A DNA stretch of 61,808 nt, counting the filler, from Stramenopiles sp. TOSAG23-2 (Eukaryota): the NCBI GenBank assembly GCA_900128395.1. It is 6 parts of 6 records of this genome, joined end to end, with 100 filler letters (N's around TTAATTAATTAA, not from the genome) between each part and the next. Parts side by side here need not be neighbours in the genome. Positions count along the whole stretch, not along the records: positions 41,398 to 51,564 come from LT650038.1; 5 more parts are not named here. One strand, written 5' to 3'. Of this stretch, positions 1 through 61,808 are shown piece by piece. Under the pieces are notes generated by a model. It worked only from the letters and a program-made list of their open reading frames with translations, was not told the origin of the DNA and searched no databases. Every line of letters starts with the position of its first letter. Position 1 is the first letter of the stretch. A program made the translations under genes and the position numbers.

Positions 1-2
1 GC

Positions 3-3000
3 ACTGGGCAAATTGTTAATATTATGGCCAACGATGCAGAAAAACCGATGCACTTTCTGAGAATGGCAAACTTTCTTTGGGGCGGCACGTTGAGAGCAAT
101 TGTTTGCATTATTTTGATATATGTACAAATTGGTAATGCCACGTGGGCTGGTGTTGCACTTTTATCTTTGCTTTTTCCAATTAACAAAAGGGTCTTTACA
201 ATTGTACGAAAATTGAGGACAAAGTTATTGCTACAATCAGATGAGCGAGTGAAATTAACTAATGAAGTTATCAATGGAATTCGAGTGGTAAAATTTTATA
301 ATTGGGAAGCCGCATTTGAAGAAAAAATCAGTGTAGAACGAGAGAAAGAATTGGCTTTATTGCAAAGGTTGGCATGGACACATGCATTTGGTTTCGTTAT
401 GATTCTTCGCTCTGTGCCTTTAATACTACCCCTTGTTGTTTTTCCTTTGGCAAGTAATTTAGGTGTCACGATTACAGCGTCGAAAGCTTTCACTACTATT
501 GCTTTATTTTCCATTTTAAGATTACCTTTTTCATGGCTTCCAGGTGCATTTTTAAATCTTATAGAAGCAAAAGTATCAATTCGAAGAATGCAAAATTTTC
601 TTTTATTACGGGAATTACCAACGAAAGACGTATTAGAACCAACCAATGTTGATGTTTCAACAGGTTTGGTACCATCAATTGAAATTGAAAATTTATCCTA
701 TAGTTGGAATATAGAAGAGCGAAGAAAATTAACTTTGAATGAAATAAATTTAAAAATATTCCCTGGTGAACTTGTCGCTGTTGTCGGGTCGGTTGGATCG
801 GGAAAATCTAGTTTACTATCAGCAATTTTAAACGAAATTGCTGTGGTAAATCCAACTGATTCAAAAAATGATGCAGTTCGTAGAAAAGGTTCGATTGCGT
901 ATGTAAGTCAACAAGCATGGATATTGAACGCTACACTAAGAGACAATATCGTTTTTGGGGATGCATTTGATCCCGTTAAATATCAACAAGTAATTGATGA
1001 TTGTGCTCTTGGTCCAGATTTGGAGGTAATTAAAGGTGGTGATATGGCTGAAATAGGGGAACGCGGCATCAATATTTCCGGAGGACAAAAAGCCCGCATT
1101 GCACTTGCTAGAAGTGTTTACTTAAGCAAGGATATTTATTTAATTGACGATTCGCTATCAGCTGTTGATGCTCATGTTGGGGCTCACATTTTTAATAAAT
1201 GTATTACTGGTTGTTTATCTGATAAGACCCGGGTATTTGTCACCAATTCATTGCAATATTTATCTCGATGCGATAGAATCATTATGTTGGAAAGTGGCAA
1301 GATTGTTCATTTTGATACATATGAAAAATTAACTTCGCTTGGTATCGATTTCGGTATGAATCAAAATGATGATGATCAAGATGCACATGAACCTGTAGAT
1401 ACAAATGGTCTACCAATAGCAAATGGCATAAAGAATGAAGCTAGTGTCAATGAAGAAGGTAAAAAGAACTCAAAAAAAGAACAAAACCATAAAGAAGGTT
1501 CAAATAATTTGACAGAGGCTGAAGACCGTGACGTTGGCGCCGTATCATTTTCACGGTACAGTTATTACTTTAAAAGTGCTGGTTGTACATTAGTTCTAAT
1601 ATGGTTATGTAGTGATATGTTTAGAAGAGGATCAGAAATTGCTGGGCCGTTCATTTTAAGTGATTGGTCTGAAAATTCAATTCGCAAGTGTGAATTACTA
1701 TTGAAAAATAAATATAATAACACTGTATCCCCACATGGTAGCACTGAAAGTCAAACTAATGTTAATGAATGCCATTTACCTCCAGAGGAAAGCTTGCCAT
1801 ATATCAATGCATATATCGGGATAGGCTTGATTGCGATTATTTTTATATGTTCCAAAGCGATTGTCATGGCTGTGATTCGAGTAAAAGTTGGTCGTATTTT
1901 GCATGCACGAATGTTAACGTCAATATTAAGAGCTCCTACACGATTCTTCGACACAACACCGATTGGAAGAATTTTAAATCGTTTTGCAAGTGATACTAAT
2001 AGGGTGGACAACGAAGTTAGTCAATCTCTAATGGGTTTAAGCATGTGTCTTGCAAATGTTATTGGTGCATATGTGGCAATATCTATATCTACTTACGGCT
2101 TTGCAATTTTCATATTAATACCTTTGACTTGGTTGTATGAAAAAATTGCTACTTATTTTCGGAAAACAATGAGAGAAATTAAAAGGCTTGAGTCTTTATC
2201 CAGATCATACATGTTTGCCTCTTTTTCAGAAGCTATTAATGGTGCTTCTAGTATACGGGCGTATAATGTTACGCAACGATTTATTAAAAAAAATGAGGGG
2301 AGTTTTACTATTAACACCCGTAACCATTTAAGTCTGGGTTTTGCTGGCATGTGGTTAAGCATAAGATTAGATGGACTTGCCTCCATACTATCGTTTCTAG
2401 TAGCTGTATATGCTACGATCAGTCAAGGTTCCGCCTATGCAATCCCACCAGGATGGATTGGACTAGGTTTAATTATATGTTTCGAATTGACACAATATTT
2501 GAAACATGGTGTACATCAAGTTGCGAACGCTGAAGTATGTATGAACAGCGTGGAGCGTGTTATGTATTACTCAGAAGACATCGATCAAGAGCAAACGCCT
2601 GATAAAGCTACCATTACACCTATGCCTTCATGGCCTGAGTTTGGAAAAATTAAAGTTTCAAATCTGTCTATGCGCTATCGAATGAATTTACCTTTGGTTC
2701 TCAACGATATTTCGTTTGAAGTTAAGGCTGGAGAACACGTTGGCGTGGTCGGAAGAACTGGTGCTGGGAAATCTAGCCTTTTAACAGCATTTTTTCGCAT
2801 TGTGGAACCTGAAAATGGGGCAGTTTTTATTGATGATGTAAATACTAAATGTATTTCTTTGGATGCGTTGAGGTCTAATTTAACAATTATACCTCAAGAT
2901 CCATGTATGTTTAGCACAACTGTACGACAAAATCTTGATCCATTCAAAAATCACACTGATGAAGAATTGTGGGAAGCACTTGCAAAATGCCAAATGAAAG

Positions 3001-3507
3001 AGGTTGTAAAAGGTTTGAAAGGGAAATTAAATTTTTATGTCGCTGAAAGGGGTGAAAATTTCAGCGTTGGTCAACGACAATTATTGTGCATTGCAAGGGC
3101 ATTGATACGAAAGCCAAAAGTATTGATGCTAGACGAAGCAACTGCTAGCATTGATCAGGAGAGCGACACCTTTATACAGAAAACCATACGTGAAGCATTT
3201 GGTGATATAACAGTGATAACTATAGCACACAGGTACGTATATATATATCCACTTTAAATATATTGTATTCGCATTAACACTTTTATTTTTATATTATATA
3301 TATTATTGTCACAGGATAAATACTATTATAGATAGTGACAAAGTGTTAGTGATGGAAGAAGGCAAAATCGCAGAATACGATTCTCCAAAAAATCTGTTGA
3401 ACCAAAAGGATAGCATGTTTTCTAAATTGATAAATAATATGGGTGAAGAAGCTGCTAACCACATGCGAACTTTAGCTAATGCAAACATGGTAAAAATTAA
3501 AATGTAA
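3..3507 (+). CDS. ABCC/MRP-family ABC transporter, 5'-truncated at the contig start; exons 3..3232 and 3315..3507
   Basis: The frame is open from the window start ([11 protein letters not shown]). NBD1 has GSVGSGKSS and [16 protein letters not shown]2 has [17 protein letters not shown]2 has [19 protein letters not shown] and LDEATASID. Splicing restores [28 protein letters not shown], with the stop at 3505-3507. Confidence 0.95.
3233..3314 (+). other. 82-nt spliceosomal GT-AG intron in the ABCC gene
   Basis: AG|GTACGT donor and TGTCACAG|G acceptor. Removal restores the conserved H-loop AHR-xxTI-xDSD motif in frame. Confidence 0.92.
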
Positions 3508-3736
3508 TAAAAATTGAATTTATCAGTATTATATAAAATAATTCTCTTATTTATCAGTATTATATAATTAATTTACGCATAATTTATTGTTTTAATTTAC
3601 TCACATGATAATTCCTACTCTTCAAAAGAATACAATAACTGAAATAATCTATCTCACACTAGTGTGTTGATATTCTCATAATCGAGAATACCAATGAAGG
3701 TAAATAGGTAGTATCAACTACTCATAATAGCTGATT

Positions 3737-3842
3737 GAAAACGTACATCATAGGAAGGCGGAGAATAAATTGTACCAGGGTACAATTCAGAAAACGTACA
3801 TCATAGGAAGGCGGAGAATAAATTGTACCAGGGTACAATTCA
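3737..3842. repeat. Exact 53-bp tandem duplication; each unit contains the hairpin AATTGTACC-AG-GGTACAATT
   Basis: Direct comparison of 3737-3789 with 3790-3842. Confidence 0.9.
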
Positions 3843-4520
3843 GTATTATAGATATCTTCATTATTAAAATAATGGCACACTCTGTGGAGTAAGATTAACT
3901 CTATCGCAATGTTACGATTCACTGTCTATCAATTTCAGTTTAGTGGAGATAGATGTTATTGCCTCAGTTGTTGTAGTCAATATGAACGTATTTACACCGC
4001 CATCTGGCCATGTGCCCACATATTAAAAATTGAATAGCACAATCCAAAATAATAATCCTTCTGCAAGATCTAACTACTGTATCAAATTTCTATATAATAG
4101 TTCTTTTACTACGTAAATCGTGCAATCTGTACCCCACTGTTTTGGGGAGTTTTCATCCGTCTTATTTACACCCTTAAATAGAAGAAGAAGATGTGGACTT
4201 GAGTTGATAGTAGCTTAAAGTAGTAGTGTTTTTTATTTTAGTATAAAATAATCACGACACTAATTATACATTTTTGTTACGATGTGCACAAAATAAAAAT
4301 GAATGAAGGAAAAGAACGACGACGAGGAGGAGAAATAATACAACTTATAATATAATAGATGATAATAAATATAAAAAAGCACAAAATAGAAAGATATTGA
4401 TAGAAATATATTAGAGTATATATATGTATGATACATGAAAAAACAAAAATAAGGATAAATTCAATACAAATAAACTTATTACTATTATCCACAAAGACCC
4501 AATAATACAGACGTACATAC

Positions 4521-4544
4521 ACCACACCACACCACACCACACCA

Positions 4545-4596
<52 letters not shown>

Positions 4597-4619
4597 TCAT
4601 ATATATATATATATATATA
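4521..4619. repeat. Compound microsatellite (CACAC)n/(CA)n/(TA)n immediately upstream of CCDC22
   Basis: Seen directly in the sequence. Confidence 0.95.
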
Positions 4620-4627
4620 CATCCATC

Positions 4628-6511
4628 ATGTCTGAAGGGGATGAGATTTTATTTATATCCTTTAAACAAGCGGGTATTGAAATATCAGAGGAAGTAAAAA
4701 CCATTGAAGATTTTGATGCAAGTAACGTAATAAGCGTGTGTTCGCAAAGTCTAAAAATTATACATACAGCAACTGGTACTATTAATAATAAAGTAAAAAA
4801 ATTACCAGAGAGTTTACCAAAAAATGTTGCAGCAAGACATCGTGTATGTACAAATCTAGGTACTTTTATTAAAGCGCTTGGATATACTGGTGAAACCGGC
4901 TATAATCAATTTTTATATCCAAATGGTAAAGATGTCCGTAATTTACTATTATGGTTGATTGATCAACTCCCAAAAGATGAAGGTGGCGAAGGTGAAGCGA
5001 TTGGCGCAGGTGCCGTGTTGCAAAATAAGATCAAAAAATCATTAAAAGGTTGGAAAAATAAAAGATGGACACCACATTTTGCCAGCATCAACCCACTATG
5101 TGGCACTTTTGAGGCGCTGCCTATTTATACAGCAGAGACAGAGACAAAAACGAATGATGAATACATCACAAAATATGGCAATTCGAAGCAATTGTCAGAT
5201 GTTTCAAAACAAGTGGCGTATTCAACGCAACTGTGTCCATCTATAATACAAAACAACATGGGTAAAGTATTAAAAGAAACCGCAAATGAAAAATTGTTAG
5301 ATGAGGCCGGCTTAGATGATATTGCAAGTTTTCGTAAGAAGAAATTACATAACTTGAATTCGTACTTAAAAAACGCATTGATACGAAATAATGCGGGAGG
5401 AAATGCTGATAAATTCACTGGTGATGGGAATGACAACGCGTCGATGGATGAATTGATTGCATCGCTTGGCAAAGGTGGTGGAGATGATGAGAGTAACCGC
5501 TTTAAAAATCAAACCGCTTTTACCCAAGAACAATCTGATATGAATGAAAAAGATACACCAGATGCAGAAGAAAAAGATGCCGAAACGATAAGAAAAGAAA
5601 GAGATGATGAGATAAATCAATTAGATAGTGAATTACAAGCACTTTTAGCATTCTTATCACATGCTTCAAAAGGCAGTGAAAAATTAGGAACGGAGACAAA
5701 GAAATACCAAGATGGATTGAAAGGCATGGAAGAGAAAGTGACAAATGCAGAAAAAGAATACCAAGTAAAAAATAGAACGTTACAAATGCTTCCAAATGCT
5801 GAAGAAAATATTCAAAAATTACGAGATATATGTTCGCAAAAAGAGAAGAAGCTTAAAGATTTGGCGGATCAATGGGAGGAATGGAAAGGACCAATGATGA
5901 AAGAATATGATGCCATCATGGCAAAATTAACCAAACGAAAATCGGAAGGCCGCTGGAAAGTTGCGGAAATGCGACGTATGCGAGAGGAAATGCGTGGAAT
6001 GGCTGGAACTATACGTGAAGCGGAGGAGCGATACAAATTATTGTCAGAAGAATTTGAAAAAATGCCTAAATCAATTAATCGTGCTGTATATACCTATAGG
6101 ATTATGGATATTATTAAGCAAATACGTAAACAAAAAAACGAAATTGAACGAATCGTTGATGATATACGCAGTGTACAACGAGCATTAAACATCACATCAC
6201 AGAAATTAACGCGGGTGGAAGCCATAACAGATGAGCACGTGTTTCAAGCAGCGAAACGAGCAACTGATCCGGCATATGTAAAAGCCTATCGTATGTTGGC
6301 AAATGTACGTGAAATATTTGAGGCATTAGTATCTACTGCACAAGAGGCTGGAAAATTTGAAAATAATAGTCGTGATTTAGAGCAGATGTCGAAGAAGCTA
6401 ACAATTAGAAATACGGCACAAAATATGGAGAGGGTATTGTCTGATTTGGACGCTGTTAAACAAGAAAATATTGCCATGGCAAAGAAAATAAAAAAGATAC
6501 AGCGGACTTGA
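4628..6511 (+). CDS. CCDC22: Coiled-coil domain-containing protein 22 (CCC/Commander complex)
   Basis: The N-terminus EGDEILFISFKQAG and LGYTGETGYNQFLYP..DVRNLLLWLIDQLP, and the C-terminal RAVYTYRIMDIIKQIRKQKNEI..TDEHVFQAAK..KAY, match CCDC22 motifs. Confidence 0.92.
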   Translation: MSEGDEILFISFKQAGIEISEEVKTIEDFDASNVISVCSQSLKIIHTATGTINNKVKKLPESLPKNVAARHRVCTNLGTFIKALGYTGETGYNQFLYPNGKDVRNLLLWLIDQLPKDEGGEGEAIGAGAVLQNKIKKSLKGWKNKRWTPHFASINPLCGTFEALPIYTAETETKTNDEYITKYGNSKQLSDVSKQVAYSTQLCPSIIQNNMGKVLKETANEKLLDEAGLDDIASFRKKKLHNLNSYLKNALIRNNAGGNADKFTGDGNDNASMDELIASLGKGGGDDESNRFKNQTAFTQEQSDMNEKDTPDAEEKDAETIRKERDDEINQLDSELQALLAFLSHASKGSEKLGTETKKYQDGLKGMEEKVTNAEKEYQVKNRTLQMLPNAEENIQKLRDICSQKEKKLKDLADQWEEWKGPMMKEYDAIMAKLTKRKSEGRWKVAEMRRMREEMRGMAGTIREAEERYKLLSEEFEKMPKSINRAVYTYRIMDIIKQIRKQKNEIERIVDDIRSVQRALNITSQKLTRVEAITDEHVFQAAKRATDPAYVKAYRMLANVREIFEALVSTAQEAGKFENNSRDLEQMSKKLTIRNTAQNMERVLSDLDAVKQENIAMAKKIKKIQRT

Positions 6512-6663
6512 CCCATTAAAAATAAATTTATATATATATTATATATATTGATTAAACCATGTGATTTACAACTTTATGAAGGAGTATCTCTTTCGTCTAA
6601 CTCTGAATCACAGACAGAGGAACAATCTTTTGAATACTAAAAATAATTTTTACTAAAACTTTA

Positions 6664-6870
6664 TAAATCATTTTTGATTTAAGATGTTAATGAACGGGAG
6701 TAAAAGAAATTTATATAATATATTTGAGTAAGAGAACATTTTATATATATATATCATTTAATACGTACCAGTATGATATAATAAATGAGTATTTAAATCA
6801 TTTTTTTGATTTGAGATGTTAATTTCCGGGAGTAAAAGAAATTTATATAATACATGAGTAAGAGAAAATG
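6664..6870 (+). repeat. Two diverged tandem copies of an AT-rich dispersed repeat (core GATGTTAA...CGGGAGTAAAAGAAATTTATATAATA...TGAGTAAGAGAA)
   Basis: Copies at ~6664-6740 and ~6757-6870. An inverted related copy lies at ~41113-41240 on another contig. Confidence 0.8.
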
Positions 6871-7052
6871 TTTATGCTTATATATCACTCTAGTATATTA
6901 TGATATGATGCATATGATATTATATAATTTGTTGTACTTCGTATTATACATATTTTTTATATGCGCTCTTTATGTGTGATGTATGTATGTATGTGTGCTT
7001 TAAATACTTCCTTTATCATATCTTGATCTATAAGTGTATGTATAAAAAATCC

Positions 7053-7871
7053 TCAAACTTTGATTAAATCTTTGAAATGATGTGCTGTACCCGGCAATGT
7101 TTCATTTTCAATATGTTCAATAACAAATGGATTTGGGTAAATACGACAAAATGCACGATATTTCAACAAGGTAATTGGTATAGGTCCATAGTCCCTGGAG
7201 TCACTGGAATTTCTTGGATTATCTCCTTGTAGCCATACATGTCCGTGTGGTATTATATATTCCTCAAACGGTCCTCGTTTCGAACAACGTATTTTAGGTA
7301 TATGTACAACATCACCAGCAACTGCACGGACACGTTTCACGACATATTGACCAGGTTTTGTTGGTGATTTAGCCACTACTACATCGCCTACATGATAGTC
7401 CCGAAATATTGGAGTAATTGCTTCAACAATTAATAAATCGCCGACTACATGAAATGTGTCTAACATAGATGGACCCATAACCAAAGTTACATATGCCACA
7501 TGTTCAGTAAATATATAAGCAATACTTGCAAAAACTAATACACGGAAAAAATATTCGCCAAATTCTGAGACTGATTCTTTTACTTTTGTAATACTATTAG
7601 CAGTTTCTTTAACTTCTATTTTGGCTCCATCGAAAAGGCGTCGGATCACTTCTTTTATATTCTTCTTGTTATGATTAATATTCTTCTGGTTTGCAGTGAC
7701 AAAAAATCTTCTTGCAGTATGAACATGAAAATATTTACATTGAAAGTTATTGGTTTCCTTATTTGGTAATTTTTTGAAATGCTTTATTTTTTTCGAAATA
7801 TTCTGATGTCGACTAAAATAACTTTTCATCGTTCCGAAAGTCTTAAGTTTCATAAAGAAATCTCTTAACAT
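7053..7871 (-). CDS. IMP1: Mitochondrial inner membrane peptidase subunit 1 (S26 signal peptidase family)
   Basis: Catalytic Ser in GPSM and Lys in [28 protein letters not shown]; basic N-terminal presequence-like region. Confidence 0.88.
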
Positions 7872-8080
7872 TTTTATTATTTATTTTAATTATTAAACAA
7901 ATCCGAACAGTTAACGAGAACGAATTAAAAACTATACATATATTATAGTATAATATAATATGTTATTATACAACATATAGAGAATTATTTATGTATATGC
8001 TGGTATGTATAATTACATCAGTAGTATTCGTGTGTGGTTAACTTTATTAGAATTATTATATTATTATTATTTCAATTATA

Positions 8081-8980
8081 TACTGGTTGTCCCGGATTAA
8101 CTACACACATGTTTAAAAAATTTAGAAAATTTTTAATTTTTATTTTTGTGAAAATCCAAGCGAGGAATGTTTGACTCACATATATAGAAAGGTGCAGAAA
8201 TAGTTTCCATAACTAAAACAAAAGTTTTTTTTACTTTTCTTGAGTGGAAATAGTTCAAACAAAGTTGATTAGGAATTGCAAATTGGAAGATCTAAATCTT
8301 AAATGATTATACCGGATTTACTTTACCGCCTTTATGCTATTTCTATGCTATCAACATTTTTAGATTTTTGCGCGAAATAAATTTCACTTTGGATTTATAA
8401 GTATCTAAATTCTTGCTATGCACCTGCTATTTCCCAATATTCCAAAAAGATACAGCTGCTTCAGATATCATATTAAGTAAAATTAATTAAATCATATGAT
8501 TAATAAGTTTAATTGATTTTAATGTGTTGTACTTGATGATTCTGTCTCCTAATTTATATTTCCTGATGAAATAACAATATTTTTGACATAAAATACTCAA
8601 GTATAAATAAATATTGTATTATTTTTGACATAAAATACTCAAGTATAAAAAATACATTGTATTCTTATTATTCATCTTATAAAAATTAGTATACCAAAAT
8701 TTATGCCTATCGATTTGTTTAAAAATATTAGTATACCAAAAACCATGCCTACTGATTAAAATACCCTTATTATATTTAATTATTTTTTGGTTTTTTTAAA
8801 TGGTAGGCATATATTTTAGTATACTAGTCCTCTGATGTAAAAGATAATGCAAGTTTGATGAACCACTTAAATATAGGCTAGCTAATATATTGCTGGAAAT
8901 ATCCAATTATTAAAATGGCACAGTATTGGAAAATTCTACTTTGGCTTCTTGTATGTGTAGTTAATCCGGGACAACCAGTA
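8081..8980. mobile_element. Non-autonomous DNA transposon/MITE-like element with terminal inverted repeats and TA flanks (Tc1/mariner-type signature)
   Basis: 8078-8107 (ATATACTGGTTGTCCCGGATTAACTACACA) is the perfect reverse complement of 8954-8983. TA lies on both sides and there is no internal ORF of 60 aa or more. Confidence 0.8.
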
Positions 8981-9097
8981 TATTCGATAATCTAATTTCA
9001 AAGAATAGCACAATAGCACAATTCAGGCACAATTCTACCATTTTTCTACACTTAATTTATATATTTCTTAGTATATATAAAACAAAATCTTCCTCCT

Positions 9098-9331
9098 TCA
9101 AGTACAACAAATACCTAATCTGACCTATCAAATATATCAAACACTACAAATCTACTGAGTATATGAAAAGGACTATATTAAGTATAAATATGATAGGAAA
9201 TGAAAAACAGAAAACATGGCAGAAAAACACAATTTTCAAGAGTAAAATGTTGAAAGTGCTCTGACAATGCTAATTTATACAGTGCTATTTCCATATATTT
9301 AAAAAAACTTCATAGGGACAATTATCATTAC
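9098..9331 (+). repeat. ~230-bp dispersed repeat, copy 1
   Basis: Closely similar (roughly 90% by eye) to 51327-51558; both share AATACCTAATCTGACCTATCAAATATATCAAACACTACAAATCTACTGAGTATAT. Confidence 0.9.
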
Positions 9332-10302
9332 ATATTTTTTTCCTCTGTGCAAAAATGGTAAAATTGAATATATCGATAGTGCTGTCTACATCATTACCAT
9401 TTTTGGAGGTGCACAGAGATACAATGTATTGCATAGTCATATGTTGAATCTCATAAATTCAGAAGATGTGCATAGTTTCAGAATTGGTGTGGCTATATAT
9501 ATATTAATTAGAACAGGTATCCGACCTGATTTTGCAGGATCTGTAAGACCGTATGATAATACACGAGGGAGGGTACCTTTTTTTTTCGTGCAAAATTACT
9601 CGTTTGGCCTATATACCAATCTTTACTACATGGGTGTACTTTTGGTCATCCGTTGTGCTGTTAATTGAAACACTGCAACATACAGATAACAACAATGTTG
9701 GTGGGCAGCATAATGTTTATTTGTATACATCAGATACAATGTATCATAATTTGTATGTTACAGGTGGGAAAACAAACAACAAAATATTCTAAAAAAGATG
9801 ATGGTCATAATAATATTGTCGATAGGTCTTCAAGTAACAATGAAACCGGTATACACGTCCACTATTATCGATGGGAATACATCCACTATTATTGGAGATG
9901 CAATGTGGATGCGATTGCATACATCAAATGGTGGAGTATTGGTTGGGAATACAAGGGACCATTTAATTGAAAAATTTAAAAATATCAAAACCTGAAGGAA
10001 ATAGAATAATGCTATTTACATGTTTAATTCAGTCATCCTAATTCCTTAATTTCATGTTAAATTTTAGGGTTTTTATTTTCAAACACAACAATAATAAACA
10101 AAAATGGATAAGAGAAGAAAATATAAAAATACTTCTCTCTAACTACATCATATCATAAATACAAACAACATGTTACCACTCTTTTTTTGTAAAATCATCA
10201 TCATTGATGGTAACTTCTCCAACAACCATACCAAACTATATATAAAAAAATGAACCCATCTACTCCACCAACATTAAAGCAATTAAAAGCATTAGGATGT
10301 TC

Positions 10303-10402
10303 NNNNNNNNNNNNNNNNNNNNNNNNNNNNNNNNNNNNNNNNNNNNTTAATTAATTAANNNNNNNNNNNNNNNNNNNNNNNNNNNNNNNNNNNNNNNNNN
10401 NN
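10303..10402. other. Artificial contig-joining spacer N44-TTAATTAATTAA-N44
   Basis: An identical 100-nt spacer, with stops in all six frames, occurs five times. Confidence 0.98.
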
Positions 10403-11946
10403 TTCGTACATTGAATGCAGGTGCAAAAGGTGTAAGTGGTGAATTGATGTTTAGTACAGGTATTACCACATCTGGATCATCTGGATCGATATCAATCGGT
10501 ACTGGTACGGCATGTAATGGTAAAGGTGGTGATATAATGATCAAAGTTGGTGATGGTAACACATTAGATGGTGGACATATATTTTTATTTGCTGGTAAAA
10601 CAGAAGCTACAGAACATTCAACTGGTGGATCAATTTCAATACGAAGTGGATATAGTTTACTTCGATCTAGTGGTACCATCCAAATTCGTACATTGAATGC
10701 AGGTACTTTGGGTGTAAGTGGTGAATTGATGTTTAGTACAGGTACTACATCATGTGGATCATCTGGATCAATATCGATTGGTACTGGTACCGCAACTAAT
10801 GGCAAGGGGGGAGGCGTCTATATAACAGTGGGCAAATCGGCTTCAGACGTTGATGGTGGAGATATAAAACTGAAGGCAGGCAATAGTGAAGGGTCTTCTT
10901 CCGGCAATGGTGGCGACATTGAACTTGTTGCTGGGACAAAAGCAGCGGGGTCTGCGACACCCGGAGAGATAAGAATAGTGGGTACAACTGGATCAACTGC
11001 CTTTCATGTTGATGACGGCAAATCTCAATTTGATGAGCTAGTAACTTTATCAGCTGGGCTTACTTTAGATCATGGTACGTCAAATGTGATTACGATAACC
11101 AGTGGTAAGGCAGCGGCATTGAGTTTCAAGCATGGATCAACAACCGTCATGAAATTGGATACCACTGGTACTGCATCTACTACTAAAATAACAGGAGCTG
11201 TTATTGTGACTGGTGGTGTTGGTATTAGTGGTCAAGTAACATCTGATACAATGGAAAGTATTGCTGGATTAACCGTTGGAACTGATGCAATTATCAATGG
11301 TGGTGATATTGATATGAGTGGTAGCAATTCAAATAACTTTGTGCTTCCAGCAACTCAATCTGAAGCATTGAGTTTCAAGCATGGATCAACAACCGTCATG
11401 AAATTGGATACCACTGGTACTGCATCTACTACTAAAATAACAGGAGCTGTTATTGTGACTGGTGGTGTTGGTATTAGTGGTCAAGTAACATCTGATACAA
11501 TGGAAACCACTGGTGATTTAACAGTTGGTGGGAATTTAGATGTTACCGGTTCAATAATCGGACTAAAGAAAGCGGTTGATAGCAATGGTCATACGCTTGA
11601 CGCAACTATGTCTGGTACAATATTATTGCCCTTATCAGAAGCGCGAACTTACACGCTTCCAGCTGTTAGTGGTTCTTCTGGTGTACATTTTATATTTATT
11701 GCGGGAAGTGAACATTGTCACATAATTCAAACTAAATCTAGTGCAACTGATATGTACGGGCATTATTACGCTGGTCAGGGTGGGGCAAGAACATTAATTA
11801 ATGGTGAAAAAAAAATAACATTGGGGTCCGATGGCTCCTCGTGCACTACGACTGATGTGAATATAGGGGATAGGCTTGAGTTTATTAGTGATGGTACAAA
11901 ATGGTATGTCAGTGGATTTCTAGAAAGTTCCGCACATGTGGAATAG
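10403..11946 (+). CDS. Gly/Ser/Thr-rich repetitive protein, 5'-truncated, with virus/phage fibre-like repeats and C-terminal module
   Basis: Open frame from the contig edge. It carries repeated RTLNAG..GVSGELMFSTG.T..GSSGSISIGTG units and an exact 142-nt internal repeat (11116-11257 = 11365-11506) containing TGAVIVTGGVGISG. The C-terminus reads TYTLPAV..GVHFIFI..GDRLEFISDGTKWYVSG. Confidence 0.75.
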
Positions 11947-12141
11947 ATTTACCACTGGTGGTAAGGGAATTGATTCCTTACAAGGGAATTTGAGACAGTC
12001 TTACAGTAAAAAAAGTTTTAAATAGTTATATATATTATAACAACGAACGCGTTGGGAAAGATAGAAACCTATTTGTGCTTGTAAGGTATCACCCATATTT
12101 TGAATACTTAAAAGAAGAGAATGCATGTTTCAACCAATTAG

Positions 12142-12566
12142 GTGATATATTCGGATTCAATAGGAACATCCTTCGTTTTCTCGGATGCTAATGGTGCGGT
12201 ATTCACCTTACCCGTAGCCACCGTTGCAAATATTGGCGTAACATACACATTTGTTATTGGTCTAACTGCTACCAGTAACACACATACAGTACGATGTAAT
12301 GATAGAGACGATGGTGTTGATGATGATACTGGTGACCTTAATGGGGATCAGATACACGGACGTTTATTTTATAATTGCCGCGGATAACATTGATGCTTTT
12401 ACAGCTAAGATGGTATTCTTAATGATAGTGGTATAGAATGCGATGGTTCTACAACAGGTATCACTTTACCCTAATTTTAATTTCGGAAAATGAATTGGTG
12501 GTTTCTGGAACAATACTTATAACTGGTGTTGCTGGAAACCCATTGAAAAACATGGCATCAACATAA
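12142..12566 (+). pseudogene. Frameshifted remnant of a module related to the C-terminal domain of the upstream repeat protein
   Basis: FTLPVATVANIGVTYTFVIGLTATSNTH is followed, in shifted frames, by IIAADNIDAFTA, DGILNDSGIECDGSTTG and ELVVSGTILITGVAGNPL. No clean ATG start. Confidence 0.5.
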
Positions 12567-13282
12567 CAGGAAATACCGATGAAGGGAATTGTAACAAGGG
12601 TACGAACGTGCGAAAGTATAATTCACTGTAAGCCAAAAGTTGCAAAGCAATGCATACCGATTAGTATAGGCGCTTATTTTTGTAACAAATAAATTAAAAT
12701 ATGGATTAATCATGTTATTCAAAAAAAATTACCGTATGGGGGGATATGGTGTCTTTTATGTGCATATTTTACCAAGCATAATAGCGATATTTAATTATAT
12801 ACTTTTTACTCTTTCTTTTGTTTCATGTTTCATTGTTTCATTGCTGTTTTTTTAACTATATGGCCTGTATATAGAGAAATTACACTTTAACACTACGTAC
12901 ATGATATACCGGCTTGAAAAAGTGGTTAAGGTTTCGATCGAGATGATCATCGATCTAGATCACGATCATCATATATGAAGGCGTCATAATCTAATCGAAG
13001 AACCACAGAATTATTGGATGGATTTATGATTTCGCATTCGCACTTTTTTTGCATTCATTTTCTAAACGAGCACACTATAATACATAATATAATAGCTTAT
13101 ATTCATATAAATTTAGATCTACATCACATACAGTGTATATATGATCCTACAGCACTAATGCATATACATCTGTAACATATTGTATATAAAAACAAAATAA
13201 CAAAAAAAGAAATACCAATACATACCATTTCATGTATTGTTAATATAATCGCAAGATAGTCATACATAATCTATACAAAAAC

Positions 13283-14512
13283 ATGTGGCGTTTTTTTTTA
13301 AAAAAACAAAGTAAATTAATAAATAATGTATTAATATTGAAAAATAATAATAATAATAATAATAATAAATGTATAATAAAATATGTAAAACAATGTAAAA
13401 ACAACAACAATATACATTTCAAACAACAAATTACACGTACATTGTCAACAACAACGCCAACAACATCTGATTATAATGATAATGGTGATAAGAATAACGT
13501 AGTGTCAAAAGAAAGATATGATTATTATACTGTTAGTGAAAAAGCTATTACGCAGATGACACAACAGGAAAAATATTTATCACACACTTTACATGCAAAA
13601 ACAACGTTAGAAACACGAAATAGGGTTGATATTGCAGATGCGAAACGTCTCTCCTTTCGGCTTTCTACAGAATTGCCACGACATTTTTTACTATATTTTA
13701 ACAAAGGGATTGAAGCAAATATGTTTCCAACAGATTCAACTAGTAATACCGATAAGAATGTACGTAAATTTTTGAGAGGACTTGATAGACAAGCAAACAT
13801 TTTGGATTGCATGCCAATATTTTCCGAGTTGGCATTATTTTTAGGTATAAATACATTTGATACACCATTTTTAAATAAATGGAGAAGCGAGCAAGCGCAT
13901 ATTTCATCCATGAATGTAGATCATTTACTAGAATTTAATGATTTACCACAATTAAAAGGAGGCTTTGAAACCCCAGTTGGATCAGATGAAATGATTGATT
14001 TTTTTGAAGATATATTTGCAATTTTTCGTGGACCAGATTATACTAAGGAGTTGCATAGTTTGAGAAAAAATTATATTATGGATGTTTTATATGCAATTGG
14101 TGCAAAAGAATTAATTTTTGCTGCAAAAGGGAAGGGATTGCATTATTCACCAATAACAAATGAAGAGAAATTAGTGGCATTATATCCAATAAGTGCATTT
14201 TTAGTTAATTTAAAATGGTTTTATGGAGCCCCGGTTAATTTGAAACAGATTAAAGATATAATTGATCCAGATCAATTGGAAAAATGTGCAGGTATGTCTT
14301 TATACGATGTATTTATAATGTCATTAGTGGAAGAGTATTCCAATGCAAAAATAAATGAAAATAATAAGAATGATATAAAATACATCAAGTATCTTTCAGA
14401 AAAAATGGTTGAAGCGGATGAATTTGGAGTTGTAAGACATAATATTGTTGACATGGATGATTTTGAAATAGTTAAAAAAAAATGGTTGAAGCGGATGAAT
14501 TTGGAGTTGTAA
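13283..14512 (+). CDS. N-terminal part of a probable mitochondrion-targeted protein; continues in 14482..16986
   Basis: Basic, acid-free N-terminus (MWRFFLKKQSK...ITRTLSTT). The frame is broken only by a 77-nt tandem duplication. Confidence 0.7.
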   Translation: MWRFFLKKQSKLINNVLILKNNNNNNNNKCIIKYVKQCKNNNNIHFKQQITRTLSTTTPTTSDYNDNGDKNNVVSKERYDYYTVSEKAITQMTQQEKYLSHTLHAKTTLETRNRVDIADAKRLSFRLSTELPRHFLLYFNKGIEANMFPTDSTSNTDKNVRKFLRGLDRQANILDCMPIFSELALFLGINTFDTPFLNKWRSEQAHISSMNVDHLLEFNDLPQLKGGFETPVGSDEMIDFFEDIFAIFRGPDYTKELHSLRKNYIMDVLYAIGAKELIFAAKGKGLHYSPITNEEKLVALYPISAFLVNLKWFYGAPVNLKQIKDIIDPDQLEKCAGMSLYDVFIMSLVEEYSNAKINENNKNDIKYIKYLSEKMVEADEFGVVRHNIVDMDDFEIVKKKWLKRMNLEL

Positions 14513-14558
14513 GACATAATATTGTTGACATGGATGATTTTGAAATAGTTAAAAAGCA
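14405..14558. repeat. 77-nt-period tandem duplication that frameshifts the gene
   Basis: ATGGTTGAAGCGGATG...GAAATAGTTAAAAA starts at both 14405 and 14482. Confidence 0.92.
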
Positions 14559-14647
14559 AGATCGCGTGATAAGAATATTACACTTGTTTAGTAAATTATT
14601 TTTAAATCGTAACAAGGATATTATCAACAACGAGGAAGCGAATTCTG

Positions 14648-14679
<32 letters not shown>

Positions 14680-16986
14680 AACATACAAGACAACAATAAT
14701 ACTAGCACACACAACAATTATGCTATAGATGAAAGTGAAGTAGATGAGCAATTCACATTAAATGATGTAATTCTTTCAAATAAATTTACGTCTGGGACAG
14801 ACAATAGTGGTGATATGAGTAATGATAATGAAATTGATGTACTTCTTGATATATTAATAACAGCATCTACATCATCTACAACTTATAAGAATGGAAGTTC
14901 AGAAATGGAATATCATTTTTCAGGTTTATTTAGTGCTTTATTGGATAATTATAATCCATCATTGTTTGCACAACATTTAGGTCGTTTACATGGAATTTCA
15001 CCAAAATCAATATGTGCTGAAACAAAAGCAAAGAAATCGAAAAAATATATTTGGGGAAACATTCTCCCAATTCGATGTAATGATTATCATTTTGATGAGA
15101 CATTATTATTATTACGTAATTATTTCGCCTTGCGTGGTGGAAATGAATATAAATTAAAAGACAAGGAGCTACGAGACATTATAGATACGTTAGAAAACCA
15201 ATGGAAAATTGAAAAGGGAATTGTTGATGAAGTTGATATAGATGATGCTGAAGGTATTTCTCCAAGTGCGGATGAAAATATTGAAGCTCCTGTACATACA
15301 AGGAAAATGGATGAAAGATTATACGAACATATTGAAATTGAATGTACCGACCAGATAGTATCTTTACTTACTAAAGATGAAGTGAAAGGATTGATCCAAA
15401 ATATTAAAAGTTATAAAATAGCATTGAACAATGTGGATACTAAAATTGCTACGAAAAAGAAAATATTACGATCAATATTTAATTTATGTGGTCGAAATGC
15501 AAATTTAATATGGCCAAACTTAATCAGACTTGTGCCATTTATTAATACCAATCGTTTGTATTTAAAAAAAGTTTCACATGATAAATATGCTTCAAAGACA
15601 TTGTCGCTAAATTTAACTCCTGCATTTGACAATGTATCATGGGATACAAGTAGCTTTAACAAAGCTCCTGGTACAACTAAAAGGGTAAAATTTAAAAAAA
15701 ATGAAGATGAGAATGCAGATATTTTTGGCGATGAAGTAAAAAATTTACATATGAATTTAAATGAAGAGTACGATTGGATAGATGAAGCGGATAATATTCG
15801 CAGCCATGACGAAATGGAAGAGGAGGAATTAGATACTAGCAAATATGAAGGAAGGTATTTATTTGATCCTGCTATTGAAGAAAAAACAGTTGTTATACGT
15901 GATTTGCCCCCATTAATAACGGAAGAAGAAATCATCGACGGCCTATGTCACATTGGAAATATTTCAAAGGTGACTTTGTACAATGGAGATTTTTTTGGTG
16001 GGGATAAGGAAAATTGCCATACCAATGCAAAGTTTAATGCATTGCTTTTCAAGCGTTTAGATTTAAAATCAGTAAATTTATCACAATCTCCGAAAGTTAA
16101 AATGATGAAGAATAATTTAGCTAGAGAGACGCCAATTTTTGCTTTTGTGGAGTTTGAAAGTATGGAAGACAAAGTGAAAGCAATGACACCAGCATTGAAA
16201 GTGTTTGGATGCAATGTAGGTTCTAGCGTGAATATCAAAGGCCTTCCATCATCATATTTTATTGAAGGTAGAGGATCAAAAGCTGGTAGTGGCAATCCTA
16301 AAAATAAACAATTGCGACCTGATATCATTAAAATTGAAAATTCATGTTTAATAAATGATGTAAAAGATTATCGCGTTCTGGAATTGGAAAGTACATATTA
16401 CAGTGCCAAACGAGATGAATATATTGAGGAAATTAATAATAAATTATCCGAATTATTTTCCATAGATGATCCGTATCATAATATTAATAATAGTAGTAGT
16501 AATAGCATCAATGAAAACCTTTATAATGATATTGAAGATGAAGATACTAGTCTGAATGATGAGAATGGGATGGAGAACATAGATGATGAAGATTTTTTAA
16601 ATACCTTGAGTACTTTCAATCAATATGAAAACACAGATTATTCAATTGGTGATACCAATAATAATAGAGGCATTGATATTGGAAATGCTATTGTAAAAGA
16701 TCGAAAATGTTATTTGCATTTTCCAACTTATACTATGGCATTAAAAGCATATGAGCGACTTAGTTATCTGAACGAATTAAATGATGGTATGTTTCAACAA
16801 CCTATGAGAATTAATTGGTATTTGAAGAAAAAATTTATTGTGGATAACGACGGTAATAATAATTATGGTAATTTTTCCAAGAAACGTCATTCTTCATTTT
16901 ATGATAATAATAATAATGAATATGAGGAGGATGATGAGGATGATGATGAACATGAATTTTTAAAAAGACTTTCTAATCTTTTATAA
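14482..16986 (+). CDS. C-terminal part of an RRM-domain protein (1208 aa if joined to the upstream ORF)
   Basis: RNP2-like TVVIRDLPPLITEEEI and RNP1-like FAFVEFES, separated by a long loop. Confidence 0.7.
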
Positions 16987-18487
16987 AAAATGTTTTAATA
17001 TGATGTACTAGTATGCATATCATATGATATTGTTTATGTGTGTGCGTGTGTTACAAATATCATAATATTTTCAGTTCGTAACAAGTTTGATATGATACGA
17101 ACAGTAATAAAAGTGTATTAAATACGAGACGCTTCGTACGTTCGTAAAAGAAACACGTACGAGTAAATTTTAAAAAATATACATTATGTGCACATTTTTT
17201 TTTAAACACTAATAAACAAGAGAATTAAAATTAAATTATTTAATAGTGTCGTCTGTATTGCACTATTAAATAATTTAATTTTAATTCTCTTGTTTATTAG
17301 TGTTTAAAAAAAAATGTGCACATAATGTATATTTTTTAAAATTTACTCGTACGTGTTTCTTTTACGAACGTACGAAGCGTCTCGTATTTAATACACTTTT
17401 ATTACTGTTCGTATCATATCAAACTTGTTACGAACTGAAAATATTATGATATTTGTAACACACGCACACACATAAACAATATCATATGATATGCATACTA
17501 GTACATCATATTAAAACATTTTTTATAAAAGATTAGAAAGTCTTTTTAAAAATTCATGTTCATCATCATCCTCATCATCCTCCTCATATTCATTATTATT
17601 ATTATCATAAAATGAAGAATGACGTTTCTTGGAAAAATTACCATAATTATTATTACCGTCGTTATCCACAATAAATTTTTTCTTCAAATACCAATTAATT
17701 CTCATAGGTTGTTGAAACATACCATCATTTAATTCGTTCAGATAACTAAGTCGCTCATATGCTTTTAATGCCATAGTATAAGTTGGAAAATGCAAATAAC
17801 ATTTTCGATCTTTTACAATAGCATTTCCAATATCAATGCCTCTATTATTATTGGTATCACCAATTGAATAATCTGTGTTTTCATATTGATTGAAAGTACT
17901 CAAGGTATTTAAAAAATCTTCATCATCTATGTTCTCCATCCCATTCTCATCATTCAGACTAGTATCTTCATCTTCAATATCATTATAAAGGTTTTCATTG
18001 ATGCTATTACTACTACTATTATTAATATTATGATACGGATCATCTATGGAAAATAATTCGGATAATTTATTATTAATTTCCTCAATATATTCATCTCGTT
18101 TGGCACTGTAATATGTACTTTCCAATTCCAGAACGCGATAATCTTTTACATCATTTATTAAACATGAATTTTCAATTTTAATGATATCAGGTCGCAATTG
18201 TTTATTTTTAGGATTGCCACTACCAGCTTTTGATCCTCTACCTTCAATAAAATATGATGATGGAAGGCCTTTGATATTCACGCTAGAACCTACATTGCAT
18301 CCAAACACTTTCAATGCTGGTGTCATTGCTTTCACTTTGTCTTCCATACTTTCAAACTCCACAAAAGCAAAAATTGGCGTCTCTCTAGCTAAATTATTCT
18401 TCATCATTTTAACTTTCGGAGATTGTGATAAATTTACTGATTTTAAATCTAAACGCTTGAAAAGCAATGCATTAAACTTTGCATTGG
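16022..18487. repeat. Long inverted repeat (fold-back): 1227-bp arms 16022-17248 and 17261-18487 with a 12-nt spacer
   Basis: Minus-strand ORF 17523..18467 translates identically to the C-terminus of ORF 14482..16986. The centre reads TAATAGTG-tcgtctgtattg-CACTATTA. Confidence 0.97.
17523..18467 (-). pseudogene. Inverted partial duplicate of the RRM gene 3' end (probably chimeric, not an independent gene)
   Basis: Identical translation, no own ATG, and it lies wholly within the fold-back arm. Confidence 0.8.
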
Positions 18488-18682
18488 GATTTGATGAAGA
18501 TAAAGCAAAGGAAATATTACCAAAAGTTGATTATGATGTATCCCGTGCAGTTGATGAATTAGCTGAAGCAGGTGCTTTTTCAGGTAGTACTACGGAGTCT
18601 CCATTGAAGAAAAAACCAGCGGTAGATCCAAAAGAACAAGAATTACAAACAAAGGTAGAAATGTGTGTTGGTATGGGATTTG
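18485..18682 (+). repeat. 198-bp exact copy of 20134-20331 (UBA-coding segment) fused to the end of the fold-back arm
   Basis: TGGGATTTGATGAAGATAAAGC...GGTATGGGATTTG is identical at both places (offset 1649). Confidence 0.92.
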
Positions 18683-18812
18683 TTTTCATTTCAGATTATA
18701 GCATATCAAGAATAAGATACAACGATATATATATATATATATATAAACAAAAAAATAAGAATTATTGCTACGATATAATAATATAATATAATAATTAGAT
18801 ATACATAAAAAG

Positions 18813-20669
18813 ATGAGTGAATTTGCAGGGAAAAACTCCGCAAATAATCCGTTATTGAATATTACGTCACATATATGTAAATTTGAAACTCCAACTTCGA
18901 CGAAATTAGTGTTTGAAGATATATTCTTAGGGCCATTCAATGAAAAAGCAACGGATGTGTTGCAAGTTGCAACGAAGCAGCGAGACGCATTGATGGGATC
19001 TTTAACATATGGTGGATCAACACCAGATCCACGTGCAATTGTTGCTAGTTGTAAAGAATATTATCCAACTGTTTGGTGCATAACTGAATCAATGGTTCAT
19101 GCTGGCGATACGAAATTAACGATGAAAAAGAAATTGAAATTTTCATGGTCTAGTGTTTTAGATCGACGGGAAAGACGATCGCATTGGGTAAAAGATGCAT
19201 TTGTTTTCGAAATTGCGCAAGTCTTAGTATTGCAAGCATTACAATCTAGCAATGCAGCGTCTAATTTATGTGCAGCGGATGATTATTCTGCTGCTGCACA
19301 ACAACTTCGTGAAGCTGCTGGTATATTAGTATATGTTGCAGAAACATTATTACCAAAGTGGACTAGCATGACGCCTGACGTGCCGTTTGAAGTGGAAGGC
19401 TCAGTATTAAAAGCAATTGCAAAGGTAATGCAAGCACAAGCACAACAAATGGCTATATCCAAAGCGTTGAGCATGGGTAAAAAATTACCATCAACATTAC
19501 TTGCGAAATTATGCATGGGTTGTATTAGCTTTTACAATGAAGGTGCATCCTTGTTACGAAGTTTGCCAAAAGCCAAATTTGACATGTTGGATACAGTTTT
19601 ACTTGAAGTATGTGGTGTCTATCCAAAAATATTAAAAGGTTATGCATTTCAATTAATGGCAAAAGATTACTATGAGAAAGGTACGTATGGTTACGCAGCA
19701 GCATACGCAGAGGAAGCGTTAAATGTATTTTCTCAACTTGTTAAATTACAAAATAAACCATTACACCCGATACAAAAAAGTGTCGATGCATTGCAATCAG
19801 ACGCACGGAATTTAGCCGATACCTATATAGAGGAAAATAATACTGTCTATTTTGAACCGTTACCTGATGAAGGTGTAACAGCAGTCCCGGCAAAAACTAT
19901 GGATGTCTCTGTAAAGGAATACAAAACACCACCTGTATCATACATTTCATTGGCACAAATTGCTGAAACAGTGACGGAAACTACAAGTACGACTGGATCA
20001 TCAAAATCATCTGAACCTAAAAAAAGTGGTGGAGGATGGTTTAGCGCTTTAACAGGTGGTAGTAAAAAAAGTAGTAAAATTAAAAAGGTGGAAACAAAAG
20101 AGGAAAAAGAAAAAATTGCAAGCTTAGTCGCAATGGGATTTGATGAAGATAAAGCAAAGGAAATATTACCAAAAGTTGATTATGATGTATCCCGTGCAGT
20201 TGATGAATTAGCTGAAGCAGGTGCTTTTTCAGGTAGTACTACGGAGTCTCCATTGAAGAAAAAACCAGCGGTAGATCCAAAAGAACAAGAATTACAAACA
20301 AAGGTAGAAATGTGTGTTGGTATGGGATTTGATGCTGCACAAGCAAGAGAAGTCCTTCCAACGGTTGATTATGATGTATCAAGAGCAATAGATAAACTTG
20401 TATTGAGTGGTGGTGGTGATAGTAGTAGTAGTAAAAATAATAGTAGTGGAAGGATGTTGGGAAATAATGATTATAGTAATAATAATGGTTACAGTAGTAG
20501 TAAAACCGGTGGTGATGATGATGAAGATGTATTAGAAATTGTTGTGCCTGAAGGTGTACGTAGTGGACAAACGATATCGATTAAAGATCCAAGAAATGGT
20601 AAAATATACAGAGTATGTGTACCACTTGGAGCTGGACCTGGCACAAAAATTCAAGTGAATACAAGTTGA
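18813..20669 (+). CDS. BRO1-domain protein with two UBA domains and a C-terminal V-x-VP-x-G motif domain
   Basis: BRO1-like LKFSWSSVL, FEIAQVL, LREAAGIL, AQAQQM, LLAKLC and EENNTVYFE. Two MGF-containing UBA repeats (LVAMGFDEDKAKE..DVSRAVDEL and CVGMGFDAAQARE..DVSRAIDKL). Confidence 0.85.
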   Translation: MSEFAGKNSANNPLLNITSHICKFETPTSTKLVFEDIFLGPFNEKATDVLQVATKQRDALMGSLTYGGSTPDPRAIVASCKEYYPTVWCITESMVHAGDTKLTMKKKLKFSWSSVLDRRERRSHWVKDAFVFEIAQVLVLQALQSSNAASNLCAADDYSAAAQQLREAAGILVYVAETLLPKWTSMTPDVPFEVEGSVLKAIAKVMQAQAQQMAISKALSMGKKLPSTLLAKLCMGCISFYNEGASLLRSLPKAKFDMLDTVLLEVCGVYPKILKGYAFQLMAKDYYEKGTYGYAAAYAEEALNVFSQLVKLQNKPLHPIQKSVDALQSDARNLADTYIEENNTVYFEPLPDEGVTAVPAKTMDVSVKEYKTPPVSYISLAQIAETVTETTSTTGSSKSSEPKKSGGGWFSALTGGSKKSSKIKKVETKEEKEKIASLVAMGFDEDKAKEILPKVDYDVSRAVDELAEAGAFSGSTTESPLKKKPAVDPKEQELQTKVEMCVGMGFDAAQAREVLPTVDYDVSRAIDKLVLSGGGDSSSSKNNSSGRMLGNNDYSNNNGYSSSKTGGDDDEDVLEIVVPEGVRSGQTISIKDPRNGKIYRVCVPLGAGPGTKIQVNTS

Positions 20670-20678
20670 GTAATTACA

Positions 20679-20778
20679 NNNNNNNNNNNNNNNNNNNNNN
20701 NNNNNNNNNNNNNNNNNNNNNNTTAATTAATTAANNNNNNNNNNNNNNNNNNNNNNNNNNNNNNNNNNNNNNNNNNNN
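20679..20778. other. Artificial contig-joining spacer
   Basis: N44-TTAATTAATTAA-N44. Confidence 0.98.
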
Positions 20779-20888
20779 GGTGTTGGAATTTGCATACCAC
20801 CGGTATCTTGACTATTTGTTATTGACGTCGTCGCCGTGGTGGAATTCGTCGTCGTCGTCGTTGTTGTTGTTGTTGGCATCATCATCAT
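20779..20888 (-). CDS. Possible 5' end of a gene truncated by the contig edge (MMMMPTTTT...GGMQIPT)
   Basis: ATG run followed by GC-richer codon-like sequence that stays open to the gap. Confidence 0.35.
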
Positions 20889-20986
20889 AATGAGTTTTAT
20901 TTGATATACACACTCGTATATATGCACGGAAAGAAAGTCTGATACTATAAATACTATTGAGCAATATCTCTGTCTCTCTCGCTATA

Positions 20987-21017
<31 letters not shown>

Positions 21018-21557
21018 GCAAATCTCTCTCTTTATATATGTATATATAATATATATATATCTACACACAAACTTTACCAACTACTAAATCTATCTTCTTG
21101 TCGTTCAATGTGCTTCAATTCAATATTCAATCATAGTAATTTTCACTCTCCTCGCTGGTCCCCTCCCTATCAAAAAATGCCATGTGAAAATAGCAAATAT
21201 TTATAATATATGGAAATAGCAAGGGTACAATCAACAATGGGAAATTTTTTACCTTTTGCATATTATACTTCAAGCGGTAATTAGACTACGAACAAGATTT
21301 AGAAATTTGGTTTATGGTTGTTTGAAAAAGAAGAAAGAAGTGAAAAATTGAATGAGAACAACAACATAGAAAATTCAAAATAGTAATATAAATAGTGAGA
21401 GAGACATCAATTGTTTTGGTCCCTCTCTCTCTTTTTATCTCAAACCATTAAAACAATCTTTTATAACAATACAAGATATATATTTATCGAAGAAGAAGAA
21501 GAATACGTACATATACATCTAATACATATATACATATATATATATATTACTATCATT

Positions 21558-23726
21558 ATGTATAACAACAATAATGAAAATTTTAGATATCAAAATAATA
21601 TTAATTATAATAACACCCAACAACAAAATGGTAATAATAATATGATGATGAATGGTGGTCAAGGGACAGGATCTTCACAAATGTATGGCAATAGAAATAA
21701 TAATAATATGAACAGTCCTTATGGCAACAATAATATGAAAGGCAATGGCCTTAATAATAATGCAATGAGGCGTAACCTGACTTCCATGTTGCCACCTGTA
21801 ACAATTCGCCATCCAAAATTAAAAAAAATCATACAAGACACTATGATGAGAAATGCCAATCCCAAATTAAAAGTAAATATTCTTCGTCAATTACGCTCTC
21901 TTATAAAAAAAGAGCATGATTTTCGTGGCGAATTATGGGACGTGTTACCACACATATTAGATTGGTACTTTGGAGGAAATAGCGGAAAGAGTTTGTATGA
22001 AATAGCCGAAGAACAACTAATACCAAAACGAAGAAATACCACTGTTGATATGAGCAGGATGGATAATAAATATTTCCCTGTAGATATACCGCAGGAACTT
22101 TTATTACTATCCTTTAAACAAAAACATGGTTTGCAAGTGGAAGGAAGCTTGTTTTTTGAATTGTTTTGCAATGAAAATCTTGCGTTTCATAAAAATAAGA
22201 GGAAATTGTTTTTTCCTGTAAAAGATTTACCTGTTGCTGTAATACAGAGTATTGAAAATAAAATTCCTAATGCAAATTATGGTCGTGGATACGATGATGA
22301 TGATCCCATATTAATTAATACCTATGTTGATATCTTGCAACAAACACCGGATGATACCATTGATCTTTACAACAGTGTTACTGACTACAATAATAATAAT
22401 AATAACAACAATAATATGAACAATTTTAACAGTAACACGAGGGGTAATAATATGATGATGAATGGTGCTGGTATGAGTGGCGGGCGAGTTGTACGAAATG
22501 CAAAGCAACTACGCGTCTCGTTGGAGGAATTTTATATATTGAAATTTTTATTAACAATAGTACAAAAGAAGAGTGGTAACATGCGAAGAACGATTAATTC
22601 TCCATCTTCATATGGTAGTTACTTTTCCGGTGGTGGTAGCAGTACTGGATCGGCACAACGTAAACGTTTAAAAGCTAAAATGTACAAATGTTTGTTAAAA
22701 TATAGCGTTGTTGAATATCGGCAAATAGAGCCATATGTTGAATTATTATATCAATGCTTCCGAAGGTTTTTACCATTAGCAAATGAAGATTACAACTTCA
22801 ATGCAAACAGTGCATTTGGAGAAGAATTTTTCATTGATCATGTCATATTGTGCTGGATATGGCCAGCATCCAGAAAAAAGGAGTTTACTTCTTTTAAATT
22901 TACATTGAAATTAGGTGTATCGATTACCAGCTTAGTATCATACGTAATTAGCAGAGATTACCAGCAATTAATCGAGGAGGGAAATAGTGTAACGTTTGAA
23001 TCCTTACGAATCCATCTATACAATATGCTTTCGACTGTGTTAGGGAATGATGGTATCACTGGATCCGGGCATGAAGAATTTTCAATGAATGTAGATATTT
23101 GGTTATTGATATTGATGCCATGGTTAGCACAAGAGTTACATGAGTCTAGTGGTAGAAATTTAGGTGCTGCTACCATGATGGGTAACTCCGCATCGCTAGA
23201 TACGCAAAATCCATTAGCAGCAAAATTACAGAAAGCAAAAAAAGAAGATAGAAATAATCATCCTCATCATCATCATCAGGACAGACCAACTGTTCAACGA
23301 CAAAAAACTGAAAGAAATGGAAGGGAATCTGGTGGAGACAATAGCCATGTGAAAAAAAATGAAAAACATAGTGAAGGAGGGCACGACTATTTGAACAACA
23401 TTCAATGCCGTGATGATCTAGCACCATATATGTTTGAAGAAAATAAATGGATTCCATATATACTTGCAAATTATCCATTTTACAGTGTTTTGTTTGAAAA
23501 ATTTCTTAGCAACATATCAAGCATGGATATCATGGATAGAAATCAAAACCATTTGGAACTAGTGGAACGTGTGATGTACGTTTTTACGCCACAGTTACAG
23601 CGGGTGTTATACAAATGCACTGAATTCATTCAATATGACAATTATTTCTTCAACAACGTGGTGGATGCAAATGTTTTATTTAGATGTAAACAACACTCAA
23701 AAGATTTGACACATCCTGTGGGTGGA

Positions 23727-23757
<31 letters not shown>

Positions 23758-24914
23758 GTAAAATTAACCCATTGTTTTTAAAGTACGAAGAAAATGGTTT
23801 GGGAGAGGATGTTGCGAAAAAATTGCGAGATATTTCCATAAGAGCTGGTCAATCAGGCGCTAACTATGTTGACAGTGTGAAAAACTTAGAAATTGAACAC
23901 CAACCATCATGGGATTACCTTGGTCGATTAGATCCAAAAGGCGAGGAACAAGTCAAAGGAGGTACTAGAATAGCATCTAATTTAAGATGGGTGGAGAAAA
24001 ATGGCATGTTTAAATGGAAATTTGATGCAACTGTGAAACGATCTGTAAACGATGATCAATTCGTACTGGTTGATCCATTGGATGCACCATTGTATTCATA
24101 TGAAATACCCGTTTTGACCAAATTGTTGATATTGCTAAGTAAAAAGATTAATAAATGGATGAAATATGATTATGATGCGAAAAAAGATTATATAGATCAT
24201 AATGGTAATTGGAATAATGATGGATTAATTGATTGGGGTCCACTTAAAACCGATAATACCAGTGATAATAAACCCAAAAATAAAGAAAATACATTAAACA
24301 ATGGTGATGAGGATGACAAAGTTAATCGTGAACACAAATCTACTGATATTGTTGATATGCATGACAGCCAGACTTCAAATAATGCATCGGCAAAAGCAGA
24401 TGAACCATGGGATGGAAAATTACCAGATAGCTCATTTTATTACCTTGCTTTGTATGGGAAAAGTTTATTAGGTGTTAAAGAAAAATTGACTTTTGGAAAT
24501 GTGCAAGAAAGAATAAATCGATTGGAGCGTATGAATCATGAAATTTTTTTGCTACCAGGTCATCCACCTAAACCATATAATGCGAAAGAGCAAAAACAGG
24601 AAGCAAATTCTAAAGATGATGATAAGAAAAAGAAAAATTCGAAAAAAAAGAAAGTAAAAGGTAGTGCGTTTTGTGCTGCGTATCGCAAATATCCAAGATA
24701 TAAATTTAGAGTTAACTTGCGTTTCCTTGCTGATTATCGATTGTATTTAGGATTGTTTACAATTTACGTTATGATGTATTATTTTCTGTTTCCAATGTAT
24801 AATTTTTTGACAGGTGGGGATGAAGAATTGCATCATCAACGTAAGCGATCACAGAAAGGTCTTGGATATGAGAAGAGAGATGGCGTAGAAGGACAACAGC
24901 GCGAGGATATGTGA
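21558..24914 (+). CDS. SMPD4: Sphingomyelin phosphodiesterase 4 (SMPD4/nSMase3)-like protein with C-terminal transmembrane helix
   Basis: Ordered motifs DIWLLILMPW, KWIPYILANYPFYSVLFEKFL, DPLDAPLYSYEIPVLTKLLILLSKKIN and VNLRFLADYR plus a TM helix match those I recall for SMPD4. ATG 21558 is preferred over the track's TTG start. Confidence 0.72.
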
Positions 24915-25137
24915 GTTTGTGAGTTTAAAAGATTTTATAATATATATTTTTTTTTTATTTTCCATGTCGTACTGTCCAGTCGGCGTACTACCATCCCTGA
25001 TTTTTTTGTATTGTTCTATTGTTGTGCATCATAATGCATTAAATAATAATAATATTACTAATATTTAAATACTCATTATCTACATATCTATACAAAATAC
25101 AATGCAATTTAAAAAACGACCTTTCAACCAGACAACG

Positions 25138-27429
25138 ATGAAGATATTCTTGACAATAATAAGTTTCTTAAGCATTACCATCGTCCATACAGTGATTGCA
25201 TCAACTTTACCTGATGATAAATTATGGTTAAGATACGAAAATATCCAAACAATTTATAACCCTAGTAAATATGAAAATTACAAGAATTTTTTTTCAAGTC
25301 ATAAGAATATTTACTGTGCAACAGATGACAAATATTCGCCTGTGTATTCAGCATGTAAAGAATTATCAAATGGATTGTCCATTTTGTTTGATATAAATAT
25401 GTCAATTATTACCAATAATAATAAAACACCCGCCACTGCTTCAATTGTAATAGAATCTTTAGTTGATGAATATAGTTTATTGAACATTTCAACCAAATTA
25501 TCTGACGAAGAATTTTCAATTTCATATGGCAATCACCATATTGAAGTTGCTGCTGATAAATTATCAATTGTTTCCAATACTGGCCGTGGTGTGTTATACG
25601 GTGTTTTTCACTTATTAAATTTATTGCAACGGGATGCGGATGAGTTGCCAGCCAAAATAATAGATATAAACATTAAAGAACAACCTAAAAGTCGTATTCG
25701 AATTTGGGAGCTATGGGATAACATGGATGGCACTATTGAAAGAGGTTATGGAGGAAGATCCATTTTTCATTGGGAGGAACTACCGAATATTGTAAGACCA
25801 CGTTATGAAGATTATGCTAGATATTTAGCAAGTGTTGGTATTAATTCAATATCACTAACCAATGTTAACTCGTGTTTCACAATGAATCAACAATTATTAA
25901 ATATAACAAATATAAATAAAGCTGCTGTTCTAGGAAAATTATTTGCATCATATGGAATTGCTACATTTTTAACGCCTTGTTTTGATTCCCCTATGTTGGT
26001 AGGTAATTTAAATACATCTGATCCATTTGATCCTCGTGTAATTCAATGGTGGAAAGAAATAGTTATCAAACTTCAAAATGCATTTCAATCATCACGTGTC
26101 ACAACAACAAATAATAAAAAGAATGCTTCTATTATTATGAATAGCGGTTTTATTGGTTTTTTATTCAAAGCTGATTCGGAAGGAATGCCTGGTCCTAGTT
26201 CGTACAATCGAACAGAACCTGAAGGATCATCAATGTTGGCGAATGCAGTAAAAGATATTGGTGGTATTATAATTTGGAGAGCATTTACACATCCAGGAAA
26301 TTTAGGACCTATTAAAATTGGGGATCAACCACTTATGCAATTTAAATATTTCATGGAGTTAGATGGTTTGTGGGATGAAAATGTTGTCCTTCAAATAAAA
26401 AATGGGCCGATGGATTTTCAAACTCATGAACCTGTCCATTCACTTTTTGGAAATTTGAAGAATACCAAAGTAATGATAGAGCTAGGTGTTACACAAGAAT
26501 ATACTGGACAAGCATATCATTTATGTCATTTACCAGTACAATGGGAAAATTATTTAACGTTTAATACTGGGTGTACTTCGGATGGTATTAATAATTACAA
26601 CGACGGTGGAAAGATGTTGTTATTGGCAGATGTATTAACTAAAGGTAAGAACGGATGGGGATTTGCAGGCGTTAGCAATTTTGGGGAAACTGTGATGTGG
26701 ACTGGAAATTTATTATCATCATCAAATTCATTTGGATATGGACGAATGGCTTGGAATCCATATACATCTGCAAAAGATATAACAAAAGAATGGGTTGAAT
26801 TAACGTTTGGAATTGATATGCAAATAACAAAACCAATAGTTAATATGATGATGGATAGTTGGTATATTTATGAGAATTACACATCTCCTTTTGGATTAAG
26901 CGCAATTGATGATAATTGCGCTGATCGTAAACAATGTTTTAAACTACCAAATGGGATGTTGGAAGATCGAGTCGATCATTATTGGTGGGCTGGATGGCTA
27001 TGGGCTGGAGTGGGGAAACCGCCAAATGCTGGCTATGGCGGTGGGTTTAATTTATCTCGTAATAATCGTATGGTTGGAAACAATCGTTCATTGGAATATG
27101 GACAAACATATTGTGGCAAAGAAAATAAAGAAATATTTGGTAATATTAAGCAAACGCCGTTGCGTCTATTATTAACATTTCATCATGTATCCTACGATTA
27201 TGTATTGGATGATGGAAGAACGTTAATGGATAATATAATGTTAGCATTTCAATTAGGACAAGAAAATGCGGAAAATAAAATATTAAATGTATGGAATACG
27301 TTGAAAACAATATTTATAAATAACAATGATCAAGAAAGATGGGAAAATGTTTATAATAAATTAAATATTGGTATTGGTGCAGATACTAAAAATTTTACAA
27401 GATCAGCATTAAATTATTTTACAGATTAG
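25138..27429 (+). CDS. aguA: Secreted alpha-glucuronidase, glycoside hydrolase family 67
   Basis: Signal peptide MKIFLTIISFLSITIVHTVIA; WDNMDGTIERGYGGRSIF, YARYLASVGIN, KADSEGMPGP, IKNGPMDFQ and TQEYTGQ. An alternative ATG lies at 25102. Confidence 0.92.
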   Translation: MKIFLTIISFLSITIVHTVIASTLPDDKLWLRYENIQTIYNPSKYENYKNFFSSHKNIYCATDDKYSPVYSACKELSNGLSILFDINMSIITNNNKTPATASIVIESLVDEYSLLNISTKLSDEEFSISYGNHHIEVAADKLSIVSNTGRGVLYGVFHLLNLLQRDADELPAKIIDINIKEQPKSRIRIWELWDNMDGTIERGYGGRSIFHWEELPNIVRPRYEDYARYLASVGINSISLTNVNSCFTMNQQLLNITNINKAAVLGKLFASYGIATFLTPCFDSPMLVGNLNTSDPFDPRVIQWWKEIVIKLQNAFQSSRVTTTNNKKNASIIMNSGFIGFLFKADSEGMPGPSSYNRTEPEGSSMLANAVKDIGGIIIWRAFTHPGNLGPIKIGDQPLMQFKYFMELDGLWDENVVLQIKNGPMDFQTHEPVHSLFGNLKNTKVMIELGVTQEYTGQAYHLCHLPVQWENYLTFNTGCTSDGINNYNDGGKMLLLADVLTKGKNGWGFAGVSNFGETVMWTGNLLSSSNSFGYGRMAWNPYTSAKDITKEWVELTFGIDMQITKPIVNMMMDSWYIYENYTSPFGLSAIDDNCADRKQCFKLPNGMLEDRVDHYWWAGWLWAGVGKPPNAGYGGGFNLSRNNRMVGNNRSLEYGQTYCGKENKEIFGNIKQTPLRLLLTFHHVSYDYVLDDGRTLMDNIMLAFQLGQENAENKILNVWNTLKTIFINNNDQERWENVYNKLNIGIGADTKNFTRSALNYFTD

Positions 27430-27550
27430 CATGTTGAATTATATTTATAGAGTGTTAAATATTATATATATATATATATAACGCGCGTTTTACAATATAT
27501 GTACATTTTCATATTTTTACACCCATTCTAATAAAATTTTACTTTTTATA

Positions 27551-27985
27551 TTATTCCTTCTTGCTACCTCCATCACCATTATTATTATTATTATTATTAT
27601 CATTCTTATTGTTATTTTTATATGTGTCATACATGAGTGAAGCAAATACTTTGAACTCAACAACTGCAAGAACAAATTGAATAGCATGTGCTGTAAATGA
27701 ATCAGGATTTTGTTCTTCTACTAAACGAAAGTCACTAAATATTTCACGTTTCGAGTAACCTGTTTGACCCATGTAATCTTCTAATTTTTCTTCAAACAGT
27801 TCCAAAAATCTTTGATAAGTATCTGTTTGTTTTAAGCTATATTCACCCAGGTTTTCATCATATTCTTCAAATACATAGCATTCATCAACCATGAATTTCT
27901 CCATGGTTGAGTTCCACTCTCTATCATTACAATATTCTAATAATTGTTCAACTCGTTCCTCCGGCGTCGATGCTTTACCTGCCAT
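27551..27985 (-). CDS. BART (ARL2-binding) domain protein, CFAP36/ARL2BP-like
   Basis: W..TMEKFMVDECYVF....GEYSLKQTDTYQRFLELFEEKLEDYM...EFKVFASLM pattern. Confidence 0.8.
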   Translation of the reverse strand: MAGKASTPEERVEQLLEYCNDREWNSTMEKFMVDECYVFEEYDENLGEYSLKQTDTYQRFLELFEEKLEDYMGQTGYSKREIFSDFRLVEEQNPDSFTAHAIQFVLAVVEFKVFASLMYDTYKNNNKNDNNNNNNNGDGGSKKE

Positions 27986-28652
27986 CGTTTGTATTTACAA
28001 TAATCTATGTTGTTTTCGTTACTTTTGTTTCTATTTATTTTACATAAATATATCATCCAGAAAAATTAAATGATAATATTATACAGTACATATATAAGCT
28101 CTTTCTATAATAGATCGATTTTTATTACGGCACAAAAGGAGGGGTTGTTGTTGCGGGGTTCTTTTTTTTTTATTATTTTTTTTTTATGAAAAAAAACAGA
28201 TTTTGATAGGCATGAATTTTTATAGTCTAATTTAAAAACAATACTGTATATATAGTATATGTCATGAAAATGTCATTATGAATATAGAATACTAATATTT
28301 GTACTAAAATACATGCTTTGATGGATAAATTACCTATGATATCATAGACGTAGTACTTAGGAAATAGATGTCGCCGTTCACAACAACACAAATTTAATAA
28401 TAAAAAATCATCACCATTAAAACAAACTAAAAATATTAATGATGAGAACAGATCAGAGATGAAACACTATAATAACATACAGAACTGAGAGATTTCAAAA
28501 CAAGAGATATAATCTATATATGTGTATATATATTATGTATAGATCATTGTATCCCATATTAATATATATATGTTTAATACAGAATAGAATTTTCAAAATG
28601 ATGCGTTTTCTCTCATAATTCGTCTCCACCATATCCATATATTATATATAAT

Positions 28653-29270
28653 TTATCGTTCACGTTTTTCTTTACGTAATTCTGCACCTGTTTTCTTTTT
28701 AATTTTTTCATATCTTTTTTTTTTCTTTTCATCTTTTTGTTGATCTTGAAAACCTTTTAACATTTTAGCAAATGGGTTATTGCCCGCGCCACTATCAAAT
28801 GGTCGCTTGACATCATCTTTACCAAATAGATAAATTTTTGCTAATGGAGATTTGAATAACGTCATCGGTTGTAATACACTTTGTACACATAATGGAGCTA
28901 TTATTGCCCATTTGTAATGTATAAAGGAGACAATACATACACCCATAATTAATTGCGTCAATTTTTTTTTCATTTCACTCATATCATATGCTTTGTTTGT
29001 TTTGTATATTTCTTCTTTTCCTGTTTGTGGATTGTTTACTTTGATTTCTTTTTCATCTTCGTCTTTGTCTTTCTTCCCATTTATCAAAAGGTATATGTAT
29101 AAATTCAAAATTACCATGACACAGATACTACTTGCAAATAACATTCTAACATATAAAACATGTTGTGGATTTTTATCGTCAACATAATTACGGCTTAAAT
29201 ATGCGGCCGAGATTACAACAGCTGGTTGCATTAAATCAGGCATTTGTGGTGGTTGTTCTTCTTGAGACAT
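28653..29270 (-). CDS. PHO88: Pho88/SND3 family ER membrane protein
   Basis: YD..E.KK..QLIMGVCIVSFIHYKW...PLCVQSV.....FKSPLAKIYLFGK....RPF is the Pho88 family signature. Confidence 0.85.
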   Translation of the reverse strand: MSQEEQPPQMPDLMQPAVVISAAYLSRNYVDDKNPQHVLYVRMLFASSICVMVILNLYIYLLINGKKDKDEDEKEIKVNNPQTGKEEIYKTNKAYDMSEMKKKLTQLIMGVCIVSFIHYKWAIIAPLCVQSVLQPMTLFKSPLAKIYLFGKDDVKRPFDSGAGNNPFAKMLKGFQDQQKDEKKKKRYEKIKKKTGAELRKEKRER

Positions 29271-29656
29271 TATTAAAAAGTTTTCTTATAAAATAATAAA
29301 TATATATATATATATATATATTTCATACACGCACACACCAATTATATAAATATAACTAATATATATGTATCTATCGTATAGATCTGCTCCCTTTTAGTCG
29401 TCATCTATGTCTATATATATTTCTTTGTTTTTTTTTTTCTCTTTCATTCATTCTACTAATGGTGAAGGGCGGCTGGGCCATCTGTTTATTCTAGTACTGT
29501 GTGCCTGCTATTATATTTTATGAATGAAGATTATTATTTTACTACAGAAGGTGCGTTGAATCATTTATGTTGCTTTTATGCAGAAAAGAAAATCCAAATT
29601 TTACTAGAGATATTTATTATTAATACAGTATTAATTACAAAATAATATTACATATT

Positions 29657-30748
29657 TTATACACTGCAATCATCGTTCCAACAACCGAAGTATCCACCAG
29701 CAATTCCCATTTGTACTGGATATGTACTACGTGCAACACGGAAATAACCACCTTCGCCAAATGTCGTGTTCCATGAATTTTTAACAATCCAATAATCAAT
29801 TCCACTTGCTGCATCGGTATCAGCACCAACAATTGTCACAGCATGATCAACTTGTGTTGTTGTACAATTACTAACAATGCCGCCAAGATAACCATGTAAA
29901 CAACTTGCATCAATGCCGATTTGACATGGGCCGTACTTTTCAAGTGCTCGAAGCATATTTGTACTATCACCACCTTCACCAATAGGAACGAAATCTGATG
30001 ATCCAATTTTTGCATTTGATAATGGCTCACCTTCTTTAAACAACCATGGTGGTGTACCATCTCTTCTTTCAACACCAGGGCAAGGTGGGCATGGGCCATA
30101 AGGAGGATTACTTGGCAAAGTGCAATTTGGTGTATATCCGTCGCGCGTGCCATCTGGTGCTAATTCTTCCTCTCGAAAAAAATTGCAAGTTCTGTTGTAT
30201 TGATATTCCTCTTCAACTTGAATTTTACCATTTGTAAATTTAATCATCCAATCCCAATTGACATCAGCATTTTGACCACAGTTCTTTGCCGGTACACCTG
30301 ATACAACAAATTGCTCCGATAACTTTTGTAATGGCTTTTTGCCTTGGACAACCATGACACCTTCAGTTGCAGCAACTAAACTAAATGCCCAACATGTGCC
30401 AAAAGGATGTTGTTGTTGAACTGGAGTGACAGCTCCTTGTTTTCTCCAATCAATGGAAATAGAATTCATATCTCTGATAGCAAAATTAGTCTCTTTTTTA
30501 TTTAAAAAATCAATAATTTTCGATGGTTTAGCTTTCTTATCACTAGACGGAGAATGTAAGCAACCGCGTGCTTTGATATCTTTTAATGATAAATGCGAAT
30601 CTTGATTGATACCAAATTTAGCATATTTCTCTTGTTCATTTCGACTCTCATAATATTGTATGTTTGATGGATGAACTACATATTTTGTTGATGAAGTTGC
30701 AACATGAACAGCTAATAACAATACTACTACCAATAAAATTTTATTCAT
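29657..30748 (-). CDS. Papain-family (C1A) cysteine protease, divergent, secreted or lysosomal
   Basis: Signal peptide; [24 protein letters not shown] (Cys), DHAVTIVG (His), YWIVKNSW (Asn) and GEGGYFRV. Confidence 0.92.
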
Positions 30749-31014
30749 TATTTTTTTTGTTTCTTCTTTTTTTTTTTATGATGATGATGATGAAAAACTA
30801 TTTCAGTTTTGATTCTTTTTATATATGCGTATTATAATATACTATATATAAGGAATGCCATAAAATAATAATGTCCTTTATATATGTTTATATAATACTA
30901 TATATAATATTTCCAGACGACGAGTCATCTATATATCTTGTTTTTTTGAATTGTATTATTTGTTTGTATCCTTCGTCGTTTTTGGTGCTTTGTGCATTAT
31001 TTGGCACTATTACT

Positions 31015-31114
31015 NNNNNNNNNNNNNNNNNNNNNNNNNNNNNNNNNNNNNNNNNNNNTTAATTAATTAANNNNNNNNNNNNNNNNNNNNNNNNNNNNNN
31101 NNNNNNNNNNNNNN
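31015..31114. other. Artificial contig-joining spacer
   Basis: N44-TTAATTAATTAA-N44. Confidence 0.98.
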
Positions 31115-31802
31115 AGGCGAGGAACATTTAAACAGTAACAACAATAACAACGGCGATACATACAATATAAATGGTTATGGTAATGTGCATCACAATTTGT
31201 TCGCCGCACAACAAAATGAAGTAGAAAATCAATATACTGATGTAAATCGAAACTATCATATTCGTAATAATAATAATGATTATAACAATTTGGTAGTAGA
31301 TACCTATCATCAGAACATCAATAATAATAATATCTTGGAATATGAAAAACAATTATCACCCCAATTTCAACCAAGAAGTTACAATGATTATTACAACGAG
31401 CAGAATTATGTGTACCAACCAATATCATTACCACCGCCCCCAAATACAGAAATTACGCTGAAAAATGAAAATGATATTACAGTAGCCAATAAAACAGAAT
31501 TAGATTGGGAATATGTTCAGCGTAAAACAAAATTTTTAACGGATCGAGCAAAAGAAAAATCAGATCAATTAGAAACAAAATTAAAATTATTAGAGTTCCA
31601 GAACAAAAAATTATTAGGTCTTGTGCCAAGTGATCAAATGATGCCGAAGGAAGACGATAATGGAAAGGTAGTGAAACGTACAAGAAGCGAGAAAAAATCT
31701 TTAAAAGGTCATTATAGAAGAATGTCCAAAGCTGCTGTAATTCAAACCACTCAAAGTGGCGAAGATCATGTGAGTACGATGGGTACCGCAAAAAGAATGT
31801 AA
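31115..31802 (+). CDS. 3' part of a hypothetical Asn/Gln-rich protein whose 5' part is the minus-strand ORF 31935..33035
   Basis: Open from the contig edge and begins GEEHLNSNNNNNGDTYNI, identical to the end of the minus-strand ORF. Confidence 0.7.
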
Positions 31803-31931
31803 AGATTTTTTATTTATACTGAGATGCATTAATATAATAATATATATATTTATACTCGTATAGATATAATGATGGTTAAATAATATATTTAATGATATAT
31901 ATAATATATGTGTTTTTCTCTTACTCATATG

Positions 31932-33035
31932 TTATATATTGTATGTATCGCCGTTGTTATTGTTGTTACTGTTTAAATGTTCCTCGCCTTGACTTGATTT
32001 ATAATAGTCATCTTGTACATTTTGTTGTTGAATTGGTAGTTTAAATTCTTGCTGCTGCGGCTCCTGCTGATTCTGATATATTTCATTATTTGGTAACTTA
32101 AATGTCCTTCTTGAATAACTTTGATTTTGCTCAAGGATATGAGCTTCTTGTTGTTTTATTAAATTCTCTTCAAATTCCCTTTGTTGCAATTGATGTTGAT
32201 ATTGGTAGCTATTGTCATCGTTGTAGATATCGCTGTATACATTCTTTGCATTTGTTCCAGTAGCAGGAGTAAAAGATTTTTTTCGTACAATAGGAACTGC
32301 CCCGACCGGTATCCTTTTTTTCCTTTCATCTATATTTGCAACGGCTTGCCTTGATAACGATGAATACGTCGGAGGCGATTCTGTTGATGAAGAATTTGTA
32401 GTTGAGGGTGAGGATGATGTGATCGCTGTGGGTTTTTGTGGTTTTTGATTTCCTAATGCTGTTTTTTTTATTTGATTTTTATTCTTACTATGTATACTAC
32501 TATATCCATAACTATTATTTTTCGATCGACGCTGTAGTTGTTGCTGTTGCTGATTCCCCTGTTGTTGTTGTTGTTGTTTTTGCGACTTTCCCTTTTTCTT
32601 CATGCGAGTTTGGTAGCTCAAAGTTGGTGATTTTGGCATTGTGGATTTCCTAGTCCATTTTTTTCCAGGTACATGTACTCGATGCTTTTCTTTTTCTTTT
32701 TCTCTCGCACGGTTTAATCTTTCTCGATGTTTTTGTAACGCATCACTTTCAGTTGGTTTATGAACTGGTCTGAAATTTTTAGCTTTTGCATATTTAGTTG
32801 GTGTAAATGAAGGTGTTTCTGCCTTTGCGATTTTCTTTTTCAAGCTATTTTTTTTCTGTTCATTACGTTGTTGCCAATTATATAGACGGTTCACATGGTC
32901 GTTATTAATAGTATTTCTATTACTGATATTATTTCTGCTGCGTTGATTTGTATTATTGACAACATCGTTATTTCTTTTATTATATTGAAATTGTTTTCTA
33001 TTGTCATATCTTGTGTATGCAGAAAATGAGGCCAT
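31932..33035 (-). CDS. 5' part of a hypothetical basic, low-complexity protein, truncated by a fold-back inversion
   Basis: ATG at 33035 (MASFSAY). Motifs RLYNWQ, PSFTP and STMPKSPTL. Its last 55 nt are an inverted repeat of 31115-31169. Confidence 0.7.
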   Translation of the reverse strand: MASFSAYTRYDNRKQFQYNKRNNDVVNNTNQRSRNNISNRNTINNDHVNRLYNWQQRNEQKKNSLKKKIAKAETPSFTPTKYAKAKNFRPVHKPTESDALQKHRERLNRAREKEKEKHRVHVPGKKWTRKSTMPKSPTLSYQTRMKKKGKSQKQQQQQQGNQQQQQLQRRSKNNSYGYSSIHSKNKNQIKKTALGNQKPQKPTAITSSSPSTTNSSSTESPPTYSSLSRQAVANIDERKKRIPVGAVPIVRKKSFTPATGTNAKNVYSDIYNDDNSYQYQHQLQQREFEENLIKQQEAHILEQNQSYSRRTFKLPNNEIYQNQQEPQQQEFKLPIQQQNVQDDYYKSSQGEEHLNSNNNNNGDTYNI

Positions 33036-33548
33036 GCTGAATGGTTTTTTATTTATTGTTTGTATAATTTCTGATATATATATAACTGTTAAATACAAAT
33101 ATACACAAAGTACTTTATTTTCTTATTATTTACATTTTAATAAAACACGTGCTATAAATATAATATATATTTAAATATGTATGTATAATAATTCTAATAA
33201 TTCTAATAATAAATCCTAACGTTTCTTATGGCCACCATAATACACATAATAGCTTATTCACATCACGCGATCTAGATCACAACCAGCTCCAAATTTAAGG
33301 TGTTGTAGCAGGGAAATATTATACACCCAAAAAGACACACAGCTTTGGAAACAACAGCCGTTATCGATCTCTCTGCTCTTCTTAATTATTTACTAGTATT
33401 TATGGTATTAATAATATGTTAGACGACTATTACAGTATATATATTACATATACTTCCATTATTAACAACTCATTATTCATTATCTAATATACATCGAAAC
33501 ATATAAAATATCAAAATATTATTCTTAAAATTGAGAACGCAATTAAAT

Positions 33549-34577
33549 ATGTATGATCCACGTGTTGAAAATGATGAGAATAATACTCGTCGTAATGCTA
33601 AGAGCAACAATAATATTAAGAAGAAAGTACAACCTAGTCGGCCAAAATCGAGTAATAATAAACGAAATGGTAGAAGAATGAAACGCCCACAATCGGGTAA
33701 ACCAAGAGCGCGAGTTCGATTTTCGATGGATCTGGACTCAGACTTAAATGGTAAAAAGAGGCGACCACGTAGTGCTGGCCAACAACGACGAGCTAGAGCT
33801 GGTGCGGAAAAACCATCACCGTATGCAAACAATTCAATATTAAAGCAAAAACATCCTGATCTATTACGTTATGCAAAATACAGTGAAAAGTCTACTGTAC
33901 CAAAGCCAGTTCGTTCCTCGTCATCAATGATCAATAAAAAGGGTTTGAATCATAAAGTTTCAAATATTCAAAATAATACTAACGATGCTGTGCCAAATAG
34001 TCCTCGTATGACTGATCGAAACGGTATGTCTCTTAAAAATGCTACAGAAGCATATTGTCGTGAACTTGAAAAACGAGTTAGTCGGCAAATAACTATTTTA
34101 GCACATAATAGGAAAGAAGTTAAAACAACGAAACAAAAATTAAAAGAGGTTAAAGATAAAAATAGAAAATTAATGCGCAGATCAGCTGCTACAATCGCAG
34201 ATTTGAAAAAGCGTTTGCAAATAGCAGAGAAAAGGCCTTCACCACATTTAGTACGAATGAGGAAAGAGCGTGATACTGTTTTAATTGAATTAAAGCGTTT
34301 GACATTATTAAATGATCAACTTAAAAATGAGAAGGAAAAAATGGAGCAAGATTTTGAAATTGAAAGAGAATATTTTAGAGAAGAAATAGAAGCATTGCGC
34401 CAAAATCAAACAAATAGTAAACTCAAATCTAGTACTGTTGATATAAATAATAAAAAAGAAAATGGTACATCTGATGCTATAAAATTAAAATCATATAGAA
34501 ATTCAACATCAAGTGGTGCTGGTGGAAATATTAATGTTTCTTCACCAAATTCGTGGAAAGCTTTTCATAAAATATAA
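33549..34577 (+). CDS. Hypothetical protein with a basic disordered N-terminus (RPxS repeats) and a coiled coil
   Basis: Long ORF (~340 aa) in AT-rich DNA, with a heptad-rich central region. Confidence 0.7.
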   Translation: MYDPRVENDENNTRRNAKSNNNIKKKVQPSRPKSSNNKRNGRRMKRPQSGKPRARVRFSMDLDSDLNGKKRRPRSAGQQRRARAGAEKPSPYANNSILKQKHPDLLRYAKYSEKSTVPKPVRSSSSMINKKGLNHKVSNIQNNTNDAVPNSPRMTDRNGMSLKNATEAYCRELEKRVSRQITILAHNRKEVKTTKQKLKEVKDKNRKLMRRSAATIADLKKRLQIAEKRPSPHLVRMRKERDTVLIELKRLTLLNDQLKNEKEKMEQDFEIEREYFREEIEALRQNQTNSKLKSSTVDINNKKENGTSDAIKLKSYRNSTSSGAGGNINVSSPNSWKAFHKI

Positions 34578-34865
34578 AAAATAATTATATTATAATGATT
34601 TTATAAAAAAATACGCGTTTTGTACATTTATTTTTATATATCATAATGATATCATATTTAAAATATTAGTCTATCATACGAATCCTCGTATATGACATAA
34701 TAAAACAATATGAAGAAAGGCATGTGCATCGTACATGTACGAACTGGTACGAATACTTTATGTACGCAATAATATCTACGTCGTACGAATCTCACGCTTA
34801 ATTATAAATATATGATACAATACACCATATATACACCACACACACACACACACACATCATAGACA

Positions 34866-35975
34866 CTACCTTCCCCGACCGTGGCTCATATTAACTCGCT
34901 TAGCACTTCCAAGCATTTTTTTTTGTGTCAACATTAAATCTTTTAACTGTGCTTTTAAAATTGCATTTTCGCGTTTTAATTTAATAAATGGTGCAAACTT
35001 ATTTCCAAGACTCTCTTCATTTTCTCCAGTTTTATGCTTGCCATCATCATATTTTTTCTTGTATACATTTATTTGTTGTAATAGCTCTTTTATCTTATTT
35101 GTTAATTCTTCTATTTTTTGTTCCAATTTTACAATAGTTGCTTTTAATCTAGCTTCATTAGATTCTTTCAATGAAAGATCATTTTGTAGTTTGGTTTCAT
35201 TTTTTTTCCTTTCTTGTAATTCCACCTTCATCAATTTAATTTGATCGTTCAATGTTGCGCTATTCACGGACTCTTTATCACTATTATGCTGCAATGCTTC
35301 ACTTAACTTTTTAATTTTTGTTTCCATTTCTACTATTTGACTTGATTTTACTTTATCTTTTTTGACCATGTCCATATATTTACTTTTATACAAATTCATT
35401 TCATTTATTATTTTATCAACGTCACCATTTTCATTTTGTAAACTTTCCAGCTTTTTTATTTTTTCTTCTAATGTAAAAACTAGCCGTTTATGTTCTTCTA
35501 ATTCATTTTCAGCATTGCGTAAATCCTCGACTGATGATAATAATTGTGCTCGCCTATTGGTTCCTTGCTGTTCCAGTTGTCCTTCCAAATCGACAATTGT
35601 ATGTCGATATTCCTTACTTTTTTCTTCGGCTTGCGATAATAACGTCTTTAAATCGTTAATTTGTCTTAAAAAATTTATTTTATTGTCATGAAATTGCTGC
35701 TCTGATTTAGCATGAGATCTTCGTAGTTCTAATAACGTCTCGTTAACATCATTTAATTGACTGGCTAAGCGACTATTTTCAAATTGCAATCGTTCAATTT
35801 GTACTGATTCTAATGACTCAGGTGAAGTAGGATTATTATTCTCTTGAGTATTATTATTATTAGTTTCTAATTGTTTTTTCAAACGTTTATTTTCTTCTAC
35901 TAATTTGTTTAAAGCTTCTAAAGTTCGTATATGTTTGCTCCTTAGCTTCTCCGCCGTAGCAGACATAGATGCCAT
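34866..35975 (-). CDS. Hypothetical coiled-coil protein
   Basis: 369-aa ORF with ATG start and E/K/L-rich heptads throughout. Confidence 0.75.
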   Translation of the reverse strand: MASMSATAEKLRSKHIRTLEALNKLVEENKRLKKQLETNNNNTQENNNPTSPESLESVQIERLQFENSRLASQLNDVNETLLELRRSHAKSEQQFHDNKINFLRQINDLKTLLSQAEEKSKEYRHTIVDLEGQLEQQGTNRRAQLLSSVEDLRNAENELEEHKRLVFTLEEKIKKLESLQNENGDVDKIINEMNLYKSKYMDMVKKDKVKSSQIVEMETKIKKLSEALQHNSDKESVNSATLNDQIKLMKVELQERKKNETKLQNDLSLKESNEARLKATIVKLEQKIEELTNKIKELLQQINVYKKKYDDGKHKTGENEESLGNKFAPFIKLKRENAILKAQLKDLMLTQKKMLGSAKRVNMSHGRGR

Positions 35976-36639
35976 GTTTCTTTAAAATATATATGTGTCA
36001 GTTTATTTGATAACTATTCGACTATTTTGGATAATTTACTTGTTGTATAAATAAGTTGATTATATATCCAAGTGTTGTTTGTTTATGTTTGTTCATTCTT
36101 CACTTCAATCTGATTTAATCATATAACGTGCACTTCTTGTATAATATTTTATGATATTATACTTGCACACTTGTATTATTATTACTGTATTATTTTAATT
36201 GCACATAACACAACACATAACTGTACCAGGTAGAAAAAAAGTAAATCCCTTAATAATAATTATTATTATTTTGATAGTATCCATATTGTATACTTTTGGC
36301 TTATATTATTATACCACATATATTTCCCTTAAAAATCGTAATTTCATTCTTTGACCACACAGCAGCGCAGCGTGCCTGCCGGGCCTGGGGTTTTTTTCTG
36401 CAATAATTCGTACTAGCAACACTAGGTGGTAATCCTTATACTAATTCCTGGCTAAAAAATAATAATAATTACAACAAATAAATTATTTAAATTGAATGGA
36501 GTGATAGAAATATATAAAAATGAAATAAAATACTTGTAAAAGAAGAAGATTCACATTACAGTACCTTTCGTTTCAAAAGATAGAACTAGAGACATATTAG
36601 TATTATTAATTATTTGGAAACTGAATTAGGTGGAGAATC

Positions 36640-39600
36640 ATGGCCTTTAACAATAATAGATATGCGAATAATCAACCTCCTATTACTAATAATAATAATA
36701 ATAATAGGTATAACAACCCACCACAAATGAATAGTAATTTTAACTATAATAATAGTAATAACAATATCAATCCGAGACCACCACAAAATAATCTGTATCC
36801 TTCTCGTAATAATATGATACCACGTGGTCCACCCCCAATACATAATAATTATGGTAGACCGCCATCAACAGTTAATAGTTATATAAACAATAATAGTAAC
36901 AAAAATAATAAGGCAATGATGACGTCTGCCCGTGGTCCACCGCCGCCAGTGAATAATAATCTTGCAAGACCTCCAGTTCCAGTATATAATGGTCGTCCTC
37001 TGATGCAACAGCCACCTCCCATGAATAATAATACATTTGGTAGACCTCCACCTTCTCAAAATAATAATCAAGTAAATATGAACAATAGCGTGTTATCTGG
37101 TCCACCACCGCAACAACAGCAACGCAATAATAATTTTGGTCCACCACCGCAACAACAACAACGCAATAATAATTTTGGTCCACCATCATCTCATCCACCA
37201 ATATTTGGCACTCAACAACAAAATGGTTCTCATATTAATAATGCGCCTCCTCCACAAATGATGAAGCAACCGCCGATAGTTGGGACGCAACCACCTATAG
37301 TCGGTGCGCCACGAGCAAATTATAATAATAATATGAACAAACCGCCTATTCGGACTACAAACAGAAATAATAATGCTCCCCCTCCTGTATCAAGTAGTAC
37401 AAATGATAATAATAAACGCAATAATAAAGTTGATAATAGAAATAGTCGTACGAATAGTAATCCAAGACGTCGTAGTTCAAGAGATAATCGGATTGATCCA
37501 AAACAAATTCCAAGGCCTATTTTTAGCTCATCTGTATCCACCTACAAAACAAATTCTACCAAATCTTTGATTCCGACTGCATTATCTCCATATGAAGTTG
37601 TAGATTTAGGTGGTACCAGTCCACGATTTTGTAGAATGTCGATGAAAAACATTCCAAGGCAAAAAGAACTTTTAAAAACTTGCGGCATTCCATTTGGTGC
37701 AATGATTCGTCCTATTGCACCGGCACAACATAACGAGGATGGAGTTTCAAGGGTTGATTTTAGGGAAGGGAATGGGCCAATTCGCTGTGAACGATGTGGT
37801 GCTTTTGTGAGTTCCTTTTGTACTTTTGAAAATGATGGTGCTACTTGGAATTGTAAAATTTGCAATCGTTCAAACAATGTTCCACCATCCTACAAAAGTC
37901 CACTTGATGCATATGGGCATCGGTATGATAAAAATGATAGACCGGAACTAAGCAAAGGGACGGTGGAATATTTGGTACCTAAACAATATTCAATAAGGCC
38001 TTTGCAAGAAAATATTTATCTCATATTGATAGATGTATCTTTGGAATCATTGCAATCTGGCTTATTTCAAAGTATTATAAGTAACATCAAATTTTATATC
38101 GAAAATGAAGAAATATTTAACAGAAATCACGAAAATACTAAAATTGGTATTGTCACATATGACTCTCAAGTACATTTTTATAATGTGAATAATAGAGGTG
38201 AGGATATCCCAGTAATAACAATGTCAGATGTACAAGATCCATTTGCACCATTACCAGCATCTGCATTTTTGATCAACGTGAAAAGAAATAAGGAACGGAT
38301 AGAACAATTATTGGACATGTTGATTGACATATTTATAGGTGACCCAACTGCAGAGAAGAAGGGTGATGACGACGACAATGATAATGGTGCTGGTAGTGGA
38401 TTATACCGCGGCCCTAGTTACTTAAAAAATGGAAATGCATTTGGTGCAGCAATTACAGCTGCTGCAAAAGGTTTGGATGTACTCGGTGGGAGAATTGTCG
38501 CTTTTCAATCTTCCTTGCCATCAGTCGGCGTTGGTGCTATGAAAAATCGTGAAGATGTACGTGTATATGGTAGAAAAGGTGAAGTAACTATGTGGTTTCC
38601 AGATGCAAATCAACCTGCATACAAAAAATTAGGTCAATATTGTGTAGAAAAGCAAATATCTGTTGATTTAATTTCATGCTGTAATGGTCATGATCAACAA
38701 AAAAGCAACGGTACCAAACCTGCTGTTACGAGCTCATTTGCGGACGTAGCTACTATTGGTACCATATCCAAATTAACCGGTGGTGATGTTTTAAACTTTT
38801 CATCGTTTAATATTAAAAGTAAGCGTAATACGGAACGATTGAAACGGGAAATGTTAAGAATATTAACAAATGATGTTGCGTTAGAATCTGTATTGAAAAT
38901 TCGTTGCAGCGAGGGCTTGCGACCAGTTGCAATACATGGTTGCGGTGTAGCTAAAACAAATAGCGAAACAAATATTCCAGTAGTGAAAGAGGATACCGCA
39001 TTTTGTGCAACGTTTGAATATACGCAAGATTTACCAGAGAATGAATCTACTGCCTATCTTCAAATATCTTTTTTATATACTACTACAACTGGTGAAAGGG
39101 TCGTCCGTGTATTTAATATTGTCTTGTCATTGACATCGCAATTAAGTAGCGTATTTCGCCATTCAAATATTGATGTTGTAACGAATTTACTTTGTAAAAA
39201 AGCGTTGAGTAAAATTGATTCAGAAACTTCCTTAACAACAGTGAGGGAAGCGATGTTAAAACGATGTATTAAGATATTGCATGCATATCGCAAATTTTGC
39301 GCTACAGCATCTTCATCTGGTCAATTAATTTTACCGGAAGCATTGAAATTCCTACCATTGCTTGCGCTTGCATTGAGGAAAAGCGTATGGCTGCGTTCCA
39401 ATAAAGCCATGGATCCTAACCCAGAAATAAATGCAGATTCACGCGCTACCGCCATTTTAAATTTGCAGTCATCCAGTGCACCATTGTTTACATCTACGTT
39501 ATATCCATTTTTATTTTGTTTAAATGGTATAACTGAGAAAGATGGCACAAGGCGTACTGTCGATGAAACAACCACACGACGATACGCTGATAAATATGTT

Positions 39601-40038
39601 TTGCCAAAACCAGATTATCCATCTTCTGAAAATTTATCGGAAGATGGTCTTGTTTTACTGGTAGCTGGTCTAGATATATATTTCTGGGTTGGTAGAAAGG
39701 TAGATCGTACAATTATACAGCATTTATTTGGAATGTTTGATTTACCAACAAATCCACGTCGATTGAGTCGCATTGATTTTCATAGAAGAGAAAATGATTT
39801 ATCTCAACGTATACATAACATTATCGATTGTGTGAAAAGACGATTGTATACAGATGTAAATCGTTTTAGAACACACATTGTGTTGCAAAGCGAAGGTATG
39901 AGTAAATCGAACAATGCTTTGGAAAATACATTTTTATCCTATTTAATAGAGGATAAAACTCGACATGGAATGTCACATGTTGAAATGTTATGCCATGTAC
40001 ATAAAAAAATACAACAAAAAATGAATGAGTATGATTAA
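36640..40038 (+). CDS. SEC24: COPII coat subunit Sec24 (Sec24C/D-like)
   Basis: Pro-rich N-terminus, RIDPKQIPRP, zinc finger CERC..CKIC, RPELSKGTVEY, vWA trunk, RCSEGL, SSGQLILPEALKFLPL and a gelsolin-like C-terminus. Confidence 0.96.
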   Translation: MAFNNNRYANNQPPITNNNNNNRYNNPPQMNSNFNYNNSNNNINPRPPQNNLYPSRNNMIPRGPPPIHNNYGRPPSTVNSYINNNSNKNNKAMMTSARGPPPPVNNNLARPPVPVYNGRPLMQQPPPMNNNTFGRPPPSQNNNQVNMNNSVLSGPPPQQQQRNNNFGPPPQQQQRNNNFGPPSSHPPIFGTQQQNGSHINNAPPPQMMKQPPIVGTQPPIVGAPRANYNNNMNKPPIRTTNRNNNAPPPVSSSTNDNNKRNNKVDNRNSRTNSNPRRRSSRDNRIDPKQIPRPIFSSSVSTYKTNSTKSLIPTALSPYEVVDLGGTSPRFCRMSMKNIPRQKELLKTCGIPFGAMIRPIAPAQHNEDGVSRVDFREGNGPIRCERCGAFVSSFCTFENDGATWNCKICNRSNNVPPSYKSPLDAYGHRYDKNDRPELSKGTVEYLVPKQYSIRPLQENIYLILIDVSLESLQSGLFQSIISNIKFYIENEEIFNRNHENTKIGIVTYDSQVHFYNVNNRGEDIPVITMSDVQDPFAPLPASAFLINVKRNKERIEQLLDMLIDIFIGDPTAEKKGDDDDNDNGAGSGLYRGPSYLKNGNAFGAAITAAAKGLDVLGGRIVAFQSSLPSVGVGAMKNREDVRVYGRKGEVTMWFPDANQPAYKKLGQYCVEKQISVDLISCCNGHDQQKSNGTKPAVTSSFADVATIGTISKLTGGDVLNFSSFNIKSKRNTERLKREMLRILTNDVALESVLKIRCSEGLRPVAIHGCGVAKTNSETNIPVVKEDTAFCATFEYTQDLPENESTAYLQISFLYTTTTGERVVRVFNIVLSLTSQLSSVFRHSNIDVVTNLLCKKALSKIDSETSLTTVREAMLKRCIKILHAYRKFCATASSSGQLILPEALKFLPLLALALRKSVWLRSNKAMDPNPEINADSRATAILNLQSSSAPLFTSTLYPFLFCLNGITEKDGTRRTVDETTTRRYADKYVLPKPDYPSSENLSEDGLVLLVAGLDIYFWVGRKVDRTIIQHLFGMFDLPTNPRRLSRIDFHRRENDLSQRIHNIIDCVKRRLYTDVNRFRTHIVLQSEGMSKSNNALENTFLSYLIEDKTRHGMSHVEMLCHVHKKIQQKMNEYD

Positions 40039-40648
40039 AAAGAGAGATGGGGGTATTGACGTTGTAAAAAAAAACCTCTTGTGGTACAAAAATTTAAAAA
40101 TAAAATATATGGTTGTACTCGTACGGAAACATTTAGCTTTTCCAAACCCCGTATATATTATGTTCTCCTATTTTTTACGACACTCCATATATTATCATAC
40201 TGGCATGCCCTGTTTTAAAAAGTATCACAAAAAAAGTATTCGTACATTTTTGACAGTAGCTAATTTCATAATAGAGGCCGTTGCTCTGTTTCTGCCATCG
40301 ACCGCCGCCTTCTGTTTCGCTAAAGAGAGGTGCAGGGCTAACCCCAGCTAACTTGTGCATGAATTATTCGATTTACAGATTTGCTATTATTTTCTTCCGG
40401 TAAAAATAACTGATGAAAGCATTGAGATATCATTGGAAACCGAAGAGATCTGGGAGATACAAGGTTTAGATATTATAAATAGATAAAGGTATGCACTAAA
40501 AAGTATTACAGTAGGTCAACAGCACTACACAGGATATTATTATTAATATGATATATGAAATAAATATGTATAATATATCATAAGATAATCCATGTGGACA
40601 CATCACATGAACATATACGCATATAAAATAACATATTGGTATATAATC

Positions 40649-40679
<31 letters not shown>

Positions 40680-40747
40680 AAAGATATTTTCATTCTCTGA
40701 AACCTTCAATTGGATTTTCTATTTATCGATAATACAGTGTTTAAAAC

Positions 40748-40900
40748 ATGTCCGTTTCAATTAAAGTTGCTATTCGATGTCGTCCATTTACATGTGATGA
40801 TAAGCTTGGTGTTAATTTACAACAAGAAAAAGAAGAAGATGGTGCAAGCACAGTTGAAAAAAGCCAAAAAATTGGATGCAAGCTTGAATGGTTAAAGTAA
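40748..40900 (+). pseudogene. Isolated fragment of a kinesin motor N-terminus (50 aa)
   Basis: MSVSIKVAIRCRPFTCDDKLGV matches the kinesin IKVAVRxRP start motif. No further motor motifs (no P-loop) follow before the contig end. Confidence 0.6.
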
Positions 40901-41112
40901 TAAACTAAAGTGTTTTTAATACTTTGGTTGTCGTATCGTAAACGATACGCACGAAGGAATCTGTGTATAATGATATTAATGACACAGAGTGCGGCTTTTT
41001 TAAAAAAATAAAAATTAATACGCGTCGTAAATGTGTATACACACACACACAGTGTGCACACACAATAAATAAAATATAAAAAAATATCATCATATATCAT
41101 TAATATATATAT

Positions 41113-41240
41113 AATTTTCTCTTACTCGTATATATTATGTAAATTTCTTTTTTTTACTCCCGGAAGTTAACATCTCAAATAAAAAATGATTTTAAATACT
41201 CATTTATTATAATGATATATCATACTTCGTATATTAAAAT
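41113..41240 (-). repeat. Inverted copy of the 6664-6870 dispersed repeat
   Basis: The reverse complement reads ...ATAATAAATGAGTATTTAAAATCATTTTT..TTTGAGATGTTAACTTCCGGGAGTAAAA..GAAATTTACATAATA..GAGTAAGAGAAAAT. Confidence 0.8.
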
Positions 41241-41297
41241 AAAATTAAATATACGATTTCGTAAAATATATTATTTTTTATAATACGTAACACTACA

Positions 41298-41397
41298 NNN
41301 NNNNNNNNNNNNNNNNNNNNNNNNNNNNNNNNNNNNNNNNNTTAATTAATTAANNNNNNNNNNNNNNNNNNNNNNNNNNNNNNNNNNNNNNNNNNNN
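41298..41397. other. Artificial contig-joining spacer
   Basis: N44-TTAATTAATTAA-N44. Confidence 0.98.
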
Positions 41398-41399
41398 AA

Positions 41400-42524
41400 G
41401 GTGTCTCTAACCATCCATTACGGGGCTTGAAAATGGGGCCATTTGAAGGTGGTATTCGTAGTGTTGCAATGATTTCTGGTGGGCATCCACAAGTTTTGAA
41501 ACATGCTGGGACTATTTCCAATTCTATGATGCATGCAGTTGATATCCATACGTTATTGTTGCATATGGGTCAAGGAAATCCGAATTTTGTTCGCCCGGGG
41601 CTGCCATTGAAAAAATTGGATGGAATAAATGGTGAAGCCTTGTGGAAAGCCATAGTAAATGATGCTGTTGCAAATGACGATTCCATAAATAGTTCACCTA
41701 GAAAGGAATTCATTGCATTGCTTGACCCTTTAGGTCAGTATCCGAGTATATTAAAAGCTTCAAATCATGTTTTACTTGGTATATGCTCCGCCATTCGCTC
41801 TAGTAAATGGAAATTAATTGCAGGTAAACCTGGAAGGGATGATTGGTACGGAGATGATCCAAAAAAATGTTTTACCCATTTAGCACATGAAGGTACGTTG
41901 ACGGTGCCACCATTTGAAAATGAATATTGCATGCGTGGCGATTACAGATACGAATGGATCGGGAACAAAGCTGATTTTGTACCAAAAGATACTTGGTTAT
42001 TTGATATTGAAAATGATCCAGAGGAAAAATATGATTTATCTGAGCAATATCCCGATGTTGTAAAACGTTTGAAGGCAAGGTTAGAATTGGAACATAGTGA
42101 AGCGGTTGATCCTTTGCCAGATCGTTGGGCGTCTATGATTGCCATGATGAAAGGTAATTATGCCCTCCCGTCGCCAGGTGGAGGTTATGAAGCTGGATTA
42201 AGCCATTGGATGGAACCAGAACATATTGCAAATGTCAATTTTTTTCGCAAAGCATATGCGTGGGTACGACTCACTGCAGTAGATATAGGGTCAATATTTT
42301 TTGCGCCACAATTGCAAGTGCATAAAAATCCAACATCAGCTGGTCTAGATGAAATGTTGATGTCGAAAATAGAAGTAATGGATATTTCAGATGCATTAAA
42401 ATTAGCATATGGATTGAAGAAGAGTGAAAAATTTACAACTTTGCAACTGCAACGTATTTATCATAATTTGCAATTATTACAAGAGCAATATGGTTTGAGT
42501 GAAAATGTACGTGCAAAAATGTAA
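41400..42524 (+). CDS. Arylsulfatase (ARSB-like, S1 sulfatase), 5'-truncated
   Basis: SNHPLRGLKMGPFEGGIRS, MHAVDIHTLL, LDGIN, AIRSSKWKLI and WLFDIENDPEEKYDLSEQYPDVV. The catalytic N-terminal half is missing at the contig edge. Confidence 0.88.
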   Translation, partial: GVSNHPLRGLKMGPFEGGIRSVAMISGGHPQVLKHAGTISNSMMHAVDIHTLLLHMGQGNPNFVRPGLPLKKLDGINGEALWKAIVNDAVANDDSINSSPRKEFIALLDPLGQYPSILKASNHVLLGICSAIRSSKWKLIAGKPGRDDWYGDDPKKCFTHLAHEGTLTVPPFENEYCMRGDYRYEWIGNKADFVPKDTWLFDIENDPEEKYDLSEQYPDVVKRLKARLELEHSEAVDPLPDRWASMIAMMKGNYALPSPGGGYEAGLSHWMEPEHIANVNFFRKAYAWVRLTAVDIGSIFFAPQLQVHKNPTSAGLDEMLMSKIEVMDISDALKLAYGLKKSEKFTTLQLQRIYHNLQLLQEQYGLSENVRAKM

Positions 42525-43073
42525 AAAATATGTGTACGGGTTGGATAATTTTTTGTTAAAAATGTGCATCATAAGAAGCAATTTTTTTTGTACCGACGGT
42601 AATAATATGTTATAGCCGATATACGATCTTTTATATATTTTAAATATCATCTATGTATCACACATATCAAATCAGTCTGAAGTTAGATTCTGCGTGGATT
42701 GTGCGATTCTCCCGAAAAATCCCAGAAAAAAATTTCTGAAAATTTCACAAATTTTCCTAAGTACAATTAATAGTAGTATTTAAGTAAACTAATTCTCTAT
42801 TAAAATCACGCGGCCTCTAAAAAAGAGATAAGTTTCACTTCACCCTCCTCTAGAAAACGGATAGATATAATTACATATAATCTTCAATACAAAAATATAA
42901 TATAGTCTATATATGAAGAAGAATGAAAAGAAGTAGAAAATACATTATTTCATCTTCAAGTCAAATTACAAATAGAACATTCAACCACTTAATAAATTCT
43001 TTATAATTTAAATAGAACGTAACGTAATCAAAAAAAACATTTATATCAATCCTATTATCCTATTAAAACTAAT

Positions 43074-45320
43074 ATGTGGAAAGCAGGTTTAGCTAATTTT
43101 GATGATATTAAAAATGACCATCAACAAGGTAATGAAAGTGCAAGGTCAACATATAGTTTATCTAGAAGTAGGCGTGATAAATTAACTGCTGTTTTGGAAA
43201 AACAAAATTCAAAGCCTAGAATTCAAACAAAACGTGCTAAATATAGAAATCCACCAATCCAAGAAAAATTTCGTGGTAGCAGGAGTAATAGTAGAAGAAG
43301 TAACAATTCTAGAAGAAGTCGATATAGTGGTAATAATGTGAATAATAATAGTAATAATAGTTATAGCAGAAATAATAAACGTAACAAAGGTAATAATATT
43401 AGTAATAATGGTAGATCGCGTTTAAGGCAAGAAACACATTTACCAATACCTGAGAATAAATCAATAATAGATGAACGAAATACTAATACTGGCATGCAAA
43501 TTATTATCCCTGAGCCTATATTTTTTAATGGCTTAAATTCAATTGAACGGCCACAATGGTCACTAACAGAAACTGAAGATAAGACAACTTTTGGCATATC
43601 CTTTTGGATTCGACCGTCGCCAACTTTAGGAGCAAAAATGACAAATAGGGCAGAGAAATACACAAAAAGACGAATGCTTGGGAACAATATTAACATGCCA
43701 TCTGGATCGACTAGCCCATTCAATGAAAAAGGCATAGATTTATCTGGTAGCGAATGGAGAGTTGTTTGTTGTAGGCGTGGTGCTAGGGAAATTGATTCTA
43801 TTTTACGCATGCAACAATATGGTAATTATGATGAAGAATTACGATATGGTAATAACCGTAAAAAAATTGGAGTTGATCCAGGGGAATTATGTACACCAAT
43901 GTTGCAATTAAGCGCACGAACATGTCAATTGCAATTGTATGTATGGACAAATGAAAATCCTATCAAACCTGCAGGAAGATTAATGACCAATGATAAGTGT
44001 CCATATGGAATATGGACCCATGTGACTATTGCATTACATAAAAATGTTGCAAAAATTTATTTAAATGGAAGGCTTGATGTGGAAGCAAGTTTCAATGATA
44101 ATGTATACTTACCAGAAGCGTCGTTACTGCTTGGTCGTGGTACCTTAGAAAAAAAAAACAAAGATCGAAATAATGATAATAATAGCAGTTATGCTCTATC
44201 TGTTGCATCTAGTCGTATGAGTACGGCTGACTTTGTAAATGGCGGGGGTGATTCTACGTCACGCACATCGAATAATCCATATGACAACGCAGATGATGAT
44301 CCAGAAGGTTTTGTCGGGTTTTTATCAAATGTGGCATTACATGCCAAAAGAATTAGTAGTGGCAATGCACAAGCCATGGTAAAGGATGGTGAAACTCCAC
44401 TTGAGCCAGTGGAACAAGATGAATGGAGTTTGCTGGTCAATGTGAGTAAGCAATTGCAAGATGAGCAAGAAAAGAAAAAGCGAGAACGTTTATTAAAAAT
44501 TAAAGCAGAGCAGAAAAAGGTATTAGATGAACAAGTTGCCTATTTGAAAAAAAAGCGAGCGGAAGATATTAAAGCGGAGCGAGAAGCTGATTTAAGACAT
44601 TTAGCACAATACAATGCGGGAGGGGATCAATTAAAAAAACAAATTGCAAAGGAAAAGTTGATAAAACTAAGAGCTGCAAAGAAAGAAATGGAAGAACAAA
44701 GGCGTTTAGAACGAATCAAACGTGATCATAAAGAACGGGAGGAAATGATACGTGATAAAGAGGATATGGAAATTTTACAAAAACAGATTAAAGAAGCATC
44801 TTTGGCGCAAAAAAACGAGAGACGAAATAAACGGGATACATCTAAGAAAATGATGGCATCATATGCAGTATTGATGGAAGAGAAAAAAATTAAGGAAGAA
44901 CAATTTCGCATGTTGGAAGAGCGTGACAGGGAAATGGCAGAAAGAGATGCAAGAAAGACAATACAATTAGAGACTGCTAGAAAAAAGAAAAAACATTATG
45001 ATCAAGTTCAATATCGTAGAGAATTGGCGGATCAAGTGAAAATGAAAAAAGCACAAAATGCTAGTAAATATCATTTGTCCGAACAAGAACGGACTATAAA
45101 TAGACGCTATTTGCAAGAAATTATTGAAGGGCAAAGGGATGGTAACATTGCAGGGGGTAGCAATTGGGAAGGATCACAATATAGCTTTGGTCCACAGACA
45201 GGCAGATCGCAAATTAGACAATCCGGTCGAAGAGGTTATAATTATGAGAGTCCACAACGAGGTTCTGCTACTTTGAGTAAGCAGAAATTAGATGCATTAA
45301 AACGTATGTTGAATGAATAA
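43074..45320 (+). CDS. Protein with a LamG/concanavalin A-like domain and a long charged coiled-coil C-terminus
   Basis: FGISFWIRP..WTHVTIAL....KIYLNGRLD..LLLG..GFVGFLSNVALH, followed by an E/K/R-rich helix ending in YRRELADQV and LSEQERTINRRYL. Confidence 0.7.
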   Translation: MWKAGLANFDDIKNDHQQGNESARSTYSLSRSRRDKLTAVLEKQNSKPRIQTKRAKYRNPPIQEKFRGSRSNSRRSNNSRRSRYSGNNVNNNSNNSYSRNNKRNKGNNISNNGRSRLRQETHLPIPENKSIIDERNTNTGMQIIIPEPIFFNGLNSIERPQWSLTETEDKTTFGISFWIRPSPTLGAKMTNRAEKYTKRRMLGNNINMPSGSTSPFNEKGIDLSGSEWRVVCCRRGAREIDSILRMQQYGNYDEELRYGNNRKKIGVDPGELCTPMLQLSARTCQLQLYVWTNENPIKPAGRLMTNDKCPYGIWTHVTIALHKNVAKIYLNGRLDVEASFNDNVYLPEASLLLGRGTLEKKNKDRNNDNNSSYALSVASSRMSTADFVNGGGDSTSRTSNNPYDNADDDPEGFVGFLSNVALHAKRISSGNAQAMVKDGETPLEPVEQDEWSLLVNVSKQLQDEQEKKKRERLLKIKAEQKKVLDEQVAYLKKKRAEDIKAEREADLRHLAQYNAGGDQLKKQIAKEKLIKLRAAKKEMEEQRRLERIKRDHKEREEMIRDKEDMEILQKQIKEASLAQKNERRNKRDTSKKMMASYAVLMEEKKIKEEQFRMLEERDREMAERDARKTIQLETARKKKKHYDQVQYRRELADQVKMKKAQNASKYHLSEQERTINRRYLQEIIEGQRDGNIAGGSNWEGSQYSFGPQTGRSQIRQSGRRGYNYESPQRGSATLSKQKLDALKRMLNE

Positions 45321-45707
45321 AAAAATTTTAATTAGCGTATGATGATATGATTATATTTGTGTTATATTTTTATAATTAAACATGCATATAACTATATGTG
45401 ATATATCTGATATCTCGCGTACGTCATATGATATACGAATAAATATAATATCATGTATAATTTAATTAGTGTGCATATAACTCTTATTTTTAAATTTACA
45501 CATGATAATTCCTACTCTCCAGATACGTCGTACGATATCGTATGATATCATAAAAATTGTACGTACGAAGTAAATATGACATGCATGATGACATATCATA
45601 CTAAAAAATATTTTATTATTTCTTATAAAATTTAATACTCCATCATGTACATAATGTACACATGTACGCACTAGCAACTTCTATATTTCAATTTTACAGG
45701 TCATCAT

Positions 45708-46625
45708 TTAATAACGACGTTGTTGATTTGCAGCTAATGGTTGGCGAGCTTGTTGTTGTTGGAATTGTTGTTGTTGACCTTGTTGCTGAGCTCTTACTTT
45801 TTTTTGCTTTTTTTTATTTAATCTGTGTTTTGCAAATCGTATTAATGCATCACGTTGTTTACGATCGATTTCTTTACCATCTAAGTATGACAAGCGATTG
45901 TTACAGTTTATTAACATGGTTTCTCGATATTTGGTAGTTTTGCATACAGGATTGCTTGTAAAAATTGCTTTTTCTAATTCTTTCAATCCACTTAAAACTT
46001 CAACTACTTCACCTGCATTTTTAATTTTATTATTGGAACAGTCTAATAATTGCAATTCCGTCATGGATGAAAATACAATAGGTGAAACAATATTACAACC
46101 GCTTACATTCAAACGAGTTAAATTGCCGCTTAAAGTGTTCAAAGTCGATGGTTCAAATGCTAACTCCATGCCGTTTTGTAGTTTTTGATTACTAACGTTT
46201 AATTCCTCCAACATAATACAACTTTCTAAGCCTGATACAGTTAATATAGCATTACCGTCTAAGAAAAGTTTTCTTAAATTTGTTGCATTTTCCAAACCTG
46301 TAATAGTAGTAATACCATTACGACTTAAATGTAAATTTGTCAATCTTTTACAAGCATTTAATGGCGTCATAGAATTCAGTAAATTATCTTGTAAATATAA
46401 TACTTGTAATGATAAACACATATCCAAGTTTTCAATCTCTTTGATATTTTTATCTTGTAACTTTAAGTGTGTTAAACGCTTTACAAATTCTTCATCAGTC
46501 TCATCTTTTGCTTTTCTCGCTGATGATGTTGAACGTTTTACAAACAATGCTATATTCATTTTATGTATTTTGGATTCTCTACTGGCGCGTCCAGTGAAAT
46601 CATATCTTGGTAAATGTTTTTTCAT
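45708..46625 (-). CDS. PPP1R42: Protein phosphatase 1 regulatory subunit 42 (LRRC67), leucine-rich repeat protein
   Basis: THLKLQDKNIKEIENLDMCLSLQVLYLQDN, ELNVSNQKL..GMELAFEPSTL..L and NPVC..TKYRE..LSYLDGKEI match PPP1R42. Confidence 0.85.
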   Translation of the reverse strand: MKKHLPRYDFTGRASRESKIHKMNIALFVKRSTSSARKAKDETDEEFVKRLTHLKLQDKNIKEIENLDMCLSLQVLYLQDNLLNSMTPLNACKRLTNLHLSRNGITTITGLENATNLRKLFLDGNAILTVSGLESCIMLEELNVSNQKLQNGMELAFEPSTLNTLSGNLTRLNVSGCNIVSPIVFSSMTELQLLDCSNNKIKNAGEVVEVLSGLKELEKAIFTSNPVCKTTKYRETMLINCNNRLSYLDGKEIDRKQRDALIRFAKHRLNKKKQKKVRAQQQGQQQQFQQQQARQPLAANQQRRY

Positions 46626-47169
46626 GTTGTTGTTTCGCTATATGTTGTTATATTTTGGTTTTTCGTTGTTGATTGTTGTTTTGCGTTTGTTCAATAAGTT
46701 TGTATTATATACAGTAATACATAGATGTAACGCGCTTTTGTAACGTCTTCCTGCTAGCTTTTCTGGCTTTCAGGCATTTCTATTCTCGTATTTACTCCTA
46801 TCAAGTGGCTTCAACACTAACAATAAATCGTACTATGGCCATAGATATTAATGTACATACACAATGATACAATGATGAAATGCAATACTAATACATGCAA
46901 AAATAAATGATGATAAAAGACGACGACTTTGAGTCTCCTCGTAATGTAGCAAAAAATCATCATTCATTTCATCATCACTTCATCTTCATCATTTTTTTTT
47001 TAGTTTTAAGTTGTTTACCAGGTTTACCAGTTTACTACAGTATTTATTTATTACAGTATACCTCCTAGTATAATATATACGGAGATGTATATCTATAGAT
47101 ATTACAACTAGAGAGAGAGACACACGATAACAAAAAGGTATATATAAATCCTACAAGATATGTATTAAC

Positions 47170-50100
47170 ATGTTTGCAAAAGAACTTGAAGAAAGAGCAA
47201 AGCGACAGGAGCTTAGGAGAAAAGCATCGGCACAATCCTTGACACCGAAAAAAAATAATAACCACTTATTAAAAAAAAAACAAAAAAATGTAAATAATAA
47301 TCATAATAAAAATATAGAACAAGATTTGGATGAAGACTCTACTGATGTTTTGGATCTATTAAATACAGATGATGAGAAAGATGAGGAAGATAATGGAGAG
47401 GAAGAGGAAGAAGACATGGATGCAGATAGTATATTTTTACGCATGGATGATGATAATCATGGGGATGAAAAAATTGCAGAAGAGAAAGTGAAAGAAAGTA
47501 GTAACTATAATAATAACACTTCGTCAAGTAATAAATCAAACGCCAAGAAAAAATCAGTATATAATAACAATATAGAATCATCAAAGGATGAAACAACATC
47601 TAACTCTCCTGGCTCATTTCAGGATAAATTGCTTCGTCAAGAGCAAGTAGCAGCTATTAATGCACAACAGCGTTCCCGTGCCCGTACCACCACTACAAAA
47701 TATGATCCACAGCAACAGTTAGCTATTGAATTTATTCGTAGAAGAGAACAAGCATGTGCATGGATAAAAAATATTATGAAGCAAAGTTCATCTAGTAGGC
47801 GTGAAAAAGAAGCGCTACCAACATCGGATACATTTGTCTCGGCATTAAAAAATGGTGTTATTTTATGTGAACTGATGCGTGTCATAAATGGTGAACGAGC
47901 TGCTAAAATTAGTATACATAGACAGTATCCTCCCGCTACAAAACAAATGAAAGAGCGTGATAATATTGAAACTTTTTTAGCGCAATGCAAAGATGTAGGT
48001 TTGGATCAAAATAGTCTTTTTGAAACGGATGATTTATATGAATCGTCGGATCACGACGGGGGTGGTAATTTAGGTGCTGTATTATATACTTTAGGTGTAT
48101 TGGCTCGTTTAGCTGAGAAAAATAAATTGATAACATCTGAAAATATGTTTTGGCATGGACATGGGTTTAAAAATAATAATTTTCCAACTCGTAAATATTC
48201 ACAAAGTGAAGTTACAAAAGCGTCGGTAGCATTATTAATGATGGATGGTGATGCTGCTACACCAATTTTGAATTTTACTGATAAAGCTGGTAGAAAAAAT
48301 AGTTTTGATAATAAAAACAAGAACAAAGATACTACTTTAAGTAGTGATAGCAACGGTGGAAATCTTATAGACAATAACAAGAAAATTAGCAATAATAATA
48401 ACAATAATGACAACAATAACAAAAATGAAATAAATGATAACAATAGTAATAATAATAATAACAACAACAATAGTAAAACTAGTAGTAGTAATTATATTGA
48501 TCATGATGACGAGACATGGGGTAGTAGTAGTGATGATAGCGACGATGATGATAACAATGGTTCTATTCGTGGACGTACTACAAGAGGTCAATCTGTAAAT
48601 TTAAAGGAACTTGATGAATCGAAAAAAGATTTTAAAAAAAGATTAGAGCTAGTCAAACGTAAATTAATCGTAACACAATCTGAAATTGAAACAGTTGATG
48701 AGGATGCGGTTTCTGATCGAAAAAGACGCCCCAGTTCAACTTTATCTTCCTTGTCACCAGCTTATTTGCGCAAAAGAACCAGTGATGGATACACATCAGG
48801 TGATGAAGAAGCTGGTCTTCCTGCATGTTATGGCACATTGGAGAATGAGGTGCTAGTAGGGAAAAACGATGAAGCAACATTATTATCTTCGCTTTATCAT
48901 CGTAACAGTATCAGCATCAACAATCAACGCCTGAACAGTAACAGTAATAATAACAAGCGAGAAGTTACAAGTGTACAAAAAGCTAAAGTTGTCATATCTT
49001 GGTTAATTGACCAAGGATTGGAAGAATATGTCACCACATTTCAGAACTCAGGATGGGATGATCCTAAAACCATTGCAACGTTGTTAACTGAACATGAATT
49101 GTTAAGAATGGGCATTAAAAAGCGTGGCCATATTTTGCAGCTTTTGTCAAATATTCCAAAATTACGAAGGCAGCTCCGTATTGGCGACAGAAAATCTTCT
49201 GTTTCTCATGTCGAAATGGCATCATCATCGTCTAATGTTGAATCGACTGTGGAAACATTGCCAGCAGATTTAATGAAAATGTGGGATGGTTTAAAGACAA
49301 CAATAAAATCAACAAATGATGATGACAATACAACCGAAAGTAGTTCAACGGCGAAAAATATCAAGTCTATTGAAAATGTTTTACTTGCTACTGAAAATTT
49401 ATTAATACCAAAAAAAGTTGGCGTTCGACCAATTGTTTTTGATATTGGTTGGCACTCGATTCGCGTTGGTTATGCTGGTGCTGAACGACCTGAGTTAGTC
49501 GTACCATCTGTGAAAGGTGTTGTGAAAGAACTGTTTCGCGATACAACAACTGCAAAGCAAATGAAAAATGGTACCTTGTGTTGTGAAGTTGCTGATGAAT
49601 ATGCAGAAATCTGTAAACTTCGGCCACCATTACGTCGTGGTATAGATGAAATTTCAGACCCAGAGGTCATTGAGTGGGATGACTTGAATGAGATTATTGA
49701 ATATATTTATAGTCGCTTAGGCGTCAAACCTGAAATCCATCCCGTAGTAATTGTTGAAGCATGGCCAAATTGTCCTTTTGAAGATCGTAGTCGGTTGGTG
49801 CAGCTATTTTTTGACACTTATAAAGTTCCATACATATCGTTACTACCCCAAGCACCACTTGTACTTGCTGCGTATGGTTTGTTAAATGGTTTAGTCCTAG
49901 ATATTGGAGAGTCTTTTGCTAGGGCTGTTCCCGTATTTGATGGCAATGCCCTTGCAAATGCCTCTACACGATCACCTGTAGCTGGTCTAGAAGTTACACA
50001 ACAAACGATGAGAACTTTAACATTTGATGGGTTTAAATTCGGCTCTTTTGCTAATGCTGGGCGTACGGATGGGTTCCAAACTGGTAAATCTTGGTTAGAA

Positions 50101-51081
50101 AGGCGTGCTGCAGGCGTTTTAAAAGAAAAATTATGTTACGTCTCTGAAAATGTACGTAAGTCCGTTCCAATGGTAAGAGCCGTTGATGCTAAGTCGTTAC
50201 CAATACATTTGCAACCTACCTTGCAAGTCTCTTCAAATGCAGAATTTGTTAATTGGTCTAAGCATCGTTTTGAAATAACAGAGTGCATGTTCAATCCATC
50301 ATTAATTCGTGGAGATCAATATTATGCCGAAGGCAGTTTGCAAAGCACGGTCATGTCAGCTATATCGCAATTACCTCCAGCGATTCAACGGAGTATGTAT
50401 GCATATGTTTTTGTTACTGGTGGTACTTCCGTTTGTCCAGGGCTTCCTAAACGATTGTACAACGAAATTAAAGATTCCATACATGCATCGTATGATGTGC
50501 GTGTAATTGCACCAGCGGGGAGGGAAAATGCGGCTTGGAGAGGTGGTTCTATATTAGCAGCAAGGCACGATTTCATTGAAAACTTGTGTGTCTCTAAGGA
50601 TGTATATAATACTAGTGGTCTTGGGGCTACGCTGGAACATGTGCTAGAGATGAGTGGATTGTCGTTCGAAGGTACATCATCCTACACCAGTGTAGTCGTA
50701 GATGATGAGCATAAAGCAACATCCAGTTTACAACAACTAATTAAAGCGTCTATTCGTGACAGCAGTAGCGATGCAGAGGCACGTGAAAAATACGATAAAG
50801 TTAAATCGACTATCACTGCTCTTCAATCGATGACTGCAACTTTTTTACAAAATATGAAAGACGTGCAAGATTGCCATAATCAAATTGATAGAGTAAAAGA
50901 CGAATTGGCAAGATCGAAATCGAAATGGGCTGCAGCTGATAGAGTTAGGTGTAAAGCAGCTGCATCCGCGTGTAAGGCGCGTTTAAAAAGAGCTGAGCAA
51001 ACTGCAAATACTTTGCGAAAGGAATTGGCTGATCAGAAAAAAATGGCAGAGTTGTTAAACGATGATAAATCGTTGTTTTAA
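47170..51081 (+). CDS. Multidomain actin-related protein: calponin-homology domain + SAM domain + actin fold + coiled coil
   Basis: CH: LKNGVILCELM..NIETFL..FETDDLYE..AVLYTL. SAM: VISWL..GLEEYVTTF..GWDD..LTEHELLRMGIKKRGH. Actin: IVFDIGWHSIRVGYAG, GLVLDIGE...AVPVFDG, LKEKLCYV, VTGGTS..PGL..RL and AWRGGSILA. Confidence 0.9.
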   Translation: MFAKELEERAKRQELRRKASAQSLTPKKNNNHLLKKKQKNVNNNHNKNIEQDLDEDSTDVLDLLNTDDEKDEEDNGEEEEEDMDADSIFLRMDDDNHGDEKIAEEKVKESSNYNNNTSSSNKSNAKKKSVYNNNIESSKDETTSNSPGSFQDKLLRQEQVAAINAQQRSRARTTTTKYDPQQQLAIEFIRRREQACAWIKNIMKQSSSSRREKEALPTSDTFVSALKNGVILCELMRVINGERAAKISIHRQYPPATKQMKERDNIETFLAQCKDVGLDQNSLFETDDLYESSDHDGGGNLGAVLYTLGVLARLAEKNKLITSENMFWHGHGFKNNNFPTRKYSQSEVTKASVALLMMDGDAATPILNFTDKAGRKNSFDNKNKNKDTTLSSDSNGGNLIDNNKKISNNNNNNDNNNKNEINDNNSNNNNNNNNSKTSSSNYIDHDDETWGSSSDDSDDDDNNGSIRGRTTRGQSVNLKELDESKKDFKKRLELVKRKLIVTQSEIETVDEDAVSDRKRRPSSTLSSLSPAYLRKRTSDGYTSGDEEAGLPACYGTLENEVLVGKNDEATLLSSLYHRNSISINNQRLNSNSNNNKREVTSVQKAKVVISWLIDQGLEEYVTTFQNSGWDDPKTIATLLTEHELLRMGIKKRGHILQLLSNIPKLRRQLRIGDRKSSVSHVEMASSSSNVESTVETLPADLMKMWDGLKTTIKSTNDDDNTTESSSTAKNIKSIENVLLATENLLIPKKVGVRPIVFDIGWHSIRVGYAGAERPELVVPSVKGVVKELFRDTTTAKQMKNGTLCCEVADEYAEICKLRPPLRRGIDEISDPEVIEWDDLNEIIEYIYSRLGVKPEIHPVVIVEAWPNCPFEDRSRLVQLFFDTYKVPYISLLPQAPLVLAAYGLLNGLVLDIGESFARAVPVFDGNALANASTRSPVAGLEVTQQTMRTLTFDGFKFGSFANAGRTDGFQTGKSWLERRAAGVLKEKLCYVSENVRKSVPMVRAVDAKSLPIHLQPTLQVSSNAEFVNWSKHRFEITECMFNPSLIRGDQYYAEGSLQSTVMSAISQLPPAIQRSMYAYVFVTGGTSVCPGLPKRLYNEIKDSIHASYDVRVIAPAGRENAAWRGGSILAARHDFIENLCVSKDVYNTSGLGATLEHVLEMSGLSFEGTSSYTSVVVDDEHKATSSLQQLIKASIRDSSSDAEAREKYDKVKSTITALQSMTATFLQNMKDVQDCHNQIDRVKDELARSKSKWAAADRVRCKAAASACKARLKRAEQTANTLRKELADQKKMAELLNDDKSLF

Positions 51082-51326
51082 GTCACTGAGTATAGCAAAA
51101 CCAAAACAAATGAAATTGAATGTTACGATTCGTGCCTTTGCCGGTCATGAATAACGCCACCATGTCATCCTCCAGCTTGCATGAATACGTTGAATTTAGA
51201 TGTAGCTAAATTTCCATCAGATTATGTGACTAAGTTGCGAAAACATATAAAAAAGTTAAAATAGTGTTCGTATAAAATATTAGGCCTATTTTTTCATCAG
51301 TTTGAATTTGAGTTTATTTTCTTCAC

Positions 51327-51558
51327 TCAAGTACAAAAAATACCTAATCTGACCTATCAAATATATCAAACACTACAAATCTACTGAGTATATAAAAAGT
51401 ATCATATGAAGTACAAATATGATAGGAAATGAAAAACAGAAAACATGGCAGAAAAACACAATTTTCACGAGTAAAATGTTGATAGTGCTGTGTCCATGCT
51501 AATTTTTAAATGCTATTTCCATATATTAAAAAAACTTCATAGGGAGAATTACCATTAC
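51327..51558 (+). repeat. ~230-bp dispersed repeat, copy 2, ending just before the contig end
   Basis: Closely similar to 9098-9331. Confidence 0.9.
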
Positions 51559-51564
51559 TATAGA

Positions 51565-51664
51565 NNNNNNNNNNNNNNNNNNNNNNNNNNNNNNNNNNNN
51601 NNNNNNNNTTAATTAATTAANNNNNNNNNNNNNNNNNNNNNNNNNNNNNNNNNNNNNNNNNNNN
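51565..51664. other. Artificial contig-joining spacer
   Basis: N44-TTAATTAATTAA-N44. Confidence 0.98.
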
Positions 51665-51666
51665 AA

Positions 51667-52350
51667 GCATTTGGATCAGATGATTTTGAACGTGTACGTG
51701 ATATAGCATTGAGTCTAAGCTTTGACGGTAGAAGAAGTATAAATGAGTTGATACTTTCACACTCAGCGAGAAGGTTATATTTATTAATTGAAAGATATAA
51801 AAGAGAGTTTCCACGTGGTACATTTCGCAGGGATGCAATACCAACACCTATCGTATGTGCATGTGAACATGGACGTATGGATGATGTAGAATTATTTATG
51901 AATCTTCATCCTTTTCACAAGTATATTACTAATCGTGACGTGAATGGCTACAGAGATGATATGACATTGAAAGAGATGGTGAGTCAAGTCGGTGCAGATA
52001 GTCGTGGTTGGGAACATACACCTTTAATGACAGCTGCATGGAACGAACATTTCCAAATAGTTAAATATTTAATTGAACAAGGTGAAGCTGATCCTAATAT
52101 TGCAAATAGGCATGGACAGAATGCATTGCATTGGGCAGCATGTTATAACAGAACGACTTCTGAGTTGATTGAATTGTTATTAACTCATATGACTCTTGAA
52201 AGCATTAATAAGAAGCAGGTCGGGGAATTGACTCCCCTGGACTTGGCATATCGTGATAATCGTAGTCCACTTCGCCAAGAGATCATTGCACTTTTACGTT
52301 TAAAAGGTGGAAAAGCAAATTTTCATGATGAAAATGGTATAGATATGTAG
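51667..52350 (+). CDS. Ankyrin-repeat protein, 5'-truncated
   Basis: The frame is open from the contig edge. TPIVCAC, TPLMTAA..HFQIVKYLIEQGEADPN, NALHWAA and TPLDLA. Confidence 0.88.
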   Translation, partial: AFGSDDFERVRDIALSLSFDGRRSINELILSHSARRLYLLIERYKREFPRGTFRRDAIPTPIVCACEHGRMDDVELFMNLHPFHKYITNRDVNGYRDDMTLKEMVSQVGADSRGWEHTPLMTAAWNEHFQIVKYLIEQGEADPNIANRHGQNALHWAACYNRTTSELIELLLTHMTLESINKKQVGELTPLDLAYRDNRSPLRQEIIALLRLKGGKANFHDENGIDM

Positions 52351-52669
52351 GAAGAGGTAATGGTGATTTAAATCATTAAAAAAATTAAAAACACAAAAGT
52401 GTGGTGCGTGTACTTGGAGAGTGTGTGGTAGTAATCAATATTTAAGTACTAAACAATGCAGTCTTCATATATATATTATATACGGTGTGTTCACTTTTTC
52501 TTGTTCTCCTTTCTCTCTCCTTCTCTCTCTATAGCTATAGTTTTCCCCACGCATTTGAATTGAAACCAAACCACTCTCAGTCGCACGTGGTCAAAGTTAA
52601 ACTATTGCCAATCATCCATCCATCTCCATCTAGGAATAATTAAATATACATATACTAAATCGAATAAAA

Positions 52670-53569
52670 CTACATGCCACCAACATATTCAATATTAATA
52701 TGAATATTTGGTGATGTTGTTGATGTAATTTTATAATGTCCAGGTTTACCATATGTACCACTACTTTTATTCGACATACCATGTTTTTCCATCATTGCAT
52801 TACGAGCATTTAAATATGCTTTCACGGATGGGATCGATGCAACCATTTCACTATGTTTTTTCATTATTGGATATGAATTTAACACTTCGACACCGTATAC
52901 TTTTGCAACACCATTTAAATTTTCAAGACGATTAAATACAGATACATCTGCCCATGATAAACTATTACCAATGAAAAAACCACTTGGTTCCAATAAATGT
53001 TCAAGTTGACTCATCATTACAGGTAATTTTTCAACTGACCATTGTTGAAATGCTTTTTCCCTTTCCTCTTTTGGTCTCATCGTCGTCCCTGCTCTCCCTG
53101 GTACACCATCCATAAACAATGGCGTAGTGGAATATTGGATATCACCTGTGTGTTCGAAGATTTGATCTGATTTTAATTGCATGATGATATCTGATGGATA
53201 TAAATTTGCTAATCGAGCAGCAAAACGAGCAATTGATGATGTTTGTGCATACATTATTCCATTTACTTGCAAAGCAGGCATTTGGTTAAATGGAAATGGA
53301 GAACCATTTGTTGGATCTTTTTTATTTATTGGATCTGGTTTTGTAATTGCTGCAAATTCATTCCCTGGGTATCTAAAATCATCGTAACTAATACCAGCCA
53401 TAGCCAACATCATCCTTGTAATTTCCCCTCTTCCTGGACCATCTCCATAATGTATTGCAATCCTCGGTAAACTTTGTTCTAAGTTTACATGTTGTTGCCC
53501 AGAATTCACTCTAGCAGCGGAAGATGTTGTTGATGTTGGGTTTGTTTGTATAAAATGTACTTTTGACAT
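52670..53569 (-). CDS. Glutathione S-transferase (sigma-like)
   Basis: Y....GRGEITRMMLA..GISYDDFR, PFNQMPAL, AQTSSIARFAAR and FFIGNSLSWAD. Confidence 0.92.
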   Translation of the reverse strand: MSKVHFIQTNPTSTTSSAARVNSGQQHVNLEQSLPRIAIHYGDGPGRGEITRMMLAMAGISYDDFRYPGNEFAAITKPDPINKKDPTNGSPFPFNQMPALQVNGIMYAQTSSIARFAARLANLYPSDIIMQLKSDQIFEHTGDIQYSTTPLFMDGVPGRAGTTMRPKEEREKAFQQWSVEKLPVMMSQLEHLLEPSGFFIGNSLSWADVSVFNRLENLNGVAKVYGVEVLNSYPIMKKHSEMVASIPSVKAYLNARNAMMEKHGMSNKSSGTYGKPGHYKITSTTSPNIHINIEYVGGM

Positions 53570-53915
53570 GTTATATATAATATATATAATGATATATAAT
53601 GCTTTCTTATAATTTCTGTTGTTACTCTTACGTTTTTAACAGTTTTTATTTTCTTTCTCCTCTTCCGTTTTTCTTTGTTCCTCTTTAATTTAGTTTTTTT
53701 TTTTTCTCTCTCTTACACTATACACACACACACACACATCATCATCATTTGTCTGTATATTAAATTATTTATTACAACCACGCGTTGGACTTAGACTGTG
53801 GCGATGATCATTTTTTCCTTTTTGATTTCCACACTGTATACTCTAGAGAAAAATACATCCGGTGATGGCGCGGGGTATAAATGATATATAATATACAAAA
53901 ACCTGTTATGTATAA

Positions 53916-55202
53916 ATGTACAGAATAACGATGGAAACAATTGATTATTTAGATGCTGAGGAGGAGGATGGTGAGGAGGGAAACGATCTTGTATATGAAA
54001 CATTTGTAACAAAATATATGAAACAAAATAGACCGGTAATTATTAATAATTATATCCATCGCCATTGGAAATGTTTTGAGACATTTAGAAAAAAAAATGG
54101 TAACATTAATATTGAATATTTACTGCAAAAATTTAAAGATATAAAACAAGTGCCTGTGGTACAATCATCATCTTCCTATGATAATAATACGACAAATATG
54201 ACGTTTCGGGAATTTATAAAATTAATAAAATCATCATCTTTTAATAATGAAACAAATAATAATAGCCAAAAAGATGATAAAAAGAATAATAGCTTCTATT
54301 ATTATTTAAAAGATTGGCATTATTGCATAGAATGTAAAAAAAATAATATAAAATGTGAATATAATACACCAATTTATTTTGAAAACGATTGGTTGAATGA
54401 ATGGTGGAATAAAAAAGGGCGTGCAAATATTAGTAGTACTATAATAAATGAAGAAGAAAAAAAGAAGAAGAATACGACAAGAACAACAACAAAAACAATA
54501 GAAGAAGAAGAATCACAATCAGATTATAAATTTTTATATTTAGGTTTAAAAAATTCATATACACCACTTCATCATGATATATTTTTATCATATTCATGGT
54601 CGGGTCAAATACAAGGAAGAAAAAAATGGTATTTATATCCACCAAATCAAACTAAACATTTAATTGATATACATGGTACCGTTGCTCGGACAGGTATATG
54701 GAATGATTTATCAAAAGATGAACAAATAAAATATCCAGGAATTCAAACAAATGTTCATCCAATCATTATTATACAATATCCAAATCAATTAATTTTTATT
54801 CCATCTGGATGGTATCATGAAGTATATAATATTGATGAAACGTCTTTATCTATCAATCATAATTGGTTTAATCAATATAACCTTCCGATGGTATGGAACC
54901 ATTTAAAAAACGAATGGAAGGATACGATTAAAGCAATATGTGATTTAAAAGATATCATGGATCCAATAAGTTTTCAAAATGAATGTTTAAAATTAATGAA
55001 TCGTAATACAGGTATCAATATTGTTGAATTTCAACAGATGTTATCATGGAAAATTAATAAACAACAAGTTAAAGTTGAAGAAGAAGTAGGGGAGGAAGCG
55101 GATAACAGTAAATCCAATTTTACTTCAACAACATTGAATGTTAATGAAATTGAAGTAGTAGAAAATATTATTACTGAAATTTATGAATTGTTATTATTGT
55201 AA
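53916..55202 (+). CDS. JMJD4: JmjC-domain 2-oxoglutarate oxygenase, JMJD4-like
   Basis: YLKDWH, FENDWLNE, DYKFLYLG...TPLHHD..SYSWS..IQGRKKW, FIPSGWYHEVYN and SINHNWFN. The HxD...H triad is intact. Confidence 0.88.
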   Translation: MYRITMETIDYLDAEEEDGEEGNDLVYETFVTKYMKQNRPVIINNYIHRHWKCFETFRKKNGNINIEYLLQKFKDIKQVPVVQSSSSYDNNTTNMTFREFIKLIKSSSFNNETNNNSQKDDKKNNSFYYYLKDWHYCIECKKNNIKCEYNTPIYFENDWLNEWWNKKGRANISSTIINEEEKKKKNTTRTTTKTIEEEESQSDYKFLYLGLKNSYTPLHHDIFLSYSWSGQIQGRKKWYLYPPNQTKHLIDIHGTVARTGIWNDLSKDEQIKYPGIQTNVHPIIIIQYPNQLIFIPSGWYHEVYNIDETSLSINHNWFNQYNLPMVWNHLKNEWKDTIKAICDLKDIMDPISFQNECLKLMNRNTGINIVEFQQMLSWKINKQQVKVEEEVGEEADNSKSNFTSTTLNVNEIEVVENIITEIYELLLL

Positions 55203-55926
55203 TTGTGCCTATCAGTTTCGAAATGACAGTTGGTTCATTACTTTTACTACAAAATCATAATTTGCTTTTTATGTTCACTATATTATATATAGATTTATTT
55301 AGATCTTGGGGAGAAGATAACTTCATAAAATCCAAAAATGACCAATATGTTAAAATTTGGATGAAAATATCTAGTAGAATATCCGAGTTTATGATATTAT
55401 CCTATATAAATATATATTTATAGTATACTAAATCTATACTTATTTGAATTTAATTTTGGGGATCGTTTTTTCGTACTCGCTGGTTCTTCCCCCCGGCCCA
55501 TTATATAATACATAAATTTTGATATTCTAATTTCCCTATTTCAAGTACAAATTATAGCTTTTTATTTTTTTTTTTTGCAGAAAAAATTTTTTAAATTTTT
55601 TTTGAATTTTGCAATTAATTTGTGTTACAAATAACTGCTGATATAGTCATTGATAAAGGTTGTACGATAAATTTATTTTGTGAAACATTTGTTTACGTAA
55701 CTTATGCATATTGAAGGCGCGATTTAACATTTACAATATTATTATATCGCTGTTCTTTCATTCGTTTGTTGTGTTTTTTGTTGTGTTTTTGTATTGTTTT
55801 CTTTTTTTTTTTGGTGGTGTTTATTAATAATTAATTTTGAAATTTTTCACCTTCCGTTTTCACGTTTGTTTGTTTGTTTTTTTTCATAAGTAACAACAAC
55901 ACACAATATAAATATATATATATACC

Positions 55927-58542
55927 ATGTCAAATTATAGACAAACGGATAATAACACATTAGCTATGTTAAATCGTTTATCAAACGTTGGTAACTCTGG
56001 AAATAATAGTAGCAAAGGAAATAAAAATAGTAAACAGAGTTTTGCTGGTTCTGTCCATCGTGTCACTTCTGAAGTGTTGAAAATAGGTCAAAATGGTCAA
56101 TTATATGACGTTTCTGGTAAGAAAAAAAGTGGCTCATCTAGTTTTAGCTCAAGGCAAATGTCTGGCAGTTCGCATGGAAATATATCCCGTTGGAATCCTG
56201 GCGGGACGTTGAAAGCAAGTCGTTTGACCGGTTCATTAGGTATACGATCTATGAACAATGGTTCAGGTGGATCATCAAGAACGGTTACTCCATATATGCT
56301 TTCCGGTGGAGGAGTTAAATCATCATATGATAACATACGTAGGCAACAACACCGTCCACATAGTGCACAACTCATATCTGGTCGAAACAGAGGTGTATCG
56401 CGATCCTATTCTTCTTCTTCTTCTTCGGGTTCAAAAAAAAGACCGTCAAGTAGTTCAAATCATCGTTCCTCCTTACGAAGAAATTTTTCAACTGGACATA
56501 AAAATAATTCAAAAAGTAACAGAAATATTAATAGTAGTTCGTATGATAATAATAATAATAATAATAGTAGTAGTAGAAGAAGTGATTATCGTGTTGTAGG
56601 AAATAGTAATTCATCATCAGATTCTCATAAAGGTATTAATAATGGTAAAGAAACAATATCAACATCGCAACCAATAACTGGGTGGCGACTTCGACAGAAA
56701 CAATTGCAAAATCAAGCACGATCCATCGATGCAGAGGAAGGAAAGAAAAATATGCAAGCTCATCGAAATAATCATCCACCACTACCATCTGGTACTATTA
56801 ACAATAACGGTTCATCCAGTAAACGTAATAATAATTCGGATATGATACCCGCACCATCCATTAAAGAGACAAAGAAAAGTGCATTTATTGATGCATCTGA
56901 TACGTGTGTATTTGCAGTTAGAAATGGTGATGATAGTGGCCAACAAGTTGTTTATCGAACTCCGGAACAAAAACAAAAAAATCCAGAACGTTTAAATTTG
57001 GATCGACGGCAATTGACACGATGTCCAATTTTAGAAAATGAAATAAAATTACGATTATTAAATTATCAAAACAATAAATTAAGTAGTATCGCATGTTTAG
57101 AAGGGTTGCCAAACTTAATTTTTTTGGACTTGTATAATAATAAAATCAATGAAATTCGCAATTTAGATGTCGTTCCAACACTAAGGGTATTGATGCTTGG
57201 AAAAAATAAGATTAAAAATATAGAACATTTAGATAAATTGACGAAATTAGATGTCCTTGATTTGCATAGTAATCAAATATCTACAGTTGAAAATTTGAAT
57301 CATTTAGCAGAATTGCGTGTTTTAAATCTTGCAGGGAATCATTTAAAATCAGTCGAACGTTTGAAAGGGTTACGATCGTTAACGGAATTAAATGTTCGAC
57401 GGAATGAAATTAATGAATGTTTTGAATTAGATCAATTGCCTGCATTGCAACGTGTTTTCCTATCGAACAATCGTGTCTCGCATTTAGAAGCTATTTCATG
57501 CTTGTTTCGCTCCAAAACATTAACTGAACTTGCAATGGATGGAAATCCAGTTGTCAATGTGGATAAATATCGCCCACATTTAATATTACGCATTCGTACA
57601 TTACGGAATTTAGATTTGAAACGTGTGACTGAGGAAGAAAGAAGACGAGTTTCTGAATTGTTCAAAGCAGAGGAAAATAGTCGTGCAGAGGAAAGGCGGC
57701 AACAAAAAGTTGAACAAGAGCGTTTAGATGCTATTAAAAATGTAGAAAAAAAATGGGAAGCAGAAATGGAAACGTTGAATAATAATACAAATAGGGATGA
57801 AAGTACGACTGGGGAATTAAAAAATAATATTAAGAAAGATAGCAGTAGCAGCGATACTAATAAGAAAAGTAAACGTAATAATATATATTCATCTACATCA
57901 GGATATTCAGAAGTAGAAGTGGAAGGTCTTGTCAAGCGACTTTGTATATATGGACCTGGCTTCAGCGTATTGACAAATTCGAAAATACAAGCAGCTGTGG
58001 AAGAAATTAAAATTACCTATGTGAATTTTGATGTAGCATCTGATACGTTTAATAAATTCAATTCATTTAATAAAGTTCGAAAAGTCATATTTAATAATAC
58101 AAATTTAAAAACATTGAAACAAATTGCGAAATTTCGTTTATTGCCAACATCAATAACAGAAATAGACGTAGAAAAAAATCCAATAAATGATTTGATGTTA
58201 TTAAGAGCATTTGTAGCACATCGATTACCACATATTAATTCTATTAATGGAGTAACAATTGCTGATTCTGAACGATACCGTGCAAGTCGTATCTTTTCAA
58301 AAGCATCGCATATTACCCAAAAAACAAAAGAAAATGGCCTTTTTGCAAATATAAATCAAGAACGATATAAACAAGTTAGTGAAAATTATACTACATCTAT
58401 TGTAAATCATGCGGTAAGGATTGAAGAGCGTTTAACACAATTAAATGAGACGTGGCCAGAAATTGTAAATAAAATTGTAAAGGATACTATGATTGGGCTG
58501 GATAGTGTTGCAATGTTTTCATCAATGTCATTTAATAAATGA
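55927..58542 (+). CDS. LRRC49: Leucine-rich repeat-containing protein 49 (tubulin polyglutamylase complex/centriolar)
   Basis: VVYRT.E....NPERLNLDRR.L..CPIL.....LRLLNYQNN, LIFLDLYNN, LRVLMLGKN, LDVLDLHSN and LRVLNLAGN, plus a second C-terminal LRR segment. Confidence 0.87.
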   Translation: MSNYRQTDNNTLAMLNRLSNVGNSGNNSSKGNKNSKQSFAGSVHRVTSEVLKIGQNGQLYDVSGKKKSGSSSFSSRQMSGSSHGNISRWNPGGTLKASRLTGSLGIRSMNNGSGGSSRTVTPYMLSGGGVKSSYDNIRRQQHRPHSAQLISGRNRGVSRSYSSSSSSGSKKRPSSSSNHRSSLRRNFSTGHKNNSKSNRNINSSSYDNNNNNNSSSRRSDYRVVGNSNSSSDSHKGINNGKETISTSQPITGWRLRQKQLQNQARSIDAEEGKKNMQAHRNNHPPLPSGTINNNGSSSKRNNNSDMIPAPSIKETKKSAFIDASDTCVFAVRNGDDSGQQVVYRTPEQKQKNPERLNLDRRQLTRCPILENEIKLRLLNYQNNKLSSIACLEGLPNLIFLDLYNNKINEIRNLDVVPTLRVLMLGKNKIKNIEHLDKLTKLDVLDLHSNQISTVENLNHLAELRVLNLAGNHLKSVERLKGLRSLTELNVRRNEINECFELDQLPALQRVFLSNNRVSHLEAISCLFRSKTLTELAMDGNPVVNVDKYRPHLILRIRTLRNLDLKRVTEEERRRVSELFKAEENSRAEERRQQKVEQERLDAIKNVEKKWEAEMETLNNNTNRDESTTGELKNNIKKDSSSSDTNKKSKRNNIYSSTSGYSEVEVEGLVKRLCIYGPGFSVLTNSKIQAAVEEIKITYVNFDVASDTFNKFNSFNKVRKVIFNNTNLKTLKQIAKFRLLPTSITEIDVEKNPINDLMLLRAFVAHRLPHINSINGVTIADSERYRASRIFSKASHITQKTKENGLFANINQERYKQVSENYTTSIVNHAVRIEERLTQLNETWPEIVNKIVKDTMIGLDSVAMFSSMSFNK

Positions 58543-58904
58543 GATATGTGCGTGAGAAAACATACGAAAAAATCACTTTTTTGTTCTCGTATAAAAATAT
58601 ATTATATATTACGAATCGTATATCATATAATAATATACGAAGTAAATATATATATATGATATGCCCACATGTAGTAGTACTCTATCATAGAAGGTGTGGT
58701 GGTGATTGATATGATAGTAATCATACACTATACATCATTAGAGAGTTTTATTATGATATCATACGAGTACGAATATACGAATATGTAATTTTCGATTTTA
58801 ATTTTGTTTCTACGCGCGTAAGGAAGATGTAGAAAAAATAATATTTTACAAAATATAATAAAAAGAGTTTTTAGATTTTTTTTGACATATCTCATATCAA
58901 TATT

Positions 58905-59196
58905 ATATATATATATTCATTACATCATACTTCGTAATTATATTTATGTACTTGTACTTCGTATTTAATTATGAATACAAATGGGATGCATATCATATTT
59001 GCATATCATATGTGCATAATTACTGATATGCATACTAATAATTATCAAAGATATATATATATTCATTACATCATACTTCGTAATTATATTTATGTACTTG
59101 TACTTCGTATTTAATTATGAATACAAATGGGATGCATATCATATTTGCATATCATATGTGCATAATTACTGATATGCATACTAATAATTATCAAAG
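58905..59196. repeat. Exact 146-bp tandem duplication in a convergent intergenic region
   Basis: 58905-59050 equals 59051-59196. Confidence 0.93.
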
Positions 59197-59209
59197 TATA
59201 CCACAAGTT

Positions 59210-59752
59210 TTAATGCTTCCCTTTCTTTTTTTTGCCTATTACAGGATATGGACTCAATGATACATCATAATCAGATGGTCCAGGCGTTTGTTTACTTCGA
59301 TATATAACCCAATCTAACTCTGATTTCGGATTACCTTCAGCCATTTTAGGTGTAAATGATGCACCTGGAATCATTTTTGGTAAATATGCATTTGGCCCTG
59401 GGGTTTGCTTCGCTCGATAAATAATCCAATCAATTTCTGATTTTGGATCTGCATCTGATATTTTAGTTGTACCACCACCTCCAGTTGATTGTATCTTAGG
59501 CATGTATTGATTAGGCCCTGGCGTTTGTTTTGCTCTATAAATTACCCATTCTATGTAACTTTTTGGGTTTGCAGTGGATATTTTACCACCACCAGGTTTT
59601 AAATATCTACCAGTTGCACCACTTTTAAATTGTGGTTTATTTCTATCTTTCATTATCCTTCTCCTAACACGTTCACGTGCTTCTTTCCGTGCCTTCTTCG
59701 CGCGAGCAACTTTTGCTTTCACGATTTCTGGATCTTCCGCTTCCTCATACAT
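59210..59752 (-). CDS. SHIPPO/ODF3-like PGP-repeat protein (axonemal/ciliary type)
   Basis: Three repeats of KIS.A.PKS.IDW.IYRAKQTPGP..Y. Confidence 0.75.
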   Translation of the reverse strand: MYEEAEDPEIVKAKVARAKKARKEARERVRRRIMKDRNKPQFKSGATGRYLKPGGGKISTANPKSYIEWVIYRAKQTPGPNQYMPKIQSTGGGGTTKISDADPKSEIDWIIYRAKQTPGPNAYLPKMIPGASFTPKMAEGNPKSELDWVIYRSKQTPGPSDYDVSLSPYPVIGKKKKGKH

Positions 59753-59939
59753 GGTCGAATTACGTTATCCTTATCTGTGGTATTATTATATATGTATATA
59801 TATATATATCTTATGTGAATAGATAAAACAAGCGAGCAACTTTTGCTTTCACGATTTCTGGATCTTCCGCTTCCTCATACATGGTCGAATTACGTTATCC
59901 TTATCTGTGGTATTATTATATATGTATATATATATATAT
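59702..59939. repeat. 108-bp exact direct duplication (period 130) covering the start and leader of the PGP-repeat gene
   Basis: 59702-59809 equals 59832-59939. Confidence 0.9.
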
Positions 59940-60672
59940 TCTTTTGTACTATATAGAAGTTCTTTTATAATATATTTATATATAAATACGTGCAAGTTAG
60001 TTAATAGTTTAGTTGCTTTATAGTAGTAATTTTCACAAAAACCAGGCAAACTGGCAAACACACAACGCATAAAAAAAAAAAGCTGTGCAAAAGTCTATAA
60101 TAATACCCTGGCCAGCTGGCCAGAAGCCACACAGCATGGACTAAAATATTATGAATAAATTACAAGGAAACACTATATCATAGCCGCGGGTTATAATAAA
60201 TAGTTGATTGATGATTGATGTTATCATACTTGATAGAATATAAACTATACCGAATATGATAGGAGCCAAAAGTTTTCTGCTCACATTTCAATTTTCAGCA
60301 TTTACATATTTAGCACCACCACCACACCACACACCACCACCACACCACCATAATAATATTTAATTTCAGCAAAACAAAAGAAGTGCAAAAAAAAAAAAGA
60401 CAAGAATCCTGTGTGTTGTTGTTACAGTACACATCAGTGTTGTGTGCTTGTTGTTGAAAAATACAAAAATATAGAAGACGATCACAGCAAAAATATGGAT
60501 AAATCAAAGAAATTCGGTGTGTGTGCCTGTCTGCTTTATATCTTATTGCTATATTTATAATTGAAATTCATCCGCTCTTCTATATTACCATTTAAATTTG
60601 TGTGGTACTTCTTCATTGTTTTGTAAATTTGAGAGAGAGAGAAAAAAAATCATAATAGTTGTGCAGTTCAAG

Positions 60673-61536
60673 ATGATGCTGAAAAATATAATAATGATAA
60701 TATTATTAATAATAGGATGTTGTCATGGAGACAAAGATAATAATATTCAATTTGGATACATTAATTCTAATGTTCCTTCTAAACAAAATGCAGTGGAATA
60801 TCAATTGGTATCAACAACATTTGATAATATACCACGATCAATTGATTATCGTGATAAATATGTTACACCAGTAAAAAATCAAGGAAAGTGTGGCTCATGT
60901 TGGGCTTTTAGTACTATTGAAGAAATTGAATCTCAAGTAGCGTTTAAAACAGGAAAAGTACCACCACCATTATCTGTTGAACAAGTTCTCGTTTGTTGTG
61001 GCGATAATATTACAACATGTGCAGGATGTATGGGAGGAGATACCGTCGTTGCGTATGAATATTTAATGAGTCGATCAAAAGGGCTTGATTTAGATGGTGA
61101 TTATCCATACGATGACCATACAGATCCATTTGATCCACCAAAATGCAAAGCCTCAGAATACAAACCAGTTGTCCAAGTAAAATCATGGTCATATGCTGTA
61201 AAACGTGGAAGTGATACGTGGAATGTTCAAAAAGAACAAAAATTAGCTGCTGTGCTAGTAGAACATGGTCCGATTTCAATTGCAATGGATATGACAATCG
61301 ATATGCTTCATAAATACAACGGTGGTATTTCAACTGGAATGGGATGTAAAAGTGATTCAGCAAGTTTAGATCATGCTGTACAATTAGTAGGTTATGATTT
61401 AGATCAAGGTTATTGGATCGTACGTAATAGTTATGGCCCAACATGGGGTGAAAATGGATACATGCGCTTGACATTTGGTAATAATACATGTGGTATAACA
61501 AATGAAGCAACATTAGTAGAGGTAGAAACATTATAG
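60673..61536 (+). CDS. Papain-family (C1A) cathepsin L-like cysteine protease with a very short propeptide
   Basis: Signal peptide MMLKNIIMIILLIIGCCHG; IPRSIDYR, QGKCGSCWAFS, GCMGG, LDHAVQLVGY, YWIVRNSYG and WGENGY. Confidence 0.92.
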   Translation: MMLKNIIMIILLIIGCCHGDKDNNIQFGYINSNVPSKQNAVEYQLVSTTFDNIPRSIDYRDKYVTPVKNQGKCGSCWAFSTIEEIESQVAFKTGKVPPPLSVEQVLVCCGDNITTCAGCMGGDTVVAYEYLMSRSKGLDLDGDYPYDDHTDPFDPPKCKASEYKPVVQVKSWSYAVKRGSDTWNVQKEQKLAAVLVEHGPISIAMDMTIDMLHKYNGGISTGMGCKSDSASLDHAVQLVGYDLDQGYWIVRNSYGPTWGENGYMRLTFGNNTCGITNEATLVEVETL

Positions 61537-61808
61537 ATTATGGAAATCTTTTATGGTATTTTTGTATATATATATATACGCGTGCGTATATAATATACGA
61601 GTAGGTATCATAGTGAATTCCTTGAAATCGTGTGTGTGGCTTAAAAATATGATACCCTGATGTAATTTTTATTTCTCTTTATAAAAAATAATGTTGTTAT
61701 AAATTTGGTACGCCACGTACGTATATACTTCGTATATAATATATATATATTCGTACTAATTACTTTCTTCGTAAATTTTTTTCTTAATATCACAAACTAT
61801 TATGTACC

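Follow-up and report, generated by a model that had tools for sequence, protein, structure and literature searches.

The gene lies on the forward strand of the window (the whole 61,808-nucleotide stretch of Stramenopiles sp. TOSAG23-2 DNA that was analysed) and is a single intron-free open reading frame (ORF) encoding a 1303-residue protein, P0001. The original prediction had described an uninterrupted 1303-residue ORF with CH, SAM, and actin domains, and Pfam places all three within a few bases of the coordinates it gave. The features are as follows.

47170..51081, + strand: whole gene, intron-free ORF (P0001), 1303 aa, stop codon included; ATG start, no internal stops
47170..47709, + strand: N-terminal region, aa 1-180, with a basic start followed by acidic and low-complexity sequence and the short conserved motifs DVLDLLN and D.IFLRM (alignment A1)
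47740..48093, + strand: single CH domain of calponin/transgelin type, aa 191-308 (Pfam PF00307, E 5e-10, 40 bits, cut-off 26)
48196..48285, + strand: post-CH segment, aa 343-372, ...EVTKASVALLMMDGDAATPILNFTDK, nearly invariant in clade A (invariant columns in A1)
48295..48594, + strand: Asn/Asp-rich low-complexity linker, aa 376-475, predicted disordered (10-15% identity to orthologues; pLDDT <50)
48622..48678, + strand: conserved basic helix, aa 485-503, KDFKKRLELVKRKLIVTQ (invariant columns in A1; helix predicted with low confidence)
48979..49167, + strand: SAM domain, aa 604-666 (Pfam SAM_1 PF00536, E 1.6e-7, 32 bits, cut-off 23; SAM_2, E 1.8e-5)
49264..49404, + strand: two predicted helices adjoining the actin-like domain N-terminally, aa 699-745, including ATENLLIPKK (pLDDT 50-70)
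49423..50619, + strand: actin-like domain, aa 752-1150, complete four-subdomain fold (Pfam PF00022, E 4.2e-63, 213.8 bits, cut-off 27)
49441..49470, + strand: phosphate-1 loop DIGWHSIRVG, aa 758-767, aligned to actin DNGSGMCKAG (N12 to I, S14 to W, G15 to H, K18 to R in actin numbering)
49900..49923, + strand: phosphate-2 loop DIGESFAR, aa 911-918, aligned to actin DSGDGVTH (D157 to E, G158 to S, H161 to R)
50776..51057, + strand: two long C-terminal helices, aa 1203-1257 and 1260-1296 (full-length AlphaFold model, block-mean pLDDT ~40-68)
50920..50997, + strand: 26-residue motif SKWAAAD(R/K)VRCKAAASACKARLKRAE, aa 1251-1276, within the second C-terminal helix (25 of 26 positions invariant in A1)

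Identity to the orthologues P0003 and P0004 is 64% in the CH domain, 44% in the SAM domain, 59-61% in the actin-like domain, 42-48% in the tail, and 10-15% in the linker. The N-terminal region, which the structure models leave out, is 39-40% identical to the same proteins. The best PDB matches of the CH domain are calponin, transgelin, GAS2, Vav, and IQGAP/Rng2 (modest, at 32 bits), and these closest solved relatives bear out the calponin/transgelin type proposed earlier; its block-mean pLDDT in the full-length model is mostly 63-85, with one 10-residue dip. The post-CH segment shares 76% identity with P0003 and P0004 and 51% with P0186, is predicted to be helical with low confidence, and has a related motif in clade B of the family. 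Residues 476-505, around the basic helix, have 67-70% identity to P0003 and P0004, with F488 and L499 of the helix invariant in all nine rows of alignment A2. The SAM domain, with a block-mean pLDDT of 82-86 in its core, best matches those of Caskin-2 and Caskin-1 in the PDB, followed by the SAM domains of SHIP2, Eph, and ANKS1 (modest, at 45 bits). A1 shows conservation of L744 and P747 just before the actin-like domain, P747 being invariant in both clades.

At the C terminus, the putative coiled coil of the original prediction is seen only as two long helices in a low-confidence part of the full-length model (block means ~40-68). The motif at residues 1251-1276 has 25 of 26 positions identical between orthologues that share only ~50% identity overall, and a recognisable version occurs in the divergent P0186; it was not found in clade B in the family alignment and tail comparison. 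This conservation makes it a candidate partner-binding or packing surface. Full-length clade B tails instead end with an acidic stretch and then an aromatic residue (five of five), an ending not found in the window protein's clade in the tail comparison.

Reality of the gene and distribution of the family

P0001 aligns with P0003 and P0004 over its full length, and the ORF is also intact in two independent metagenome contigs, one with 99.8% nucleotide identity (L001) and the other with 98% amino-acid identity (L002). Near-identical database entries number 29, several of them 1302-1305 residues long. Twelve RNA-labelled sequencing runs, mostly poly-A selected, contain 25-44% of the gene's sampled 31-mers, a measure of k-mer presence in which reads are not placed on the sequence, and this content indicates that the gene is likely expressed. 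The host is well supported as a marine protist with AT-rich, gene-dense DNA.

In principle, such a protein could also arise from a chimeric assembly or from separate genes run together. The related gene model P0319 (1566 residues) appears to carry a neighbouring ACBP-ankyrin gene fused at its C terminus, and gene models in this group can therefore be over-extended. Against such an artefact, the ORF has the identical length of 1303 residues in the window and in both independent contigs, P0001, P0003, P0004, and P0322 agree in their start and stop positions, conserved motifs lie within the linkers, and the architecture recurs in ten or more distinct proteins of various origin, including a complete transcript ORF. 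We therefore regard an artefact as extremely improbable; the chimeric join or separate genes that the original prediction had raised are contradicted by the intact contigs and by the architecture kept in orthologues. Chance is excluded because of the domain E-values and the conservation of all domains in orthologues. It is well supported that the gene is genuine and intron-free, and that its product belongs to a family of large proteins that is conserved and lineage-specific.

P0003 and P0004 have the same four Pfam domains and whole architecture as P0001, with 46% (BLASTP) to ~52% (MAFFT) identity. More distant relatives are ~30% identical, and CH, SAM, and Actin domains occur together in five of the ten best distant matches scanned (P0033, P0035, P0036, P0037, and P0054), as they do in P0196, P0322, and P0319. 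It is also well supported that the family has a common order, in which the CH domain and a disordered linker precede the SAM domain, the actin-like domain, and a helical tail, and that it has two clades: clade A, with the window protein and uncultured marine relatives, and clade B, which includes proteins from Mucochytrium quahogii and Hondaea fermentalgiana. P0037 and P0190 derive from M. quahogii transcripts, with the P0190 ORF marked complete, while P0196 is an H. fermentalgiana protein annotated 'Actin'.

The architecture was found only in thraustochytrids and in unnamed, mostly metagenomic, records, consistent with the lineage specificity proposed at the outset. No published description of it was found in the literature searched, as the original prediction had anticipated, but entries from both thraustochytrids exist, with that of M. 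quahogii in UniRef named 'SAM domain-containing protein'; the family is thus already present in public databases, though without characterisation found in the literature. The earlier statement that actins are nearly always single-domain proteins was too strong. Among the best 150 matches in a search of 1.84 billion representatives, many greatly exceed the length of an actin domain, and the seven long actin-domain proteins scanned include two with CRAL_TRIO_2 and Actin domains and one with reverse transcriptase and Actin domains; some of these long fusions may be gene-model errors.

A divergent actin fold with remodelled phosphate loops

P0001 covers positions 4-401 of the 410 in the Actin profile PF00022, and the AlphaFold model of residues 740-1167 has a mean pLDDT of 90.5 and a pTM of 0.90, so that the description of a complete but divergent actin fold holds. 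Its best structural match is actin, with a Z score of 43.3 and an rmsd of 1.5 Å over 338 residues at 31% identity, compared with Z scores of at most 37.5 for Arp3, Arp4, Arp5, Arp6, Arp7, Arp8, Arp9, and a dynactin chain. Among the Foldseek matches listed, 46 of 46 are actin chains as judged by entry titles, and the best PDB sequence match is also actin (148.9 bits), with actins making up 60 of the 60 matches listed. Ranked second and third by structure are chains from trypanosomatid axoneme structures (Z scores of 41.9 and 38.8, 26-27% identity), which are probably the dynein-bound trypanosomatid actin-like proteins.

The actin/Arp phylogeny proposed as a check placed the actin-like domains of all nine family members tested in one clade, with an ultrafast bootstrap of 100 and an SH-aLRT of 99, but did not tie them to a known class. 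It is well supported that they form their own clade in the actin superfamily and fit none of the Arp classes tested, in trees that were built without Arp2 and Arp3 reference sequences and without tArp. The amoebozoan actin fusion P0171 from Stygamoeba regulata, whose cluster has a fragment named 'IST1', falls outside the family in the careful tree.

Alignment to actin confirms the prediction that both phosphate loops are altered. Tryptophan occupies the position of actin S14 in nine of ten distinct family members and in none of 218 non-family actin-fold sequences, 206 of which have serine or threonine there. Position 157 is glutamate and position 158 is serine or threonine in all 29 family rows, G15 is replaced by histidine, aspartate, or asparagine across the family, and H161 by arginine or threonine. 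Clade A retains Q137 and the K213/E214 adenine contacts, whereas clade B has lost Q137 as well as H161. Conservation of the loop changes throughout the family makes the altered nucleotide handling suggested earlier plausible. The window protein retains D11, G13, Q137, D154, G156, K213/E214, and G301-G302, and nucleotide binding, and even slow hydrolysis, may therefore remain. At the positions that we take from the actin literature to form the nucleotide site, the within-family majority frequency is 0.69, compared with a domain average of 0.56. Unusual loops also occur in some lineages in proteins named for Arp4, which binds ATP: two entries named Actin-like protein 6B (P0286 and P0289) have DPGHHSLRVG.

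Of the positions presumed from the actin literature to make filament contacts, 28% on the barbed face, 10% on the pointed face, and 23% of the lateral ones are identical to actin, compared with 30% for the whole domain. The region of the D-loop varies in length and sequence within the family.

Proposed function and alternatives

We tentatively favour an explanation in which this genuine family gene encodes a non-polymerising actin-fold module within a clustered cytoskeletal scaffold. In this mechanism, the actin fold would serve as a rigid module for binding other proteins and would neither polymerise nor act as a normal ATPase. The small residues that in actin hold the β- and γ-phosphates of ATP are replaced by bulky or charged ones (S14 to W, G15 to H, D, or N, D157 to E, and G158 to S or T), and only part of the catalytic pair is retained, with Q137 in clade A only and H161 changed to arginine or threonine. 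The filament-contact positions are not preserved, consistent with the proposed non-polymerising module. Through its single calponin-type CH domain, the protein would be anchored to F-actin or to some other cytoskeletal component, and the SAM domain and helical tail would cluster copies of it, judging from the usual behaviour of such domains. Against the first of these roles, some single CH domains of this type do not bind F-actin. The outcome would be a multivalent cytoskeletal scaffold that offers several actin-shaped modules to its partners. The matches to axonemal chains, which are probably dynein-bound actin-like proteins, offer a precedent for actin-fold subunits that act as monomers.

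The original prediction also allowed for a nucleator. Like Arp2 and Arp3, clustered actin-like domains could mimic the end or seed of a filament and in this way nucleate, cap, or anchor actin, with the CH domain holding the product. The nearness of the fold to actin (Z score of 43.3) fits this role, as does a barbed-face identity far above that of the pointed face, an asymmetry shared by Arp2/3 subunits; the SAM domain and tail could gather several actin folds, and the acidic-aromatic ends of clade B tails resemble the Arp2/3-binding acidic motifs carried by WASP-family proteins. However, these tail ends are lacking in the window protein's own clade, the D-loop region varies across the family, and the filament-contact positions, including those of the barbed face, match actin no better than the domain does on average, which speaks against the nucleator proposal. 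We consider this role unlikely; since barbed-face identity is not appreciably below the domain average, capping or templating at that face may still occur. A divergent actin that polymerises by itself into its own type of filament, decorated by the CH and SAM domains, would agree with the complete, confidently predicted fold and with the retention of Q137 and the adenine contacts in clade A, and divergent actins and bacterial actin homologues do polymerise via varied contacts. It is made very unlikely by the family-wide remodelling of the phosphate loops, with both Q137 and H161 lost in clade B, by the low pointed-face identity and variable D-loop region, and by the ~750 residues before and ~150 after the domain, which would need room in a filament.

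The axonemal structural matches raise the further alternative of a motor- or axoneme-associated monomeric light chain for dynein or another flagellar complex, comparable to the trypanosomatid proteins or tArp. In the available parts of the sources, tArp is described as a ciliary Arp present in 47 of 72 SAR species (PMC13589156) and thraustochytrid zoospores as flagellated (PMC12221091), both of which favour such a role. Yet actin outscores the axoneme matches by ~1.4 and 4.5 Z units, and an axonemal relationship is thus not singled out. Among the matches listed from the 1.84 billion representatives, no single-domain relative stands between the family and ordinary actins at ~30% identity, a gap that would be unexpected for a family lying inside a widespread tArp clade. 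The available part of PMC13589156 mentions no CH or SAM extension for tArp, nor do the available descriptions of the axonemal actin-like proteins mention one, and we judge this alternative quite unlikely. A derived Arp4-like protein that acts as a scaffold in the nucleus or on chromatin is suggested by the resemblance of the phosphate-1 loop to the D.G.HS.RVG pattern of Arp4/ACTL6B (P0286 and P0289), by 5-residue words that several Arp4 proteins share with the domain, and by a constraint joining the family to Arp4 that was not rejected (log-likelihood 7.83 above the quick tree, p-AU 0.671). A control constraint joining the family to Asgard actins passes equally (10.24 above, p-AU 0.664), so the test gives an Arp4 relationship no specific support, and neither the quick nor the careful free tree joins the two. 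Arp4 also scores lower than actin in sequence (100-108 compared with ~147 bits) and structure (Z scores of 36.8-37.2 compared with 43.3), and ACTL6B has DSGATHTT in place of DIGESFAR, leaving this identity with a slim chance.

Comparison with known systems

Proteins with one calponin-type CH domain (calponin, transgelin, IQGAP/Rng2, Vav, and GAS2) and SAM scaffolds (Caskin, Eph, and ANKS1) match the CH and SAM domains of P0001 at the sequence level, and none of the matched CH or SAM PDB molecules is named as having an actin-fold domain. The axonemal actin-like proteins and tArp (PMC13589156) are likewise divergent, lineage-restricted, and reported to be non-filament subunits of larger machines; the trypanosomatid proteins are reported to be ATP-bound, in contrast to the remodelled loops of the family described here.

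Arp4/BAF53 (ACTL6A/B) shares a divergent actin fold and, in some lineages, an unusual phosphate-1 loop, but differs in its phosphate-2 loop and lower scores, and no CH or SAM Pfam domain was found in the 12 compared proteins named Arp4 or Actin-like protein 6B. Arp2/3 subunits are actin folds that do not polymerise on their own and that function within a larger assembly, with the pointed face more diverged than the barbed face, but the Arp2 and Arp3 phosphate loops have canonical S/T-G, and Arp3, compared by structure only, falls below actin (Z score of 37.5, 24% identity). Filactin from Dictyostelium likewise has an actin-family domain C-terminal to a long multidomain extension; that extension consists of an Ist1-like region and filamin repeats, neither of which Pfam finds in P0001, and its actin domain is much closer to actin. 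Conventional actin shares all four subdomains and is the best structural and PDB sequence match to the window domain, but is only ~30% identical to it, and the domain described here, with its S14W, G15H, D157E, G158S, and H161R changes, is embedded in a 1303-residue multidomain protein.

An uninterrupted gene and its surroundings

The CH-SAM-actin-like protein P0001 is encoded by a single ORF at 47170-51081 on the plus strand, which begins with ATG and runs for 1303 codons with no internal stop. Its matches to the CH, SAM, and Actin families all exceed the curated Pfam thresholds, and the domain boundaries in the original prediction, drawn from the sequence alone, differ from the Pfam positions by only a few bases. 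With E-values up to 1 allowed, Pfam returned nothing beyond these domains for P0001 except a sub-threshold match to DUF5740.

Pfam domains of P0001
aa 191-308, plus strand: CH domain (PF00307), E 5e-10
aa 604-666, plus strand: SAM_1, E 1.6e-7, 32 bits against a cut-off of 23
same stretch as SAM_1, plus strand: SAM_2, 25.3 bits against a cut-off of 20.5
aa 752-1150, plus strand: Actin (PF00022), E 4.2e-63, 213.8 bits against a cut-off of 27, covering profile positions 4-401 of 410

The ORF is intact in two independent metagenome contigs, at 99.8% nucleotide identity in one (L001) and 98% amino-acid identity in the other (L002), which argues against the chimeric join or separate genes that the original prediction had named as possible refutations. 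Single-residue indels between L002 and P0001 occur at three columns in the N-terminal region and one in a low-complexity linker, and the two differ over the whole gene by 17 synonymous and 19 non-synonymous codons, too few to be read domain by domain. Several sources contribute to the 29-member 90% cluster of P0001, in which a number of proteins have lengths of 1302-1305 aa. Two orthologues, P0003 (1304 aa) and P0004 (1327 aa), align with P0001 along their whole length at 46% identity by BLASTP and ~52% by MAFFT, and contain the same four Pfam families. Their identity to P0001 is 64% in the CH domain, 76% in the post-CH segment, 67-70% in a basic helix, 44% in the SAM domain, 59-61% in the actin-like domain, 42-48% in the tail, and 10-15% in an Asn-rich linker; such a profile, high in the domains and low in the linker, is what selection acting on one protein over its whole length would be expected to produce. 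The start and the stop lie at conserved positions, and the C-terminal ...LF is common to P0001, P0003, P0004, and the closer relative P0322. The P0001 gene is real, and we give almost no weight to an artefact.

Close copies of the gene are present in seawater metatranscriptome assemblies from several studies, and its 31-mers occur in 20 sequencing runs from 8 studies. In twelve runs recorded as RNA, most of them poly-A selected metatranscriptomes from seawater, 25-44% of the gene's sampled 31-mers are present, which suggests transcription of the gene or of a very close relative. Continuity across the domain junctions is supported indirectly, by a complete transcript ORF from the thraustochytrid Mucochytrium quahogii.

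The window has a G+C content of 25-37% and tightly packed, long uninterrupted ORFs, and the neighbours of the P0001 gene are ordinary cellular eukaryotic genes. They encode an ABC transporter, CCDC22, a signal peptidase, a BRO1-domain protein, a GH67 glycosidase, Sec24, LRR proteins, ankyrin proteins, a GST, and a JmjC protein; no tRNA genes were found in the window. It looks like part of a compact, intron-poor protist nuclear genome. Four of its other features are listed here; glycoside hydrolase family 67 is mainly bacterial and fungal.

Other features of the window
25102-27429, plus strand: family-67 glycoside hydrolase of the alpha-glucuronidase type, with N-terminal, middle (315 bits), and C-terminal domains
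43074-45320, plus strand: upstream neighbour of P0001, 748 aa, whose low-complexity N-terminus is rich in Asn, Ser, and Arg and whose long C-terminal region is rich in Lys and Glu; it has a weak concanavalin-like match (Laminin_G_3) under the Pfam threshold
~51568-51660: assembly gap (run of N), ~490 bases downstream of the P0001 stop and just upstream of the next ORF, appearing as X runs in translations
51709-52350, plus strand: gene downstream of P0001, encoding ankyrin repeats

A family in thraustochytrids and marine relatives

An exhaustive HMMER search of 1.84 billion cluster representatives with aa 180-1303 of P0001 gave 6998 matches at E-values up to 0.001, 88 of them at E-values up to 1e-30. 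The bulk of the ordinary actins lay at ~30-33% identity and 163 bits or less, with a few long proteins scoring above them. No single-domain relatives closer than ordinary actins appeared among the matches listed, an indirect indication against a place within the tArp clade of the SAR supergroup. Half of ten distant matches scanned with Pfam contain CH, SAM, and Actin domains together (P0033, P0035, P0036, P0037, and P0054); the rest comprise one protein with SAM and Actin (P0034), one actin-only fragment (P0032), and three plain actin repeats or fusions. A search among shorter proteins yielded family fragments and then ordinary actins, and therefore gave no evidence for a stand-alone form of the family's actin-like domain.

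P0037 and its near-copy P0190, both entered in UniRef as 'SAM domain-containing protein', come from transcriptome data of M. quahogii, and the P0190 ORF is marked complete, which backs the architecture with thraustochytrid transcripts. The same domains recur in P0196, a 1476-aa protein of Hondaea fermentalgiana annotated 'Actin', which was recovered by searching with P0037. The closer relative P0322 (1253 aa, CH+SAM+Actin) is 84% identical to P0001 in the actin domain, and also exists as a gene model that runs on into an ACBP-ankyrin gene. In this model (P0319, 1566 aa), from a related species, the CH-SAM-Actin part is joined to an ACBP domain and ankyrin repeats; together with the ankyrin gene downstream of P0001, it suggests conserved gene order and an over-extended gene model, and the ACBP part of the window's ankyrin gene may lie in or near the run of N. 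A more divergent relative, P0186 (1169 aa), lacks a Pfam CH match at E-values up to 0.001 and has very long low-complexity insertions within its actin-like domain, which apparently tolerates large inserts at the D-loop/subdomain-2 region.

For phylogeny, 247 near-full-length domains, leaving aside P0054 (truncated actin domain) and all fragments, were reduced to 136 at 75% identity for FastTree, and 47 were picked by hand for a maximum-likelihood tree in IQ-TREE (LG+C20+F+G4 by PMSF, 377 columns). In this tree the nine family members group together as a single clade (ultrafast bootstrap 100, SH-aLRT 99), which splits into two well-supported sub-clades: clade A, with P0001 and its uncultured marine relatives, and clade B, which includes the thraustochytrid proteins. 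The backbone of the 47-row tree is a star. A FastTree grouping of the family with seven orphans, including P0116 from a choanoflagellate, P0166 from a basidiomycete, and P0171 from Stygamoeba, disappeared under the mixture model and was treated as long-branch attraction.

The CH-SAM-actin architecture is kept although the actin domains of the two clades share only ~30% identity, and a real, conserved family with this architecture in thraustochytrids and marine relatives is very probable. From the distribution of the family alone, we infer that the window organism is a stramenopile related to Labyrinthulomycetes. The original prediction knew of no described protein with this architecture. Our full-text literature searches turned up no description of a CH-SAM-actin protein, but members of the family are already in public databases under uninformative names. 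The main text of a paper on the zoospore and vegetative proteomes of Aurantiochytrium does not mention calponin or SAM (PMC12221091).

Other possible actin fusions were met in the same searches. P0049 and P0077 (also P0067, P0102, and P0149) are ~1270-1800 aa long with a near-canonical C-terminal actin domain (360-416 Pfam bits); P0049, P0077, and other long matches form one clade in the FastTree tree, and two of seven scanned long actin proteins have a divergent CRAL/TRIO domain at the N-terminus. These long proteins may be another natural actin fusion family, or gene-model errors. The 90% cluster of P0171, a 714-aa protein with an actin domain from the amoebozoan Stygamoeba regulata, includes a fragment named 'vacuolar protein sorting-associated protein IST1', and P0171 is possibly a filactin-like Ist1-actin fusion outside Dictyostelium.

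An actin fold with a rebuilt nucleotide cleft

AlphaFold modelling of aa 740-1167 from a 37-sequence alignment gave a complete four-subdomain actin fold (mean pLDDT 90.5, pTM 0.90), which, with ~30% identity to actin, bears out the complete but divergent actin fold proposed from the sequence. Actin is the closest structural match, followed by two chains of trypanosomatid axoneme structures. Several of the Arp class labels in the ranking are our assumption, read from entry titles or from presumed chain identities, and Arp1 and Arp2 have no separate entries among the matches listed in this all-against-representatives search. All 46 of the Foldseek matches listed are actin chains, judged by entry titles, as are all 60 of the PDB sequence matches listed (best 148.9 bits). 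Protein Atlas offered generic actin-like clusters with a best feature score of 0.75, below the level of more than a lead.

Structural matches to the actin-like domain
Actin: Z 43.3, rmsd 1.5 Å over 338 residues, 31% identity
Two trypanosomatid axoneme structure chains: Z 41.9 and 38.8, 26-27% identity
Arp3: Z 37.5, 24% identity
Arp4/BAF53: Z 36.8-37.2
NuA4 entry chain: Z 36.0
Arp7 (Arp7/9 entry): Z 35.6
Chromatin-remodeller chain, taken as Arp6: Z 35.4
Dynactin chain, taken as Arp11: Z 35.4
Arp5, Arp6, and Arp8 chains: Z 27.7-32.2
Crenactin: Z 31.3

Alignment to Drosophila actin-5C upheld the proposed alteration of both phosphate loops. Where conventional actin has the canonical loops DNGSG..K (DNGSGMCKAG) and DSGDG..H (DSGDGV.H), P0001 has DIGWHSIRVG and DIGESFAR. 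The cleft residues are compared here under the position numbers that we take them to have in actin.

Nucleotide-cleft positions in P0001 and its family
D11, G13, D154, G156, G301, G302: kept in P0001 and in the rest of the family
S14: W in P0001; W in 9 of 10 distinct members, A in P0186
G15: H in P0001; H, D, or N in the rest of the family
K18: R in P0001; K or R in the rest of the family
Q137: kept in P0001; kept in clade A except P0186 (H), A or G in clade B
D157: E in P0001; E in all family members
G158: S in P0001; S in most members, T in P0186
H161: R in P0001; R in clade A, T in clade B
K213/E214: kept in P0001; kept in clade A

Tryptophan occupies position 14 in 24 of 29 family rows, which include many near-duplicates (the other five are alignment gaps), and in none of 218 other actin-fold sequences, 206 of which have S or T there. 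In actin, the backbone amides of S14, G15, and G158, together with the hydroxyl of the serine, contact the β- and γ-phosphates, and the catalytic water is held in place by Q137 and H161. The substitution of Trp, His, and Ser for small residues, with loss of Q137 and H161 in one clade, points to ATP handling that may be lost or strongly altered. The nucleotide-site positions are more conserved within the family than the domain at large (mean majority frequency 0.69 vs 0.56), which argues that the cleft is under constraint, but a constraint other than actin's.

Possible functions and known systems

The CH domain is a single CH domain of the calponin/transgelin type, with its 16 PDB sequence matches (best 32 bits) in calponin, transgelin, GAS2, Vav, IQGAP/Rng2, and PIX (ARHGEF6/7) rather than in tandem actinin-type CH1/CH2 proteins, and the calponin-repeat family is absent among the P0001 Pfam matches at E-values up to 1. 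Single CH domains of this type bind F-actin in some proteins and not in others. The nearest PDB sequence match of the SAM domain is Caskin (45 bits), followed by SHIP2, Eph, and ANKS1, and some SAM domains of these types form polymers or defined heterodimers. In an AlphaFold model of aa 180-1303 (mean pLDDT 58), the CH, SAM, and actin modules are ordered, ~aa 356-600 is disordered except for one conserved basic helix, and two helices immediately precede the actin domain. The coiled coil predicted at the C-terminus is less secure: two long helices (aa 1203-1257 and 1260-1296) are modelled there, with a block-mean pLDDT of only ~40-68.

The two clades differ in their tails. A 26-residue C-terminal motif in clade A, SKWAAAD(K/R)VRCKAAASACKARLKRAE, is invariant at 25 of 26 positions, suggesting a specific packing or partner surface. 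In all five full-length members of clade B (P0033, P0035, P0036, P0190, and P0196) the protein ends in G-x-(W/Y/F)-AMAI preceded by an acidic run, with one copy ending two residues short; clade A lacks this tail and ends in ...LF. Acidic-aromatic tails bind partners in other proteins, as in the Arp2/3-binding motifs of the WASP family, which the clade B tail resembles and may parallel.

We tentatively favour, as a reading that could well be wrong, a non-polymerising and catalytically impaired actin-fold module in P0001. The fold would serve as a binding platform, the CH domain would tether the protein, and the SAM domain and tail would cluster its copies. A self-polymerising divergent actin is very doubtful. 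With lists of F-actin contact positions that we assume to be correct, the barbed face is identical to an actin at 28% of positions, the pointed face at 10%, and the lateral contacts, with the hydrophobic plug counted among them, at 23%, compared with ~30% for the whole domain, and the D-loop region differs in length and sequence among family members. The high identity and filament-contact surfaces of conventional actin are not preserved, and nothing in the aligned residues indicates conserved co-polymerisation surfaces. Action as a nucleator or capper, for which the barbed face is the surface closest to actin although its identity is simply average, is conceivable but unlikely.

The axoneme chains second and third in the structural ranking are consistent with a motor- or axoneme-associated actin-like subunit, which we consider quite improbable; actin itself is the closer match. 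Descent from Arp4, making P0001 a nuclear protein, is equally as doubtful as self-polymerisation. The family and Arp4 are not joined in free trees, and a forced clade of the two passes (p-AU 0.671) no better than a control joining the family to Asgard actins (p-AU 0.664), in trees whose labelled references were actins, Asgard actins, Arp4, and ArpT and did not include Arp1, Arp2, Arp3, Arp5, Arp6, or Arp8. Three sequences tried as Arp1-3 references on the basis of presumed loop motifs (P0243, P0179, and P0248) were rejected, as their best solved relatives are actins; they are actins or divergent actin-like proteins.

A more elaborate and distinctly speculative reading makes the family a self-contained actin-organising centre peculiar to thraustochytrids and their uncultured marine relatives, in which nucleotide-independent pseudo-actins would be arrayed by the SAM domain and tail into a preformed seed or anchor for nucleating or capping conventional actin. 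Clade B would also draw in Arp2/3 through its acidic-aromatic tail, and the ectoplasmic net is one example of the lineage-specific actin structures that could depend on such a device. If true, the actin fold here, joined to targeting and oligomerisation domains of its own, would represent a new nucleator class.

Actin-fold proteins have mostly been studied as single-domain subunits (actin, Arp1-11). Here, one protist lineage has kept the fold permanently joined to a CH domain that would target the cytoskeleton and a SAM domain that would oligomerise, across ~30%-identity divergence between the clades, with ATP-phosphate loops rebuilt in a manner absent from the 218 other actin-fold sequences examined. 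If the domain gave up nucleotide-driven polymerisation, it would be a natural example of the actin fold as a pure binding module; a domain that instead templates actin would represent a nucleator of a new type. Transformation is reported for one thraustochytrid, Aurantiochytrium limacinum; with relatives of P0001 in this group and close copies of its gene in seawater metatranscriptomes, the question is testable and concerns widespread marine heterotrophs.

P0001 belongs to the actin superfamily and combines an unusual nucleotide cleft with a conserved, so far undescribed domain architecture. In filactin-type fusions the actin domain is preceded by an Ist1-like region and filamin repeats, neither of which Pfam found in P0001. 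Filactin is among the nearest published themes, alongside lineage-specific Arps such as tArp, described as a ciliary Arp of the SAR supergroup (PMC13589156), and the actin-like dynein subunits described in trypanosomatids (bioRxiv 10.1101/2025.11.06.687033).
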